Part shown: in pieces, positions 1 to 62,969 of the stretch
Position numbering within the stretch: position 1 is the stretch's first letter
How the letters are laid out: each line of letters starts with the position of its first letter
Assembly: GCA_964361075.1 (NCBI GenBank)
Contig: CAYHZL010000001.1
Coordinates: 1-62,969, forward strand
Length of the DNA: 62,969 nucleotides
From: an uncultured Chitinophagaceae bacterium
Lineage (GTDB): Bacteria; Bacteroidota; Ignavibacteria; UBA10030; UBA8401
Reading direction: 5' to 3'
Notes under the pieces: model-generated
Databases searched by the model: none
What the model was told of the DNA's origin: nothing
Seen by the model: the letters and a program-made list of their open reading frames with translations, nothing else
Program-made: the position numbers and the translations under genes

Positions 1-71
1 GTTCTAAAAATTCAAAAAAAGTTCGCCGCGGCGAATACCGCAAAGTCGCTAAGTATTTATTATCATTTGTT

Positions 72-272
72 GTAACTACTCAGCGAAAATAACCCCACCC
101 TTTGTCCCTCCCCTTTTAGGGGAGGGAATATGTCCTCTCCCCCTAACAGGGGGAGAGAAAGAGAGGGGGTCGTATTTACAAAAGTGGAAAAGCTGAGCGA
201 AGCCATCACTTCGTGAAAAGAGTGAGTGATTCGCCGCGGCGAACGAATTTATAATTTGCCACACTGAGTAGC
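72..272. mobile_element. MITE-like mosaic element, family A (ends GTAACTACTCAG ... CTGAGTAGC)
   Basis: Imperfect terminal inverted repeats. An identical 11-bp direct repeat TATCATTTGTT flanks it at 61-71 and 273-283. The interior is a string of short GC-rich hairpins (CCCTCCCCTTTTAGGGGAGGG, CTCTCCCCCTAACAGGGGGAGAG) plus TTCGCCGCGGCGAA at 230-243. The track ORF 76..264 lies wholly inside and is judged spurious. Confidence 0.6.
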
Positions 273-392
273 TATCATTTGTTTATATTTTTTTCTTCGC
301 GCCTTTGTGTCTTTGCGGTGAAAAAAACTTAATCTTTGGAACCGCTCTTAAAAGAATCAACGGCTTTTGTTGTTTTCATATTTCTGAACACA

Positions 393-941
393 TCAAAAAA
401 TAAAATCTTCTTCAATCTCAGAAAAACGTTTCGCCAGCAAATCTTTTTCTGAAACCAATGGTTCTTGCACCTTCCAGTTTATTCCAAGTGTTGAATCATT
501 AAAAAGAATTGCTCGCTCATCAGCCTTACTATATGGCGCAGTGCACTTGTACATAAAAACTGCCTCGTCGGAAAGAACGGAAAATCCATGCGCAAATCCC
601 GGCGGTATCCACAGTTGTAAATGATTTTCTTCCGAAAGCTCAATATCGAAATGTTTGCCGAATGTGGGTGACCCGAATCGAATGTCAACGGCAACATCTA
701 ATACTTTGCCGCTCAGCACCTGACACAATTTTCCTTGCGCATTCGCACCCGCTTGGTAGTGAAATCCGCGCACTGTTCCCTTTTTCGATTTTGAAATATT
801 GTCTTGTACAAATGAAAAGTCGCCAAGTAACTCTTTGTATTTTTTTTCACTGAATGTTTCAAAAAAATACCCGCGTGAATCGTGAAAAACATCCGGTTGT
901 AACACTAGTACACCGCGAAGCGGCGTGATATCTGTTTTCAT
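393..941 (-). CDS. rfbC: dTDP-4-dehydrorhamnose 3,5-epimerase
   Basis: 182-aa ORF with RmlC cupin motifs (FHDSRGYFFETF, VRGFHYQ, IPPGFAHGF). It is next to rfbA. Confidence 0.93.
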   Translation of the reverse strand: MKTDITPLRGVLVLQPDVFHDSRGYFFETFSEKKYKELLGDFSFVQDNISKSKKGTVRGFHYQAGANAQGKLCQVLSGKVLDVAVDIRFGSPTFGKHFDIELSEENHLQLWIPPGFAHGFSVLSDEAVFMYKCTAPYSKADERAILFNDSTLGINWKVQEPLVSEKDLLAKRFSEIEEDFIF

Positions 942-1000
942 ATTTTTATTTCTCTATTGGGTTTAATACCCCGACGTTACAAAGTGATCTGGCGAAGCCA

Positions 1001-1108
1001 TTCGCCGTGGCGAACCTTCGGGACTTGCGTCGTCATTCCCGTCCCAAAGGGATCCCTTCGGGACTTGCTTTTGGCGGGAATCTATTTGTGGATATTCGCC
1101 GCGGCGAA
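1001..1108. repeat. Cluster of short palindromic modules between rfbC and rfbA
   Basis: Contains the variant TTCGCCGTGGCGAA (1001-1014), the direct repeat CCTTCGGGACTTGC (1015-1028 and 1055-1068), the palindrome GTCCCAAAGGGATCCCTTCGGGAC (1041-1064) and a perfect TTCGCCGCGGCGAA (1095-1108). Confidence 0.7.
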
Positions 1109-1145
1109 CATGACGAAGATACCTCGCTGCTTGCGGCGGGGAGCT

Positions 1146-2009
1146 TCATTCTTCGCGCAGAATTCTTTCGAGATAGGAACGATATAATGATGTAGGAATA
1201 CTGTCCACTAATTTTTCAAATTCCAGATGTGAAATAAATTTCATGTGATAGGCAATTTCTTCTATGCATGCAACTTTCAAACCTTGACGCTCTTCGATGA
1301 CACCGAAAAAATTTGATGCTTGCAGTAACGCATCCGGCGTTCCGGTATCTAACCACGCAACACCGCGCCCAATTTTTTCAACGCGGAGTTTTTTCGTCTC
1401 CATATATTTTCTATTCACATCGGTAATTTCAAGTTCGCCGCGCGACGAGGGTTGAATATTTTTTGCAACGTCCACGACCTGGTTATCATAAATGTATAAA
1501 CCCGGTACTGCATAATTGGATTTCGGTTTGAGTGGTTTCTCTTCAATGGAAATTGCTTTCCCTTCTTTGTCGAATTCAACAACACCGTACCGCTCAGGAT
1601 CATTGACACGATACCCGAACACAGTTGCGCCGTCGGTTCGTTTCAATGCAGAGTACATGAAATCAAGATTTCCATAAAAAATATTGTCACCAAGAATTAA
1701 TGTTGACGCATCGTTGCCGATAAACTGTTCGCCGATTAAAAACGATTGCGCAATTCCATTCGGTGCATCCTGTACTGCATAGTGGATATTCAATCCAAGA
1801 TGAGCGCCATCCTGAAACAACAGTTGGTACAGAGGGATTGTTTCTTTGTTTGAAATAATGAGTATATCCTTAATGCCGCCGAGCATTAAAATAGAAAGCG
1901 GATAGTAAATAAGTGGTTTGTCATAGATAAGTGTGAGCTGCTTGCTGTACACTTTGGTAATCGGATACAGACGTGAACCGGAACCGCCGGCGAGAACAAT
2001 ACCTTTCAT
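1146..2009 (-). CDS. rfbA: glucose-1-phosphate thymidylyltransferase
   Basis: 287 aa with the N-terminal MKGIVLAGGSGSRLYPIT nucleotidyltransferase loop. RmlA-like over its full length. Confidence 0.95.
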   Translation of the reverse strand: MKGIVLAGGSGSRLYPITKVYSKQLTLIYDKPLIYYPLSILMLGGIKDILIISNKETIPLYQLLFQDGAHLGLNIHYAVQDAPNGIAQSFLIGEQFIGNDASTLILGDNIFYGNLDFMYSALKRTDGATVFGYRVNDPERYGVVEFDKEGKAISIEEKPLKPKSNYAVPGLYIYDNQVVDVAKNIQPSSRGELEITDVNRKYMETKKLRVEKIGRGVAWLDTGTPDALLQASNFFGVIEERQGLKVACIEEIAYHMKFISHLEFEKLVDSIPTSLYRSYLERILREE

Positions 2010-2048
2010 GTATCTCCTAATAAATAATTCGAAAATAATTTCCGTTTA

Positions 2049-2200
2049 TAACTACTCACTTCAAATTATAAAACATTAGCCACGGATTGCACAGGAAAAA
2101 CGTGGATTCACACAGGAAATGTAATCGGTGAATATCTGTGTTGTTACCGTGTTATTTGTGGTTAATTTCATTTAAACTCAATAATGCGTTGAGTAATTAC
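2049..2200. mobile_element. MITE-like mosaic element, family A variant (TAACTACTCAC ... GTTGAGTAATTAC)
   Basis: Imperfect terminal inverted repeats, flanked by the 9-bp direct repeat TTCCGTTTA (2040-2048 and 2201-2209). The interior carries CACGGAT/CTGTGTT-type modules that also occur at 13500-13600, 40520-40560 and 45960-46000. Confidence 0.55.
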
Positions 2201-2299
2201 TTCCGTTTAATATAATGTTTTTTTTCTTTCGACCAAAAAGAAGTTCAATTGCAAGAAGGTCTTTTTTTGTGTATCATTGAATCAAAAAAAAGAGAAAAA

Positions 2300-2935
2300 A
2301 TGTTTCTATCGTTTGAAGGACTTGATGGCAGCGGTAAAACCACGCAGGCAAAATTATTACAAGAAAAATTAGTTGCAGAACAATACACTGTTCAATTTTT
2401 ACGAGAACCCGGCGGCACGGAAATTTCCGAACGCATCCGCGATATTTTGTTAGATAAAAAACATCTTGGCATGACGGAAATTGCTGAACTTTTACTTTTC
2501 TCCTCTGCACGAACACAATTAGTAACACAAGTTATTCAACCCGCACTTGAAAAACAGACTATTGTTTTATGCGATCGCTTTGTAGATTCAACTACAGCAT
2601 ATCAAGGATACGGGCGCGGGCTGCAACTTGATGCAGTAAAAACAATCAATGCGTTCGCCACGTGCGGTGTCCTTCCGCACAAAACTTTTTTTATAGATAT
2701 TCCTGTTGATGAAATGTATCGGCGCCGCACGGCAAATAATTTAAGTGTTGATAGAATGGAAATGAGCAGTAAAGAATTTTACGAGCGTGTTCGCAACGGC
2801 TACCATGCCATCGCGAAAGAAGAACCACACCGCTTCATCATCATTAACGGCATGCAGAATGTTGAAACTATTCACCAAGAAATCTATTTGCATGTGCGAG
2901 CAGTTCTACTTCAACTTCACACACATGGTACATAA
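2300..2935 (+). CDS. tmk: thymidylate kinase
   Basis: P-loop FEGLDGSGKTTQ and a DRF(V)DS motif. The start is moved to the ATG at 2300, because the track start 2249 is a TTG that adds 17 unconserved residues. Confidence 0.9.
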   Translation: MFLSFEGLDGSGKTTQAKLLQEKLVAEQYTVQFLREPGGTEISERIRDILLDKKHLGMTEIAELLLFSSARTQLVTQVIQPALEKQTIVLCDRFVDSTTAYQGYGRGLQLDAVKTINAFATCGVLPHKTFFIDIPVDEMYRRRTANNLSVDRMEMSSKEFYERVRNGYHAIAKEEPHRFIIINGMQNVETIHQEIYLHVRAVLLQLHTHGT

Positions 2936-3059
2936 CCACTTCATCTTTTGTATCTCGTTGGGTGTGAGAAAAAATTTACTACAAAAAAACGTATCTGCTG
3001 CACATAAAATTGGTTGAGTTGGCTGGTGTTGAAGGATTACGGAGGAGTTCGAATAATAT

Positions 3060-6000
3060 TTACTTAACAATATTTCTTTCTTGTAGTTTTCTATATACCT
3101 CTGCGCCTAGATATGAAGCAACAACTTTTTGGAATGATGGATCATTCATATATCGAGCAAATATTTCTTCGTTTTGATCCATTCGCTCGATAAAAAGCGT
3201 ATCTAGCAAACTTTGGAAAACAAGGGCAAATTTATCTTGGGGATTAACTTTTTGTGCTTGTTGAATATTTGTATTCAACAACGCAGCTTCAACAAGTTGA
3301 TCAAAGAATAATTGATCCGCCTCTGTAAAATCAGTTCCGAAACGTTCATTGATTAAATAAATAAGTTTAGAAAGGGCTACCTGTGCTTCACGAACGAGAC
3401 CACTTCCAACTTCTTGAGGACCATCGAGAGGTTTCGCAATTCCATCTTTCAAACTGATTGAGCCTTCACTTATTTTTTGTAAACGATAATATTCAAGTTT
3501 TATTTCTTCATCAAAATTATATTGTACACTATTTCGTCGCTTCGGTAGTTTACGAATTAAATGTCGGATGAACGTATAACTTTTTTCTAAATCTGAATCT
3601 TGATAAGGTATTATTTGACTTAAAAAAGCATAGAGATTTCTAAATGCGCCAAATTTACCTCGTAAGAGTTCTGCTTCATTTTCATCTTTATCCATTAATT
3701 GTCGAAATCTATTTACCGCAGGATCAAGAACAGCATTCATAGTTTGGTGATCTAACGGGCTTTGACGCAGCTTAGGCTTAAAATATACCTCGCAAAACTT
3801 ATTTACTTCCTCTGCAAGATAAATACCAGAAGTATCCAATTCAGATTTTATTTCATATAACCGAGATGGTTCTACTTCTTCACCCATCTCCGCTCCCTCA
3901 TAATATTGTTTAAATGCTTCTTGTATTTCTTCTCGTTCATTTACAAAATCAAGAATAAATGTTTCTTCTTTTAACGGATGAACACGATTTAATCGTGATA
4001 ATGTTTGAACTACCTGTAATCCGGAAAGCCTTTTATCAACATACATAGTATGTAACAACGGCTGATCAAATCCTGTTTGATATTTTTCAGCAACTAACAA
4101 TACCTGATACTCACTTGATGAGAACTTATCTGGCAGTTCTTTTTGTTTTATCCCGTTGTTCATTCCTTCTTCTGTGTAACTTACATCTGATAATTTATCG
4201 TCTTGTACAGTTCCAGAAAATGCTACCAACGTTTTAATTGTATAGCCTTTTTCTTTGATATATAAATCAAAACTTTGCTTATATCGTACTGCTTCTAAAC
4301 GAGAACCTGTTACCACCATTGCTTTGGCTTTTCCACCAATCTTATGGCGAGTAAACGTATTAAAATGCTCAACCATAATTTCAGTTTTTTGAGCAATGTT
4401 GTATGGATGAAGTCGCATAAATCGTGTTAATGCTTTTGCCGCTTTCTTTCGCTCTACATTCGGATCATCTTCACTCGCTTTCAATAACTTGTAATATATT
4501 TTATAGGTTGTATAATTCTTCAAGACATCGATAATAAAATTTTCTTCTATTGCTTGATGCATTGTATATCTATGAGAAGGTTCTCCATTTTGTCCAAATA
4601 TTGCGAGAGTCTTATATTTGGGTGTGGCAGTAAAAGCAAAGAAACTAATATTATCTTGCTTCCCTCGTTTAGCCATACTCCGATATAGCTCTTCCCACTT
4701 CTCCGCTTGATCTTCTTCAGCTTTTTTCTTTGCCTCTTCAACTAAATCTTCTCCGCCTAAAACTTCTTTTAAATCAGTGGATGTTTCGCCTGACTGCGAA
4801 CTATGTGCTTCGTCAATAATTACCGCAAGTTTTCTTGTCGGTAAAACACCTGTGCTTTGTTCTCCTCGTTCTTCAGCTAATTTTATTATTTGCTTCGAGA
4901 CATGAGGAAATTTTTGCAGTGTTGTAATAATAATTGGTATGCGGTTTTCTAATGCCTCTGCAAGTTGGCGCGTATGTTCGTCAATTTTTTGCACGACACC
5001 TTGACGATGATCGAATTGATACACTGTATCCTGTAATTGCTGATCTAATACTACTCTATCAGTGACAACAACGACACTATCAAACACTCTTTCATTCTTG
5101 TCTGTATGAAGATTGCTTAAACGATGAGCAAGCCAACCAATGGTATTACTCTTCCCACTGCCAGCGGAATGTTCAATTAAATAATTATTTCCCGGACCAT
5201 CTACTCTTGCAGAATTTACTAAATAGTTAACTGCCTGAAGTTGATGATATCTCGGAAAGATCAAAGTTTCTTTTTTTATTTTCCGTCCGTCGTCAGTTCG
5301 TTTTTCTTCAATTTGTAAATGGATGAAACGCGCAAGTAGTTCAAGCAAACTATCCTTTTGTAAAACTTCTTCCCAAAGATAAGCTGTTTTGTATGTTCGT
5401 CCTTGAGGATCAATTGGATTTCCTGCCCCACCATTGCAACCTTTATTGAAAGGAATAAAATGCGTTGCACTTCCGGCAAGTCTCGTTGTCATAAAAACCG
5501 ATTCAGTATCTACGGCAAAATGCACAAGTGAACATCTCTTAAATTCAAATATTGGTTCGTGTTGGTCGCGGTCAAAACGATACTGATGGATTGCATTCTC
5601 CACAGTTTGACCAGTTAAAGGATTCTTCAACTCAATAGTAGCAATCGGAATTCCATTAAGACTAAGAACAACATCGAGCGAGTTTTTATTTCTTGTGCTA
5701 TAGTGTAACTGGCGGGTAATTCCTAATCGGTTTGCGGCATACCGTTCTTCAAGTTCCGGATTTAAACCGTGAGCAGCTTTAAAGTATGCTACCCTAAGTG
5801 TTCTTCCATAACATTTAAAACCATGGCGTAACGTTGCAAGACTTCCATTCGCATCCATCCATTTGCAGAGGTCATAAATTATCTGTTCCCCTGTTTTTTC
5901 TCCATGCAATGCTTCAAGCTTTGACCATTCTTTGAATTGGGTAGATTGAATAAACTGAATTACTTCGGTTGGAAATATTCCTTTTTCGGCATCATATAAA

Positions 6001-6110
6001 CTTTTTTCAATTGAAGTAAATCCATTATCAAGTAAAACTAATTCAATAACAGACTCAAAAGCTGCTTCGGAATATCGGTTTGGAGTTTGAACAGTTTCAT
6101 TTTGCGGCAT
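3060..6110 (-). CDS. hsdR: Type I restriction enzyme R subunit
   Basis: 1016 aa. It has an N-terminal nuclease-like D...ELK motif (DVVLSLNGIPIATIELK), Walker A AGSGKSNT, a DEAH box (IIDEAHSSQ) and a long helical C-terminal region. Its start overlaps the upstream gene by 14 nt. Confidence 0.93.
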   Translation of the reverse strand: MPQNETVQTPNRYSEAAFESVIELVLLDNGFTSIEKSLYDAEKGIFPTEVIQFIQSTQFKEWSKLEALHGEKTGEQIIYDLCKWMDANGSLATLRHGFKCYGRTLRVAYFKAAHGLNPELEERYAANRLGITRQLHYSTRNKNSLDVVLSLNGIPIATIELKNPLTGQTVENAIHQYRFDRDQHEPIFEFKRCSLVHFAVDTESVFMTTRLAGSATHFIPFNKGCNGGAGNPIDPQGRTYKTAYLWEEVLQKDSLLELLARFIHLQIEEKRTDDGRKIKKETLIFPRYHQLQAVNYLVNSARVDGPGNNYLIEHSAGSGKSNTIGWLAHRLSNLHTDKNERVFDSVVVVTDRVVLDQQLQDTVYQFDHRQGVVQKIDEHTRQLAEALENRIPIIITTLQKFPHVSKQIIKLAEERGEQSTGVLPTRKLAVIIDEAHSSQSGETSTDLKEVLGGEDLVEEAKKKAEEDQAEKWEELYRSMAKRGKQDNISFFAFTATPKYKTLAIFGQNGEPSHRYTMHQAIEENFIIDVLKNYTTYKIYYKLLKASEDDPNVERKKAAKALTRFMRLHPYNIAQKTEIMVEHFNTFTRHKIGGKAKAMVVTGSRLEAVRYKQSFDLYIKEKGYTIKTLVAFSGTVQDDKLSDVSYTEEGMNNGIKQKELPDKFSSSEYQVLLVAEKYQTGFDQPLLHTMYVDKRLSGLQVVQTLSRLNRVHPLKEETFILDFVNEREEIQEAFKQYYEGAEMGEEVEPSRLYEIKSELDTSGIYLAEEVNKFCEVYFKPKLRQSPLDHQTMNAVLDPAVNRFRQLMDKDENEAELLRGKFGAFRNLYAFLSQIIPYQDSDLEKSYTFIRHLIRKLPKRRNSVQYNFDEEIKLEYYRLQKISEGSISLKDGIAKPLDGPQEVGSGLVREAQVALSKLIYLINERFGTDFTEADQLFFDQLVEAALLNTNIQQAQKVNPQDKFALVFQSLLDTLFIERMDQNEEIFARYMNDPSFQKVVASYLGAEVYRKLQERNIVK

Positions 6111-6690
6111 AGGATTTTAACCAAGAAAATTCATTAAGACGTTTCCACGCAATTTTGATATGTTCAGGTTTAAATGTTTTTCTCTTATAGTCACTCCAAC
6201 CATGAACAGCTTTTACAGCAAGATCGCTATCGGAAGTTATTTTTGAATCTTCAACGCCAAGCCAATGCACAGTGGAAAGAAGTTCAAGTCCGTACGGTGT
6301 TTCAAAACCTTCAATAAAATCCGTTACTGTTTCTAATCGTACCTGGGTTGTTACATTGTCTTTCAAAATTTCTTTTGCTTCTTCAACAGCATGTGGAAGC
6401 AATTGTATCAACGCCTCTCGGGTTCTGTCACCATATCCGGAAATAAAATGTCCGTCAAGTCTTTGTAACCAATGTTGAAGGTTTTCCGCATACGGTCCGT
6501 ATTTATGTTTTACAAATTGTAAATTCATCGGTTCGCCGATAACTTGCAAAAAATAAACTAACTTTTGTATTTCAAGCATCGAAAGACGATATCCGGGAAT
6601 ACAGTACCGTTCAATTGTCAAGATCAATACCGTAATGAAAGATTGTTCTATTGAATATTTTTTTTGATCTTTTATTGAAATATTTTTCAT
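6097..6690 (-). CDS. Panacea/DUF4065 (SocA-like antitoxin domain)-like protein
   Basis: 197 aa. The segment LSMLEIQKLVYFLQVIGEPMNLQFVKHKYGPY fits my recollection of the Panacea core pattern (K-L-x-K-L-h-Y ... G-x-P ... F ... Y-G-P). Needs HMM confirmation. Confidence 0.5.
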   Translation of the reverse strand: MKNISIKDQKKYSIEQSFITVLILTIERYCIPGYRLSMLEIQKLVYFLQVIGEPMNLQFVKHKYGPYAENLQHWLQRLDGHFISGYGDRTREALIQLLPHAVEEAKEILKDNVTTQVRLETVTDFIEGFETPYGLELLSTVHWLGVEDSKITSDSDLAVKAVHGWSDYKRKTFKPEHIKIAWKRLNEFSWLKSYAAK

Positions 6691-6700
6691 CCAGCGGTAC

Positions 6701-7210
6701 CTAGTTTTCTAATATAAAACGAGTTTCTAATTTTCTTAGCATTTCAAAAGTATCCCGATACTGTACATTAAATGCCACACATACGTTAGGAATAGGAACT
6801 TTCTTTCTCGCTTCCGGAGCAAGAACTTCGTGAGTAACAAGAATCATTTTTTTCGCTTTTGCATAAGCTATTAACCACGCATCAACACCGTTAACAAATT
6901 CGGCTTTTGCTTCCTGACTAAATTGTTGGTTTTGTACCCAACGAACTACTTCAGCAAAGCAATTAACAACGGCATTTTCGTTTGTAATTCCGAAAAATGT
7001 ATCAGGCAGTATGGAGGTTGCCCACTCAGTCAGATCATCTTTTCCACGTTCCAACTCGTTTTTCACACGATCTATACTGCATAGGCGTGTATTTGTTTGA
7101 TGAAGAATCAATGCGTCCCAAAATCCCGGACAAAGATCAAATGCGTAGTAACGGCGTTTCGCTTCAATAAAAACGTTTGCGTCAAGAAGATATGTTTCAT
7201 GATTTGGCAT
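6701..7210 (-). CDS. DUF4411 family PIN-like putative nuclease
   Basis: 169 aa. The N-terminus YLLDANVFIEAKRRYYAFDLCPGFWDAL matches the remembered DUF4411 signature (LD-x-N-x-FI-x-AK-x-x-YY-x-FD-x-x-P-x-FW). It lies 3 nt downstream of an ImmA/IrrE gene, which is the usual partner. Confidence 0.6.
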   Translation of the reverse strand: MPNHETYLLDANVFIEAKRRYYAFDLCPGFWDALILHQTNTRLCSIDRVKNELERGKDDLTEWATSILPDTFFGITNENAVVNCFAEVVRWVQNQQFSQEAKAEFVNGVDAWLIAYAKAKKMILVTHEVLAPEARKKVPIPNVCVAFNVQYRDTFEMLRKLETRFILEN

Positions 7211-7213
7211 TTT

Positions 7214-8362
7214 TTATTTTCTTAATTCAAGCGATTCGGAATATTTATCAAACGTGTTTCCATAAAGACCTGTCAGTTGATACGCTTCACGATAGAGTAA
7301 ACGTCCCTCCTTCGCCGCGCGCATTACAGCGTATGCAAATCTTTTTCCAACACGAACATTTTGAGTATTGTAAAAATCCCCGCCATCAGATTTTTTCAAC
7401 GCCTTGCGTCTTTCATCTTTTAAATAATTTTCATAGAAAACGATGAAACGATTACGGGTGATAAGACCGAGATCAATGGCACGGCGAGCGATGACGAGCG
7501 TACTTACTTTAAATTGCCGGGCAAGCGTTTGAAAAGGATCATCGGTGCGTATGGCTTGTTGCCAAGATGCACGTAATTCTCTTTCCGGAACTAAAAACTC
7601 TGCTGCTACATGATTACAAAACTTTTCCACCTCATTATCAATCGCTTCTAAAGCATGTAAGTTAAATACACCACTTTGACCGAGCCAAACATGACCCAAT
7701 TCGTGCGCAATAGTAAACATTTGTGCAGACTTATAATCTGCCCCATTGATAAAAATAAGTGGCGCATATTCATCCTTAAGGATAAAACCGCGGAATTCTT
7801 CCGTATCGAGTTTACGGGAATTATTATTCTCAACAACACTGGTAATTGTAATTAAAATTCCGGCACGTTCCACCGATTCTCTTAATGCTGTCAGTGCTTC
7901 AGTCCATGTAGAATATTGATTCGCCCATCCTTCGTTCATCCCGAGAACTCTGCGAATACTTACAACAGTTTCGGCTATTCCTGTAGTAAGTGTAACAGAA
8001 CCAACAAACGACAACGGATATTCTTTCTCTTCAATAAGAAAATCTCTCATCCAGTTCTGTCTTCGCTGCATTATTTGAACGGTTTCTAAGAGATTCGGAC
8101 TTGGACGAAGAACCGGTTGATCTCTTATTGTTCGAAAGTCAGGAATTGGCAACCGGTCATCCGGAGGCTCAGATAAGAAAAAAAAGCCGAGCGGTGTTAG
8201 TGTCTTCTTCGCAAGATTTTCAAGTTGACGCAGTGTTGGTTGGAGATTACCATTTTCCCACTCCGCAAACTTAGGAAATCGTTCCATTAAAGCATCAACT
8301 GTAAGTCCGGCACGCTCGCGCGCCCATCGAATAAGTTCTCTATTTATTGCAACTGTACTCAT
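7214..8362 (-). CDS. XRE-type HTH fused to an ImmA/IrrE (COG2856, M78) zinc metallopeptidase
   Basis: 382 aa. It has an N-terminal HTH (LIRWARERAGLTVDALMERF...LRQLENLAKKT) and a central HEXXH motif (TIAHELGHVWLG). Confidence 0.8.
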   Translation of the reverse strand: MSTVAINRELIRWARERAGLTVDALMERFPKFAEWENGNLQPTLRQLENLAKKTLTPLGFFFLSEPPDDRLPIPDFRTIRDQPVLRPSPNLLETVQIMQRRQNWMRDFLIEEKEYPLSFVGSVTLTTGIAETVVSIRRVLGMNEGWANQYSTWTEALTALRESVERAGILITITSVVENNNSRKLDTEEFRGFILKDEYAPLIFINGADYKSAQMFTIAHELGHVWLGQSGVFNLHALEAIDNEVEKFCNHVAAEFLVPERELRASWQQAIRTDDPFQTLARQFKVSTLVIARRAIDLGLITRNRFIVFYENYLKDERRKALKKSDGGDFYNTQNVRVGKRFAYAVMRAAKEGRLLYREAYQLTGLYGNTFDKYSESLELRK

Positions 8363-8404
8363 ATAACTATAAAATACCCAATTTTTATTTTGGCTACAAG
8401 TTAG

Positions 8405-9517
8405 CTAATTTATCTCCAACTTTCCTGTTACCGCTTCCGAGATTAATGATGATCGGCGTTCGTTCAACAATTCAATTGATTGTGCGGTTTTTCTTTTAAT
8501 AGATTCAATTTTTTGCAATTGAAAATTAAGAACTGAAACAATTTCATTTTGTTCATCATAAGGTGGTATGGGAATATGAAGATTTTTAATAGCATCTACC
8601 GAAAGCCCAGGTTGAGCGGCAGATTGAGAATATTGATTCAAATTCATTATTCGAAGAAGTTCTCCCAGCCAAGTAACATTTTGTTGACCTTTCAGCGTAA
8701 CAACAACCGCATGCTCAGAAGCCCAAAATTTCCCGTCAGCATAGTTTATGTTACCACAAAGTGCTCCTTGTCTTCCTATAAGCACATAATCACCTTCATA
8801 CAAAAAAGAATTTGTATATCCTCGTAAACCATTACCACCATAAACAGGATAATCTCCTTCTTCATGAATATCTTCTGGAGAGATGAAATCACCGCTTTGT
8901 AAAGACGCAATATATTTCATCTTCTTCATTTCCCAATGTTCCGGAATCTTTCCTAACCACTCAATACCAGAGTCTTTATAATTAACATTGGGATTAATAC
9001 CACGAGTAACAGCATTTGTTATTATTGCTCTACGTTTTTCTTCTAACAATTCGAGTTGTCGTTCTTTGGCGTTTATGAGTGAATCAATTCGAACGGTTTC
9101 ACGGTCGAGATAATTTGCAATGGCTTGTTGTTCAGAAAGCGTCGGGACTAATATATATTTTTCATATGCTGTCTCTCGACTTAACCCTGGAACAGCTGTT
9201 TCATTAGAATTACGATCTAATTCTAATGTTTGTATTACATGATAAATCCAACGTAAATTATTTTTAGTTGTAGAATTATCAATGAAAAATGTTGTATCTG
9301 AGGCAAAACAAGGCTCGGAAGTCCAATTAACTTTACCGTAAGATCCTTTACGGCCAATTATAATAGCAGGTGAACTTGTATTTGATTTACCAAATCGAGT
9401 AAACGATCCATTTGAACCATAGACCAAAAACTCACCGTCGCCAGAATTATCTGTGGGTAAAGCATCTCCATATGCAAACGATGTTACATATTTTAAACGC
9501 ATTCTTTGCAGATTCAC
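8405..9517 (-). CDS. hsdS: Type I R-M specificity subunit
   Basis: 370 aa with two target-recognition halves. Each half is followed by a conserved helical spacer (LSEQQAIANYLDRETVRIDSLI... and YDEQNEIVSVLNFQLQKIESIK...). It overlaps hsdM by 4 nt. Confidence 0.85.
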   Translation of the reverse strand: MNLQRMRLKYVTSFAYGDALPTDNSGDGEFLVYGSNGSFTRFGKSNTSSPAIIIGRKGSYGKVNWTSEPCFASDTTFFIDNSTTKNNLRWIYHVIQTLELDRNSNETAVPGLSRETAYEKYILVPTLSEQQAIANYLDRETVRIDSLINAKERQLELLEEKRRAIITNAVTRGINPNVNYKDSGIEWLGKIPEHWEMKKMKYIASLQSGDFISPEDIHEEGDYPVYGGNGLRGYTNSFLYEGDYVLIGRQGALCGNINYADGKFWASEHAVVVTLKGQQNVTWLGELLRIMNLNQYSQSAAQPGLSVDAIKNLHIPIPPYDEQNEIVSVLNFQLQKIESIKRKTAQSIELLNERRSSLISEAVTGKLEIN

Positions 9518-11532
9518 TTCGCTACCTCTGTCAACAAACTTAATATTTCTTTTTCAACTTTTTTTAGTTCAACATCAATTGTATTTAATGATCGAGGAGT
9601 AATATATTTATAAAAATATCTATTAAAGTTTATTTCATATCCAATTTTATCTTTACTTTTATCCATCCACGCATCTGGTACGTGCGGCAATACTTCGCGT
9701 TTAAAATATTCTTCGATATTTTCTTTTAATGGAATATTCTCATTATCTCGTAAGTCGCTGTCTGCTTCATATACCGCTTGAAGATAAATTATTTGAGTTT
9801 CTTTCTTTTTATTTTTTTTTATAATCTCTTTTTGTAGCACCGGTTCGGCATCCGGATTTTTATCAGTAAAAACATCCCGAAATAATTTAGCCCAATTCGC
9901 ACTCCATCTTGATTCTCTCGATGTCAGAACATTTTCAATCATTAACAAAACAATATTCCAATCTAATTGAACCTCTCTTCCAATCTGTGCATCTATTGCC
10001 TGCACATCATCCAGCAACTCCGGCAACGCATCAAGAAAACGAGATTTACGATCCAATGTCATCTGGTATGCTAAACGTAATGGTCGCTCTACGGTAACTC
10101 GCGTATATCCAAAATCTGCATTATCAAATATTTTTGAAGTTTCCGTAACAGCAAATGTACCAAATTCATGTACGCTCGTAGCAATATCATCCTCTGTAAT
10201 TTCTCTCCGTTTGTATCCCAAACTGCGACGCATCTGTTTCCAGCGTGCACGCGCATCAATAAGTTGTATTTTGCCTTTGCGTTTATCATCTTTTCTGTTT
10301 GTTACAATCCAAATATATGTTCCAATTCCGGTGTTGTAAAACATCTGTTCCGGCAACGCGATAATTGCTTCGAGATAATCTTTCTCAATAATCCATTTTC
10401 GTATATCACTTTCGCCTGAACCCGCACCACCAGTAAAAAGTGGTGAGCCGTTAAAAACAATGGCAAGTCGTGAACCATATTTTTTTTCTTTAATATTCAC
10501 ATCTTCAAATTTTGAAACCATGTGCTGCAAAAACAATAACGAGCCATCGTTCACTCGCGGAACACCGGCTCCGAATCTTCCGTCCCATCGCCGTTTCTCA
10601 TGTTCCCGTACAACTTCTTTTTGTTGCCTTTTCCAGTCAACACCAAATGGAGGATTTGCAAGAAGATAATCGAATTTTTCTCCTTCAAACTTATCATCGA
10701 CTAATGAATCACCAAAACGGATGTTATCATCGTTGGTATTGTGGTCAACTTGTTTTATCAGCATGTCGGAGGCAGCGGTAGCAAATGCGCGTTTATTATA
10801 ATCCTGTCCGTATACATACAAATTTGCCTGTGGATGATGATCGCGTAAATAGTTTTGTGCTTCCGCCAGCATTCCTCCTGTTCCGCATGCCGGATCAAGA
10901 AGTTTTCGTACTGTCCCCGGTTTAGACAAAAGCTCATCATCATTAATGAATAACAAATTCACCATCAAACGAATGACTTCTCTCGGTGTAAAGTGGTCTC
11001 CGGCTGTTTCATTTGCCGCTTCGTTAAACCGTCTGATAAGATCTTCAAAAATTAATCCCATCTGAATATTATCAACAACGCCGGGATGCAAATCTAAATC
11101 ACTAAATTTTAAGACAACAGGATAGAGAATATCTGATTCGCGCATTTTCTCAATCTCGTTTTCAAATTCAAAGTAATCAAAAATCGTTCGTACATTTTTT
11201 GAAAATCCTTTGATGTATGAAGTGAGATGTTTTTCAATATGATCGGGGTCGCCTTTGAGTTTTTCAAAATTGAGCGGCGAGTGATTATGAAAACGTTGTT
11301 CCGCACTTTTGTTCAGAATTTTATCGAGAGCATCCTCATTAAGTTTACCGCTCTCTTTTCTTTTTGCATGTTCTTTTAGAACTTTCTCTTTTGTTGAGGC
11401 AAGCACACAATCAAACCGGCGCAAGACAGTCATAGGTAGCATCACGCGTTCGTATTGCGGAGGCCTGTATGGTCCGCGTAAAAGATCGGCAGTCTGCCAG
11501 ATAAATTGAGAGAGTTCAGAATGTGTAGGCAC
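9514..11532 (-). CDS. hsdM: Type I R-M N6-adenine DNA methyltransferase subunit
   Basis: 672 aa with SAM motif LDPACGTGGML and catalytic LLANPPFGVDW. GTG start. The C-terminal extension is long compared with roughly 500-aa HsdM proteins. Confidence 0.93.
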   Translation of the reverse strand: MPTHSELSQFIWQTADLLRGPYRPPQYERVMLPMTVLRRFDCVLASTKEKVLKEHAKRKESGKLNEDALDKILNKSAEQRFHNHSPLNFEKLKGDPDHIEKHLTSYIKGFSKNVRTIFDYFEFENEIEKMRESDILYPVVLKFSDLDLHPGVVDNIQMGLIFEDLIRRFNEAANETAGDHFTPREVIRLMVNLLFINDDELLSKPGTVRKLLDPACGTGGMLAEAQNYLRDHHPQANLYVYGQDYNKRAFATAASDMLIKQVDHNTNDDNIRFGDSLVDDKFEGEKFDYLLANPPFGVDWKRQQKEVVREHEKRRWDGRFGAGVPRVNDGSLLFLQHMVSKFEDVNIKEKKYGSRLAIVFNGSPLFTGGAGSGESDIRKWIIEKDYLEAIIALPEQMFYNTGIGTYIWIVTNRKDDKRKGKIQLIDARARWKQMRRSLGYKRREITEDDIATSVHEFGTFAVTETSKIFDNADFGYTRVTVERPLRLAYQMTLDRKSRFLDALPELLDDVQAIDAQIGREVQLDWNIVLLMIENVLTSRESRWSANWAKLFRDVFTDKNPDAEPVLQKEIIKKNKKKETQIIYLQAVYEADSDLRDNENIPLKENIEEYFKREVLPHVPDAWMDKSKDKIGYEINFNRYFYKYITPRSLNTIDVELKKVEKEILSLLTEVAK

Positions 11533-11695
11533 GAAGTTAGTTGGGTTTAATTTAAAAAATGTAAATTAATTGCGTGAAAATTAACGAAACGAGGCTTGAA
11601 TTGCAATGAATGGATTGTATCATTAATTAAAACCAAATCCGCAGATCGCCTGCCCTTTGGGTCTTCACCATTCACCCTCTGCGGATTCGCAATTG

Positions 11696-11837
11696 CTACG
11701 TAGTTCGCGCTGAAAAAGTCATTGCGAGCGAGTGTTTTTTATGAGCGAAGCAATCTTTTCTTCAAATTTTTAAGATTGCTTCGGCAAAAAACGCCTCGCA
11801 ATGACGCACAAAGAGTATTTCAGTGAGAACTACGTAG
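11696..11837. repeat. Nested-palindrome element, family E (ends CTACGTAGTTC...GAACTACGTAG)
   Basis: About 20-bp terminal inverted repeats enclose the nested stems GTCATTGCGAG/CTCGCAATGAC and GAAGCAATCT/AGATTGCTTC. An inverted second copy lies at 27191-27354 and a relative at 32070-32230. Confidence 0.7.
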
Positions 11838-11883
11838 AATGTAATCCAAACATTTTCTAAAATCAATGCACGAAATTTTGGTA

Positions 11884-11922
11884 CAACAACAAACCTCACA
11901 GGCGCAGTAATCACCTGTGAGG
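11884..11922 (-). terminator. Rho-independent terminator
   Basis: A 9-bp perfect stem (CCTCACAGG at 11894-11902, CCTGTGAGG at 11914-11922) is followed on the minus strand by TTTGTTGTTGT. It lies 26 nt downstream of the small ORF 11948-12124. Confidence 0.65.
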
Positions 11923-11947
11923 TCTTGTACAACGAACACATACATTA

Positions 11948-12124
11948 CTATCCCACGCCAAGTTTTTTCTGCAAACATTCCCAGAATACTTTACGCGGTC
12001 GCGGTGCAGAGATACTTGTACAGCAACTCGCAATTGCATCATTAATTGCGGTATCTGTCAGCGAAGGAAATTCTTCCTTTATCACTTTCTTTATGTATGC
12101 CCGTTCGTACGTTACTTCCATCAT
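11948..12124 (-). CDS. Candidate 58-aa small protein, below the ORF-track cutoff
   Basis: Hand translation gives MMEVTYERAYIKKVIKEEFPSLTDTAINDAIASCCTSISAPRPRKVFWECLQKKLGVG. It has an ATG start, sits downstream of the peptidase gene on the same strand and is followed by a good terminator. No family recognised. Confidence 0.35.
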   Translation of the reverse strand: MMEVTYERAYIKKVIKEEFPSLTDTAINDAIASCCTSISAPRPRKVFWECLQKKLGVG

Positions 12125-12218
12125 AATAAAAACCTATTTAAAAACACAAACGCTCAGTTTCAATATTTTGAAAGAGAGCGTTTGCGTTTTAATTACTACA
12201 GGTTACATAATCATTGCA

Positions 12219-13415
12219 TTATTTCAACTTCGCTTTCAACTCATTCATATCAATCACCGTATCAAGGGTAATAAAAGTTTTTTCTAATTTTTTCCCTTCG
12301 GCAGAAATATTTTCGTGCGCTGTAAAAACACGTAAGTCGCCAATATCCATAATCTTTCCCTTACCATCTTGTTCATAATTAATTGCAATATCTGCAACAA
12401 GAGGTGCAGTGCCGTTTGCAAAAGTAATCGTTGCGTTGTGAATGAGAAGATCAAACAACGTCTTTGCGTTAAGCGGAAGTTTTTCATATTCACTAATGGG
12501 TGTCTGTTCGTACGCGCGTGTTGCAATCGAATGCAGCGCAGCAAGAAACATCACACAATTTAATTTGCGGATGTACATCTTTGCCGGATCGTTATACCAG
12601 CCGCCCGACTCGATAAGAATTGTACTCGTTCCCCACTTCTGCACATTATCACCAAACGCACGCGGTTCAAACGCATCATCATAGCGGGAAATATTTTCAG
12701 GAATAAATGGCTTTAATATGCCGACAAGTTCCGCTGTAATTTTTTTTGCGCGAAGACGAACAGCATTATCCGTTTTGGCATAATCGAATGATGGTGCAAG
12801 CAATGCAATGGTTGAAACTTTTCCTCCTTCGCCTGTTGAATAACGCGGGTCTTGATCGTGCAAGTTAAATCCGATTTCCGGATTATATGTATCACGAATA
12901 GATTTTAAAAGACGAGCTTCCGGCGTTTGCAGGCTCACCGCATCGCGGTTCATATCAATCCCTTGCGCTGTGCGGCGCGTCCATCGTTCGGCGCCGTCAG
13001 GATTCAACATTGGAATAATGAGCAGCGTCAGTTCCGATAAAATTTTCTGTACTTCCGGCGACGATTTATGTGCATTGATATACGAAAGCATATCCATCAA
13101 ACCCATCGTTGCCGTCGCTTCATCGCCGTGCATTTGCGACCACATGAATACTTTTGTTTTGCCTGTGCCGAGCGTCAGCAAATTAATAGAGCGCCCTTCG
13201 GATGATTCACCAATTTTTTCAACGGAAAGAATTCCGGCTAAATTTTGTTTATACGAATCTATCCATGCCGTTAAATCGGCATGTTTAAATTTGTTCGTTG
13301 TAATGCGATTGTCTTTATATGATTCGTACGTAGAATAGAGAGTGTGAGAAAATTGTGAATATGTGTTCATGGTGTTCATCAAAAATATAAGTGAATAAAG
13401 AAAATATTTTTTCAT
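12219..13415 (-). CDS. M14-family zinc carboxypeptidase-like protein, secreted
   Basis: 398 aa with an N-terminal signal-like segment and a zinc HxxE motif (WSQMHGDEATA). Confidence 0.75.
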   Translation of the reverse strand: MKKYFLYSLIFLMNTMNTYSQFSHTLYSTYESYKDNRITTNKFKHADLTAWIDSYKQNLAGILSVEKIGESSEGRSINLLTLGTGKTKVFMWSQMHGDEATATMGLMDMLSYINAHKSSPEVQKILSELTLLIIPMLNPDGAERWTRRTAQGIDMNRDAVSLQTPEARLLKSIRDTYNPEIGFNLHDQDPRYSTGEGGKVSTIALLAPSFDYAKTDNAVRLRAKKITAELVGILKPFIPENISRYDDAFEPRAFGDNVQKWGTSTILIESGGWYNDPAKMYIRKLNCVMFLAALHSIATRAYEQTPISEYEKLPLNAKTLFDLLIHNATITFANGTAPLVADIAINYEQDGKGKIMDIGDLRVFTAHENISAEGKKLEKTFITLDTVIDMNELKAKLK

Positions 13416-13476
13416 GTAGATCTACTCCCAATAAGATACGTGGTGCGCAAAAGAAAATACAAAAAGTGTGTTGATA

Positions 13477-13619
13477 ACTGATGTTACACAAAAAAACATG
13501 GAAGAAAACATTCACCACGAATAACACGGAAAAAAACGAATATTCACAGATCGTTATCCGTGTTTTTCCGTAATAATCTGTGTTATCTGTGGTTAAAACA
13601 CTCTCTGCGTAACATCAGT
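13477..13619. mobile_element. MITE-like element, family B (TIR ACTGATGTTAC / GTAACATCAGT) flanked by TA
   Basis: 11-bp perfect terminal inverted repeats with a TA dinucleotide immediately outside both ends (13475-13476 and 13620-13621). A second copy lies at 28874-29138. Confidence 0.6.
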
Positions 13620-13630
13620 TAATACAATTT

Positions 13631-14038
13631 TTATTTCATCACTGCGCGATATTCGACGGCAATACATTTATTCATCACAACAGTAAGACCGGCACGCTCT
13701 GCTTTTTCAGCAGCAGATTCATTCACAACGCCCAACTGCATCCACACTGCTTTTGCGCCGATGGCAATTGCATCATCAATCACCTCATCCACTTCATCGG
13801 GGTTACGGAAAATATCAACGATATCAATTTTTGCAGCAATGCTTTTTAAGTCCGGATAGCATTGTGTACCAAAAATTTCTTTGTACTTCGGATTCACAGG
13901 AAAAACAGTGTAACCCTTCTGCATAAGAAATTCGGCAATGGCGCCGCTGTCGCGCCACGGTTTTGGTGAAGCGCCAACGACTGCAATCGTTTTTGTTTCA
14001 GAAAGAAGTTTTTTAATTTCGTCGTCAGTAGTCAGCAT
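13631..14038 (-). CDS. CoA-binding domain protein (YccU/YneT-like)
   Basis: 135 aa with IAVVGASPKPWRDS and PVNPKY motifs typical of the small CoA-binding family. Confidence 0.8.
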   Translation of the reverse strand: MLTTDDEIKKLLSETKTIAVVGASPKPWRDSGAIAEFLMQKGYTVFPVNPKYKEIFGTQCYPDLKSIAAKIDIVDIFRNPDEVDEVIDDAIAIGAKAVWMQLGVVNESAAEKAERAGLTVVMNKCIAVEYRAVMK

Positions 14039-14135
14039 ATTTCTCTCTCAACGTAGAAGATTGTCTAACTGTACTGTATGCCGCACAGCAGCACTTCGTC
14101 ATAAAACGGATCGCATGACTATACAATAATATTTT

Positions 14136-14300
14136 GTAACTACTCAACGTGTCAAATTAAAAAATCGTTCGCCGCGGCGAATCACCCCCTCTTTGCTTCT
14201 CCCCCTTTTCCCGAAGGGATGCCTTCGGCACTAGGGGAGAAAATTCCCTCCCCTAAAAGGGGAGGGATAAAGGGTGGGGTTGTTTTCACTGAGCAATTAC
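14136..14300. mobile_element. MITE-like mosaic element, family A (GTAACTACTCAAC ... CTGAGCAATTAC)
   Basis: Flanked by the 8-bp direct repeat AATATTTT (14128-14135 and 14301-14308). The interior has TTCGCCGCGGCGAA (14168-14181), CCGAAGGGATGCCTTCGG (14211-14228) and CCCTCCCCTAAAAGGGGAGGG. It ends 8 nt before the gcvP stop codon. The track ORF 14182..14364 is spurious. Confidence 0.6.
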
Positions 14301-14308
14301 AATATTTT

Positions 14309-17185
14309 TTACTTTTCATACGATGAAACCGGCGGACAACTACACACCAATTGTCTATCACCATAAGTATTATTTATTCGTCCGACACTAGGCCAGAATT
14401 TATTTGTTCGAAGTGATGCAACGGGGAACGCTGCCTTCTCTCGTGAATATGGATGTTTCCATTCATCGCTGACAACTACGCTTGCTGTGTGCGGCGCATT
14501 TTTCAAAACATTATCTGTTTTATCTGCAGAACCATTTTCAATTTCCAAAATTTCTTTCTTAATTGAAATCAGCGCGTCGCAAAATTTATCAAGTTCGTTA
14601 AGCGATTCACTTTCAGTCGGTTCAATCATTAATGTGCCGGCAACAGGGAACGACACGGTTGGCGCGTGAAATCCATAATCCATCAGGCGCTTCGCAATAT
14701 CTTCCACTTCAATACCGGCGCTCGTTTTAAATTTCCGCATATCAACAATCATTTCATGCGCAACTGTTCCATTTTTGCCGACATATAAAATATCGAATTC
14801 TTTTTCGAGTCTTGCCTTAATATAATTTGCATTGAGAATTGCATACTTGGTCGCATCTGTCAATCCGTTCGCGCCTATCATTTTAATGTACACGTACGAA
14901 ATCATCAAGATGCTCGCGCTTCCCCACGGCGCAGCGGAAACGGCGCTGATCGCATCTTTGCTTCCGAGAGAAACAACAGCATGACCCGGTAAAAATGGAA
15001 CAAGATGTTTCGCAACACAAATCGGTCCCATACCCGGACCACCGCCGCCGTGCGGAATGCAAAATGTTTTGTGCAAATTTAAATGGCATACATCAGCACC
15101 AATGTTCGCAGGCGATGTTAAACCAACTTGCGCATTCATATTCGCACCATCCATGTACACTTGCCCGCCGTTTGCATGAATGATGTCGCACATTTCGCGA
15201 ATACTTTCTTCAAACACACCGTGCGTTGAAGGATACGTTACCATCAAACACGCAAGCGTTTGTTTGTGTTGTTCAGCTTTCACTTTCAAATCAGCAATAT
15301 CAATATTGCCATGGTCGTCGCACTTCACAACGATGACGTTCATTCCCGCCATCACCGCGCTGGCAGGATTTGTCCCGTGAGCTGATGAAGGAATAAGTGC
15401 AACTGTGCGATGCGATTCATTTTTATTTTTGAAGTATTGACGAATCACCATCAGTCCCGCATATTCTCCTTGCGCACCGGCATTGGGCTGCAATGAAACT
15501 CCGGCGAATCCGGTAATTTCTTTTAAATCATGTGTCAGTTCATCGAACATTTGGTGATATCCTGCCGCTTGTTCCTTCGGCACGAACGGATGCAGCGCGC
15601 TAAACTCGTTCCATGTTACCGGAATCATTTCCGTAGTTGCATTTAATTTCATCGTGCACGAGCCGAGACCGATCATCGAATAGTTAAGCGATAAATCTTT
15701 CGTTTCCAACGTATGAATGTAGCGCAACATTTCTGTTTCGGAATAATAGCGATTGAACACAGGATGCGTCATGAAAGAACTTTTGCGCACTACATGTTCT
15801 TTCCAATCGAGCGAAAGATTTTTTGTGAATACTTGCACATCACTTTTCGACAGTAGCGTATTTTTTGCTGATGCAAAAACACCGAGCAGTCGTTCAACAT
15901 CAGCAAGCGAAGTTGTTTCGTCCAACGAAATGCCGATGCCGTTTTCAAAATACCGCATGTTAATTTTTTCTTGTATCGCTTTCGCACGAATTGCAGAGGT
16001 GAGATTTCCAGATTCAATGTTCAATGTATCAAAGTATGCCTCGTTCGTTTGAACGAATCCTAATTTTTGCAAACCAAGTGCAAGCACTTTTGTTACGCCA
16101 TGAATTTTTGTTGCAATCTTTTTCAATCCATTCTGACCGTGATACACACCATACATGCTTGCCATAATTGCAAGAAGCACTTGCGACGTACAAATGTTGC
16201 TCGTCGCTTTCTCTCTGCGGATATGTTGTTCGCGCGTTTGCAATGCCATGCGATAAACCGTGTTGCCGTTTGCATCAATGGAAACACCGATGATACGTCC
16301 GGGCATGTGCCGTTTGAATTCATCTTTGGTTGCAAAAAACGCGGCATGTGGTCCGCCGTATCCCATCGGCACACCAAACCGTTGCGCACTGCCAACAACC
16401 ACATCAGCGCCAAATTCTCCCGGCGGCGTAAGCAGTGTTAATGAAAGTAAATCTGCAGCAACAGCGACAAAAACATTATTCGTTTTTGCTTGCGTACAAA
16501 ATTCTTTGTAATCATAAATTGCACCTTCGCCGGCAGGATATTGAACAATCGCGCCGAATACTTTTTCGCTGAACTGTAGTGTGCGATGATCTCCGATCAA
16601 CAATTCAATGCCAAGCGGTGTCGCACGTGTTTTCAGCACATCAATTGTTTGCGGAAAACATTCCTGCGAAACAAAAAACAGATTTCTCTTTTTATCGCTG
16701 TGCGAAGCGTGCAACATCGCCATTGCTTCTGCCGCAGCAGTGGCTTCATCAAGCAATGATGCGTTGGCGATTTCCATTCCTGTTAAATCAATAATCATCG
16801 TTTGAAAATTTAGCAGCGCTTCCAAACGTCCTTGCGCAATTTCTGCCTGATATGGAGTGTATTGCGTGTACCAACCCGGATTCTCTAAAATATTTCGAAG
16901 GATTACAGCCGGCGTAATTGTGCCGTAGTATCCCATTCCGATGTACGAAGAAAATAGTTGATTTTTTTGCGCGATCAATTTCAGATGACGCAGCACATCA
17001 AACTCGCTCATCGCCGGAGAAAGATCCATCGGTTGCTGCAAGCGAATATGCGGCGGTACGGTTTTGTCTATCAATGCGTCAAGCGACTGAACGCCAATCG
17101 CATCCACCATGCGTTGTGTCTCTTCTGCATTCGGTCCGATATGGCGTTGTTGAAAGTGTTCGGTTGGTTCGAGAGAAATTTTCAT
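14309..17185 (-). CDS. gcvP: glycine dehydrogenase (decarboxylating), single-chain P-protein
   Basis: 958 aa, GcvP-like end to end ([27 protein letters not shown]; [21 protein letters not shown]-lysine region). Confidence 0.96.
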
Positions 17186-17230
17186 TGGAAATTATTTAAG
17201 AGAGAAAAAAATAGCGGACAAAAAAAATTA

Positions 17231-17338
17231 GTGACTGATGTTACGAAACCTTCAAGGTTTTTATTTTTGCGATGTACATAAAATTGTAACATCACAAAAT
17301 TTGATCAAAATAAACCTTGAAGGTTTTTAGAGATGCCC
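17231..17338. repeat. Palindromic element, family D (CCTTCAAGG / CCTTGAAGG arms, TAGAGATGCCC end)
   Basis: About 105 bp and roughly 90 percent identical by eye to the reverse complement of 52755-52858. Its right end overlaps the last 10 codons and the stop codon of rnc. Confidence 0.7.
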
Positions 17339-18141
17339 TTAAGTTTTTGCAACGCTTGTTCTGCAGCGGCTTGTTCCGCCTCTTTTTTATTTTTTCCTAC
17401 GCCGGCACCCAGCGCATGATTTTCCACAAATACTTCAATGGTAAATGTCCTGTCGTGGTCAGGTCCTTCTTCTCTGATAATAGAGTAACGCGGAACACCT
17501 TTCCCCTGCGCCTGCGAAAGTTCAAGCAATTCACTTTTAAAATTATTATCACTGCTCTGAAGGTACCCTTTGTTCAGCGCGCTTGTTAATTGACGTTCAA
17601 TAAATATTCGCGCAGCATTCAATCCGCCATCTTGATAGATTGCCGCAATCATTGCTTCGTACGCATCGGCGATGATTGTTTCAATTCCTTTTTCACCGGC
17701 AAATGATGGATTCGGATTCATCAAGAGAAAGCGCAGCAAATCAATTTCTCTTGCATAATACACCAGTGCTTTACGATTCACCAACTTTGAACGCAGTACA
17801 GTCAACTCTCCCTCTTCCGCCTTCAGAAATGAATTGTGCAAAAATTCAGCAACAACTAAATTTAAAACGGCATCGCCTACAAATTCGTACCGTTCGTTCG
17901 ATTGGCAATGCATGTCTTCAATAAATTGAAGATACGAACGGTGCAGCAATGCTTGAACAAAAAAATCTTTCTTTTTGATTGTGTAGTTCAATGCTGCTTC
18001 TAATTGCTTCCAGTTAATTTTAGAATAGAGCGGAGAGAGTTTTCCCGGTGCGGTACATGGAAAGAGAACATACAAATAGTTTTGTAACTGAAGAAGAAAT
18101 CTGCTCACACCCAAACTGCCTCGGAATCTGAGTTCACACAT
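17305..18141 (-). CDS. rnc: ribonuclease III
   Basis: RNase III signature ERYEFVGDAVL and a C-terminal dsRBD (GPDHDRTFTIEV...KNKKEAEQAAAEQAL). The start is set to the ATG at 18141, since the track start 18150 is a TTG. The N-terminal region is unusually long, so the start is uncertain. Confidence 0.88.
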   Translation of the reverse strand: MCELRFRGSLGVSRFLLQLQNYLYVLFPCTAPGKLSPLYSKINWKQLEAALNYTIKKKDFFVQALLHRSYLQFIEDMHCQSNERYEFVGDAVLNLVVAEFLHNSFLKAEEGELTVLRSKLVNRKALVYYAREIDLLRFLLMNPNPSFAGEKGIETIIADAYEAMIAAIYQDGGLNAARIFIERQLTSALNKGYLQSSDNNFKSELLELSQAQGKGVPRYSIIREEGPDHDRTFTIEVFVENHALGAGVGKNKKEAEQAAAEQALQKLKGISKNLQGLF

Positions 18142-18183
18142 AGAGAACAATCGCAGGTGCGCCCGCGGCTGCTCTCTATACTT

Positions 18184-19446
18184 TTATTTGCTGGAATATT
18201 TTTTAAATAACAATGTAGCGTTATGTCCGCCAAAACCGAATGTATTGCAGAGAGCAATAGTTACTGTTTTTTTAATTGCGGTGTTCGGTACGTAATTCAA
18301 ATCGCAATCTGGATCAGGAGTTGTGTGATTAATTGTCGGATGAATTGCATCATCAACAATACTTTTGATTGTTGCAATTGCGCCCGTTGCACCGGCGGCG
18401 CCGAGCAAATGTCCAATGAGCGACTTTGTTGAATTGATTGCCAATTTTTTTGCATGATCGCCGAACACTGTTTTGATAGCCGCAGTTTCGTTTTTATCAT
18501 TTGCATAAGTTGATGTTCCGTGTGCATTGATATAATCAACATCACTCGGCTGCACACCTGCATCACGAATCGCCGCACGCATCGAACGAACCGCGCCTTC
18601 GCCGCCCGGTGCCGGATCGGTAATATGATGTGCGTCTGCCGTAAAACCGATGCCGGAAATTTCGGCATAAATTTTTGCGCCGCGTGCTTTTGCGCGTTCA
18701 AGTTCTTCCAAAATTAAGACACCGCCGCCTTCGCCCATCACAAAACCATCGCGCTCTTTATCAAACGGACGACTTGCTTTCTCCGGCGCATCGTTGCGTG
18801 TTGAGAGCGCTCTCATCGAATTAAAACCACCGATACCCATCGGATTAATTCCCGCTTCCGAACCGCCGGTCAACATCACATCCGCATCGCCGCGTTGAAT
18901 AAGAATGAACGCATCACCAATTGCATGCGAAGCAGTTGCGCACGCCGATGTTGTTGCATAGTTAGGACCTTTCATTTTATATTTCATCGAAATGCGTCCC
19001 GCCGCAATATCTGAAATCATCATCGGAATGAAGAACGGACTGATACGATGTGGTCCTTTTGATTCGAAGAGTGTCTCTGCTTGTTTCTGAAATGTGGTCA
19101 TACCGCCAATGCCCGAACCAAACACAACACCAATTCGTTCACCGTTTTCTTTCGAGAAATCTAATCCGGAATCTTTCACCGCTTCATCGGCTGCCGCGAG
19201 TGCGTATTGTGCAAACGGATCGACACGCTGTGCAAGTTTGCGATCCATATAGTTGTGCGGATCAAAATTTTTCAACTCACAGGCAAACTTTGTGTCATAG
19301 TCCGATGCATCGAAGTACGTAATCGGTGCCGCACCGCTTTTTCCTGCAAGTGCATTGTTCCAAAATTCTTCTACCGTTAATCCGATTGGCGTAACAGCTC
19401 CTAAACCCGTAACAACAACACGCCGAGCATTTCCGTTAAATGCCAT
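18184..19446 (-). CDS. fabF: 3-oxoacyl-ACP synthase II
   Basis: 420 aa with the KAS II Cys-His-His set (TTSACATASHAIG, NAHGTST, GHLLGAAG). Confidence 0.96.
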   Translation of the reverse strand: MAFNGNARRVVVTGLGAVTPIGLTVEEFWNNALAGKSGAAPITYFDASDYDTKFACELKNFDPHNYMDRKLAQRVDPFAQYALAAADEAVKDSGLDFSKENGERIGVVFGSGIGGMTTFQKQAETLFESKGPHRISPFFIPMMISDIAAGRISMKYKMKGPNYATTSACATASHAIGDAFILIQRGDADVMLTGGSEAGINPMGIGGFNSMRALSTRNDAPEKASRPFDKERDGFVMGEGGGVLILEELERAKARGAKIYAEISGIGFTADAHHITDPAPGGEGAVRSMRAAIRDAGVQPSDVDYINAHGTSTYANDKNETAAIKTVFGDHAKKLAINSTKSLIGHLLGAAGATGAIATIKSIVDDAIHPTINHTTPDPDCDLNYVPNTAIKKTVTIALCNTFGFGGHNATLLFKKYSSK

Positions 19447-19503
19447 AAAAATCCTATAAAAAAATTACACACTGTGGCGCTTTACGCCATCACGTACAGC
19501 GTG

Positions 19504-19554
19504 GCAGAATTGCAAAATTACCTTGTGGTGTACTTCAGCAATTTGCAATTCTGC
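19504..19554. other. 13-bp perfect inverted repeat between acpP and fabF
   Basis: GCAGAATTGCAAA (19504-19516) pairs with TTTGCAATTCTGC (19542-19554) across a 25-nt loop. No clear U-tract follows. Confidence 0.4.
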
Positions 19555-19566
19555 AACACTTAAAAA

Positions 19567-19803
19567 TTATTTTACGTTTGCTTGAATATATTTTATTGCG
19601 TCGCCAACTGTGCCGATTTTTTCTGCCGCTTCATCGGGAATTGTTAAGCCGAATGCTTTTTCGAATTCCATAACCAATTCTACTGTATCAAGCGAATCTG
19701 CACCAAGATCGTTGGTGAAGGAAGCTGTGTCAGTAATTTGAGCTGCGTCTACACCCAGCTTGTTTACAATAATTTCTTTTACCTTTGCGGCCACATCTGC
19801 CAT
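19567..19803 (-). CDS. acpP: acyl carrier protein
   Basis: 78 aa with the phosphopantetheine attachment motif [11 protein letters not shown]. Confidence 0.97.
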
Positions 19804-19879
19804 TGTAGTATCTCCTTACAAAATTGATAATTGTCCCGAAGGGATGCCTTCGGCGTTATTTAATAAAACGTTAATTGAT

Positions 19880-20638
19880 TTACATTGCCATACCACCATC
19901 TACATTCAGCGTTTGTCCCGTGATGTAGTTTGAATCCGATGAAGCGAGAAAACAGACAACACTTGCAATTTCTTCCGGTGTAGCGATGCGCTTCAACGGA
20001 ATGATGCTCAAGATAGCTTCTTTTTGCTTCTCATTCAACTTTTCTGTCATCTCTGTTTCGATAAATCCGGGAGCGATTGCGTTCACTTGAATATTGCGAG
20101 AAGAGAGTTCTTTTGCAATAGATTTTGTAAAACCGATAACTCCCGCTTTCGATGCTGCGTAATTTGCTTGTCCTGCATTTCCTGTAACGCCAACGATTGA
20201 AGAAATGTTGATAATTTTGCCCGCATGCTGGCTCATCATTTGCCGGCAAACAGCTTTTGTAAAATTGAAAACACTTTTTAAGTTTGTCTGAATAACATCA
20301 TCCCAATCTTGTTCGCTCATGCGCATCAGCAATCCATCTTTTGTGATGCCGGCATTATTCACCAAAATATCCAAGCGGCCAAATTGCTGAATGACGTTTT
20401 GCACTACTTCATTTGATTGTGTAGTGTCGGCAGCATTGGATTGAAATGCAACGGCTTTTCTTCCCAATGCTTGCACTTCGGCAACTAATGCATTCGCTTC
20501 TTCAACTCGACTGCGGTAAGTAAATGCAACATCCGCTCCCGAATGCGCCAATGCGCTAACAATAGATTTTCCGATGCCGCGCGAGCCGCCGGTTACAAGA
20601 GCAATTTTTCCAGAAAGATTATAGTTTGTCATTGTCAT
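19880..20638 (-). CDS. fabG: 3-oxoacyl-ACP reductase
   Basis: SDR with TGGSRGIG and YAASKAG motifs, in fab cluster context. Confidence 0.94.
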   Translation of the reverse strand: MTMTNYNLSGKIALVTGGSRGIGKSIVSALAHSGADVAFTYRSRVEEANALVAEVQALGRKAVAFQSNAADTTQSNEVVQNVIQQFGRLDILVNNAGITKDGLLMRMSEQDWDDVIQTNLKSVFNFTKAVCRQMMSQHAGKIINISSIVGVTGNAGQANYAASKAGVIGFTKSIAKELSSRNIQVNAIAPGFIETEMTEKLNEKQKEAILSIIPLKRIATPEEIASVVCFLASSDSNYITGQTLNVDGGMAM

Positions 20639-20662
20639 TTAAAAAATAGATGAACATATTAG

Positions 20663-21250
20663 TTACAAATTCATTTTCGATAATTCTGCAACTTGGTAAT
20701 GTTGCAATTTTTTATAGTCCTCTTCGCCCAGCATAAACACTAATTCATCTTTGCACGAATCAACAAGCGTATTTTCTTTACCTTCACTTACAATCGAGCA
20801 GCACTTCGCATTGTCTTGTTGATAATCATCAAACGTAAGCAATCCATCCACAACGGTAATAGGAAACGCGATGCAATAGAATGGTTTTATTTTCCAACGG
20901 TCGCCAAGTTCTTCGCCGCTGAACAGTTGAATGCTGCACTGTCCGCTTTTTTTCAGGAATGTACATTTGTTATTGAATACCGCTGTGCCGATTGCTCTGG
21001 CAGATTCAAAATCATGATCTTCAATTTCTTCCGCATCAAACCATTTCGAATCGTCGGTTGTCTGCGAATCATCCATGTATTTTTTTATCTGTTCTTTATA
21101 GGAAAGAACAACATCGCACTCTTTCACATCAACCCATACACCGGATGAGCAACAAGTTGTCTGACATTCGTACGGTCCGCATCCTTTGGCAAAACCTTTT
21201 TCAAAAAGAACGGGATCTATTTTATATTTTCCAATTTGTAAATCGCTCAT
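20663..21250 (-). CDS. DUF3109-like Cys-rich protein
   Basis: The C-x4-C-x3-CC motif (CGPYECQTTCC) plus later Cys residues resembles DUF3109/YkgJ-type metal-binding proteins. The start is moved to the ATG at 21250, since the track start 21259 is a TTG. Confidence 0.5.
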   Translation of the reverse strand: MSDLQIGKYKIDPVLFEKGFAKGCGPYECQTTCCSSGVWVDVKECDVVLSYKEQIKKYMDDSQTTDDSKWFDAEEIEDHDFESARAIGTAVFNNKCTFLKKSGQCSIQLFSGEELGDRWKIKPFYCIAFPITVVDGLLTFDDYQQDNAKCCSIVSEGKENTLVDSCKDELVFMLGEEDYKKLQHYQVAELSKMNL

Positions 21251-21255
21251 CACAT

Positions 21256-21356
21256 TCAAAATATTTGATGACTACCGGCCTGTCGAGTTATTTCGTAGCC
21301 AAACAGTTTAGCTTTTTCGCAAGTTCACTTCCCGATACATCACGCGGCAATTTCAT
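21256..21356 (-). pseudogene. Decayed hicA-family toxin remnant (frameshifted and truncated)
   Basis: Hand translation from the ATG at 21356 gives MKLPRDVSGSELAKKLNC, then a stop a few codons on. Shifting the frame by one nt at a TTT run gives FGYEITRQAGSHQIF followed by a stop. Together these resemble a HicA N-terminus with the G-Y-E-x-T-R-Q-x-G-S-H catalytic-His region, but the C-terminal half is missing. The ATG overlaps the upstream hicB-like TGA as ATGA. Confidence 0.55.
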
Positions 21357-21562
21357 ACAGCGATCGTTTCTTCTTTTACAAAATGAAGTCGAATAACTTT
21401 CGGAGTGTTTCCTTCTTCAAAATGACATTGAACTGCATCCTTAATCATTCTTCGCAATTCATCCATCGTATCGGCTTCAGTAAAAATTGATTCGCCTAAC
21501 GCACGAGCAGTAAAACCACCTTCAGGTGATTCTTCGACGAGAAAAATAATTTCGTTACTCAT
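21353..21562 (-). CDS. HicB-like (UPF0150) small antitoxin-fold protein without a DNA-binding domain
   Basis: 69 aa. IIFLVEESPEGGFTARALGESIFTEADTMDELRRMIKDAV fits the short HicB-like family that is often misannotated as a 2-oxoisovalerate dehydrogenase subunit. Confidence 0.55.
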   Translation of the reverse strand: MSNEIIFLVEESPEGGFTARALGESIFTEADTMDELRRMIKDAVQCHFEEGNTPKVIRLHFVKEETIAV

Positions 21563-21566
21563 TGCT

Positions 21567-22478
21567 TCATCCTTTCTTTATAGCAACTTCTGCTGCTGTA
21601 TCAACACCTTCCACTTGCACGTTTGGTGCAATGCGCTTCACTAATCCTTGCAATACCTTGCCCGGACCAACTTCAATAAATTTCAGTGCACCGCTTGCAG
21701 ACATGTTCTGCACAGATTCTTCCCATCGCACAGGATTTGTAACTTGTTCGAACAGCAATGTGCGAATCTCATTTGCATTCACAACAGGTTGCGCCGTTAC
21801 ATTTGCATAGACAGGAATTTTTGCATCGCGGATTTCTGTTGCATCCAACGCTTCCTTTAATTTATCTTGTGCCGATTGCATGAGCGGAGAATGAAATGCG
21901 CCGCTCACAACAAGTTCTTTCACCAATTTTGCGCCGCGCTCCTTTGCAAGTTCCATTGCTTTGCGCACGCCGTTCATTGATCCGGAAATAACAATTTGCC
22001 CCGGCGAATTAAAATTTGCCGGCTGCACAATTCCTGCGGATGAAGCTGCAACGCACACTTCTGTTACGATATTTGGATCGAGACCAACCACTGCTGCCAT
22101 TGTTCCGGGATTTTCTTCTCCGGCTTTCTGCATTAACTCACCGCGCAAGCGAACAAGTTGTATTGCAGAATCAAACGAGAGCGCGCCGCTTGCAACAAGC
22201 GCGGAATATTCACCGAGCGAATGTCCGGCGAGCATCGCGGCATCAATCGGCTGTAAAAGATTCCACACGGCAACACTGTGAAGAAAAATTGCCGGCTGCG
22301 TATTCTTCGTTTGCTTTAATTCCTCTTCCGGTCCTTCAAAACAAATTTTGGAAAGCGAAACGCCGAGCAATTCATCCGCGCGCGCAAATAATTCTTTTGC
22401 TTGCGGATACTGCTCGCATACATCTTTTCCCATCCCAACATATTGGGATCCTTGTCCCGGAAAAACGTACGCCGTCAT
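21567..22478 (-). CDS. fabD: malonyl CoA-ACP transacylase
   Basis: FPGQGSQ and GHSLGEYSAL motifs. Confidence 0.96.
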   Translation of the reverse strand: MTAYVFPGQGSQYVGMGKDVCEQYPQAKELFARADELLGVSLSKICFEGPEEELKQTKNTQPAIFLHSVAVWNLLQPIDAAMLAGHSLGEYSALVASGALSFDSAIQLVRLRGELMQKAGEENPGTMAAVVGLDPNIVTEVCVAASSAGIVQPANFNSPGQIVISGSMNGVRKAMELAKERGAKLVKELVVSGAFHSPLMQSAQDKLKEALDATEIRDAKIPVYANVTAQPVVNANEIRTLLFEQVTNPVRWEESVQNMSASGALKFIEVGPGKVLQGLVKRIAPNVQVEGVDTAAEVAIKKG

Positions 22479-22521
22479 AAGTTCAAAATGTAAAATTCAA
22501 ATTGCAAAGAGAGAATAATAT

Positions 22522-22695
22522 GTCGCCCCTCTGGGGCTTGACTGTTGATGCTTGTACGTTGTTACAAATATTTCGCTCCTAGCGGAGCTTTGGAAATATG
22601 TGCTATTCCATCAAAGATCATTGGTTTATAGTCCCGAAGGGACGAAATATTTGTAGAACGAATGACCCATCTGTATTCAAGCTCCGTAGGAACGA
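22522..22695. repeat. Cluster of short hairpin modules between fabD and fabH
   Basis: Contains GCCCCTCTGGGGC (22525-22537), GCTCCTAGCGGAGC (22575-22588) and GTCCCGAAGGGAC (22631-22643). The long-range pair GTTACAAATATTTCG (22561-22575) and CGAAATATTTGTAG (22643-22656) brackets them. The track ORF 22598..22855 is judged spurious. Confidence 0.6.
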
Positions 22696-22798
22696 CATAA
22701 AAACCGATTCAATCATGCATTTGCGTAACTTTAGTTTTAAAATTAATTGTGTGGATGTCTTTCGAGTTTTAACTTTGCAATTTTTACTTTTAACTATT

Positions 22799-23791
22799 TT
22801 AGTACGCCCACTTCACGTACACCGCGCCCCATGTGTAGCCCGCGCCGAAGCTTGACAAAATAAGATTCTGTCCTTTTTTCACTTTGCCAGCATGCCACCA
22901 TTCTGAAAGTGCAAGCGGAATTGTTGCCGCTGTGGTGTTGCCATATTTGCTGATATTGATCATCACTTTTGACTCATCTAATTCCATACGTCTGGCAGTT
23001 GCATCAATAATGCGCAAGTTTGCCTGATGAGGAACAAGCCAATCAATATCGGCACCGGTTAAATTATTGCGGTGCATAACTTCAGCAGAAACATCTGCCA
23101 TTCCAATTATGGCAACTTTAAAAATTGCTTTTCCATCTTGATAGATATAGTGCAGTTTTTTATCAATCGTTTCGTGCGTTGGCGGATTTAAACTTCCGCC
23201 GCCTTTCATATAAAGATGTTCGCCGCCGTTTCCATCAGAATATAATTTGTGATCAAGTACTCCAACATTCGGATCGTTGCTTGGTTCAAGAAGCACCGCA
23301 CCGGCGCCATCGCCGAATAAAATACATGTGTTGCGGTCTGTGTAATCGAGAATTGCGCTCATTTTATCCGCACCAATGACGAGAACTTTTTTATATGCAC
23401 CGGTTTCAACCAATTGTGAACCAAGTGTTATTGCATACACAAATCCTGAACATGCCGCAGACACATCGAAGCCCCATGCGTTCTTTGCACCAATTTTTTG
23501 TTGAAGCACACATGCTGTTGCCGGGAAAAACATGTCGGGTGTAACGGTGGCGAAAATAATCACATCTATTTCTTCCGCGCTAATGCCGCGATTTTTCAAC
23601 AGCATCTCCGTGGCTTTCACGCCCATATCAGATGTTCCGCCATGTTCCAAGACGCGTCGTTCGCTAATTCCTGTTCGTGTGCGAATCCATTCATCATTTG
23701 TGTTCACCATTTTTTCTAATTCAAGATTGGTCAACACTTTTTCCGGAACATAGTGACCAACCGCTGTAATTGCTGCTCGAATTGTACTCAT
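22799..23791 (-). CDS. fabH: 3-oxoacyl-ACP synthase III
   Basis: 330 aa with the active-site AACSGF, plus HQAN and GNTTAA motifs. Confidence 0.96.
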   Translation of the reverse strand: MSTIRAAITAVGHYVPEKVLTNLELEKMVNTNDEWIRTRTGISERRVLEHGGTSDMGVKATEMLLKNRGISAEEIDVIIFATVTPDMFFPATACVLQQKIGAKNAWGFDVSAACSGFVYAITLGSQLVETGAYKKVLVIGADKMSAILDYTDRNTCILFGDGAGAVLLEPSNDPNVGVLDHKLYSDGNGGEHLYMKGGGSLNPPTHETIDKKLHYIYQDGKAIFKVAIIGMADVSAEVMHRNNLTGADIDWLVPHQANLRIIDATARRMELDESKVMINISKYGNTTAATIPLALSEWWHAGKVKKGQNLILSSFGAGYTWGAVYVKWAY

Positions 23792-23799
23792 ATTCTTTC

Positions 23800-23838
23800 A
23801 AAAAAAATCTGCTGAGTCTTTAAGACTAAACAGATTTT
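23800..23838 (-). terminator. Rho-independent terminator downstream of plsX
   Basis: On the minus strand, the hairpin AAAATCTGTTTAGTC-TTAAA-GACTCAGCAGATTTT is followed by a run of eight T. Confidence 0.6.
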
Positions 23839-23854
23839 CCGTTTACTTTCCTTA

Positions 23855-24889
23855 TTATTGAGATTGTTGAGATTGTTGAATTTTTTCTTGAATCTGTTGA
23901 TTTACTTTTTGCAGCACAACTTCTTCCGCACGAAACAACATATTTTTTATGGCTTTTGCCGGAGAACTTCCGTGTCCAATAATTGTTACGCCGTTTACAC
24001 CAAGAAGCGGTGCGCCGCCATGTTCCGTATAGTCTAATTGCTTAAACACTTCGCGCAGCGGCGAACGCATTACGCCGATGAAAAGTTTTTTGAGAAAGCT
24101 TTCTTCCGCATAATTTTTGAATTGCGCTTTTAAAAATCCGGGGATACTTTCGGCGAACTTCAGCAAAATATTTCCGGTAAAACCATCGCACACCGCAACA
24201 TCAACATTTCCTTTCAGCAAATCGCGCCCTTCAACATTGCCGATGAAATTCATCGACCCTTTGCGTTCAGTAAAAATTTTATACGCTTCTTTCGCACACT
24301 CGTCGCCTTTTGTTTCTTCTTCGCCAATGTTCAACAAACCAACACGCGGATTTTTTTTCTTGAATACATACTCGGAATAAATACTTCCCATCACACCAAA
24401 CTCAAATAAATAATGCGGCTTCGCATCGGTTACAGCACCTGCATCAAGAATTAATGTTGGTCCGCTTTCAGAAGGAAAAATTGCTGCCACTGCCGGACGA
24501 CTGACACCGGGAATTCTTCCCAAAATTAGTGTTGATGCCGCCGTTACTGCACCGGTATTTCCCGCGCTGACGAATGCATCAACTTTTTTTTCTTTGTGAA
24601 GATTCATTCCAATAACCAACGACGAATTTGGTTTTTGTTTGAGTGCAACAACCGGAGAGTCGTGCATATCAATCACTTCAGTTGCCGGTACAACGGAAAG
24701 ATTAAACCCTTCACCTTTGTGTTTGCGCAATTCTTCACGAATTGCATTTTCTTTTCCAATGAGGACAACGTGAAAGCGATTGTTGCATTGTTGTAACGCT
24801 TCAACAGCTCCTTGCACTTCGCTGGCAGGCGCAAAATCTCCGCCCATCGCATCGAGCGCAATTCGAAGTTGTTGTGTTGGCGAGTTCAC
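23855..24889 (-). CDS. plsX: phosphate acyltransferase
   Basis: 344 aa, PlsX-like (IALDAMGGD, VSAGNTGA). It sits between rpmF and fabH as in many bacteria. Confidence 0.94.
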   Translation of the reverse strand: MNSPTQQLRIALDAMGGDFAPASEVQGAVEALQQCNNRFHVVLIGKENAIREELRKHKGEGFNLSVVPATEVIDMHDSPVVALKQKPNSSLVIGMNLHKEKKVDAFVSAGNTGAVTAASTLILGRIPGVSRPAVAAIFPSESGPTLILDAGAVTDAKPHYLFEFGVMGSIYSEYVFKKKNPRVGLLNIGEEETKGDECAKEAYKIFTERKGSMNFIGNVEGRDLLKGNVDVAVCDGFTGNILLKFAESIPGFLKAQFKNYAEESFLKKLFIGVMRSPLREVFKQLDYTEHGGAPLLGVNGVTIIGHGSSPAKAIKNMLFRAEEVVLQKVNQQIQEKIQQSQQSQ

Positions 24890-24984
24890 ATGTGTGAGAT
24901 TTAGTGAATAAAAAAAATTAAGAATTACAAAAAACGGTTGGCACCATACTTCATAATTCTTAATTCATCTTTTTGTACACTGTA

Positions 24985-25167
24985 TTACGCTTGCTTCGGA
25001 ACGAAGAGCGAACGGCCATTGTAAAATCCACAGCTTGGGCACGCACGATGTTGCAGCTTCATTTCGTGGCAATTCGGACATTCGATAGTTGATGAGGCAA
25101 CTGCTTTATAATGTGTTCGGCGTTTTCTTCCGCGTGTTTTGGAATGACGTCGTTTCGGATTTGGCAT
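24985..25167 (-). CDS. rpmF: 50S ribosomal protein L32
   Basis: 60 aa, MPNPKRRHSKTRGRKRRTH, with a CxxC...CxxC zinc ribbon. Confidence 0.96.
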   Translation of the reverse strand: MPNPKRRHSKTRGRKRRTHYKAVASSTIECPNCHEMKLQHRACPSCGFYNGRSLFVPKQA

Positions 25168-25202
25168 TGTATTATTTCCTTACTAAATAAACGAAGTTAA
25201 TA

Positions 25203-25724
25203 TTAATTCAAATTCTTTTTTACCGGACTGTCGAGCATTTCTCGCAGTGCGTTCCATCGTGGGTCAATTTTCTGCATGGTATTACAATTGCACTGTTCTT
25301 CATTCAGATTTATTCCACACACTGAACACAATCCTGCACAATCATTTTTGCACAACCGCTTGTACGGAACCGCTAATGCAATATACTCTTTTACATCTGC
25401 GGAAATATCAATAACATTTTTACCTTCCGCTATGATGTAAAAATCTTCACCTTCAAGACCGGTATGATCTTTTGCATTCCGGACGTACGCAGAATGAAAT
25501 GTTGTTTGTATTTCTTTTTTGAAATCAGAAGCACAACGATCGCAAACAAAATTGCCCAGCGCAGAAACTTCAACGCGTAACAATATCTGATTTGCAGTTT
25601 TTTCAAGCTCAACGCCGGCTGTTGCATCGCCTGAAAAAAGACTTTCCAGCCCTATTTCCGCACAACTTTTTACGAGTGTATAAACGTGCGTTCCTTCGGG
25701 AAGCTTGGAGATACTAATTTCCAT
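25203..25724 (-). CDS. yceD: DUF177 (YceD-like) protein
   Basis: 173 aa with a C-terminal Cys cluster (CKNDCAGLCSVCGINLNEEQCNC). It occupies the conserved position upstream of rpmF. Confidence 0.85.
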   Translation of the reverse strand: MEISISKLPEGTHVYTLVKSCAEIGLESLFSGDATAGVELEKTANQILLRVEVSALGNFVCDRCASDFKKEIQTTFHSAYVRNAKDHTGLEGEDFYIIAEGKNVIDISADVKEYIALAVPYKRLCKNDCAGLCSVCGINLNEEQCNCNTMQKIDPRWNALREMLDSPVKKNLN

Positions 25725-25877
25725 ACGTTCAACAGCTCAAAATAAAGGAATAACACGTTGTCATATCAAAAAATGCACTCAAAATTGAAAAATGTGCAAT
25801 TAATATAGTGATTCCGAAAAAGAGAGTCAAGATTTTGTGGATTCAGTTCTTCGTGTTGTGTATTTTAACTGACATGT

Positions 25878-27194
25878 ATGAAAAGTCATTCTATTCAAAC
25901 TCGATTATTGATTGTGCTGCTTGTTGCATTTCTTCTGCGCCTCTATGTTGCAGCAGCAACGCGCATGCCGCTGCAATCTGATTCGCTCGAATATTATTCG
26001 TTAGCAACAAATCTTGCCCAACATCATCAGTATTCGTTTGAAAACACAATCACTGCCTACAGACCGCCCGCGTATTCATTTTTTCTTTCAGCCGTGCTTA
26101 CCATTTCGCAATCAGAAACATCTGCAAGAGTAGCGCAGGCTTTTTTAGAAACAATAAACTGTCTTTTACTCTTTGCACTCGGCAGAAAATTTATTTCTGA
26201 ACACGCAGGCATTTGGGCTGCTGTGTTATGGGCTTTTTTTCCAGTCAGCATTGTGCAATCAGTTTTTTTATTATCGGAATCATTGTTCACTGCAATTGCA
26301 CTGGGAATGGTTTTGCTCCTTTCTTCCAATAGCTTTTCTGGAAAGCAAAAACCTTTGCTGCTGGGCGTATTGTTTGGATGCACAATTTTAACAAAACCAC
26401 AATCTGCGTTGTTCATTCTGCCGATTATGATGTTTGCAAAAATTCGGCTTCCACAAAAAAAACAATTACTCCGTTATGGCTTTCAATGTATTCTCGGAAT
26501 AATTTTAGTTGTATCGCCCTGGGTCGTAAGAAATGTTTTAGTCTTTGGCAAACCATTGATTTCTACAAATGGAGGCGTAAATTTTTGGATTGGACATAAT
26601 GAAGAAGCAAACGGCTCATATAAAATTCCCAAAATTAATCCGTTAGATATTATTACGAATGAAATTGAGCGAAGTAATGCAGGATATCAACTTGGATGGC
26701 AATTCATTCGCACTGAGCCGAAAAAAGAAGCTGTACTTTTGATAAAAAAGTTAGGTTATTTTTTTTCATCGCAAACTCCGCTGGTCATCGCATTGCACAA
26801 GACAACAGAAGGATTTCCTTCGAACAGTTCATATAAAGATAAAGCACATCAATCTTCTTTGTGGATGTTGTTTCTGTTTAATGCTCAATATATGCTCTAT
26901 CTGCTCTGCGGTACAGCGGGGTTTATTGCAGCATACAACAGGAAGGAAAGCACTCACAATCTTTTTCTTTGTAGCTTTCTTTTGTGGATACTATTACACC
27001 TTATGTATTTCACGATGTCGCGATACAATTTTCCTGCGCTTCCTTTTTTTGTTTTATGGTGTGTACATTTGTATCACAACCGAGCGCAGGTACGATTAAT
27101 AAGCAAACGTAAAATTATAGCTATTATCTTTTGCACTCTTGGATTGTTGACGTTGTGGGGAATTGAGCTTGCAATAATTATTTCAAACAACTAA
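25878..27194 (+). CDS. GT39/ArnT-like (GT-C fold) membrane glycosyltransferase
   Basis: 438 aa and polytopic. The N-terminal loop motif (DSLEYYSLATNLAQHHQY...YRPPAYSFFLS) is typical of PMT_2/ArnT-like enzymes. Confidence 0.6.
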   Translation: MKSHSIQTRLLIVLLVAFLLRLYVAAATRMPLQSDSLEYYSLATNLAQHHQYSFENTITAYRPPAYSFFLSAVLTISQSETSARVAQAFLETINCLLLFALGRKFISEHAGIWAAVLWAFFPVSIVQSVFLLSESLFTAIALGMVLLLSSNSFSGKQKPLLLGVLFGCTILTKPQSALFILPIMMFAKIRLPQKKQLLRYGFQCILGIILVVSPWVVRNVLVFGKPLISTNGGVNFWIGHNEEANGSYKIPKINPLDIITNEIERSNAGYQLGWQFIRTEPKKEAVLLIKKLGYFFSSQTPLVIALHKTTEGFPSNSSYKDKAHQSSLWMLFLFNAQYMLYLLCGTAGFIAAYNRKESTHNLFLCSFLLWILLHLMYFTMSRYNFPALPFFVLWCVHLYHNRAQVRLISKRKIIAIIFCTLGLLTLWGIELAIIISNN

Positions 27195-27354
27195 TTAGTT
27201 CTCACTGAAATACTCTTTGTGCGTCATTGCGAGGCGTTTTTTTGCCGAAGTTCCAAAGGAATGCCTTCGGCACAATCTTAAAAATTTGAAGAAAAGATTG
27301 CTTCGCTCATAAAAAACACTCGCTCGCAATGACTTTTTCAGTGGGAACTAATTA
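27191..27354. repeat. Nested-palindrome element, family E copy 2, between convergent genes
   Basis: It is the inverted counterpart of 11696-11837, with an extra inserted module (TTCCAAAGGAATGCCTTCGGC). Its terminal repeats CTAATTAGTTC / GAACTAATTA contain the stop codons of both convergent genes (TAA at 27192-27194 on plus, TAA at 27354-27352 on minus). Confidence 0.7.
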
Positions 27355-28818
27355 TTTTTTAACTCTGTAGAGTGTATAATAGGTTGGATGAGGCGCAGAA
27401 ATTCCTAATCCATAAAATTTTTTTACCATTATTGTTTCCAGTGAAGCAGAAGCAAGCCGTGCAGGCACGATATTTCGTTCAATAATATAATCCGGTTTTA
27501 AAACATTTTCGTACACTTTTGTTCTCATGCCTTCTTCGTACGAAATTCCATGAAAAGCTTTTTTCATCTCCGGTACAATCAATCCTGCAGGATCATATAC
27601 TGCACGTTGTGAAATAAATCCGAGCACACCAACATCGGGAGCGACAACGGTTGCAGACGAATCAGAATTATCACGCAGCCATTCTGCTATCGGAAACAAA
27701 GCGTTCTCCACTCCCTGCGAAAATGCCGCAGTGTGTGGCAAAACTTTTTCCCAATACACGAATTGATTTACTGCAACGGTAACAGTAATAACAAGAACAA
27801 AAATTATTTTTTTGCTTCTGGCACTTAGTGCAATTTGCTGAATACTATATTTCAATGCCCAAGCACCATACACAATTACAAACGGTGTAATCAGCAAAAG
27901 ATAGCGCGATACTACCTGAACATCTTTTGCAGCGTATGCAATCGGCAATGCAATACACCACATAGCTGGAACACAATGAACATTCCGAAAATGTACTTTC
28001 TCCTGAATTAATAATACAATGACACCTGCAATTGCTGTGAAAATAAATACGCCGTTTGTTGCACCGATTATTTTAAGGATGTCTATACTTGCTGTAAAAA
28101 ATTGTGTGAGCGAATAGCTATGTGCAGATTTTCCTGCCAGCGTATTAGGGATCATTGTCCCGAAGTGATAGAAAGAAAATACCAACCATGGCACAACACT
28201 CGCTGCAAAAGGCAAAATCATTTTTATACTTGCGCGAAATCGTTTTTTTATTTGGGTGAGAAAAACGACATACAAAAGTACTATCGTAAAAAATAAAACA
28301 CCTTCGGGGCGGATGAGTGAGAGTAAACCTATTACACATGAGGCGGTAACATTTTTTTCTTTCAGCAGATATAGTAGAGAGAGCATCACTAAAAATACCG
28401 AACATGAAGTTTCCATGCCGGCACCACACCATCGCAACCACCATGCATCCGTAATAAATGCGAACACTGCAAAAAGAGTAAAGAAATCATCGCGTAAAAT
28501 TTTATGAGCCACGACAGCAAAGACAAGAATAGCAGCTAATGCAAATACAAGATCAAGTGCTTTTGCGTACCAATAGATATTGCTGCCGAGCAATGAACCG
28601 GCGGAAAGCAGTAATGCCCACAACGGTCCTGTTACACCATAACTTGGTGTGTTACCGTTGAATGAAAATCCGAAGCCATGCGCAATCTTGGTGCTATAGT
28701 GCAAATAAATAAATGTATCGTCGGGTGTATAATTTTTATGTTGTAAAACCATACACAGAAATACACCAAGCATACAAGAGAGAACGATACTTCGATATGG
28801 TATTGTGTAAGCCGTCAT
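27352..28818 (-). CDS. Polytopic membrane protein, possible GT-C-type glycosyltransferase
   Basis: 488 aa with many predicted TM helices. The N-terminal DDTFIYLHY...G.G.SFNG...GVTGPLW motif resembles uncharacterised GT-C-like families. The start is uncertain. Confidence 0.4.
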   Translation of the reverse strand: MTAYTIPYRSIVLSCMLGVFLCMVLQHKNYTPDDTFIYLHYSTKIAHGFGFSFNGNTPSYGVTGPLWALLLSAGSLLGSNIYWYAKALDLVFALAAILVFAVVAHKILRDDFFTLFAVFAFITDAWWLRWCGAGMETSCSVFLVMLSLLYLLKEKNVTASCVIGLLSLIRPEGVLFFTIVLLYVVFLTQIKKRFRASIKMILPFAASVVPWLVFSFYHFGTMIPNTLAGKSAHSYSLTQFFTASIDILKIIGATNGVFIFTAIAGVIVLLIQEKVHFRNVHCVPAMWCIALPIAYAAKDVQVVSRYLLLITPFVIVYGAWALKYSIQQIALSARSKKIIFVLVITVTVAVNQFVYWEKVLPHTAAFSQGVENALFPIAEWLRDNSDSSATVVAPDVGVLGFISQRAVYDPAGLIVPEMKKAFHGISYEEGMRTKVYENVLKPDYIIERNIVPARLASASLETIMVKKFYGLGISAPHPTYYTLYRVKK

Positions 28819-28825
28819 GTTATTT

Positions 28826-28862
28826 CAAAAAAGAAAAGCTCTTTCTAAAAAATTGAAAGAGC
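28826..28862 (-). terminator. Rho-independent terminator-like hairpin
   Basis: GCTCTTTC (28838-28845) pairs with GAAAGAGC (28855-28862), followed on the minus strand by TTTTCTTTTTTG. It lies immediately upstream of the 28818 start codon. Confidence 0.45.
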
Positions 28863-28873
28863 CTCACGCACTA

Positions 28874-29138
28874 ACTGATGTTACGCAAAAACACTTTATT
28901 GCAGAAATTCGCCGCGGCGAACATAATAGCCCCGTGCTTCTCAGCCAGAGGCTGATGAGCCTTCGGCTCAAGTACGGGGTAAGGAAATTTTCCAAAAATA
29001 TTTTGGGTTTTAACCCATTAATAAGATGTTGTTGGGCTAAAGCCCGTAAAGGTGGAGTGTATTTCACAACCCCGATTCGCCGCGGCGAATCGGGGCTTCT
29101 AATGGTGCCACAAATCTGGTTTTCTGCGTAACATCAGT
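28874..29138. mobile_element. MITE-like element, family B copy 2 (TIR ACTGATGTTACGCA / TGCGTAACATCAGT) flanked by TA
   Basis: 14-bp perfect terminal inverted repeats with TA outside both ends (28872-28873 and 29139-29140). Its cargo is two TTCGCCGCGGCGAA copies (28908-28921 and 29076-29089, the latter inside the 26-bp palindrome CCCCGATTCGCCGCGGCGAATCGGGG) and several nested hairpins. The track ORF 28817..29131 is spurious. Confidence 0.65.
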
Positions 29139-29244
29139 TATTAAAATACATTGTTTGTCTCTACAATACATTTTCAGAAGCAACCGCTGCATCTGTTGCA
29201 GAAGAAGACGTTTCCTCTATCAGTAGTCCAATTTATCAGTGTGT

Positions 29245-29411
29245 ATCAGTCAAATCCGTGTTTCGCCGCGGCGAATGTTCTATTTTTTCTAACCGCTGAG
29301 TAGCGCGTTCAGTACGCCTTCGGCGAATTTTTTTCAAAGAAAGTAACTCGAAATTTTCAATTTTTAACCTCTTGATTTATTTGAGGTTACAACGAGTTAC
29401 TTAGGAGTTAC
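29245..29411. repeat. Composite repeat sharing modules with 45866-46117
   Basis: 29245-29303 is identical (59 nt, by eye) to 46059-46117. 29294-29411 is an inverted, loop-expanded counterpart of 45866-45944. Confidence 0.7.
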
Positions 29412-29418
29412 AAAAGAT

Positions 29419-29589
29419 TTAATGTTTCTTAAATTCATCTTCACCGATTTTTTTGCTCTCGGTAATAGTGATGTAAAAATCTTTTTCCGACTTTGTTGAT
29501 TTTACATCGAAAAAGTATGTGCGTTTGCCGGCGCGTACACATCTTGAAAAAAATTCATCGCCATAACTTTTGTTTTCCAAAAACGACAT
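29419..29589 (-). CDS. Short PUR-like / DUF3276-like protein, possibly truncated (below the ORF-track cutoff)
   Basis: Hand translation gives MSFLENKSYGDEFFSRCVRAGKRTYFFDVKSTKSEKDFYITITESKKIGEDEFKKH then a stop. The VRAGKRTYFFDVK...ITESKK core matches my memory of the Bacteroidetes DUF3276 (PUR-alpha-like) family. That family normally continues (KHKIFLYKEDF...), whereas here a TAA follows KKH and a repeat element starts 8 nt later. Confidence 0.45.
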   Translation of the reverse strand: MSFLENKSYGDEFFSRCVRAGKRTYFFDVKSTKSEKDFYITITESKKIGEDEFKKH

Positions 29590-29678
29590 TCTTCCAAAAA
29601 AATTATTTGGAATAGAGCGGGTTACTTGTTAACAATATCTTCTTCTGTACAACAACATTGTTTCTCGAACAGCGCCTG

Positions 29679-31946
29679 TTATTTTCGTATCACTGCAACT
29701 TTCGCTGCGGCTACTTGACTCCCATTTTGTGTGTACACAACAAATAAATAAATACCGCTGGCAACATATTCGCCGTTGGATTTTTTTCCATTCCAAAACG
29801 CGCGTCCGCCGCCTTGAGCAGAAAATTGATTGACAAGCGTACCGTTAATCGTCAACACTTTCACCATTGAATCATCAACAAGTCCGCGAATCATAACCGA
29901 GCCGGAATTGGGAATAAGAAACGGGTTGGGTGCAACTTCAATTGTTGCATATTTTTCAACTGATGCCGTTGCCGCAATTTCCATACTCGATAATCCTTTT
30001 TCCGTACCGAAATATGCTATACCTCGTTTCATATCAAACGCAATCGCAAGAACATTATTGTCAACTAATTTACCATTCGTATTCTCAACTGTGTACTGAT
30101 TAAGCAGCGTTGTTCCATCAGGCGAAAGAACAAAAATACCCCGCGGCGTACCCAGCCATTTATTATTTAAAGGATCAATCGCAATGCAGGTGATGTATTG
30201 ATCTCGCAAATTAGGATTTAAAACTTTACTGATGCGCTTCAATGGTTGTTGCGGATCCGTAATAATGGTTACACCGGATGTTGTTGACATCCACACCGCT
30301 CCGTCTTTATCAACAACAATAGATGTAATTGCTGTTTCTGTTATACCGTCGCTTTTCGAAATCGTTCCCCACCCGTCAGAGGTTCCAGCAATATTGATCG
30401 ACTCATTAAAGAACACTGCTTTCGGTGCAAGCCGATCTGAAGGAAGAAAATCAGGAAAGACATTAACAAACCATTTTGTATTATTGCGATCAATGACAGT
30501 ACCAAGCATCGCTTTGTATCCGTTTGCGCCGGCGGGATATGGCTCCCATAATGAATCGGGTTTCATTTTCCATATTGCTTTTGAAGAAACTGATGCTTCA
30601 AATACTGTCGTCCATGGGTTTCCAAATCTATCTGTTGCCACAGTTCCCGCAACAATGTAATTGTTATTTTCCGGAGTACCGATAAAACCAGCGTTTGTTC
30701 TATTAAACACTCTTGCAACATCACCTTTGGAGTTTACTAAAATTAAACCTGCACCCCATGTTGAAATCCATTTTGAATTATTTGCGCCCAGTGCAATGGA
30801 AAAACAATCATTAGATGGAATTGACGGCGTTGTTGCAATATTATAATTTTTCCACTCTTTGCCGTTATAGCTATAGAAACCTTTGCCCAATCCTTTGCCG
30901 CCTACTCCGCCGGATGTGCACCACACTGTGTTATTTTCATCTATTACGATGGAAGAAAAATAATTCGACGCAGGACCGTTCGGTGCCACAACTTTCCATT
31001 GCGATCGAGTTGGATTTAAGAAGCCAAGCCCTGTTTCAATAAGCCCGACAAATAGTGTTGAAGAGTTTTGTAATGTGCCGCACGAAATTCCGCCGGGTGC
31101 TGCAACGGAGTATGGTTGTATTGTTTGAGCTGTGCTGAAAGTAAAAATTGTCCTGCCATCGGTATAATACAAAACCGTATCAGTTGATGCTAACGTCCGA
31201 ACAGCAGAATTAATTCCATTTATTTTTGTCCACACACCATTGTTGAATGTTAAAAACCCTTGCCCTGAACCGACATAAATTTTTCCGTGGAACTCGTTAA
31301 TTGAGTAGCCGTCATTAATTGACGGATATGTATCCCACGATTCAGGCGCTGCAAGATTTGTTGCGCCAATTTTTGAAACAGCAATTCCTTGTGTGGTAAT
31401 CGCCCATATTTTTTTTTCAGAAAAAATTGCCGCTCCAACACTTGGCTGTGCCAATGCGCCTAAATTGCTATACGTGTCGCTAAATTCAAACTTTGAAATG
31501 GAAAAAAGTGAAATACCAAAATCTGTCGAGATGTAGAGCGAATCGCCCTGCATGAAAAAATTGCGAATTGATTTATGTACTTTTGTCGAAAGAATAATAT
31601 CGCGAACGTACCGCCATGTTTGTGTGGATGGCGAATACACATCAATCGCACCGGAATTTTGCCCGATCCATACAGAACCATATTTATCAATTGCCAGCGC
31701 TGTTATATTGTTGCTTGAAAGACCTTCGGAGTTTGAAAATTTTTGGAAGGATGAATCTGAAATCCGGTATCGAAACACACCGCCCGATGTTCCGCACCAT
31801 ACGTCATTCGCTGTTGAGGCTATTGCGGTAATATTTTTCATATCGGTGAAATTTTTCCATTCACCAATTGCCGCAAAACATTTTTCTGTGTATATCGTCA
31901 TGCATAACAACACACTGCAATAGACCAGCACGAAATTTTGCTTCAT
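29679..31946 (-). CDS. Secreted beta-propeller protein (two-component-regulator propeller repeats) with a T9SS C-terminal sorting domain
   Basis: Repeated W-x-G-T-x-x-G motifs (VWCGTSGGVF, VWIGQNSGAI, KWLGTPRGIF, AYFGTEKGL). The C-terminal ~90 aa look Por_Secre_tail-like (APNPF...GIYLFVV...KVAVIRK). The start is set to M8 (MKQNFVLVYCSVLL signal peptide). Confidence 0.75.
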   Translation of the reverse strand: MKQNFVLVYCSVLLCMTIYTEKCFAAIGEWKNFTDMKNITAIASTANDVWCGTSGGVFRYRISDSSFQKFSNSEGLSSNNITALAIDKYGSVWIGQNSGAIDVYSPSTQTWRYVRDIILSTKVHKSIRNFFMQGDSLYISTDFGISLFSISKFEFSDTYSNLGALAQPSVGAAIFSEKKIWAITTQGIAVSKIGATNLAAPESWDTYPSINDGYSINEFHGKIYVGSGQGFLTFNNGVWTKINGINSAVRTLASTDTVLYYTDGRTIFTFSTAQTIQPYSVAAPGGISCGTLQNSSTLFVGLIETGLGFLNPTRSQWKVVAPNGPASNYFSSIVIDENNTVWCTSGGVGGKGLGKGFYSYNGKEWKNYNIATTPSIPSNDCFSIALGANNSKWISTWGAGLILVNSKGDVARVFNRTNAGFIGTPENNNYIVAGTVATDRFGNPWTTVFEASVSSKAIWKMKPDSLWEPYPAGANGYKAMLGTVIDRNNTKWFVNVFPDFLPSDRLAPKAVFFNESINIAGTSDGWGTISKSDGITETAITSIVVDKDGAVWMSTTSGVTIITDPQQPLKRISKVLNPNLRDQYITCIAIDPLNNKWLGTPRGIFVLSPDGTTLLNQYTVENTNGKLVDNNVLAIAFDMKRGIAYFGTEKGLSSMEIAATASVEKYATIEVAPNPFLIPNSGSVMIRGLVDDSMVKVLTINGTLVNQFSAQGGGRAFWNGKKSNGEYVASGIYLFVVYTQNGSQVAAAKVAVIRK

Positions 31947-32069
31947 TACCGCCACGCGCTCTGCCATAGATAGTTTCCTCCTACTTTATATTTAGAATGT
32001 TGAACAATAAAAAAGTAGAAATGAAACGATCTCTTCTCCGTAATTAATATTCTATTACAAAATATATTT

Positions 32070-32230
32070 ATGAGTCCGCTCTAAAAAGGTTCTCTTGAGT
32101 GATGTCATTGCGATCCGCCGCAGGCGGAGAAGCAATCTCTTGAATTTAAGCTGGTTCCAAAAGATTGCTTCGTCTCCGCCTGCGGCGGATCCTCGCAATG
32201 ACGATAAAAGCCTTTTTAGAGCGGACTCAT
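32070..32230. repeat. 161-bp multi-level nested palindrome
   Basis: The outer arms are perfect over 20 bp (ATGAGTCCGCTCTAAAAAGG at 32070-32089, CCTTTTTAGAGCGGACTCAT at 32211-32230). Inside them are the stems GTCATTGCGA/TCGCAATGAC, CCGCCGCAGGCGGAG/CTCCGCCTGCGGCGG and GAAGCAATCT/AGATTGCTTC. A solo outer half-arm lies at 45828-45846. Confidence 0.75.
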
Positions 32231-32233
32231 TTA

Positions 32234-33070
32234 TTATTTCGAGTTTGTAGAAAACAAACGCCGCTTCATCATCGTTACGCGCGATTCATCTACATAGTAC
32301 GAACCGAGCACAACATCATCATTTTTTTTACCGCCATGGAAATCCGAACCACCGCTCTCCAATAAAAAATATTCGCTGACTACACCGCGGTAATGCGCAA
32401 CACGTTCTTGCGTGTGCGATGGATGAATAACTTCAATACCATCTAATCCGGTTTTAATTAAATGCTGAACCATTTCATCGGTGGTATAACGACCGGGATG
32501 AGCAAGAAACGACAATCCGCCAGCCGAAGAAATTAGCTTTACTGCTTCAAACGGTGATACTTGAAATTTTTTTTCAAACGCAGGACAACCGTTGCCAATA
32601 AGTTTATCAAACGCTTCTTGATATGTACTCGTAAAACCTTCTTCAAGTAAAGCCGTAGCAATATGCGGTCTTCCAACAGAACCAACACCTGCACGCTCCA
32701 TCACCGATTCAATTCTTAAAGGAACATTAAGACTATTCAATTTATCAACAATGCGTTCGGCTCGTTTTATTCTTTCAAGGCGAAAAAATTTTAAATGATC
32801 GAGAAACGTTTGATTCTTGTAATCGAGGAAGTAACCGAGAATATGAATATCTTTATCATCCAACGCAGCACTTAATTCAACACCGGGAATAACTTCGACA
32901 CCAAATTCTTTTCCGTATTCAATTGCATCGGGAAAGGCATCTACACTATCATGATCTGTAATGCTGATAATAGAAAGTCCGGCCATTGCACACTTTTTTA
33001 CAAGCTCGTATGGGGAGAACACGCCATCCGAGCATGTTGTGTGTGTATGTAAATCTGCTTTTACTACCAT
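32234..33070 (-). CDS. PHP-domain metal-dependent phosphoesterase
   Basis: 278 aa with the N-terminal ADLHTHTTCSDG motif and later His/Asp ligands (ITDHDS, LAHPGR, GGSDFHG). Confidence 0.85.
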   Translation of the reverse strand: MVVKADLHTHTTCSDGVFSPYELVKKCAMAGLSIISITDHDSVDAFPDAIEYGKEFGVEVIPGVELSAALDDKDIHILGYFLDYKNQTFLDHLKFFRLERIKRAERIVDKLNSLNVPLRIESVMERAGVGSVGRPHIATALLEEGFTSTYQEAFDKLIGNGCPAFEKKFQVSPFEAVKLISSAGGLSFLAHPGRYTTDEMVQHLIKTGLDGIEVIHPSHTQERVAHYRGVVSEYFLLESGGSDFHGGKKNDDVVLGSYYVDESRVTMMKRRLFSTNSK

Positions 33071-33073
33071 AGT

Positions 33074-33757
33074 TTATGTGTGTTGCGATTTAAAACTTTC
33101 GTAATCAACAATGATGAGTTTGTTCCCTTGTAATTGAAGGTGACCTTTGCGGATATATTTATGAATCATTCTTGAAATAGTCTCACGTGAAGTGCCCGCC
33201 ATATTTGCCAAATCTTGTTGCAGAGGAAGTTCGTCAATTTCCACTCTTCCTTTTCTGAACATGCCGATTTCATCAGCAAGCTGCAGAATAACATTGGCAA
33301 CACGTCCGGATGCATCTTTCAGCGAAAGACTTTTAATTTGCGAATCAGCTTTTCGTAAACGCCCGGTGAGTTCTTTCATCAGCGCAATTGAAACTTTGGG
33401 ATAGTCAGCAAGCAGCCGTAAAAAATCACCGCGGTGAATCATAAATAATTCTGACTTTGCAGTTGCAACAACGCTCGCCGAACGCGTTAACCCGTCAAGA
33501 ATTGCCATCTCACCAAAAAAATCACTCACACCTAAAATTGAAAGAATCACTTCACGTCCATCATCATCCATTCTTACAATTTTTACTTTGCCTTCTATAA
33601 TAACAAATAACGCCGCGCCGGTTTCTTCTTCAAGAAGAATAATGCTTCCTTTTTTATATTTTTTTCTAACACCAAGCGCAGCAATTTTATCTAAATCAAG
33701 GTCGTTGAGTTCATTAAAAATCGGAGCGTTGCGTAAAAAAACTGATTCTTCTGTCAT
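33074..33757 (-). CDS. Crp/Fnr family transcriptional regulator
   Basis: 227 aa with a cNMP-binding beta-roll (FFGEMAIL...RSASV) and a C-terminal HTH (QDLANMAGTSRETISRMI). Confidence 0.9.
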   Translation of the reverse strand: MTEESVFLRNAPIFNELNDLDLDKIAALGVRKKYKKGSIILLEEETGAALFVIIEGKVKIVRMDDDGREVILSILGVSDFFGEMAILDGLTRSASVVATAKSELFMIHRGDFLRLLADYPKVSIALMKELTGRLRKADSQIKSLSLKDASGRVANVILQLADEIGMFRKGRVEIDELPLQQDLANMAGTSRETISRMIHKYIRKGHLQLQGNKLIIVDYESFKSQHT

Positions 33758-33829
33758 GCACTCACCTTTTCGTTGAAATAGTTGAGGTGTTTTTTAGGAA
33801 ATTCCACAAAAAACCACGTGAGAAATATA

Positions 33830-33854
33830 GCTTGACTTGTGATGAAAGTCAAGC
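33830..33854. promoter_or_regulatory. Palindrome GCTTGACT-N9-AGTCAAGC upstream of the Crp/Fnr gene
   Basis: 8-bp perfect arms (33830-33837 and 33847-33854) with a TGTGA-containing spacer, about 85 nt upstream of the regulator start. It could be an operator or the terminator of the upstream gene. Confidence 0.3.
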
Positions 33855-33882
33855 CACAGTCCAAAACAAAAAAATTTTTGCG

Positions 33883-35034
33883 TTATGGTGAACTGATAAA
33901 GCAGTATACTATTTTATCTTCTGCAGCAATCAGAATTCTATTTCCCCACACAATCGGTGAAGTTTTTATTCGCGAACCAATTTCGTAACTCCACAGTACG
34001 CTGCCATCTTGCGGCGAAAGAACATACATGCGTGTATCCAACGATGCAACAATTATTGCAGTCGGTGTTATGGCAGGCGTTGTGTTGACGGCGCTTTTTG
34101 CTTGAAATGTCCATCGTGCTGTGCCATCGCGAAGTGAAAGAGCATGCACCATTCCATTAAGTGAACTGACAACAACAAGCGAATCATTAAGAGCAGGAGT
34201 CGACATTATTTTAGCGCCGGCATTATATTTCCAAAGTACAGATCCGTTCAATGCATCAACTGCATATAAAAAATTATCGCGCGCGCCAAAATAAAGAATG
34301 CCGTTCTTTACAGTAAGTCCGCTCATAATAGAGGAATGAATTTCCTGTTTCCACACACATGTTCCATTCTTTTCGTGAAGGGCAAAAATTGTTCCTTTGG
34401 TATTTGCTGCAAACACCAACGAATGCTCTGCGCACGCCGAAGAAAATATCGGCACACCGGTTTCATATTTCCATTGTGCTGCACCATCAAGCGGATCAAA
34501 ACAATACAATGTGCCGTCGCCGCCGCCAATAAATATTTTTCCGTTATACAACAATGGCGATGCCGTTACTCCGCCGATATTTTTACTCCACCTTTCAGAA
34601 CCATCCTTTACATCGTATGAAATAAAATTTTCCTTTCCGGTTTCTGTTCCAAAATAAATATTGTTTTTGAAAATAACCGGCGCACCGGAAATTGACGAGT
34701 GTGTTTTAAGATACCCAAAACGTTTTCCTGTGAGTGCAGAAATCGCATACAATTCACCTTGCAGTGTTCCAAAAAATACAACGCTGTCTACAACGGTGAG
34801 CGCACTGTTGCCAAATCCTGCAGTTGCATCGTACTGCCACAGCAACTGAAACGGCGGTCGTACAACTGAAGTTGAATCAAAAGAAGTGCGCGATGTATTT
34901 TTTCCTGCCATACTCCAATCGCTCGCAGAGTGTTCAAGAGGAAAAGGAATTTGTATTGAAGAACAGGATACAATGAAAAATAAAGAATGGAGTACACATA
35001 CTGCGAGTACTATCTTTGTGAAGAAATTCTTCAT
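33883..35034 (-). CDS. PQQ-like beta-propeller lipoprotein (BamB-like)
   Basis: Repeated L-W-x-Y motifs (LLWQYDA, AQWKYETG, VLWKYNAG, VLWSYEIG). The start is moved to M12 (MKNFFTKIVLAVCVLHSLFFIVSC lipobox-like), because the first 11 track codons lie inside repeat element C. Confidence 0.72.
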   Translation of the reverse strand: MKNFFTKIVLAVCVLHSLFFIVSCSSIQIPFPLEHSASDWSMAGKNTSRTSFDSTSVVRPPFQLLWQYDATAGFGNSALTVVDSVVFFGTLQGELYAISALTGKRFGYLKTHSSISGAPVIFKNNIYFGTETGKENFISYDVKDGSERWSKNIGGVTASPLLYNGKIFIGGGDGTLYCFDPLDGAAQWKYETGVPIFSSACAEHSLVFAANTKGTIFALHEKNGTCVWKQEIHSSIMSGLTVKNGILYFGARDNFLYAVDALNGSVLWKYNAGAKIMSTPALNDSLVVVSSLNGMVHALSLRDGTARWTFQAKSAVNTTPAITPTAIIVASLDTRMYVLSPQDGSVLWSYEIGSRIKTSPIVWGNRILIAAEDKIVYCFISSP

Positions 35035-35169
35035 TAGTCGAACCTTAAAAAATGCGAGTGATGCCATGAGTGTAATACAATGATTCAGAAATAATTCAAA
35101 TTTTCACGTTCTTGATAAACAAACTCATGGCATCACTTTGTACATAAGACTTTTTAAGGAACGACTAAT
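35035..35169. repeat. Palindromic element, family C, copy 1
   Basis: A 117-bp core (35044-35160) matches 51740-51856 with one mismatch by eye. The terminal inverted repeats are TTAGTCGAACCTTAAAAA / TTTTTAAGGAACGACTAA, and the internal long stem is GAGTGATGCCATGAG / CTCATGGCATCACT. It abuts the start codon of the BamB-like gene. Confidence 0.8.
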
Positions 35170-35212
35170 TAGTTTTACAGTGCTCATTATGAATTGAGAA
35201 TCGTTCATTGAA

Positions 35213-38053
35213 TCAAAAATCCCATCCAAAGAAAAATTGATAAAATAATCCTGGTTGAAATTCATTCCAATCACCCCGTATTGTTTTTCCGACATCGTAC
35301 CGTAACACTAACACACCACCTATATTCCATCGCACACCTGTACCAAAACTACCGAGTGTCTCACGATATTTATTATCCCACACACTTCCCGCATCTGCAA
35401 ACAGCGCGCCGCGGAAAGAACCCAATCCAAATGAACCGAACGGAAAACGAATTGCAAGTTGATCGATAAAAGGAAAACGAAGTTCGTAACTCGTCAACCA
35501 AGCTTTTTTTCCGCGCAGCGACCACCGGTCAAACCCACGCAAGTCCCAACTTCCACCCATTACAAAACGACGCGATTCTTTTCCTTCATTCATCAACAAT
35601 TGAAAGCGCGATGCAAACGCAACGCGTGTATCAATACGATAGTACCAACGATAATCACCAATGATGGTGTAGTACTGTACATTTGAATATTGCACATCCG
35701 ATGTGTATGCAAGCGTCGCAATAAATCGTGATCCGTCAAGCGGACCAGTCGGGCCCCACAACGAATTATCGTGTACAAATGAAACAGAATTTGAAAGTAT
35801 CAACGCTTTGCGCGGGCGGAACCCGTAAATAACTTCTTTGTCGGAATTAGAAAGAGACACGCCTGCTTCAACACGTCGAAATTTCGAAAGCGGATAACTT
35901 GCAGCAAGATAGCCGCCGAACGAGCGCTCGTAGTAATACAAATCGGGATCGGTTAAATCGTATCGCCGTCCTGAAAAATGAAAAATGCCGGTCGCATAAT
36001 TTGTGCGCTGACTGAGCGAGATGCGCGACACTGCAAGATTGAAACCTTCCAAAAATTCATCGGATGATTCCGCATTGTTATAGAGGAGAAAATAATATTG
36101 ATCGTTGCCGAGCACGTCGCTCATCGCAAGTGCCGCGCCTGCTGAAGTTCCAAATACCGGATCCGTTGCAACGGCGCTTTGTGCAATATCGAGTGTATAA
36201 TCGCCTTTGTAATGTAATAGTTGTACCGTCGTATCGCCTTCGGTAGAATGTGCATGCCATGGCTCCGGCACGGATGGCACAGTAAACCTGTGTTCTGTTT
36301 TTGAAGAATCAATTCGAAGTGAAACTTTATCCAGCAAATAAATTCTGAAACTATAATTTTCAAATCCTGTAAAAAGCAGCTCGTTGTTATCTGTCCAATA
36401 CGGATCGAACACAGCGTTAGAAAAATCTGTTACCTTTTTCATTGGCGGCAACGCCGACATGGTTTTCATTTCTTCTGTGCACATCGCCCACACATTTTGT
36501 GCACCGTCGTAATTTGATGTGAAGGTCAGATATTTTCCATCAGGCGAAAACGACGGCGAATAATAATTTTCCTTTCCGCGTGTAACAGGAAATATTTTTT
36601 GCGATGCAACATTGTACGATTCAATGTTATACACTTGATCCATGCCATTCGGATTTCTGTCGGAACTAAACACAATCATTGTTCCATCAGGAGACCACGA
36701 TGGATCGCGATCATCGTACATATCATTTGTCAATCGCGTCAGTTGTTCGTTCGAAAAATTATACAGATACAAATCCATCGTGCCGGATTTATCAATCGAA
36801 GAAAACACTATGCGCGTACCATCAGGCGACCAGCATGGCGATGCGATAATGACAAGACTTGGAAATTGCAGTGTGCGCACAAGTTCGTTCTTCTTCACAT
36901 CAAATAGATGCAATGCGTCGGTCTCGCCGCTTTTTGTTGTAAAGGCAAGGATGCCGTCTTTGGAAATATCAAGTTTGCTTTGAAATAAATGAAATGTTTC
37001 AAACTCATCCGTCTTTTCTCCCGACACAACAAGTTGCGGCTCACTGATGTACTTGGTGTTTTTTTCTTCATCCGGTTTTGGATTCACATTCATTTTGTAA
37101 ATTGAAGTGTAGCCGGTATAGTTGCCGATGTAGTACACTTCCTGCTGACCGTTATTATTGAAAAACACCGGCTTGGAATTGAATCCTGTCTTCATCAATA
37201 CTTTTGCAACATGGCTCGTATATTCGCTGGAAGAGAGCACAGGATAATATTTTTTTTTCAAATAGTACAGCCACGTTTCATCAAACTCTTTATAGTTTTT
37301 TCCAATGGTTGTTCTCATTATATCGTTGAATGACGTACTCTTCCAGAAGTTTTCCATCAACAGTAAAATTTTTTCTTCGCCATATTGTTGTTCGATGAAC
37401 GAAAGAATATTCTGTCCTTCTTTGTACATCAGAAATGTTCCGTAGATCTGTTCTATATCAGCAAGCGGCGCAATATAATTATTCAGCACTGCATCGCGCA
37501 TCACCATTTCCGCCTGATCGTCGGGAACGGTTGACCATAACTCAGCAAGTCCTTCGGTAAACCACAACGGCGGCATACGATCCGCAGGTACGCGATGATC
37601 AACCAGCACACGATTGAGTTTGCTGTGCATAAAGACATGCGTCATTTCATGGCGAATGACATGACGAAATCGCGCGAGCGAACCATCGGCGGGAATGACA
37701 ACACGGCCTTTTAAGAATTCGAAAAAGCCGCCAACACCTTCGGGAATAAATCCGGGTGTTGTATTTGTTTGTTGAAAGTGAAGATGTGAGCTGTAAAAAA
37801 TAAGCGGCACACGATTAAGCAGTGTGTGATTGAATTTATTTTCGAGATTTTTAAATGCTTCTTCCGCAAAGAACGCGCCGCGTTCGGCAAGTTCTTTCAT
37901 TTCGGGATAGTAATAAATATCGAAGTGCTGCGTGCGGAGGATGTGCCAATCAAATTCGGTGTACTGTACTTTGTTGTGTCCGAAATAATAAAACTGCGCA
38001 TGAAGAAACTGCACCGTGCACAACATAAGTACTATGGATTTCAGTATTCTCAT
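35213..38053 (-). CDS. Outer-membrane fusion protein: HEXXH peptidase-like domain + PD40/WD40-like TolB-type beta-propeller repeats + Omp85/BamA-like C-terminal barrel
   Basis: The N-terminal region has HEMTHVFMH. The middle has repeated SP(D/C)G...(V/T)F(S/T)S PD40 motifs (WSPDGTRIVFSS, WSPDGTMIVFSS, FSPDGKYLTFTS). The C-terminus is aromatic-rich, barrel-like, and ends ...FFFGWDF. The start is set to M15 (MRILKSIVLMLCTVQFLHAQ signal). Confidence 0.6.
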   Translation of the reverse strand: MRILKSIVLMLCTVQFLHAQFYYFGHNKVQYTEFDWHILRTQHFDIYYYPEMKELAERGAFFAEEAFKNLENKFNHTLLNRVPLIFYSSHLHFQQTNTTPGFIPEGVGGFFEFLKGRVVIPADGSLARFRHVIRHEMTHVFMHSKLNRVLVDHRVPADRMPPLWFTEGLAELWSTVPDDQAEMVMRDAVLNNYIAPLADIEQIYGTFLMYKEGQNILSFIEQQYGEEKILLLMENFWKSTSFNDIMRTTIGKNYKEFDETWLYYLKKKYYPVLSSSEYTSHVAKVLMKTGFNSKPVFFNNNGQQEVYYIGNYTGYTSIYKMNVNPKPDEEKNTKYISEPQLVVSGEKTDEFETFHLFQSKLDISKDGILAFTTKSGETDALHLFDVKKNELVRTLQFPSLVIIASPCWSPDGTRIVFSSIDKSGTMDLYLYNFSNEQLTRLTNDMYDDRDPSWSPDGTMIVFSSDRNPNGMDQVYNIESYNVASQKIFPVTRGKENYYSPSFSPDGKYLTFTSNYDGAQNVWAMCTEEMKTMSALPPMKKVTDFSNAVFDPYWTDNNELLFTGFENYSFRIYLLDKVSLRIDSSKTEHRFTVPSVPEPWHAHSTEGDTTVQLLHYKGDYTLDIAQSAVATDPVFGTSAGAALAMSDVLGNDQYYFLLYNNAESSDEFLEGFNLAVSRISLSQRTNYATGIFHFSGRRYDLTDPDLYYYERSFGGYLAASYPLSKFRRVEAGVSLSNSDKEVIYGFRPRKALILSNSVSFVHDNSLWGPTGPLDGSRFIATLAYTSDVQYSNVQYYTIIGDYRWYYRIDTRVAFASRFQLLMNEGKESRRFVMGGSWDLRGFDRWSLRGKKAWLTSYELRFPFIDQLAIRFPFGSFGLGSFRGALFADAGSVWDNKYRETLGSFGTGVRWNIGGVLVLRYDVGKTIRGDWNEFQPGLFYQFFFGWDF

Positions 38054-38196
38054 ATAAAGTGTGTTACAGAGGCGAAGTATGCTCAGCAACATCATGCTGA
38101 CCTTTGCACCAAAAACAGATCAGCTTTTAACACAGACTGAACATTGTACTCTTTTCTTTCCTCTAAATTGAAAAATTATTATGCCACCCGCAACTG

Positions 38197-38231
38197 AAAA
38201 TAAAAACGCTCCGGAGTTACACTTCGGAGCG
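38197..38231 (-). terminator. Rho-independent terminator downstream of ptsI
   Basis: The stem CGCTCCG (38207-38213) / CGGAGCG (38225-38231) is followed on the minus strand by TTTTTATTTT. Confidence 0.6.
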
Positions 38232-38289
38232 CTGCTTAATAAACATTTTTCCTGTATTTTCACTACAGGCTGCTTGCTGCGGTGCAACA

Positions 38290-40041
38290 TTATTCCGGCA
38301 ATGGAATATCCGGCACCATTGTTTTTAAATTGATGCGCAGGAATTCGCTCACTTCTTCTTCTGTTTGCAACTCTAATGCTTTGCGTGCAATTTCTTCCGC
38401 CTCGTGCAAGCTGACAGCGCGAATAATTTTTTTGATCTCAAGAATAACAGTCGGTGCAACGCTGAACTGGTCAAGTCCGAGCCCGAGTAAAAATAATGTT
38501 GCAAGAGGATCGCTCGCCATTTCACCGCACATGCCGACCGGTGTATGATGACGATGACCTTCTGTAATAATGTGTTTAATTGTCCGCAGTACTGCCGGAT
38601 GAAATTCCTGATACAACGACGATACATTTTCGTTGCCGCGATCAACAGCAATTAAATATTGAATCAAATCGTTCGTGCCGATGCTCAAGAAATCAACTTC
38701 GCGCGCTATATCGCCGGCAAGCACTGCCGCCGACGGCACTTCTATCATCACTCCGACTTGAATATTTTCATCAAACGATATTTTACGTTTGCGAAGATTC
38801 TCTTTTGCTTGTTCAATCAATTCTTTTGCGCGGCGTACTTCTTTAATTCCGGAAATCATCGGCAGCAAAATTTTCACATTGCCTTTCGCTCCCGCACGCA
38901 GCATGGCTTGAATTTGTGTTACAAATGTTTCCGGCGTATCCAACGAAACACGAATACCGCGCCAGCCGAGAAACGGATTTTCTTCTTCCGATAATTGCGA
39001 CACAACTTTATCCCCGCCGATATCGAACGTGCGCATCACTACTTTATGTGGAAACGATTTATTCGCAATAATGCGGTACTCTTCATACTGTTCATCTTCC
39101 GATGGAAACGTATCGCGTCCCATCAATAAACCTTCCGTACGATACAAGCCGATACCTTGCGACCCTTGCTTGTTCACGAAGTCGGTTTCTTTTGAAAATT
39201 CAATATTGGAAGAAAGTTCAACTTCTTTTCCGTCTAATGTAACGGTAGGAAGAGTACGGAACGATAGTAATTGTCTTTCGAACGCCGCATAGTGGTCGGC
39301 ACGTTTGCGATACGCTTTCATGGTCGCATCGGTGGGATGCACAACAACAACGCCATTGTATCCGTCAACAATGATAAAATCATCAGTCTGCACTTGCTTC
39401 GTAATTGTTTTCAAACCGACAACGGACGGAATTTTGAGCGAGCGAGAAAGCAGCGCGGCATGCGACGTGTTGCCACCCATATCCGTTACATACCCCAGCA
39501 CTTCGTTGCGGCTGAAAAGGACAGTATCCGCCGGCGTCAACAGTTCTGCAATGACGATGGAACTTCCTTCGAAACGGGAAATAAGTTTTTCTTGCTGAAT
39601 ATTACGGATGATGCGGTTCTTCACATCTTCAACATCGTGCGCTCGTTCGCGCATGTATTCATCACTCGCATTCAGCATAAGCAGTTGGTACTTTGTAATC
39701 TCTGCATGAACGATGTATTCCGCGTTTTTCTTTTCCTTTTTGATGCGTTTATAAATTGAATCGAACAGTACAACATCATTCAGAATCATGATCTGCGCTT
39801 CAAATATTTTTTCTTTGTTGTCGCCGATTTTTTGTTCTGCATACGAAAGAATTTTTTGCAATTCTTTTTCGGAACGGTCAACAGCGTGCTTCAACCGATC
39901 GATTTCTTGTTCTGTATCACCGGCATCGATAACTTTTTCTTCAATGCGCGGAATATGTTTTATAAAAAGATACGCAACTCCCATGACGATGCCGGGAGAA
40001 GCAGCAATTCCATGCAGAACTATTTCGTTTGTTTCAGGCAT
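38290..40041 (-). CDS. ptsI: phosphoenolpyruvate-protein phosphotransferase (PTS Enzyme I)
   Basis: 583 aa with the phospho-His region GGNTSHAALLSRSLKIPSVVG and a C-terminal PEP-utilising TIM domain (SIGTNDLIQY, CGEMA). Confidence 0.96.
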   Translation of the reverse strand: MPETNEIVLHGIAASPGIVMGVAYLFIKHIPRIEEKVIDAGDTEQEIDRLKHAVDRSEKELQKILSYAEQKIGDNKEKIFEAQIMILNDVVLFDSIYKRIKKEKKNAEYIVHAEITKYQLLMLNASDEYMRERAHDVEDVKNRIIRNIQQEKLISRFEGSSIVIAELLTPADTVLFSRNEVLGYVTDMGGNTSHAALLSRSLKIPSVVGLKTITKQVQTDDFIIVDGYNGVVVVHPTDATMKAYRKRADHYAAFERQLLSFRTLPTVTLDGKEVELSSNIEFSKETDFVNKQGSQGIGLYRTEGLLMGRDTFPSEDEQYEEYRIIANKSFPHKVVMRTFDIGGDKVVSQLSEEENPFLGWRGIRVSLDTPETFVTQIQAMLRAGAKGNVKILLPMISGIKEVRRAKELIEQAKENLRKRKISFDENIQVGVMIEVPSAAVLAGDIAREVDFLSIGTNDLIQYLIAVDRGNENVSSLYQEFHPAVLRTIKHIITEGHRHHTPVGMCGEMASDPLATLFLLGLGLDQFSVAPTVILEIKKIIRAVSLHEAEEIARKALELQTEEEVSEFLRINLKTMVPDIPLPE

Positions 40042-40080
40042 ACATCAGTTTCCACTTTCGTTCATTGATTTTTTTTGGTG

Positions 40081-40347
40081 TTACGCTTCGTCAAATCCGC
40101 GATCAAACAATCCGATAATCGCGATTGATGCATCGTGTTCATCATCGCCGGTAAATCGCAAAATAAGTTTCGAACCTTGTTCGGCAGCAAGTGTCATCAC
40201 TCCGATAATACTTTTCCCGTTGATTTCAAATCCATCTTTGATGATGAAAAATTCACTTTTAAATTTTGCAGCAAGTTTCACTAATCCGGCGGCAGGGCGG
40301 GTATGCAAACCTGCTCTGTTTTTTATTATTACTTCTCGTTCAATCAT
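40081..40347 (-). CDS. ptsH: phosphocarrier protein HPr
   Basis: 88 aa with the His15 motif GLHTRPA and the Ser46 region NGKSIIGVMTL. Confidence 0.94.
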   Translation of the reverse strand: MIEREVIIKNRAGLHTRPAAGLVKLAAKFKSEFFIIKDGFEINGKSIIGVMTLAAEQGSKLILRFTGDDEHDASIAIIGLFDRGFDEA

Positions 40348-40371
40348 AATAACACAGATGGCAAATTAATT

Positions 40372-40603
40372 GTATCTACTCAGCGAGAGAAAATTTATGC
40401 CGAAGGCATCCCTTCGGGAGAACACTGATGACACAGAAAAAACATTCGCCGCGGCGAATCACAGAGAATGGTTGTGAGTTGAAAAAGGTGTTGCATAAAA
40501 TATTTCAAAAAGATCCTCATCTGTGAATATCAGTGCTGTTTCTGTGTTATCTGTGTGCTATTATTGCTTTACGTGTGTAAATAATTGCTCACTGTGTAGT
40601 TAC
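40372..40603. mobile_element. MITE-like mosaic element, family A (GTATCTACTCAG ... CTGTGTAGTTAC)
   Basis: Imperfect terminal inverted repeats. The interior has CCGAAGGCATCCCTTCGG (40400-40417, the inverted copy of the 14211 module), TTCGCCGCGGCGAA (40445-40458) and CTGTGTT modules. The flanking direct repeat is only imperfect (AATTAATT versus AATGAATC). Confidence 0.5.
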
Positions 40604-40609
40604 AATGAA

Positions 40610-41590
40610 TCAATAATTTCGTTGCAACAACATTTCAGTGAACCAATACAGCATTTCGCGTGCAGCGCTTTCGCGTAATTTTTTTAACTGAATATTTGCC
40701 TGGTGGCTGTCGCGTTCAATTGCGGCTTTGGCAAGTTCGATGATGCCATGCCGTTCATAAATATCGCGCACGTACGGCACATTACGTTTACTCGTTCCGC
40801 CATTTGTGATAATGGAGTGCAGCATTTTTTTATCCTTGCCGCTTGCGCGTTCGTACGCGTGGAGTAAAAGAAATGTTTTCTTTCCTTCAACAATATCGCC
40901 GCCGATAGTTTTACCGAATTCTTTTTCATCAGCAAACACATCGAGCAAATCATCTTGAATTTGAAACGCGCGTCCAATCAGTGTGCCGTACGAAGTCAAC
41001 GCGCGTACTTCGCGATCTGTGCCGCCGCCAATCAGCGCGCCGATTTCTGATGAGACTGCAACAAGCTTTCCGGTTTTTTTGCTGATCATGTGAAGATAAT
41101 CATCAATGGTGATGTTGCTTTGCGATTCGAACTCTTTGTCGTACGCTTGTCCTTCACATACTTCTACAACACCTTGTGTAAACACTTCTGCGATACGGGC
41201 GATGGCGGGAGATTTTGTTTTCAACAATTCGCGGTATGCAAGCGCTACTAACTCATCACCAACAAGAATGGCAACATTGTTATCCCATTTTTTATGAACC
41301 GTTGCGCGCCCGCGCCGCGAATCGGCGTGATCCATAATATCATCATGCACCAGTGTGAAGTTGTGCAGAATTTCAATTGCAACTGCGGCGTAGGCGGCAT
41401 TGTTCGCCGAACGACCAACAGCTTCACACGCAAGCATTGCAAGCAGCGGACGAATACGTTTGCCGCCCGCAGAAAGTACGTACTTCATCGGCTCGTACAA
41501 AGAAACAGGTTCTTTTTTTCGAATACATGAACCGAGTTTGCGGTCAACAATTGTTTTGTACGAAAGATATTTTTGTTCGAAAGATTTCAT
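40610..41590 (-). CDS. polyprenyl diphosphate synthase (FPP/GGPP synthase family)
   Basis: 326 aa with the first and second Asp-rich motifs (LVHDDIMDH, IQDDLLDV). Confidence 0.92.
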   Translation of the reverse strand: MKSFEQKYLSYKTIVDRKLGSCIRKKEPVSLYEPMKYVLSAGGKRIRPLLAMLACEAVGRSANNAAYAAVAIEILHNFTLVHDDIMDHADSRRGRATVHKKWDNNVAILVGDELVALAYRELLKTKSPAIARIAEVFTQGVVEVCEGQAYDKEFESQSNITIDDYLHMISKKTGKLVAVSSEIGALIGGGTDREVRALTSYGTLIGRAFQIQDDLLDVFADEKEFGKTIGGDIVEGKKTFLLLHAYERASGKDKKMLHSIITNGGTSKRNVPYVRDIYERHGIIELAKAAIERDSHQANIQLKKLRESAAREMLYWFTEMLLQRNY

Positions 41591-41591
41591 T

Positions 41592-42824
41592 CTACTTTTT
41601 CCACGAAGCTGTCACATTAAATTCGAACAGTCCTCTTTTAGTGTTCCGTCTGCGAATTGTCTCTATGTTTACACTGTTATAACCAAGTTGTAAAAAAAAA
41701 TCAGCAAGAATTTTTTCTGTATCAACAAAGTGTCCATAGAATGAAGAGTTGCCAACTATGTAGTTAAGTTTTGCCTTGGGTTTTAAAAGTCCTTTTAAGT
41801 TTTGAAGATGTGAATACATGTCGTCAAAATATTTGTGAACATAGTTACTCATCAGTCCAGAGTTTTTGTCACCACTTAAATTTATTTTATTGCATACATC
41901 ATAAAGTCGTGCAGGTAAATTTCTATTTAGTGGTTTCCAATTTTTCAAGTTGCTTGTCGCTGAACCCCAAGTTCCCCCAATCGCATCCCAGTCCAAAGCA
42001 CCTGCATCATTTCCATTGTGAAGAAATTTTACCCAATACATATATGGTCGTAATTCACGAATGTAACTGATACGGTTTGGGTAGGGTGGAGAAGTAATCA
42101 CAGAATCAAAGATTTCTTTCCCGTGAGCAGATAAATCTCTGGAATCTCCTTTAATGACTTTTGCTTTTCCTGTCAGTTGAGTTTTAGCGGAAGTTATAAT
42201 ACGATTGAAGATGGCTTCAAAAAGAAGTTTGATTTGCGAAACTTCATACTGAGTGGAATTGCTTTTGAAAGACATTGAAACATGATTAAATGCTGCCGCC
42301 GATGTTTCAATAATCAATCGTGAAAAGGCAATCCAAACAAGATTGTGATAATAATTTCCATTGGGTTCATTAAAGGTACTTGCAAGTTTGTGCCTGATGC
42401 TTGCTAATATTTCAAGCGTTACAGGATGCCACCACCTTTCAATGTTATGAATTGGTGGTGTCCAAAAATTTTCAGATAGAGTAATATCCTCCATACAGTT
42501 GTCAAACTCTTGCTGTAACTCTAAAAGTTTGCCAGCAGAAAAGTGTTTGCATTTCGTATTGCCTAACCAAATGAGAAATGGATTGATGTCGAAAAGTGTT
42601 GCATTAAAACCTAACTCTTCAGCCACTAAACCTGTTGTTGCTGTTCCTGAAAATGGGTCTAAAATGTTTGAATTTTCCGTGCAATCTTTTTTGATTAGCT
42701 CTCTGACGAGTTTAACCGAATAAGCAGGAGTTAAACGCAACCATCCGTGCCGTCCAAAATGAGAATTATATTTGAAAGTATAGTCCGTTCTTCTCTCTAT
42801 GTCAAGTAGTAATTCAGTTTGCAT
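41592..42824 (-). CDS. Type II DNA methyltransferase (N6-adenine or N4-cytosine; SPPY type)
   Basis: 410 aa with SAM motif I DPFSGTATTG near the N-terminus and catalytic motif IV ITSPPYPNR at about aa 243. That motif order suggests an alpha-class amino-MTase. Its stop codon is 1 nt from the next gene's start. Confidence 0.8.
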   Translation of the reverse strand: MQTELLLDIERRTDYTFKYNSHFGRHGWLRLTPAYSVKLVRELIKKDCTENSNILDPFSGTATTGLVAEELGFNATLFDINPFLIWLGNTKCKHFSAGKLLELQQEFDNCMEDITLSENFWTPPIHNIERWWHPVTLEILASIRHKLASTFNEPNGNYYHNLVWIAFSRLIIETSAAAFNHVSMSFKSNSTQYEVSQIKLLFEAIFNRIITSAKTQLTGKAKVIKGDSRDLSAHGKEIFDSVITSPPYPNRISYIRELRPYMYWVKFLHNGNDAGALDWDAIGGTWGSATSNLKNWKPLNRNLPARLYDVCNKINLSGDKNSGLMSNYVHKYFDDMYSHLQNLKGLLKPKAKLNYIVGNSSFYGHFVDTEKILADFFLQLGYNSVNIETIRRRNTKRGLFEFNVTASWKK

Positions 42825-43611
42825 TTAAAAGAACTTTCAGAACAGAATTAATTTCATTTTTAAATTTCTTTGAGTTCTTCTCAAAGAAATCAGTAAGGTT
42901 GTAACCCAAAATATTTTTTGAGAAAGCGAAAAGAAAAATATTTGAATTGGGAGATGTAGAACCAATCATTACACCGCAACGACTGTTACGATATCTTAGA
43001 ACAATATCAGAATCTATCTGTGATGAAAAAATTGCAAATACAGGTAAGTAACTGTTAGCCCATGCAACGGTTGCATTATCAATGTCTGCATTTTGTCTTT
43101 TGCTGTCTTTGCTTTTGTAACCTTGACGAACCTCAAACACAATTCCATTTTTAGGAATCTGTTTTATTGATAGTTCTTTGCAATAGGATCTAATCCATTC
43201 TTGTAATCTTCCCTTTAGTTTGGCATTTTGAATTTCCTTTAGTTCTAACCTTCCGTCAAGCGAGAGGGTTTTTACTTTCCCTCCCGAAGTTTTCGCATCG
43301 TAACTCCATTGAGCAAAATCCCTGTCCTTGTATTGTGTAGTGTCAATGAGTATTTCTCTAAAGAGATGTTCACAACCAATTCCAATTTGTCTGTAAATGG
43401 AAGTCATGCCGCCTGCTGCTTTATGTGCAGCGTACATCAGTCCTGAATCAAGTCCAATCCAAGCGTAAAATGGATCCGCACCATAAAGTTTTAAGAAACC
43501 GTCAAGCGAAACACCGTCAGCATTTTGGCTCTTCCCGAATTTGGGTTTGTAATCCTTACATTTTCTGATAGGGTCAAGGAACATTTCAATATATTTTTCT
43601 TCTGTTGTCAT
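42814..43611 (-). CDS. Putative Type II restriction endonuclease, cognate to the downstream MTase
   Basis: 265 aa with no family recognised. There is a possible PD-(D/E)xK-like D...E-x-(R/K) arrangement (LDGRLE...VFEVRQGYK). It overlaps the MTase start by 11 nt and shares the same AT-rich composition. Confidence 0.4.
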   Translation of the reverse strand: MTTEEKYIEMFLDPIRKCKDYKPKFGKSQNADGVSLDGFLKLYGADPFYAWIGLDSGLMYAAHKAAGGMTSIYRQIGIGCEHLFREILIDTTQYKDRDFAQWSYDAKTSGGKVKTLSLDGRLELKEIQNAKLKGRLQEWIRSYCKELSIKQIPKNGIVFEVRQGYKSKDSKRQNADIDNATVAWANSYLPVFAIFSSQIDSDIVLRYRNSRCGVMIGSTSPNSNIFLFAFSKNILGYNLTDFFEKNSKKFKNEINSVLKVLLNAN

Positions 43612-43755
43612 TCTAAACTATTTCTTAAATGTAGATAAAAAAAATAAGTCATTCTCTTTGTCTGTTATCTCGATTTACCCCCAAGGTTTCGGGTATGCAC
43701 TGTCGCCAAAACATGATACTCAACGTGCAGAATTTCACAAGTATCGTGTATTGAT

Positions 43756-44832
43756 TTAATTTTTCTTCTTAATAATTTCCCGTCCAATATAAATCGGGTC
43801 GCGTCGGAATTCTTCCAGCGATGCAATACCGGTGAGAAACATCGCTCCTTTACATTCGTGCATCCATTGATTAAGTGTTGCAGCAAGTTCTTTCTTCCCG
43901 CCGTTACATAATGCTTGCAACATCGGACGCGCAGAAGCGGTCATATCTGCACCAAGCGCAAGAGCTTTCGCACAATCAAGTCCGCTGGTAATACCGCCGG
44001 AGGCAACAACACACAATTCCGGTTTACTGTTTTTTAGTTGCACAACATCGTGCAATGCATCAACTGTCGGAATACCCCAATCCCAAAACTGTTGCGATGA
44101 TGCGCGCGCCTTTCCGTTTTCTTTCCGTCGAAGTATTTCCACGCCAGCCCAACTTGTTCCGCCAGCACCGGCGACATCTATTATAGTAACGCCAACATTC
44201 ATCAATCGCGATGCAACTTCACCGGAAATTCCTGCGCCAATTTCTTTCACGATAACGGGAACGGAAAGATGTTTCACTAATTTTTCAATTCCCAAAAGCA
44301 CGCCGCGAAAATTTGTATTTCCTTCGGGCTGCAAAAATTCTTGCAATGGATTGAGATGAACAGCAAATGCATCGGCACGAATCATTTCCACCAAACGCTG
44401 AACTGATGATACATCGCGCAAGGCGGCAACTTCCGGCGCACCAATGTTGCCGACAATCGGAATTGATGGCGCGGCAGCACGCACAATGCTGAATGTAGAA
44501 TGATACGTTGTATCTTCCAACGCCTGCCTCTGACTGCCAACACCCATTGCAATACCAAATTCTTCGCAGACTTCTGCAAGCTGTTTGTTGATTCGTTTCG
44601 CATCGGCGTATCCGCCCGTCATACACGAAATCATAAACGGAAATGCGATGCGTTTGCCGAGAAATGTTGTTGCCGTTGTTACTTCAGAAAAATTTATTTC
44701 AGGAAGCGCATTGTGAATAAATTCCCACTCATCGAAACCTGTCTGTTTATTGAGAAAGGTAACATTCTTGTGTACCGTTAAAAGCACATGGTCTTTTTTT
44801 CGGGAGGATGTTGTTGGTTTGGCTCGCTTCAT
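43756..44832 (-). CDS. fni: isopentenyl-diphosphate delta-isomerase, type 2 (FMN-dependent)
   Basis: TIM-barrel FMN enzyme motifs (ISCMTGG, VIVKEIGAGIS, VVASGGITSG). The start is set to M27 (MKRAKPTTSSRKKDH), since the track start adds 26 hydrophobic residues of doubtful reality. Confidence 0.88.
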   Translation of the reverse strand: MKRAKPTTSSRKKDHVLLTVHKNVTFLNKQTGFDEWEFIHNALPEINFSEVTTATTFLGKRIAFPFMISCMTGGYADAKRINKQLAEVCEEFGIAMGVGSQRQALEDTTYHSTFSIVRAAAPSIPIVGNIGAPEVAALRDVSSVQRLVEMIRADAFAVHLNPLQEFLQPEGNTNFRGVLLGIEKLVKHLSVPVIVKEIGAGISGEVASRLMNVGVTIIDVAGAGGTSWAGVEILRRKENGKARASSQQFWDWGIPTVDALHDVVQLKNSKPELCVVASGGITSGLDCAKALALGADMTASARPMLQALCNGGKKELAATLNQWMHECKGAMFLTGIASLEEFRRDPIYIGREIIKKKN

Positions 44833-44983
44833 GAAATACACATGGTGAATACAAAAACTTGCCGCAAAGATTTTCAAAAAAATTATAGCGAAAATAGCAA
44901 AGAGAAGCAAGAAAGCGTATTACTTTGCCGCAGTCTATGTTGGTTAGTGAAAAAGATTTTTCAGACTGATCTAGTTTCGAAAA

Positions 44984-45074
44984 CGCTCAAAATGTTTTTA
45001 AGCTCTTTGAACTAACAACCGCTCAAAAAGTGGATGCGTGCAAATCGCTCACTCGATAAAACGCTCAAAAAGTG
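44984..45074. repeat. Three direct copies of CGCTCAAAA(AGTG) in the intergenic region upstream of fni
   Basis: Copies lie at 44984-44992, 45020-45032 and 45062-45074, spaced 36 and 42 bp apart. GCGTGCAAATCG and GTGCGTAAATCGTGC are also repeated nearby. Confidence 0.45.
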
Positions 45075-45125
45075 AATGAGCGCTTTTAAACGGCAGTGCG
45101 TAAATCGTGCAGGAGTGTACAACGT

Positions 45126-45581
45126 TCACGCGCCGAGCAACGTACGAATTGATTGTATTATTTCCGAAACACAGTATGGTTTGCTAAAACACTCTTTGAT
45201 ACCTTCTTGTAACAATAACTCTTTTTCATTCTGCTCCATAAAACCGCTGACAACAATTGTTTTTACGTGCGGATTTATTTTTTTCATTTTTTTGAAAACA
45301 GCCAAACCATCTAATGTGGGTAATCCTAAATCGGAAAGAACAATATCTATGGCTGTGTATTGCTTGGCATACATTTGTACAGCTTCTTCGCCATCACCGG
45401 ATGTAATAACCGAGTAGCCTTGTTCTTCCAGCTCTTCCTTCATAAGCCGGCATAACACTTCTTCATCCTCTATGAGCAAAATTGTATCTTTGCCTTTGAA
45501 TGAAGACGGTGTTACATCTTTATTGATTATATTTTCCACGTATGATACTATTTGGTAATTTTTTTTGGAAATAATTTCCAA
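45126..45581 (-). CDS. single-domain response regulator (CheY-like receiver)
   Basis: 151 aa with ILLIEDEE, the phospho-accepting region VLSDLGLPTLDG and KP near the end. TTG start, so the true start is uncertain. Confidence 0.82.
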   Translation of the reverse strand: MEIISKKNYQIVSYVENIINKDVTPSSFKGKDTILLIEDEEVLCRLMKEELEEQGYSVITSGDGEEAVQMYAKQYTAIDIVLSDLGLPTLDGLAVFKKMKKINPHVKTIVVSGFMEQNEKELLLQEGIKECFSKPYCVSEIIQSIRTLLGA

Positions 45582-45690
45582 CGCTGTTTCCGTTTACAAA
45601 GGAAATTGATATGCAAATAAATGTAGGAATATTGAAAGTAAGTTCCAATTCACAGGAATTACTGGGGTGGGATTGCGACAAACGAAATTG

Positions 45691-45765
45691 TCGGGGCGAG
45701 AGGATTCGAACCTCCGACTTCTTGCTCCCAAAGCAAGCGCTCTAGCCGGGCTGAGCTACGCCCCG
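45691..45765 (-). tRNA. tRNA-Pro (anticodon UGG)
   Basis: Hand-folded cloverleaf: acceptor CGGGGCG/CGCCCCG, D arm GCTC...GAGC, anticodon arm CTTGC-TTTGGGA-GCAAG, 5-nt variable loop, T arm GGAGG-TTCGAAT-CCTCT, discriminator A. CCA is not encoded. Confidence 0.95.
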
Positions 45766-45827
45766 AAAATTCTTATCTAATATAAAAAAAAAATCGGTGG
45801 TCTGCAAAAAGATTCTTCGTAAAATAC

Positions 45828-46120
45828 ATGAGTCCACTCTAAAAAGTCAAAATGAAAGAAAAAAGGTAACTCCTAAGTAACTCACATCGTGAGTTACTCT
45901 TTTTGAAAAAAATTCGCCACAGGCGTACTGAACGCGCTACTCAGCAGATGCTGACTTAATAATAGAACACGGATGACACGGGTTTACACGGATTATTTTA
46001 TTGATTTTTAGAGATGCCCTTTATGAAGAAACTCCATTTTATCAGTTCGCCGCGGCGAATCAGTCAAATCCGTGTTTCGCCGCGGCGAATGTTCTATTTT
46101 TTCTAACCGCTGAGTAGTTA
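45828..46120. repeat. Composite of repeat modules next to tRNA-Pro
   Basis: Contains a solo half-arm ATGAGTCCACTCTAAAAAG (45828-45846), module 45866-45944 (inverted counterpart of 29294-29411), a TTTTTAGAGATGCCC module near 46009, two TTCGCCGCGGCGAA copies (46046-46059 and 46076-46089), and 46059-46117, which is identical to 29245-29303. Confidence 0.7.
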
Positions 46121-46148
46121 CTGGAAATAGTTTTATGAATTACTCATG

Positions 46149-47672
46149 CTATGTTGCAATAGCGTGAAGAAGGTCATCAATGCTCAGTGGTTTGGGAAGA
46201 AGAATATCTACGGCAGTTTCCTGCAATTCAACGGTGGAAATCCGCTCACTCCATCCTGTGGTTAAAATAATTTTTATTTTCGGAAAAAGTACGCGCATCT
46301 TTTCGGCAAGTTCCCAGCCATTGAGATCGGGCAATGCTAAATCAGTAATAAGTACATCAGGTAAAAATTTTTTTGAAACCATCAATGCCTCTCTACTGCT
46401 GACAAGAGATTTTGTAATATATCCTTCGCCGCGCAGTACATTATCAATCACCCTTAACACGACATCGTCATCATCAACAATAAGAATATTGCACACTGGT
46501 TTTTTCTGTAAAGACTCTGCATGCTTGCTGATTCCACCCACGGCAGGCATCACTTCATTTTTCGGAAAGTGAATAAAAAAAGTCGTCCCTTTGTCAGGTT
46601 CCGATGTTAATGTTAATTTTCCTTTCATCTTACGAAGAAGCTCGCGTACGATCGTTAAGCCAAGTCCAACATGTAATTCTCCTTTTGTAGTGTACCGCGG
46701 CTGAAAAATTTTTTCCTGAACATCTGTTGGAATCTCGGGACCATTGTTGTGAAGTTTCACTATAATTTCAGCAGGCGTATTCTCGGCGGAGAGAGCAATG
46801 TGTCCGCTATTGTGTATTGCTTCGAATGCATTACGCAGCAAAAGAAAAAATATTTCCCGCACTTCCGGTGCATACCCAAAGATTTCAGGAAGTTGATAAA
46901 ATTCTTTTTCAACTGAAATAGTAGAACGCTTATCCTTGAAGGATGAAAGATATGGATCGAGTATTGTGATCGCCTCGTCAAATATAGTTTGTACAAAAAA
47001 TGGACCGAAAGATACATGGCGGTTTTTTTGCACAAACTGATGCAATTCTTTTACTGCTGCAACTCCTTCTTCTGCCGATTGAGCGATAAAGGTAGACTCT
47101 CGTAACACTTTTTCATCATGGGTTTTCATTTGCAGCAGTTGTGTTCGTCCAACAATTGCGCCGAGAATATTGCTGAACTCATGAGCAGTAATACTTGCCA
47201 TTTCACCGATAGCTTTTACTTTGTCGGTCTGCATCATGTGATGCTGGGTTTGGCGTAACACTTGGCGCGTTTGAATTAACTCTTGCTGCAACTCATAGAC
47301 TTCTACAGTATTGCTTTGGAGAGGAACAATGACTCCCTCAAAAATAAATTTGCCATGCGAGGTAGAGGAAGATGTTCCGTTCAACGTAACGGAAATATTA
47401 TTCTCTGCGCGAGTACGCAATTCAACATGGAAATTTTTGATCTCGTGACCATTAGTACATAAACCGGAAAAATTTTCACGCTCTGATTGAACAGAAAAAA
47501 TTGAATGCTTTGATGTTGCATGTCGTATTTCATCTTCTGTTGTGTAGCCAAGCAATTCAAGAGTTGGTACATTGGCGGCAAGTATTTCACCGTTGGGCGT
47601 CATGACAGCGATGCATTCGCAAACGAAATGTGCAAAGGGTGGAAGTTGTAGATATTGATTTTCTTGTGTCAT
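46149..47672 (-). CDS. hybrid sensor histidine kinase (PAS - HisKA - HATPase - receiver)
   Basis: 507 aa with H-box ITAHEFSNILGAI, G-box GLGLTIVRELL and a C-terminal receiver (ILIVDDDD ... ITDLALPDLNG ... KP). Confidence 0.87.
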   Translation of the reverse strand: MTQENQYLQLPPFAHFVCECIAVMTPNGEILAANVPTLELLGYTTEDEIRHATSKHSIFSVQSERENFSGLCTNGHEIKNFHVELRTRAENNISVTLNGTSSSTSHGKFIFEGVIVPLQSNTVEVYELQQELIQTRQVLRQTQHHMMQTDKVKAIGEMASITAHEFSNILGAIVGRTQLLQMKTHDEKVLRESTFIAQSAEEGVAAVKELHQFVQKNRHVSFGPFFVQTIFDEAITILDPYLSSFKDKRSTISVEKEFYQLPEIFGYAPEVREIFFLLLRNAFEAIHNSGHIALSAENTPAEIIVKLHNNGPEIPTDVQEKIFQPRYTTKGELHVGLGLTIVRELLRKMKGKLTLTSEPDKGTTFFIHFPKNEVMPAVGGISKHAESLQKKPVCNILIVDDDDVVLRVIDNVLRGEGYITKSLVSSREALMVSKKFLPDVLITDLALPDLNGWELAEKMRVLFPKIKIILTTGWSERISTVELQETAVDILLPKPLSIDDLLHAIAT

Positions 47673-47687
47673 TATTTTGGGAATTGT

Positions 47688-48089
47688 TTACGCGGCTTTG
47701 TGAAGCAACTGCTCCATTGCTTGTAGTAATTTAGCAAAATCTACAATTGGTTTTGCAATATAATCATCTGCGGCACTGGCGATTAAAAATTTTTCCATAT
47801 CTTCACGCATCGCGTGAGCAGTTGCAAGCATAATGGGAATAGTTTTTCCGTTCGCCGACATTTTCATTGCTTTACTTAATTGCAAACCATCAACAGAAAT
47901 ACCCTGATACAGAGTATTCGACAATGACACATCCATGATCACGGCGTTGACTGTACCGGATAGATACAGACCAACTGCAAAGTCGCCGTCTTCTGTTACT
48001 GTTACTGTATGGTTTGCCATCCGAGAAAGGACAAGGTCAAAAAGTTCAGCATTCACGGGATCATCTTCAACGACCAGAATATGTGCCAT
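47688..48089 (-). CDS. single-domain response regulator
   Basis: 133 aa with ILVVEDDP, IMDVSL and AKP receiver motifs. Confidence 0.85.
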   Translation of the reverse strand: MAHILVVEDDPVNAELFDLVLSRMANHTVTVTEDGDFAVGLYLSGTVNAVIMDVSLSNTLYQGISVDGLQLSKAMKMSANGKTIPIMLATAHAMREDMEKFLIASAADDYIAKPIVDFAKLLQAMEQLLHKAA

Positions 48090-48104
48090 GGTGTACCTTT
48101 CAGA

Positions 48105-49712
48105 TCAAGCGTGTTCCGTTACAGGTTCGCTGCTAAAATTTTTTACTGTTTGTACGAGCTGATGAATATCAATCGGTTTGACAAATGCTTTGGTAACATT
48201 ACCCTCACCGTCAAACTCTTCTACTTCTCTGCAAATGTCGGAGTGCCCACTCATTAAGATAAACGGAGTGCGCGTAAGCGCCGGTATCTCGCGAATTTTT
48301 TTCAGCAGGTCAAATCCATTTGAAAGATTCGCTCCACTGGCAGATGGCAACGCATAGTCGCTAAGAATCACGAACGGTTTCATTTCGATAATTTCCGGCA
48401 ACGCTTCATCGGCTGTGGTTACGGAATGAATACGGTATGCACCGGAATCTTCAAAGACATCACGAATGAGTGTTGAGTACATTACATCATCTTCGATAAT
48501 ATAAATGAGCGGCAATTGTTCATTCGTTGGTGTAGCATGTTGTGGTGCACTCGGTTGTGTTGCTGTGTGCAGTTTTTCTTTCTGAGTTCCTATCGGTAAA
48601 CGAAAAACAACACGCGTCCCTTTTTCTATGCCTTCACTTTCCAAAGAAATAACACCTCCCATTTTTTCTACCAGACTTTTTGTAATTGCTAATCCTAAAC
48701 CTGTTCCACCTGATTGCCGGCCAAGCAACGAATCAACTTGAGCAAACATTTTAAAGAGCCGATGCTGTGCAGTTTTGGGAATACCAATACCGGTATCAAC
48801 AACTGAAAATTCCACATACCCTCGCTGCGGAAATTGTTCGACGGTAAATGTGATACCGCCTTCGTTGGTAAATTTCACGGCATTGGAAAGTAAATTGAGA
48901 AGCACTTGCTTACACCGGGCGCGGTCAGCATTGACAAACACATTGCCTTCCGGTAACGCAGTATAGTGCAAGTAAATTCCTTTTTCATTTGTTTGTACTT
49001 CAATGAGACCCGCTACTTCACTCCACAGTTCTTCAAAATTAACAATTTCACTTTCCAACCGAAGCTTCCCTGCTTCTATTTTTGAAATATCCAAAATATC
49101 GTTAATTAATTTAAGAAGATGTTTTGAACTTGAGAGCGCCAGATTAAGAAATTTATTTTCTTCATCTTTATTATGTGCAACTCCTTGTAACACTAAATTG
49201 AGAAATCCGATAATGCCGTTTAACGGCGTGCGAAGTTCGTGTGATGTAGTGGCGAGAAATTGATTTTTAAGTTCATTGGCTTTTTCAAGACGCCGATTGT
49301 TTTCTTCTAAACGCTGGCGGTATTCCAATAAAAGGTGCTCGTCTTCTTTTTTCTCTGTGATGTCGCGGAAAATACTAACAAATCCAATGTGTTTGTTCTC
49401 GGAATCTTTGAGCAATGAAAAGAAAGCTTCAACCGTCAACAAGTTGCCGTTTTTATCGGGCTGATTAATTTCACCATTCCATACACTATTATTGGCAAGA
49501 GAGTTCGCCATCTCCCGTTCTGTTGCTCGATCTACATACGACGAAAGTTTAAAAACATCGTGCAGCGATTTACCCATCACTTCGCTGAGTTGCCAGCCAT
49601 ATTTATTTTCTGCCGCAGCATTCCATTGCAGAATATTAAATTCCAAATCCACCACAACAATGGCATCCTGAATGCGCTCAAAGATATCTTTATATATATT
49701 GTGTTCGCTCAT
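48105..49712 (-). CDS. hybrid sensor histidine kinase (PAS - HisKA - HATPase - receiver)
   Basis: 535 aa with H-box TSHELRTPLNGI, N/G boxes (LLNLLSNAVKFT, DTGIGI, GGTGLGLAITK) and a C-terminal receiver. Confidence 0.9.
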   Translation of the reverse strand: MSEHNIYKDIFERIQDAIVVVDLEFNILQWNAAAENKYGWQLSEVMGKSLHDVFKLSSYVDRATEREMANSLANNSVWNGEINQPDKNGNLLTVEAFFSLLKDSENKHIGFVSIFRDITEKKEDEHLLLEYRQRLEENNRRLEKANELKNQFLATTSHELRTPLNGIIGFLNLVLQGVAHNKDEENKFLNLALSSSKHLLKLINDILDISKIEAGKLRLESEIVNFEELWSEVAGLIEVQTNEKGIYLHYTALPEGNVFVNADRARCKQVLLNLLSNAVKFTNEGGITFTVEQFPQRGYVEFSVVDTGIGIPKTAQHRLFKMFAQVDSLLGRQSGGTGLGLAITKSLVEKMGGVISLESEGIEKGTRVVFRLPIGTQKEKLHTATQPSAPQHATPTNEQLPLIYIIEDDVMYSTLIRDVFEDSGAYRIHSVTTADEALPEIIEMKPFVILSDYALPSASGANLSNGFDLLKKIREIPALTRTPFILMSGHSDICREVEEFDGEGNVTKAFVKPIDIHQLVQTVKNFSSEPVTEHA

Positions 49713-49729
49713 ATCTCTGTGGTCTTCTC

Positions 49730-50929
49730 TTATTTCGATTCAGCAAAGATATATACGCCTGTTAAAATTGGATCGAGTTGGTGGTGTGCAGTAATTTTTT
49801 TGATGGTGTTTTCATTAAGCACGGTGTTTTCGGTCAGCAGTTTAACGCCGGTGCCGGTATACAAATCGCGCGCAATTTTCATTCCGGGCTGTAATTCAAG
49901 CACGGAAATTTGTCTTTTTTTCTCCGCGCTAAATTCCTGATCGTTCGTTTGTAAAAAATCAACGACAAGCATCGTAATGTGCGGATCGTACAGTATTCCT
50001 TTTTTATTCATTAACTCGTCCACTACATGGCGTAATGTTGTGGATGGCTTTTGCAGTATGGTTTCAACACCATTAATAATACGCTGTATGCGTGCACCAA
50101 GCGGAATTTCCTCTTGCATTAATCGATCAGGATATCCTGTACCATCATAGTTTTCCATCTGATGACGAATAATATAAGCAACGGATTTTAACACAGGGAT
50201 TTCTTGGATGAGCAACTGTCCGCAGACGGGGAAGTGTATTAACTCTGCTTGTTCTTCGGTTTTTAATTCGTTCGGATTTTTTCTTACCAACGAATCGGGC
50301 ATAGATATTTTTCCGATTTCGTGCAATAATGCAGCATACAAAAAATCTTCAATCCTATCTTCTGCGATGGAAAGTTTTTTGCATACCCATTCCGTTATAT
50401 CTTTTGCTCGTTTACTTCGCGCAGATGCATTGGGAACACGTAGTTCAATTAAATTAGAAAGCAATGCGATGACACCACGAAAGCTGCCTTCCAATTCCGT
50501 ATTAAGTTTTGCAAGCTGTGCTTTATCTGCTTCAACATTATCTTGCAACGCTTTAATGCGAAGAAACGCATTCACTCTCGAAAGCAATTCATCGGAATGA
50601 TATGGCTTGGTTAAATATTCATCAGCGCCAATATTTAATCCTTTAATTTTATTTTGTACATCCTCAACACCGGTCAACAGAATAAATATTGCGTTGCGGA
50701 GAACCGGATGCTGTTTCACTTTCACGCACAAATCAAAACCGGTTCCTCCGGGCATATTGAAATCACTGATAATAATATCAGGTTTAACACGCTCACACAA
50801 GACGTACGCATCCCGCATGTTGATTGCCTGATGCACAACATACTCCGTATTATGTTGCAGTGTTTTTGCTAACAGCAGCAACTCAATCGGTTCATCTTCT
50901 ACTATTACGATGATAGGTTTTTTGTTCAC
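49730..50929 (-). CDS. response regulator with an HD-GYP-type output domain (variant metal ligands)
   Basis: 399 aa with receiver (IVIVEDEP...ISDFNMPGGTG...KP) and an HD-GYP-like region. The canonical LLHDIGK is LLHEIGK here, and the HHE..DG.GYP motif is RHQMENYDGTGYP. It overlaps the motB stop by 4 nt. Confidence 0.8.
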   Translation of the reverse strand: MNKKPIIVIVEDEPIELLLLAKTLQHNTEYVVHQAINMRDAYVLCERVKPDIIISDFNMPGGTGFDLCVKVKQHPVLRNAIFILLTGVEDVQNKIKGLNIGADEYLTKPYHSDELLSRVNAFLRIKALQDNVEADKAQLAKLNTELEGSFRGVIALLSNLIELRVPNASARSKRAKDITEWVCKKLSIAEDRIEDFLYAALLHEIGKISMPDSLVRKNPNELKTEEQAELIHFPVCGQLLIQEIPVLKSVAYIIRHQMENYDGTGYPDRLMQEEIPLGARIQRIINGVETILQKPSTTLRHVVDELMNKKGILYDPHITMLVVDFLQTNDQEFSAEKKRQISVLELQPGMKIARDLYTGTGVKLLTENTVLNENTIKKITAHHQLDPILTGVYIFAESK

Positions 50930-51699
50930 TCGTTTTGTAACCCTTCAAATTTTACGATGATACTGATTCGGCGATTTGTTACATCGTACGGATCTTTTTT
51001 GTTGCGTAATATCTTATCAGCAAAGCCGCGCACCTGATCCATCTTGAATTGATCGATACCGTTCTTTGATAACACTCTTCTTGCCGAGTTAGCACGATCG
51101 GCGCTGAGTTCATAATTTGTATAGGTGGCATCGCTACTATACGGCCGGCTATCAGTGTGCCCTTCCACAATAATATGATTCGGCATTTTTCCGACTTCTG
51201 CCGCAATTATTTTTAGAATTTGTTCGGCTTCCGGCTTTAGTTTTGCAGTGCCTACATCAAAGAAGAATGCATCGGATGATTCAACAAGTTCGATGCGCAA
51301 TCCGTCTTTTACCATTTCCATGGTGATTTGGTTTTTCAATTTAAGGGCTTGCTGCTGTGCGCTTAAATCTTTTTTAATTTTTTCTCCCATTTTTTCCAGC
51401 ATCGCTTTTTCGTTTGCCGATCGCTTCATATTGCTGATTTCATCTGCAGCCATTCCTTTGCCACCAAGCATTGCACCTGTTTTTGTTTTTTCATTAAATG
51501 CACCGGGGTCGCGAAAATATTCCGATACGTATGATTTCACATCTTTACTCTGCCCGGTAATCCATAATACAATAAACAATGCCATCATTGCCGTTACAAA
51601 ATCTGCGTAGGCAACTTTCCATGCGCCACCATGACCTCCGCCATGTCCGGAAACTTTTTTAACAATGCGTATGGGTTGTTCTTTTTCTACGTTATTCAT
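50926..51699 (-). CDS. motB: flagellar stator protein MotB (set 1)
   Basis: 257 aa with a TM plug region carrying the conserved Asp (WKVAYADFVTAMMALFIVLW) and a C-terminal OmpA-like peptidoglycan-binding domain (GHTDSRPY...NRRISI). Confidence 0.88.
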   Translation of the reverse strand: MNNVEKEQPIRIVKKVSGHGGGHGGAWKVAYADFVTAMMALFIVLWITGQSKDVKSYVSEYFRDPGAFNEKTKTGAMLGGKGMAADEISNMKRSANEKAMLEKMGEKIKKDLSAQQQALKLKNQITMEMVKDGLRIELVESSDAFFFDVGTAKLKPEAEQILKIIAAEVGKMPNHIIVEGHTDSRPYSSDATYTNYELSADRANSARRVLSKNGIDQFKMDQVRGFADKILRNKKDPYDVTNRRISIIVKFEGLQNE

Positions 51700-51730
51700 A
51701 AGTATTATTTTTCAAATACAAAATTACTAC

Positions 51731-51864
51731 TTAGTCGTCCCTTAAAAAATGCGAGTGATGCCATGAGTGTAATACAATGATTCAGAAATAATTCAAATTT
51801 TCACGTTCTTGATAAACAAACTCATGGCATCACTTTGTAAATAAGACTTTTTAAGGTTCAACTA
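51731..51864. repeat. Palindromic element, family C, copy 2, between motA and motB
   Basis: Nearly identical to 35035-35169. It fills most of the 162-nt motA-motB spacer, and its right end overlaps the motA stop codon (51862-51864). Confidence 0.8.
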
Positions 51865-52725
51865 CTTGCCCGACTTTGCTTGTTTGCATGCTTCTTCCGT
51901 TTCACGAAATGTCGGACGCACATCGCTGTAAATAACACGCCGCGCAAATTCGACAGCCATTACCGGCGGATTGCCTTTTGCGTACGCAACAATACCGGAT
52001 TTAATACACGTTATGTACCGTGCTTCAGATTGATTAAGAAATTCCAAACTGGTTGCAAATGGTCCAACAAATCCGTAGGACATTAATACGCCGAGAAATG
52101 TACCAACAAGTGCTGCGGCAACATGATGACCAACTTCTTCCGGTGGTCCGCCAATCGCTTGCATCGTAACAATAATTCCTAACACTGCCGCCACAATTCC
52201 TAAACCGGGCAAGGCATCGCCAACTTTTGAAAATGTTGCAGGATAGCCGGCGTTCTCTTCGTGGTGTGTGTCGCTGTCGGCATCGAGCAATATTTCGATA
52301 TCTTGAGCAGGCACGCCGCCGCTCAACATAAGTTTCAATGTGTCGCACAAATAATAAATTGCGTGGTGCTTTTCAAGCAGAAATTTATTTTTAGTAAAAA
52401 TGGTACTCTTTTCCGGATTTTCTACATGCTGCTCAACATTAATAAGACCATCTCTCGTCGCAACGTGAAAAAGTTCGAAGAGTGTTTTCAAAAGATTAAG
52501 ATATTCTTTTTTTGTGTACAGGTCTCCTTTCAACACCAGTCCGAATTTGCCTCCCAGTCCTTTTATTATTCTCATTGGTGTTCCGATAAGTAAAGAACCA
52601 ATTGCAGCAGCACCGATAACAATAAATTCAGGAATCTGCAGGAGTACTAGCAGTGGTCCACCAGCCATTAAGAACCCGCCAATGACACCAACAATTACAA
52701 CAACTATTCCTATAATGACAAACAT
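51862..52725 (-). CDS. motA: flagellar stator protein MotA (set 1)
   Basis: 287 aa with 4 TM segments, a cytoplasmic loop and a MotA/ExbB-type C-terminal channel region (ALPGLGIVAAVLGI...ALVGTFLGVL). Confidence 0.88.
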   Translation of the reverse strand: MFVIIGIVVVIVGVIGGFLMAGGPLLVLLQIPEFIVIGAAAIGSLLIGTPMRIIKGLGGKFGLVLKGDLYTKKEYLNLLKTLFELFHVATRDGLINVEQHVENPEKSTIFTKNKFLLEKHHAIYYLCDTLKLMLSGGVPAQDIEILLDADSDTHHEENAGYPATFSKVGDALPGLGIVAAVLGIIVTMQAIGGPPEEVGHHVAAALVGTFLGVLMSYGFVGPFATSLEFLNQSEARYITCIKSGIVAYAKGNPPVMAVEFARRVIYSDVRPTFRETEEACKQAKSGK

Positions 52726-52754
52726 GAATGTTTCCTCAAAAAAAAATTACTTTG

Positions 52755-52858
52755 GGGCATCTCTAAAAACCTTCAAGGTGTATCTTGATCAAATTTTGTG
52801 ATGTTAAAATTTTATGTACATCACAAAAATAAAAACCTTGAAGGTTTCGTAACTAGTG
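52755..52858. repeat. Palindromic element, family D, copy 2 (inverted relative to 17231-17338)
   Basis: It has the same GGGCATCTCTAAAAACCTTCAAGG ... CCTTGAAGGTTTCGTAAC architecture. It lies between the REC-HPt gene and motA, and is followed by a further TAGAGATACCC module (52861-52871). Confidence 0.7.
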
Positions 52859-52879
52859 TTTAGAGATACCCTTTGTATT

Positions 52880-53677
52880 CTATGAACTCATTGCTTGTTG
52901 TTGATTACTTTCTTGTATCTTGCGTTGTACATCATCTGCAATTTCTGTAAATCTCGCTTTAATACGTCCAAAACATTCTTCCACTTTTGGCCAATCAACA
53001 GGATCAGCTTTGGCTATATCTTCAAGTTCCGCACCGAGGAACGTGATATCTTCGTAACCAACTGTTGTCCCGCTTCCTTTCAAATCGTGTGCAACTTTCA
53101 CAAGCTGTGATGAATGTTTTAATTCAATAGCAGAAGATATTTTTTTTCGCTTATCATCGAACAGAGAAATGAAATGTTTTGCAAGACGCAATGTCAGCCG
53201 GCGCTGGTCTTCGGCTGTAAAACGGCTGGGAGAAAATTTATTACTTTCTCTCAGGAGCGATTGCTTCTTTACATTTTTAACAAACTCTTCGCCTAATAAC
53301 TCGACAACTTTTTTGTGCAATGTGTCTTCGTTAAATGGTTTAGAAAGTACCGCGTGTGCGCCTGCTTCCACCGCTGCAACTACATGCTGGCGATCGGTGT
53401 GCGCAGAAACAACAATGACCGGTATTGAAGAATTGGGCTGACGCTGTTTCATTGCCCGCAATGTTTTCATCCCGTCAAAATTCGGCATGAGCAAATCTAA
53501 AATAATTAATGCCGGAGTTGATTCAGAAAGTTTTCTTAGTCCTTCTAATCCGTCGTTTGCTGTAATAACAGTAAAATACAGCCTCTGAAAAAAAATCTTC
53601 AACGCTTGCCGCGTTACAGCACCGTCGTCAATAATCAATACGCTGGCAAGTTTATCTTCTTGAATTTGAATCGGCAT
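52880..53677 (-). CDS. response-regulator receiver fused to an HPt phosphotransfer domain
   Basis: 265 aa with receiver (VLIIDDG...ILDLLMPNFDG...SKP) and a C-terminal HPt motif (VAHDLKGSGTTVG). Confidence 0.78.
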   Translation of the reverse strand: MPIQIQEDKLASVLIIDDGAVTRQALKIFFQRLYFTVITANDGLEGLRKLSESTPALIILDLLMPNFDGMKTLRAMKQRQPNSSIPVIVVSAHTDRQHVVAAVEAGAHAVLSKPFNEDTLHKKVVELLGEEFVKNVKKQSLLRESNKFSPSRFTAEDQRRLTLRLAKHFISLFDDKRKKISSAIELKHSSQLVKVAHDLKGSGTTVGYEDITFLGAELEDIAKADPVDWPKVEECFGRIKARFTEIADDVQRKIQESNQQQAMSS

Positions 53678-53687
53678 AGTTACTTCC

Positions 53688-53930
53688 TCACTCTTTAATT
53701 TTTCGTTTCTTTAAAAGCGCGGCAAGTTCTCTGGAGTTTTGTACGGATGATTTTGTCGCTTTGATGTTCTCTATTTTGATGCGTTCGTACACTTCACCAC
53801 GATGCACAGGTATGCTTTTGGGTGCATCAATGCCAAGTTTGATTTGACCATCGTTCATCTGAACGATAGTGATAGTGATGGAGTCCCCGATTTTTATTGT
53901 CTCGCCTAACTTCCGTGTTAATATCAGCAT
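53688..53930 (-). CDS. csrA: carbon storage regulator CsrA
   Basis: 80 aa, MLILTRKLGETIKIGD...IGIDAPKSIPVHRGEVYE. Confidence 0.96.
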   Translation of the reverse strand: MLILTRKLGETIKIGDSITITIVQMNDGQIKLGIDAPKSIPVHRGEVYERIKIENIKATKSSVQNSRELAALLKKRKIKE

Positions 53931-54004
53931 ACATACCTTCCTTGGTGTAAGAGGAATTGGATTGAGGGTTCGTAATAATAAATGTTAGCGCTTGTTACGT
54001 TTTG

Positions 54005-54400
54005 TTATGCAAACCGTTCCGAAACAGAATACTCTTCGTCGTTTAAAATTATTTGCACACCTTCGCGTTTTTGCGCATTGATAACAATCGGACTGCGCAA
54101 ATTGATAGTTGTTTCTTCGAGCGATGGCTTGAGACAGACAATGGAATATATTTCGTATAAGTCGCCGTTCGAACGCGGAAAGTTTGCTTTATATTCTTTA
54201 ACGATCTCGCGGGGATCAATCATCGGAAAACAGACAGCTTCGTCTTGCGTTGAAACTAACCAACGAAACGGCTCCGTGCTTTCATCATTAACAATGATAA
54301 AATCTTTGAACTCTTCAAAACCTATCACACCGCTCGGAAAGGTGATACGATAATTATCGTCACATTCCAATTCGCCAAATTGTTTCGATTGAAATTTCAT
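54005..54400 (-). CDS. fliW: flagellar assembly factor FliW
   Basis: 131 aa, FliW-like (ITFPSGVIGFEEFKDFII...EPFRWLVS). It sits immediately upstream of csrA, as in Bacillus-type loci. Confidence 0.87.
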   Translation of the reverse strand: MKFQSKQFGELECDDNYRITFPSGVIGFEEFKDFIIVNDESTEPFRWLVSTQDEAVCFPMIDPREIVKEYKANFPRSNGDLYEIYSIVCLKPSLEETTINLRSPIVINAQKREGVQIILNDEEYSVSERFA

Positions 54401-54407
54401 AGTGTAC

Positions 54408-55112
54408 TTACTCCTTTGATGCTTGTTTGTTTTCCGCCATATCTAATATAACAATATCTACACGTCTATTTTTTGCTCTGTTTTCATTTGAATCATTTTT
54501 TACCATCGGTTTATATTCTGCATAACCAACCACGGCAATCTTATCAGCGTTAAGCCGGTGTTTTGTGATAAGATAGTATGCAGTATTGACGGCACGCGAT
54601 ACTGATAAATGCCAGTTCGATGGAAACTGCTGTGTCGCAATCGGAACATCATCTGTATGCCCTTCTACACGAAAATCATTCGGCAGTCGATGAAGCACAC
54701 TCGCTATCGTATCAAGTACAGTGTACGAACTTAATTTCAAATCTGCACTACCTGAAGTAAACAATAATCGCTCTAACATGTGAATTGTAATTCCGCGTTC
54801 GCTCTGAGAAAAAGTTACATCATTACCAAGTGTTCTATTGCCAATCGCTTCTTTCAAAAGACTTGCTAAATCTTTAGCGGCAACATCCGCCGGTAACGGT
54901 ATAAATGAAGTTCCTGTTCCCGATCCGTACACTTTTCCGCCAAAAACATTTTCGAAAACACCAACCATCTGCCGGTACTTCGTAACATCAATTTGCGATA
55001 CGGAGTATAATACAATGAACAATCCTAACAAGAGCGTAATCAAATCAGCGTAGGTAATTAAATATCTGTCTGATCGTTCTTCGCCGACATCATCAAATGG
55101 TGATGCAAACAT
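54408..55112 (-). CDS. motB: flagellar stator protein MotB (set 2)
   Basis: Plug/TM region LITYADLITLLLGLFIVLY and an OmpA-like C-terminus (GHTDDVPI...NRRVDIVI). The start is moved to the ATG at 55112 (a GTG at 55133 is the alternative), because the track start 55265 overlaps motA by 130 nt. Confidence 0.85.
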   Translation of the reverse strand: MFASPFDDVGEERSDRYLITYADLITLLLGLFIVLYSVSQIDVTKYRQMVGVFENVFGGKVYGSGTGTSFIPLPADVAAKDLASLLKEAIGNRTLGNDVTFSQSERGITIHMLERLLFTSGSADLKLSSYTVLDTIASVLHRLPNDFRVEGHTDDVPIATQQFPSNWHLSVSRAVNTAYYLITKHRLNADKIAVVGYAEYKPMVKNDSNENRAKNRRVDIVILDMAENKQASKE

Positions 55113-55135
55113 TTTGCGCCGGGGTCGCTGCACTG

Positions 55136-55897
55136 TTACTCTTGGTTCTGACCCGGCAGCATACCCATAAGTCTCGCTCTGATAATCGCCGACACTTCGC
55201 CCTGCTGAACCGCCAGAACTCCTTCGAGCGCTATCTCCATGTATTGTTTTTCTTCGAGGTGACATATTTTTAGTCTATCGGCAATCGGCAGCCAAATAAT
55301 ATTTGCGTTAAAAATTCCCCACAATGTAGCAATAAATGCTGATGCCATGTTGTGAATTAATTGTTTCGGATCTTCGCCTGCGTTCGCCATTGCCATAATC
55401 AAACCCATCACCGTTCCGATGATGCCCATTGTTGGCGAGTATCCTCCCATTTTCGAAAACAACGCCGCGTTCATCGCATGGCGTTCTGAAACACGGGCAA
55501 TTTCTCCTTCTGCAATAGTGCGAATAGATTCGCTGTCTGTTCCATCAATGGCAAGACGCAAGAGTTTTTTTAAAAATGGGTACTGAACATTTTCTGCATC
55601 ATTATCCAACGAAAGCAATCCGTCTTTTCGTGCGCGCGCCGTGTATTGCACTAACAGTTCCACCAAATCGTTGCCGTCATATTCCTTCGGATACATCGCA
55701 ATTTTAAATAATTTCCAGCCGTTGATAAATCGCTTCCAACCGTTTCCAACAATTGCCGTTGCGAACGTGCCGCCAAACACAACGGTCATTGGCGGTAACA
55801 ATAGCAACGCCCCAAGCGAGCCGCCCTCCAAAACGAACGAACCAAAAATTGCTGCACATCCAAGTGCGATACCTACTAATGTTCCGTACTTTTTCAT
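55136..55897 (-). CDS. motA: flagellar stator protein MotA (set 2)
   Basis: 253 aa, MotA-like (GGYSPTMGIIGTVMGLI...FIATLWGIF). Confidence 0.88.
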   Translation of the reverse strand: MKKYGTLVGIALGCAAIFGSFVLEGGSLGALLLLPPMTVVFGGTFATAIVGNGWKRFINGWKLFKIAMYPKEYDGNDLVELLVQYTARARKDGLLSLDNDAENVQYPFLKKLLRLAIDGTDSESIRTIAEGEIARVSERHAMNAALFSKMGGYSPTMGIIGTVMGLIMAMANAGEDPKQLIHNMASAFIATLWGIFNANIIWLPIADRLKICHLEEKQYMEIALEGVLAVQQGEVSAIIRARLMGMLPGQNQE

Positions 55898-55900
55898 TGA

Positions 55901-56785
55901 TTAAATAAAATCCACTAACGATTTCGGAATAACACGTGCACCGACTTTCAGCGCTGTATCTAAAATAACTTGTTGGTGCTGCAAATCAACAACTGCTTTT
56001 GCTACTTCTGTATCCTGCACTTTTGAAAGCACAGACTGCAATGATACGGTTTGACTGTCCATCTGACTGCTAAAATTATCTAACCGATTAAGTGTTGTGC
56101 CGGCTTTTACCGATGCAACAAGTATTTTATCCATAGCGTCGCTTACTTGTTGTTGCTCTGCTGCTGTTGGCTGCGTTCCTGCAGAATACTTTTTATACAA
56201 ATTAAGAATCGCATCAAGCGCGGCTGTTCCGTTGAACGCTGCCATGCCGGAAATATTAGTAGGCTCTTGCGTTTGCGGAGCAACATCAACATTGATCGAA
56301 CCGCCAATACCATTCGGATTCTGTGAGACAATTTGTGTTATTGAATCGTACGTAAACGGTTTCTGGTCTGTATTGACACCGCCAAATATATATTTGCCGT
56401 TGTAATTTGTGTTGGTAATTTGCAGCAACTCGTTAAACATTTGTTTTGTTTCTTCTGCATACGTTTGTAATTCTTGCGGATTCGCTGTGCTTGTTGCGCG
56501 CGCCATTAATTCTTTTGCATTAATTAGTAAATCAACTGCATTGTTAAGCGATAGTGCAGTCGTGGACATAAATGCGTTTGCAACGCTAATGTTATTCTGA
56601 AATTGCTCGTTGTTAGAAATTTTATTTTTAAGCTGCAGAACACTGTTTGCATTTGTCGGATCATCAGACATGGTGTGAATTTTTACTCCGGTTGCAATGT
56701 CTCTGTTCAGTTTGTCCATTTTGTCCCGGGTAGAGAACACACTTTCAAGAAAACTATTGGCGATATTAATTTCGGTTACTCTCAT
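55901..56785 (-). CDS. flgL: flagellar hook-associated protein 3
   Basis: 294 aa with flagellin-like N and C helices. It lies directly downstream of flgK. Confidence 0.8.
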   Translation of the reverse strand: MRVTEINIANSFLESVFSTRDKMDKLNRDIATGVKIHTMSDDPTNANSVLQLKNKISNNEQFQNNISVANAFMSTTALSLNNAVDLLINAKELMARATSTANPQELQTYAEETKQMFNELLQITNTNYNGKYIFGGVNTDQKPFTYDSITQIVSQNPNGIGGSINVDVAPQTQEPTNISGMAAFNGTAALDAILNLYKKYSAGTQPTAAEQQQVSDAMDKILVASVKAGTTLNRLDNFSSQMDSQTVSLQSVLSKVQDTEVAKAVVDLQHQQVILDTALKVGARVIPKSLVDFI

Positions 56786-56792
56786 AATTCAC

Positions 56793-58160
56793 CTACACCA
56801 TTTGTATGATTGTTGACATCATTTCATCTACCGCTTTAATTAATTTTGCTGAAGCATCGTACGAGCGCTGAAACTTAATCATGTTCGTCATTTCTTCATC
56901 AAGCGAAACAGCCGAAAAAGAATTACGTTGTGATTGAAGTTGGATCATGATTAACTGTTGTCCATCTGTTTCTTGCTTTACCCGCGATGCATCAGAACCA
57001 ATTTTTCCCAACAACATATTGTAATATTGCTGATGTGTTACCGTACCGCCATTCATTGTTGGTGTTTCAAATATATTCGCAATTTGTGTTGCAACATCGT
57101 TATCGCCCGCAGCACCGGTTTTACTTGCTGCAATTAATCGCGGATCGGATTCGATAGTTGGAGTAATCGTCAGCGTACCATTTGTATAGCTGCTGAAGAA
57201 ATCGTTGCCGGTCGGCGCCGGAGTTCCTAAACCAAAACCGGCGTTGTGCACGGTGTTTACTTCGGTGAAAATGCTTGTTGCCAATGTATCAATATCACTC
57301 ATGTACTTTGGAATAACATCGTTGTAGTGCGTCAACATACCGCCAAGTTCGCCGGAATTGATATTTGCCGCACTGGTGGAACTTGCAATACCAACACTGA
57401 GCGTGGTACCGTTGTCGGTTACGCTGAACGGTACTGCAGAATTTTCATCAGCAACAGTAACGCCGCCAACATTCACGCGAATCACTCCCTTTGTATCCTC
57501 GTATGTTTTAACATTGGCGAGTTGAGAAAGTTCGTCAATTTTATTGTCGCGCGTATCCATCAAATCATTTGCTGTTAAATTTGCATTGCTTGCATCAAGT
57601 ATTTTTTTGTTCAGGTCGGAAATCTGGGATGTGAGCGTGTTAATCTTATTTACTTTTGAAACTATTTCATCCTTAATATCCGAACGCAATGAAGAAAAAT
57701 TATTTTGGATTTGTTTAATACCTGTACTGAGAGACCGTGCGCTTTGCAAAACAATTTGTCTCGCACCCAAATCTTCCGGTGTTGTTGCTAATGTCTGCCA
57801 TGCCTTGGAAAAATTCTGCATCATACTTTGCAAGCCGTTACTTGATGGCTCATTCATGATCGCTTCTATCTGATCAAAAATACGTGATTGCAGTGTGGAA
57901 CTGCCGAGCGATTGTTGCGAGTTGCGCACTTGTGTATCAATGAAATTATCGCGTAAGCGTGAAACGCTTGAAAGCTCTACGCCGGAACCAAGCAAACCGA
58001 CTGACTCCCTCGTTGGCGCTGTTGTAGTCAAATCCGCGCGCTGACGTGTATAGCCAACTGTGCCCGCGTTAGCAATATTGTGCGCTGTTACATCCATTGC
58101 GTTTCGCTGGGCAAACAACGAACGACGAGCAGTCTCGAAAACTTTATTGATGCCGGCCAT
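56793..58160 (-). CDS. flgK: flagellar hook-associated protein 1
   Basis: 455 aa with the N-terminal rod/hook signature (TAHNIANAGTVGYTRQ) and the C-terminal FQRSYDASAKLI. Confidence 0.92.
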   Translation of the reverse strand: MAGINKVFETARRSLFAQRNAMDVTAHNIANAGTVGYTRQRADLTTTAPTRESVGLLGSGVELSSVSRLRDNFIDTQVRNSQQSLGSSTLQSRIFDQIEAIMNEPSSNGLQSMMQNFSKAWQTLATTPEDLGARQIVLQSARSLSTGIKQIQNNFSSLRSDIKDEIVSKVNKINTLTSQISDLNKKILDASNANLTANDLMDTRDNKIDELSQLANVKTYEDTKGVIRVNVGGVTVADENSAVPFSVTDNGTTLSVGIASSTSAANINSGELGGMLTHYNDVIPKYMSDIDTLATSIFTEVNTVHNAGFGLGTPAPTGNDFFSSYTNGTLTITPTIESDPRLIAASKTGAAGDNDVATQIANIFETPTMNGGTVTHQQYYNMLLGKIGSDASRVKQETDGQQLIMIQLQSQRNSFSAVSLDEEMTNMIKFQRSYDASAKLIKAVDEMMSTIIQMV

Positions 58161-58169
58161 ACTTTTCTT

Positions 58170-58616
58170 TCACACAGTTCTGTTTATCAGTTGCCGCGAT
58201 TTATTTTGAGTAACAATATTAATTGTCTCTTTAATAAAATTCATTGAATTATTCACAAGCATTTTGTTCTGGTCGTTGAGGTACGTAATTTGCTGCAATG
58301 TATTTCTCAGCCGTCCTTCTAACTGTGTCAGTTCATCGGTGCGGGTATAGTTGAGTTGCTCAACTACTTCTTGCAGCGTTAATGTTTGCATCTTCGCATC
58401 TAAATCGTCTATGCAGTGTGCAATAAATGCAAGACGTTGTTGTTCATGCTCTCTCACACCTTTAATCGCAGCTTCTTCTTCAGTCAGAGCAATTTTCAAC
58501 GCGTCATAATTATGTTTCACAATTGCATTCTGTTTGCACAATACAACTTCGCGCAAAGTTTCCAACGAGATCAATTCTTTTTCTAAAATGTTTATTAAAT
58601 CAGTCAGTTCGGTCAT
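58170..58616 (-). CDS. flgN: FlgN-like flagellar export chaperone
   Basis: 148-aa all-helical protein in the conserved slot upstream of flgK. Assigned by position and composition only. Confidence 0.6.
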   Translation of the reverse strand: MTELTDLINILEKELISLETLREVVLCKQNAIVKHNYDALKIALTEEEAAIKGVREHEQQRLAFIAHCIDDLDAKMQTLTLQEVVEQLNYTRTDELTQLEGRLRNTLQQITYLNDQNKMLVNNSMNFIKETINIVTQNKSRQLINRTV

Positions 58617-59551
58617 TGCTTTTCATTCTCCGATGATTGAAGCGCTGCAAATAAATTCATCACTCTTTTTACATAATTTTGTGTTTCTTTGAACGGAGGA
58701 ATGCCGTTATATTTTTCAATATTTCCCGGTCCTGCATTGTACGATGCGAGTGCAAGCGGTATATTACCCTCAAAACGATCTAACTGCTGTTTCAAATATT
58801 TTGCGCCGCCATTAATATTTTGATGCGGATCCCAAACATTTTTTACGCCAACCGATGCCGCCGTTGTGTCAATTAATTGCATCAATCCCTTCGCATTTTT
58901 TGAAGAACGAGCTGTATTTTTTCCGCCGGATTCTTGTACTATCATTGCCTTTATCAGATTTTTATTGATACCCGTTGTATCTGCAGCTTGCTCTATTATA
59001 TGATCGTACGAGGTTACTCTCTCCATTGTATTCGAATGTATGTTCACTGAATCTTTAACAAGAGGTACGACCGGAACAATAATTTCTTTTACTTGCTTCG
59101 GTACACTCGCTTCACCTGTGCGTATCACCGATGGTTTCGTTTGCTGTTTTTCAGGAAAAGATATTTTTCCTTCGAGTATTTCAATTTGTTTCTTCGTTAC
59201 TACGCGCGGTGTTCTTGGAACTTCGGTGTGTAGTTTCATCCCTGCTTGTGCTTGCTTTAATTCCTGTAACGATTCGCCGGTAATTTTTTTATACATCGCT
59301 TCTGCAACACCAAAGCTGCTGCTTTTCGAAATATGTTTGGCAAGTTCACCATCGAACATTCCCTTCACCATCTCGCCGCCAAAGCTTTCACCAAATTCCG
59401 AACTTTTCTCTTCGCCACGCATCGATTTCAACATCATCGAAATAAAAATTGCTTCAAAATCGCGCGACGCTTTTTGCAATTTTTGTTTTTGCGCCGGCGA
59501 AAATTTCTGCACCGTATCTTGTACGTTAATATGTTGAATGTCTTGTGCCAT
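58613..59551 (-). CDS. flgJ: FlgJ-type rod-binding domain fused to an SLT lytic transglycosylase domain
   Basis: N-terminal Rod_binding motif (ASRDFEAIFISMMLKSMR ... FGVAEAMYKK). The C-terminal SLT domain has the catalytic Glu region (IVQESGGKNTARSSKNAKGLMQL ... ASYNAGPGN). Confidence 0.82.
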   Translation of the reverse strand: MAQDIQHINVQDTVQKFSPAQKQKLQKASRDFEAIFISMMLKSMRGEEKSSEFGESFGGEMVKGMFDGELAKHISKSSSFGVAEAMYKKITGESLQELKQAQAGMKLHTEVPRTPRVVTKKQIEILEGKISFPEKQQTKPSVIRTGEASVPKQVKEIIVPVVPLVKDSVNIHSNTMERVTSYDHIIEQAADTTGINKNLIKAMIVQESGGKNTARSSKNAKGLMQLIDTTAASVGVKNVWDPHQNINGGAKYLKQQLDRFEGNIPLALASYNAGPGNIEKYNGIPPFKETQNYVKRVMNLFAALQSSENEKQ

Positions 59552-59552
59552 T

Positions 59553-60653
59553 TTAGATTATCACTAATTCTGCTTTCAGTGCGCCCACTTCTTTCAATGC
59601 CTGGAAAATTGCAATGATATCGCGTGGCGCAACTTTCAATAAGTTTAATACCTTCGCTACATCTTGCACTGTTGCAACACCATCAATCGCCACCACTTTT
59701 GCCGAATCTTGTACCGCTGTTGGAGATTCAATTTTCGCAACAATTGTTTTACCGCCCTGCGAAAATGCATTGGGCTGAGAAATAACAGGCGCTGTTTCAA
59801 TTTCTATATTTAATCCGCCGTGCGAAATTGCAACAGGAAGAATGGAAACATTGGATCCGATAATAACGGTGCCTGTTCGTTCGTTGATGACAACACGCGC
59901 AATCACATCAACATTTACTTCGAGCATTTCCAACTGTGAAATAAAATCTATCAACTGCGATGAAAAAGCTGCCGGCACAACTATTTCAACACTGCCTGCA
60001 TCCATACTTTTTGCAATTTTACTTCCCATCGATTTATTTACTACATCGGCAATTCTTTTTGAAGTTGTAAAGTCGGCTTGATTCAGCACCAACGAAACGG
60101 ACATGCCGTCGCCAAGCGATGGATTGACAGCTTTTTCCACAATGGCGCCATTTGGAATTCTTCCCGCCGCTGTGTGATTTTTTGCGACGCGTGAACCGCT
60201 GCTTGTTCGTACATCAAACCCGCCGACCGAAATTGAACCCTGCGCCATCGCATACACAGTTCCATCTAAACCGGAAAGTGGTGTCATCAACAATGTGCCG
60301 CCTTGCAAACTTGTTGCATCACCCATCGAAGAAACTGTTACGTCCGAAACACCGCCTGATTTTGTGAACGGTGCGATAGTCGTTGTTACCATCACTGCAG
60401 CAACATTGCGTAAACGCATTTCGTTTTGCGGAACAGTAATACCAAAACGCTGCAGCATACTTGTTACCGATTGAACAGTAAACATAGAACGTTGTGTATC
60501 GCCCGTGCCTGCCAACCCTACTACCAAACCATATCCAAGTACTTGTTCGCCGCGCATTCCCATCACATACGCAATGTCTTTAATGCGCGTACCTGCAAAA
60601 GATAATTGCGTGTTGAGCAGCGCTAGTAACATGAAAGCAGTAAATTTTTTCAC
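59553..60653 (-). CDS. flgI: flagellar P-ring protein
   Basis: FlgI-like throughout (RIKDIA...GYGLVVGLAGTGD...). The start is set to the GTG at 60653 (VKKFTAFMLLALLNTQLSFA signal peptide), because the track start 60719 overlaps flgH by 53 nt. Confidence 0.92.
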   Translation of the reverse strand: MKKFTAFMLLALLNTQLSFAGTRIKDIAYVMGMRGEQVLGYGLVVGLAGTGDTQRSMFTVQSVTSMLQRFGITVPQNEMRLRNVAAVMVTTTIAPFTKSGGVSDVTVSSMGDATSLQGGTLLMTPLSGLDGTVYAMAQGSISVGGFDVRTSSGSRVAKNHTAAGRIPNGAIVEKAVNPSLGDGMSVSLVLNQADFTTSKRIADVVNKSMGSKIAKSMDAGSVEIVVPAAFSSQLIDFISQLEMLEVNVDVIARVVINERTGTVIIGSNVSILPVAISHGGLNIEIETAPVISQPNAFSQGGKTIVAKIESPTAVQDSAKVVAIDGVATVQDVAKVLNLLKVAPRDIIAIFQALKEVGALKAELVII

Positions 60654-60666
60654 GGTACGTTTCCTT

Positions 60667-61251
60667 TTAAAATATCCAGTGGAAGAATCGTGTAATCCAA
60701 CCCGGTTTTTGCGAATCATTAATCACACCGCTGCCGGAGTAGGAAATAATGGCGCTTGAAATATTGTATGAAAACACACTGTTGTCGCCCTGAATATCTG
60801 ATGGACGAACAACGCCGCTGATTTTTATGATTTGCTCATCACCGTTAATCATAATATTTCTACTGCCGCTGATAATTAAATTTCCGTTTGGTGCAACAGA
60901 ATCAATGCGCGCGCTGATTTTTGCTTTCATCACGCCGCTGCTTTTTGTGCCGCCTTCACCTTTAAATGTATTGCCTGTACTAATTCCTACACTTGCGCTC
61001 GGCAATGCTTTGCCAGCCGCTGAACCCGATGCACCGAGAGACAAATCACTTGCACGCGAATTCGATGTGCTTGCATCGTTCGATGCTTGCGCTTGCTCTA
61101 TCACCAACACTGTAACAGCATCACCAATTCTTGCTGCTTTCTGATCTGAAAAAAGCGACCGACTTGAATTCACCCGCATATCTTGTGCGAAGAGTGTTGC
61201 TGTCATTGCCAAAAAAAATATTGTATGTCTCGCTTTCATTGTTGTACCCAT
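60667..61251 (-). CDS. flgH: flagellar L-ring protein
   Basis: 194 aa, FlgH-like (SLFSDQKAARIGDAVTVLV...GNLIISGSRNIMINGDEQIIKISGVVRPSDI). An alternative start is the ATG at 61239. Confidence 0.9.
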   Translation of the reverse strand: MGTTMKARHTIFFLAMTATLFAQDMRVNSSRSLFSDQKAARIGDAVTVLVIEQAQASNDASTSNSRASDLSLGASGSAAGKALPSASVGISTGNTFKGEGGTKSSGVMKAKISARIDSVAPNGNLIISGSRNIMINGDEQIIKISGVVRPSDIQGDNSVFSYNISSAIISYSGSGVINDSQKPGWITRFFHWIF

Positions 61252-61294
61252 CTGTTTTGAAGTTCCAAAGAAATTACCTCAAGATGTGAAAAAT

Positions 61295-61981
61295 TTATTC
61301 CACCATTTCAACAGTGTAGCCATCTATTACTTTTGCTCTGATACTACGTTTCATTTCTTTCAATTCAATTGCTATGATATTGCCGTTCCAGCCATCTTCT
61401 TTCGCTTTTCCGTTAAAAGACAATTTTATATTATCCGTATGAAGATTTACCAACACGATAGAACCTGCCGCAACAAGCGGATGTGTTTCAACCAGCGCTG
61501 CAGTAAGTGGTCGTCCGGCAGCAATCACCAATTTACTGCGAAGTGTGTTCGTGGAATTTGATTTCTTCAACACATCGTCCGGCAACATTGTTGTCTCAAC
61601 AACTTGATAAGCAATATTAGCCGCGCCTTCGGCACAACTAATTTCTTCGTGACGATTAATAAGCTTTGTTGACACGGCAACTGTTTCAAACGTTCGCACA
61701 CGAACACCAACGAAAAATCTTTGACGTACGCCGGCATGAGTTGTTACATCAACAGGAATGGTCAACAATCCTTTATATGTTGCACGCGGCTCATCAACAA
61801 CGAGCACTGACGAAGCAGCATCAATCTTCTGAACTTCGCGCGGAAGTGTACGAAACTCTACTTCATATCGTTCCACATTTTTCAAATGCTGCGCAAGCAT
61901 TGCCTGCACAGCAGATTGAATTTCGTTTTGACCTGCAAACGAGAATTGTATAAAAAATAGTATGAGTGATATTTTTTTCAT
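61295..61981 (-). CDS. flgA: flagellar P-ring assembly chaperone FlgA
   Basis: 228 aa with a signal peptide and a C-terminal SAF-like region. It occupies the conserved slot between flgG and flgH. Confidence 0.75.
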   Translation of the reverse strand: MKKISLILFFIQFSFAGQNEIQSAVQAMLAQHLKNVERYEVEFRTLPREVQKIDAASSVLVVDEPRATYKGLLTIPVDVTTHAGVRQRFFVGVRVRTFETVAVSTKLINRHEEISCAEGAANIAYQVVETTMLPDDVLKKSNSTNTLRSKLVIAAGRPLTAALVETHPLVAAGSIVLVNLHTDNIKLSFNGKAKEDGWNGNIIAIELKEMKRSIRAKVIDGYTVEMVE

Positions 61982-61989
61982 TACATCAA

Positions 61990-62790
61990 TTATCCGCGTT
62001 TCAAGTTGTTCGCCATTTGTAACATGTCTTCAACTGTTTTAATTGTCTTCGAATTAATTTCATACGAGCGCTGCGCCGTAATCATATTTACCATCTCTTC
62101 AACAACATCAACATTTGATGATTCGAGATTACCTTGCAATGTTTCGCCAAATCCTGCTGAACCTGCTTGTCCGATAATTGGTTGGCCGGAAGCGGCTGTT
62201 TCTACTAATAAATTTGTTCCGATTGAACGGAGTCCGGAAGGATTAACAAAACGGGCAAGTTCAAGTTGACCAAGTTTCATTAACGATGATTGACCAACTT
62301 CTTTTGCTTCCACTGTTCCCTCTTTCCCAATAACCACTTCAAGTGTATCAGAGGAGAGTTTTATTTCAGGTTGAACTACATATCCTTCCGACGTAACAAG
62401 CACACCATCGGCAGCAACTTTTAGCGAACCATCGCGCGTGTACGCAAACGTACCATCCGAACGTTTAATTTGGAGGAAACCTTCACCTTGAATAGCGATA
62501 TCCAAACTATTATGTGTCGGTTGCAGATCGCCTTGCAAGAAACTTTTCAAGGTCGCAACTGTTTGCGTTCCATTTCCAACTTGGATTTCCATTGGCGGTT
62601 CAACCGTTCCGTTACTTCCGGCGGTTGCGTTATTTGAAGCACGCAATGTCTGATACATTAAATCCTGAAATTCAACGCGGCTCTTTTTAAATCCGGTTGT
62701 GTTAACGTTGGCAAGATTGTTTGCAATGATGTCAACATTTAATTGTTGCGCATACATGCCGGTTGCAGCGGTTCGTAATGAGCGATTCAT
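61990..62790 (-). CDS. flgG: flagellar distal rod protein
   Basis: 266 aa with N-terminal AATGMYAQQLNVDIIANNLANVNTTGFK and C-terminal ITAQRSYEINSKTI rod signatures. Confidence 0.94.
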   Translation of the reverse strand: MNRSLRTAATGMYAQQLNVDIIANNLANVNTTGFKKSRVEFQDLMYQTLRASNNATAGSNGTVEPPMEIQVGNGTQTVATLKSFLQGDLQPTHNSLDIAIQGEGFLQIKRSDGTFAYTRDGSLKVAADGVLVTSEGYVVQPEIKLSSDTLEVVIGKEGTVEAKEVGQSSLMKLGQLELARFVNPSGLRSIGTNLLVETAASGQPIIGQAGSAGFGETLQGNLESSNVDVVEEMVNMITAQRSYEINSKTIKTVEDMLQMANNLKRG

Positions 62791-62969
62791 AGAAAGATTC
62801 CTTTGGTTTGTGTTATTACTGTTCTAACAACTTCAAACACCATACCAAGAATAGATGCTGCTCTCTATCGAAAACCGACTATTTTTTGAGGAAATTTTTT
62901 CTTGAGAAGTTTGTTGAATAGTATGGGTGGAGATTATTAGCCAAATGATGGCGAGGGTAAATTTGATTT

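What the first reader, a model, noticed from the sequence alone, without database searches (positions are those of the whole stretch)
6097..8362. Three-gene toxin/antitoxin-like cassette (HTH-ImmA/IrrE protease + DUF4411 PIN-like protein + Panacea/DUF4065-like protein) nested between hsdS and hsdR of a Type I R-M operon
Seen in sequence: the minus-strand order is hsdM (11532-9514), hsdS (9517-8405), an HTH+HEXXH protein (8362-7214), a DUF4411-like protein (7210-6701), a 197-aa Panacea-like protein (6690-6097) and hsdR (6110-3060). The spacings are a 4-nt overlap, a 42-nt gap, a 3-nt gap, a 10-nt gap and a 14-nt overlap with hsdR. The three extra genes therefore look co-transcribed and partly translationally coupled with the restriction subunit. 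Established knowledge: COG2856 ImmA/IrrE proteases with XRE HTH domains are stress- or phage-responsive switches and frequent partners of DUF4411. Panacea domains are promiscuous antitoxin modules. In the E. coli prr locus the anticodon nuclease PrrC occupies this same hsdS-hsdR slot and is kept latent by the Type I enzyme until a phage anti-restriction peptide appears. Inference: this may be a PrrC-style second-line (abortive infection or anti-anti-restriction) module wired to a Type I R-M complex, but built from a different tripartite parts list. I do not know of this three-part combination, or its embedding in an hsd operon, having been characterised.
Basis: partly seen in the sequence, partly recalled or inferred. 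Interest (0 to 1): 0.8.

Follow-up and report, generated by a model that had tools for sequence, protein, structure and literature searches.

The report
VapBC52-like toxin cassette plus darG relic
An intact Type I restriction operon carries, between hsdS and hsdR, a known kind of two-gene toxin-antitoxin defence module, and the supposed third gene is the leftover back half of a darG antitoxin gene from an earlier occupant of the slot, so the locus is a neat record of cassette swapping, not a new three-part system.

Summary
Two of the three domain calls hold: an HTH plus Peptidase_M78/IrrE protein (7214-8362) and a full-length DUF4411 PIN-like protein (6701-7210). The third call fails. ORF 6097-6690 has no Panacea hit. 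It is the C-terminal, DarT-binding half of DarG, with no macrodomain and no darT anywhere in the window.

The peptidase-DUF4411 pair is a fixed two-gene unit (adjacent in 80 of 80 related loci). It is homologous to M. tuberculosis VapBC52, which has a solved complex (PDB 9vzy). In VapBC52, ssDNA triggers antitoxin self-cleavage, which frees a tRNA-cutting toxin that protects against phage.

The pair recurs in the hsdS-hsdR slot: 9 of 45 well-flanked loci, and all three nearest relatives have hsd genes alongside. DarTG occupies the same slot in related operons. The DarG fragment accompanies the pair only here (0 of 160 surveyed loci). The closest relative, L167, instead keeps a darT 5' fragment fused to an hsdS tail upstream of the same cassette. 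This points to the cassette having displaced darTG.

The verdict is a new member of a known kind, of modest interest. Whether the undecayed DarG fragment still does anything is open.

The parts
9514..11532 (-). hsdM, Type I methyltransferase subunit (672 aa)
   Evidence: Pfam N6_Mtase 2.6e-58 and HsdM_N 2.5e-26. PADLOC MTase_I 2e-265. DPACGTG at residue 213 and NPPF at 293.
8405..9517 (-). hsdS, specificity subunit (370 aa, two target-recognition halves)
   Evidence: Pfam Methylase_S 2.5e-32 in two stretches. PADLOC Specificity_I 5e-83. Overlaps hsdM by 4 nt.
7214..8362 (-). VapB52-like / RmrA-like antitoxin-sensor: N-terminal HTH plus IrrE/ImmA (M78) zinc peptidase (382 aa)
   Evidence: Peptidase_M78 1e-19. 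PADLOC RmrA 8e-17 and capP 1e-16. PDB 9vzy_A (VapB52) 4e-25 over residues 8-353. DFR at residues 75-77, HELGH at 220-224, E246 and the only Cys, C249. A homologue lies immediately upstream of DUF4411 in 80 of 80 loci.
6701..7210 (-). DUF4411 PIN-like toxin (169 aa), VapC52 homologue
   Evidence: Pfam DUF4411 1e-52, profile positions 1-159 of 159. PDB 9vzy_D and 9vzz_A, both 'DUF4411 family protein', at 0.009 and 0.037. Acidic residues D10, D25, D47, E52, D58, D110 and E128 are invariant across 19 relatives.
6097..6690 (-). 'darG: 3' half of a darG gene. It encodes only the DarT-binding C-terminal domain (197 aa). There is no macrodomain and no darT. The first ~24 residues are not DarG-like.
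   Evidence: No Pfam hit. NCBIfam and PADLOC DarG match the C-terminal half only. PDB 7yk3_B 2e-21. AF2 model (pLDDT 84.8) matches only 7yk3 B/D, TM 0.73-0.76. The nearest relatives are ~343-aa macro-containing DarG proteins, 52-68% identical. No DarT or macrodomain was found in the window by tblastn.
3060..6110 (-). hsdR, restriction/translocase subunit (1016 aa). Its start overlaps the 'darG stop by 14 nt.
   Evidence: HSDR_N, SWI2_SNF2, ResIII and T1R_D3. TIGR00348 7e-62, below its curated cut-off. ELK at 160, GSGKS at 317, DEAH at 433. 74-78% identical to the HsdR of operons that carry the same cassette (L007, L016, L167).

Best explanation
This is an intact Type I R-M operon (hsdM-hsdS-...-hsdR). 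Its hsdS-hsdR slot holds two things.

1. A two-gene VapBC52-type (RosmerTA-like) toxin-antitoxin / abortive-infection cassette. It consists of an HTH-IrrE/ImmA zinc-peptidase antitoxin-sensor (7214-8362) and a DUF4411 PIN-like RNase toxin (6701-7210).

2. A relic of the slot's previous occupant: the 3' half of darG (6097-6690). This encodes only the DarT-binding C-terminal domain.

Shown here:
- The domain identities.
- The obligate pairing of peptidase and DUF4411.
- Recurrent residence of that pair, and separately of darTG, in the same slot of related hsd operons.
- The absence of darT and of a macrodomain in the window.
- A complementary darT relic in the closest relative.

Inferred by homology to M. 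tuberculosis VapBC52: the antitoxin holds two toxin protomers inactive. ssDNA or DNA damage arising during infection activates the peptidase. The peptidase cuts itself at the conserved FR motif (F76-R77 here). The freed PIN toxin cleaves host and/or phage tRNAs and arrests the infected cell.

Inferred from anatomy: the cassette rides on the hsd transcript as a second line of defence. The darG fragment persists either because the swap was recent or because hsdR translation starts inside its 3' end.
For: ORFs and domains.

The pair is a fixed unit:
- A peptidase homologue lies directly upstream of DUF4411 in 80 of 80 genome loci from many phyla.

Homology to a characterised system:
- The window peptidase matches PDB 9vzy_A at 4e-25 with DFR, HEXXH and the third-ligand Glu aligned.
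- The window DUF4411 protein matches 9vzy_D at 0.009.
- 9vzy is VapBC52: 1:2 antitoxin:toxin stoichiometry, ssDNA-induced self-cleavage, tRNA cleavage and phage resistance (PMC13273310).

The slot is recurrent:
- hsd genes flank the pair in 13 of 80 loci, 9 of the 45 with at least 3 kb on both sides.
- All three nearest DUF4411 relatives have hsd genes alongside. L165 and L168 have hsdM-hsdS-peptidase-DUF4411 followed by hsdR (for L168 by tblastn-level similarity). L167 has an HsdR 78% identical to the window's.

The third ORF is DarG's C-terminal domain.

DarTG uses the same slot:
- hsdM-hsdS-darT-darG-hsdR in L086 and L087, the same with extra DNA before hsdR in L139, and partial versions in L111, L115 and L123. 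PMC8883491 also reports DarTG inside Type I R-M operons.

The triple is unique to this window:
- 0 of 80 DUF4411 loci have a DarG hit, and 0 of 80 DarG loci have the pair.

Complementary relic:
- L167 has a 119-aa chimera, DarT residues 1-78 (4e-25) fused in frame to an HsdS C-terminal tail (4e-8). It sits directly upstream of the same cassette (peptidase 72%, DUF4411 69% identical).

Other orphan or decaying DarG C-terminal fragments exist: L162 is split by a stop codon, and L173, L003 and P0044 are further cases.
Against: - The DarG fragment is an intact 197-codon ORF. It keeps every column that is invariant among 12 DarG relatives.
- It shows no rate acceleration against its sister P0002: 9.7 versus 9.9 unique changes. 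It also scores inside the range of full-length DarG proteins, 263 bits versus a median of 271. So 'relic' is not demonstrated by decay. The fragment may be recent, or it may be under selection. The outgroups were chosen by similarity to the window, which mildly biases this test.
- No locus carrying both relics (darT'-cassette-'darG) was found, so the displacement scenario is reconstructed, not observed.
- Identity to VapBC52 is low. The toxin match is only E 0.009, so mechanistic transfer is inference.
- The hsd census used phmmer with the window's own Hsd proteins. It is a lower bound and is biased towards this Type I family.
- Co-transcription, toxicity and defence were not tested.
Confidence: 0.78

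Rival explanations
1. This is a true tripartite system, the first reader's idea corrected for domain identity. The DarG C-terminal domain has been recruited as a third component of the peptidase/DUF4411 module. One possible role follows from its reported function as an ssDNA mimic: it could tune or trigger the ssDNA-activated IrrE-type peptidase. It could also act as a second antitoxin for the PIN toxin.
For: - The ORF is intact and tightly packed: a 10-nt gap upstream and a 14-nt overlap with hsdR.
- There is no sequence decay.
- The DarG C-terminal domain is reported to mimic negatively charged ssDNA (PMC11481870 citing Deep et al. 2023).
- The VapB52 peptidase is activated by ssDNA (PMC13273310).
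Against: - The combination occurs only in this window and in a 99.99% identical contig from the same groundwater population.
- 0 of 80 DUF4411 loci and 0 of 80 DarG loci show it.
- The three nearest cassette relatives lack it, and there DUF4411 abuts or overlaps hsdR directly.
- The N-terminal ~24 residues have lost the conserved RAAL segment of DarG.
- L167 shows that the same cassette landed in a darTG locus.
Confidence: 0.05
2. The fragment is a working orphan antitoxin, independent of the neighbouring cassette. The stand-alone DarG C-terminal domain would bind and block a DarT encoded elsewhere in the genome or arriving on mobile elements (anti-addiction or immunity role).
For: - The C-terminal domain is the direct DarT-binding inhibitor in DarTG.
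- DarT paired with a macro-less C-terminal-only DarG exists (L004), and L102 carries a similar 180-aa C-terminal-only ORF.
- Orphan C-terminal ORFs occur in unrelated contexts (L173 next to recA, L003).
- The window ORF shows no decay.
- Phage-borne orphan DarG-like antitoxins are listed in the literature search (PMC11825919, PMC13309987; titles and abstracts only).
Against: - No DarT in the 63-kb window. The rest of the genome is unseen.
- The N-terminal helix segment conserved in DarG is altered.
- Other orphans include clear pseudogenes (L162).
- Without the macrodomain, ADP-ribosylated DNA cannot be repaired.
Confidence: 0.12
3. The embedded pair is mainly a regulator or addiction module for the R-M operon and not an antiphage effector. 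The HTH-peptidase would act like a controller (C) protein that times hsdR expression, or the TA pair would simply stabilise the hsd island.
For: - The VapB52 N-terminal domain resembles the R-M controller protein C.Csp231I (PMC13273310).
- The pair sits immediately upstream of hsdR, with DUF4411 and hsdR overlapping in relatives.
- TA modules are proposed to stabilise defence islands (PMC5499597).
Against: - Most occurrences of the pair have no detected hsd neighbour: 36 of 45 well-flanked loci. The pair therefore works on its own.
- VapBC52 confers phage resistance outside any hsd context.
- The PIN acidic residues are invariant, which argues for a catalytic toxin.
Confidence: 0.05

Closest known systems
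VapBC52 of Mycobacterium tuberculosis (PDB 9vzy complex, 9vzz toxin; NAR 2026, PMC13273310)
   Same: - Same two-gene architecture: an HTH N-terminal domain plus an IrrE-type HEXXH peptidase antitoxin, followed by a DUF4411 PIN toxin.
- The window antitoxin aligns over residues 8-353 (4e-25) with the DFR motif, HEXXH and the Glu ligand conserved.
- The toxin belongs to the same Pfam family.
   Different: - Sequence identity is low; the toxin match is only E 0.009.
- The window antitoxin is 382 aa against 415 aa, and the alignment stops about 29 residues before its end, so the toxin-occluding C-terminal domain is not confirmed.
- The paper passages read here do not mention an hsd context for VapBC52, whereas the window pair is embedded between hsdS and hsdR.
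- No biochemical data exist for this clade.
RosmerTA (RmrT/RmrA) antiphage toxin-antitoxin systems
   Same: - The antitoxin is an HTH plus ImmA/M78 peptidase protein. The window protein hits 16 PADLOC RmrA profiles, best 8e-17.
- Association of the ImmA hub antitoxin with PIN-like toxins is noted in NetFlax (PMC10440598).
   Different: - The DUF4411 toxin matches no PADLOC model, RmrT included.
- The one RosmerTA toxin whose mechanism was read here is membrane-depolarising.
- PADLOC profiles carry no curated cut-off.
DarTG (DarT ADP-ribosyltransferase / DarG macrodomain antitoxin), including DarTG embedded in Type I R-M operons
   Same: - ORF 6097-6690 is homologous to the DarG C-terminal DarT-binding domain: 7yk3_B 2e-21, TM 0.73-0.76, and up to 68% identity to full-length DarG.
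- It sits exactly where darG sits in hsdM-hsdS-darT-darG-hsdR operons (L086, L087).
   Different: - There is no macrodomain and no darT, so it is not a DarTG system.
- The N-terminal ~24 residues are not DarG-like.
PrrC/EcoprrI and other hsd-embedded defence genes (RloC, TgvAB, 'guilt-by-embedding' candidates)
   Same: - A second defence module lies inside a Type I R-M operon (PMC11411939; bioRxiv 10.1101/2024.01.29.577857).
Only PrrC's near-exclusive embedding in Type I R-M systems was read here.
   Different: - No PrrC-type family appeared among the hits to the three ORFs.
- The pair carries its own antitoxin-sensor, so latency need not depend on the restriction enzyme.
- Most homologous pairs have no detected hsd neighbour.
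Panacea (SocA_Panacea / DUF4065) antitoxin domain
   Same: Only the general idea: a stand-alone helical antitoxin-type domain that neutralises by direct binding.
   Different: - No Pfam hit of any kind, Panacea included, even at E<=10.
- Sequence and predicted fold match DarG's C-terminal domain and nothing else significant in the PDB.
- The Panacea paper cites DarG only as an unrelated example of dual neutralisation (PMC8832971).

Membership tests
Panacea / SocA_Panacea (PF13274, DUF4065) | Significant match to the Pfam Panacea profile | tested here: not met
   hmmscan of the 197-aa ORF against Pfam-A returned no families at E<=0.01 or at E<=10.
DarG antitoxin | N-terminal macrodomain (PF01661) that removes ADP-ribose from DNA | tested here: not met
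   No Macro hit. The alignment shows the whole macrodomain is missing. tblastn with a macrodomain finds nothing in the window.
DarG antitoxin | C-terminal DarT-binding domain | tested here: met
   NCBIfam DarG positions 165-338 at 5e-48; PADLOC DarG at 3e-47; PDB 7yk3_B at 2e-21; Foldseek TM 0.73-0.76.
DarTG system | Adjacent darT (PF14487) toxin gene | tested here: not met
   Two DarT queries gave no hit better than E 0.4 anywhere in the 62,969-bp window. The upstream neighbour is DUF4411.
DUF4411 (PF14367) PIN-like nucleases | Full-length profile match with the conserved acidic residues retained | tested here: met
   E 1e-52, residues 7-165 on profile positions 1-159 of 159. D10, D25, D47, E52, D58, D110 and E128 are invariant in 19 sequences. 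Which of them are catalytic is inferred.
VapBC52-type TA (HTH-IrrE peptidase antitoxin plus DUF4411 toxin) | Antitoxin with an HTH N-terminal domain, HEXXH plus Glu zinc site, and an FR self-cleavage motif at the domain junction | tested here: met
   Aligned to 9vzy_A at 4e-25. DFR at 75-77, HELGH at 220-224 and E246 are aligned with the VapB52 motifs (motif definitions from PMC13273310).
VapBC52-type TA (HTH-IrrE peptidase antitoxin plus DUF4411 toxin) | Toxin gene immediately downstream of the antitoxin gene, as a conserved pair | tested here: met
   3-nt gap in the window. The pair is adjacent in 80 of 80 related loci.
VapBC52-type TA (HTH-IrrE peptidase antitoxin plus DUF4411 toxin) | ssDNA-induced antitoxin self-cleavage, 1:2 complex, tRNA cleavage by the toxin | not testable with these tools
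   These are biochemical properties. They are known only for the M. tuberculosis homologue.
RosmerTA | RmrA-type antitoxin paired with a recognised RmrT toxin | tested here: inconclusive
   RmrA profiles hit at up to 8e-17, but DUF4411 matches no PADLOC model.
Type I restriction-modification system | HsdM, HsdS and HsdR with their diagnostic domains and motifs in one operon | tested here: met
   Pfam and PADLOC hits. NPPF, the DPACGTG AdoMet motif, ELK, GSGKS and DEAH are present. The TIGR hsdM and hsdR hits are below the equivalog cut-offs, so this is a divergent family.
PrrC-type hsd-embedded anticodon nuclease | Homology to the PrrC ABC-ATPase/anticodon-nuclease protein | tested here: not met
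   No PrrC-type family was listed among the Pfam, PADLOC or NCBIfam hits to the three embedded ORFs. Only the genomic position is shared.
PrrC-type hsd-embedded anticodon nuclease | Kept latent by binding the Type I enzyme and released by an anti-restriction factor | not testable with these tools
   Requires biochemistry or genetics.

The most novel reading that the evidence does not exclude
The macrodomain-less DarG C-terminal domain, reported to act as an ssDNA mimic, has been co-opted as a modulator of the neighbouring IrrE-type peptidase, whose M. tuberculosis homologue is activated by ssDNA. That would create a three-part sensor-toxin circuit translationally coupled to hsdR. It would be an instance of an antitoxin domain being re-used across unrelated TA families inside a restriction operon.
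Probability: 0.04. Interest if true: 0.75.

Novelty: new member of a known kind. Interest (0 to 1): 0.3.

Why it matters
The result corrects an attractive but wrong annotation. The supposed Panacea third component is a darG remnant.

It places the embedded pair in a family whose mechanism is now experimentally described (VapBC52). It adds two modest observations that I did not find stated in the papers I read:
- This VapBC52-type pair repeatedly occupies the hsdS-hsdR slot of one Type I R-M family, across several phyla.
- The same slot alternately holds darTG. Two independent loci preserve opposite-end relics of darTG around the same incoming cassette.

This is direct sequence evidence that the inside of a Type I operon behaves as an exchange site for abortive-infection cassettes. 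It supports the published 'guilt-by-embedding' logic. It also gives a natural test case for whether an orphan DarG C-terminal domain retains any function.

Tried and rejected
- Panacea identity was rejected by Pfam at E<=10 and by fold search.
- A DarT or macrodomain elsewhere in the window: none found.
- A first census script wrote wrong DarT and Macro queries, taking coordinates from every record in the file. The DarT and Macro hits are artefacts and were discarded. The search was redone.
- A mosaic or crossover signal inside hsdR was sought by 100-residue sliding identity against nine relatives. There is no clear breakpoint. The N-terminal 100 residues are simply less conserved in every comparison.
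- Comparison of the darG-hsdR and DUF4411-hsdR junctions across relatives did not discriminate between scenarios.
- The promoter and terminator scan matched shuffled expectation and is uninformative. The host is probably not a sigma-70-consensus organism.
- No direct or inverted repeats flank the cassette, so there is no hint of a site-specific mechanism.
- Contig L171 diverges from the window at position 6537, inside the DarG fragment, into AT-rich sequence with no match. It is a low-coverage 1.2-kb contig and probably an assembly chimera. It was not used as evidence.
- Decay tests on the DarG fragment found no decay. Its relic status therefore rests on context, not on degeneration.
- The host organism was not identified. 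The nearest HsdR relatives are Bacteroidota and Syntrophales MAGs, and an identical contig comes from a Hainich groundwater metagenome.

Full report
1. Observation

- hsdM, 9514-11532
- hsdS, 8405-9517
- a 382-aa protein, 7214-8362
- a 169-aa protein, 6701-7210
- a 197-aa protein, 6097-6690
- hsdR, 3060-6110

The spacings are a 4-nt overlap, a 42-nt gap, a 3-nt gap, a 10-nt gap and a 14-nt overlap. The junction sequences were read.

Profile searches confirm an intact Type I system. HsdM has N6_Mtase and HsdM_N. HsdS has two Methylase_S halves. HsdR has HSDR_N, SWI2_SNF2 and T1R_D3. The NPPF, ELK, GSGKS and DEAH motifs are present. The 382-aa protein is a Peptidase_M78/IrrE protein (1e-19) with a weak N-terminal HTH. 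The 169-aa protein is a full-length DUF4411 (1e-52).

No convincing terminator interrupts the run of genes, but the scan equals shuffled expectation. Co-transcription is therefore plausible and not shown.

2. The third ORF is not Panacea

The 197-aa ORF has no Pfam hit, even at E<=10. It does match DarG, but only the C-terminal half of the DarG profiles:
- PADLOC DarG, 3e-47, profile positions 166-327 of 329.
- NCBIfam antitoxin_DarG, 5e-48, profile positions 165-338 of 338.
- PDB 7yk3_B, the C-terminal domain of M. tuberculosis DarG in its complex with DarT, 2e-21.

An AlphaFold2 model (pLDDT 84.8) matches only 7yk3 chains B and D in the PDB (E 6e-9, TM 0.73-0.76). Every other hit has E above 1.

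In the 5.8-billion-protein search, the nearest relatives (52-68% identity) are almost all ~343-aa proteins with a macrodomain. The alignment shows that the window ORF lacks the entire macrodomain and linker. Its first ~24 residues have lost the conserved 'RAAL' segment. Homology begins around 'ERYCIPGYRLS'.

tblastn finds no DarT and no macrodomain anywhere in the window. The ORF is therefore the 3' half of a darG gene.

3. The other two genes are a known two-gene unit

Eighty genome loci encode DUF4411 relatives (47-64% identity, many phyla). In every one of them a homologue of the 382-aa peptidase lies immediately upstream. This pairing was already described as a predicted three-component TA system (HTH, DUF955 protease, PIN) by Matelska et al. 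2017 (PMC5499597).

The window peptidase matches PDB 9vzy chain A (4e-25, residues 8-353). The window DUF4411 protein matches 9vzy chain D (0.009). 9vzy and 9vzz are M. tuberculosis VapBC52 and VapC52 (PMC13273310). That paper reports:
- One VapB52 binds two VapC52.
- ssDNA activates the IrrE-type peptidase, which cleaves its own N-terminal domain at a conserved FR motif.
- VapC52 cleaves tRNAs, including phage D29 tRNAs.
- The system confers phage resistance.

The window protein keeps DFR (75-77), HELGH (220-224) and the third ligand E246 in the aligned positions. The window toxin keeps the invariant acidic residues.

PADLOC also scores the peptidase as RmrA, the RosmerTA antitoxin (8e-17), and as CapP (1e-16). 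It has no model for DUF4411.

4. Is the hsd embedding recurrent?

Yes, for the pair. Using the window's own Hsd proteins as phmmer queries (a lower bound):
- 13 of 80 loci have hsd genes alongside.
- 9 of the 45 loci with at least 3 kb on both sides do.
- 11 of the 61 loci with at least 3 kb downstream have hsdR.

The order hsdM-hsdS-peptidase-DUF4411-hsdR appears in Nitrospirota, Syntrophales, Opitutia, Acidobacteriota, Bryobacterales and others.

All three nearest DUF4411 relatives (64-69% identity) have hsd genes alongside:
- L165: hsdM, two ORF6N genes and a 79-aa ORF, hsdS, peptidase, DUF4411, then a 1016-aa hsdR.
- L168: hsdM, hsdS, peptidase, DUF4411, then an hsdR-like ORF that runs to the contig end.
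- L167: peptidase, DUF4411, then an hsdR whose product is 78% identical to the window's.

The window's HsdR is 74-78% identical to those of L007, L016 and L167. In these relatives DUF4411 abuts or overlaps hsdR directly.

That defence genes sit inside Type I operons is published:
- PIN TA systems in Type I operons (PMC5499597).
- TgvAB (PMC11411939).
- The 'guilt-by-embedding' survey (bioRxiv 10.1101/2024.01.29.577857).

5. Where the darG fragment came from

A metagenome scan with a C-terminal-domain-only alignment returned 80 loci. Of these, 75 have macrodomain plus C-terminal domain and 62 have a detectable DarT. None has the peptidase-DUF4411 pair.

DarTG occupies the very same slot, hsdM-hsdS-darT-darG-hsdR, in L086 and L087. 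L139 has the same order with extra DNA before hsdR. L111, L115 and L123 show it partially. The HsdR proteins of these loci are 44-50% identical to the window's. This agrees with the literature on DarTG inside Type I R-M operons (PMC8883491).

Conversely, none of the 80 DUF4411 loci contains any DarG, DarT or macrodomain hit. The triple is thus unique to this window. The only other instance is a 99.99% identical contig from the same groundwater population.

The most telling locus is L167, the closest relative of the cassette. Directly upstream of its peptidase gene is a 119-aa ORF. This ORF is DarT residues 1-78 (56% identity, 4e-25) fused in frame to an HsdS C-terminal tail (4e-8).

So one locus keeps the 5' end of darT and the other keeps the 3' end of darG, around the same incoming cassette, next to closely related hsdR genes. 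The simplest reading is that an 'hsdS-peptidase-DUF4411 segment displaced darTG in this operon family and left different scars. I did not find an intermediate carrying both scars.

6. Is the fragment dead?

This cannot be decided. In favour of a live or recent gene:
- It is an intact ORF.
- It keeps all 43 columns that are invariant across 12 DarG relatives.
- It shows no acceleration relative to its sister P0002 (9.7 versus 9.9 lineage-specific changes).
- It scores within the range of full-length DarG proteins (263 bits versus a median of 271). The caveat is that the outgroups were selected by similarity to the window.

Comparable fragments elsewhere point both ways:
- Macro-less DarG C-terminal ORFs occur with DarT (L004), and L102 carries a similar 180-aa ORF.
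- They occur as orphans (L173 beside recA, L003, P0044).
- They occur as obvious pseudogenes (L162) and as a DarG split by a stop codon (L149).

The possibilities that remain are a recent relic, a relic retained because hsdR initiates inside its 3' end, or a working orphan anti-DarT protein.

One speculative link is worth recording. The DarG C-terminal domain is reported to mimic ssDNA, and the VapB52 peptidase is ssDNA-activated. The census gives no support for a conserved functional triple, so I rate this reading at about 4%.

7. Verdict

- Observation: partly confirmed. The anatomy is right and one of the three domain calls is wrong.
- Interpretation: partly supported. A recurrent TA-type cassette does sit in the hsd slot, but it has two genes, it is homologous to a characterised system, and its PrrC-like coupling to the restriction enzyme is untested.
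- Novelty: a new member of a known kind. The cassette-replacement footprint is the only feature I did not find described.
- Interest: 0.3.

Noticed in passing
window 11696-11837 and 27191-27350: There are two copies of a ~140-160-bp element bounded by 29-nt inverted repeats, which makes it MITE-like. One copy sits in the hsdM upstream intergenic region. The 29-nt arm occurs twice in the window, against 0 expected by chance.
   Followed up: partly
window 11891-11925 (minus strand): A strong terminator-like hairpin (14 pairs, 7 of them GC) lies between the M14 peptidase gene (12219-13415) and hsdM. It probably marks the upstream boundary of the hsd transcription unit.
   Followed up: no
L167 114-473: A chimeric 119-aa ORF: DarT residues 1-78 fused in frame to an HsdS C-terminal tail, directly upstream of the peptidase-DUF4411-hsdR genes. 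This is a recombination scar.
   Followed up: yes
L096 6263-6820 and L099 1163-1717: A short (~185-aa) M78/ImmA-like ORF lies immediately upstream of darT-darG in two metagenome loci. This is a possible, separate ImmA-DarTG association.
   Followed up: no
L013 10142-11326: An additional 394-aa gene occupies the slot between DUF4411 and hsdR in a Nitrospira MAG. From its sequence it looks like an ATPase, but it was not scanned against any profile library. It shows that the slot can hold further cargo.
   Followed up: partly
L165 5546-6560: Two ORF6N-domain genes and a 79-aa ORF lie between hsdM and hsdS in the operon of a close relative. This is a second insertion site within the same operon family.
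   Followed up: no
L003 1089-2888; L173 3607-4158; L162 8013-8540; L149 3756-4826: Other macro-less or broken DarG C-terminal ORFs were seen. L003 follows RadC, DUF3800 and a 144-aa ORF. L173 is an orphan beside recA. L162 is a pseudogene split by a stop codon in what looks like a cyanobacterial contig. L149 is a DarG split into macrodomain and C-terminal ORFs by a stop codon.
   Followed up: partly
L171 1080-1183 (equivalent to window 6537 and beyond): A low-coverage 1.2-kb contig from the same groundwater site is identical to the window up to position 6537, inside the DarG fragment. It then switches to unrelated AT-rich sequence. It is either an assembly chimera or a rare variant.
   Followed up: partly
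P0077 (203 aa): A DarG homologue that keeps the first ~25 macrodomain residues and then jumps straight to the C-terminal domain. It looks like an in-frame deletion of the macrodomain.
   Followed up: no
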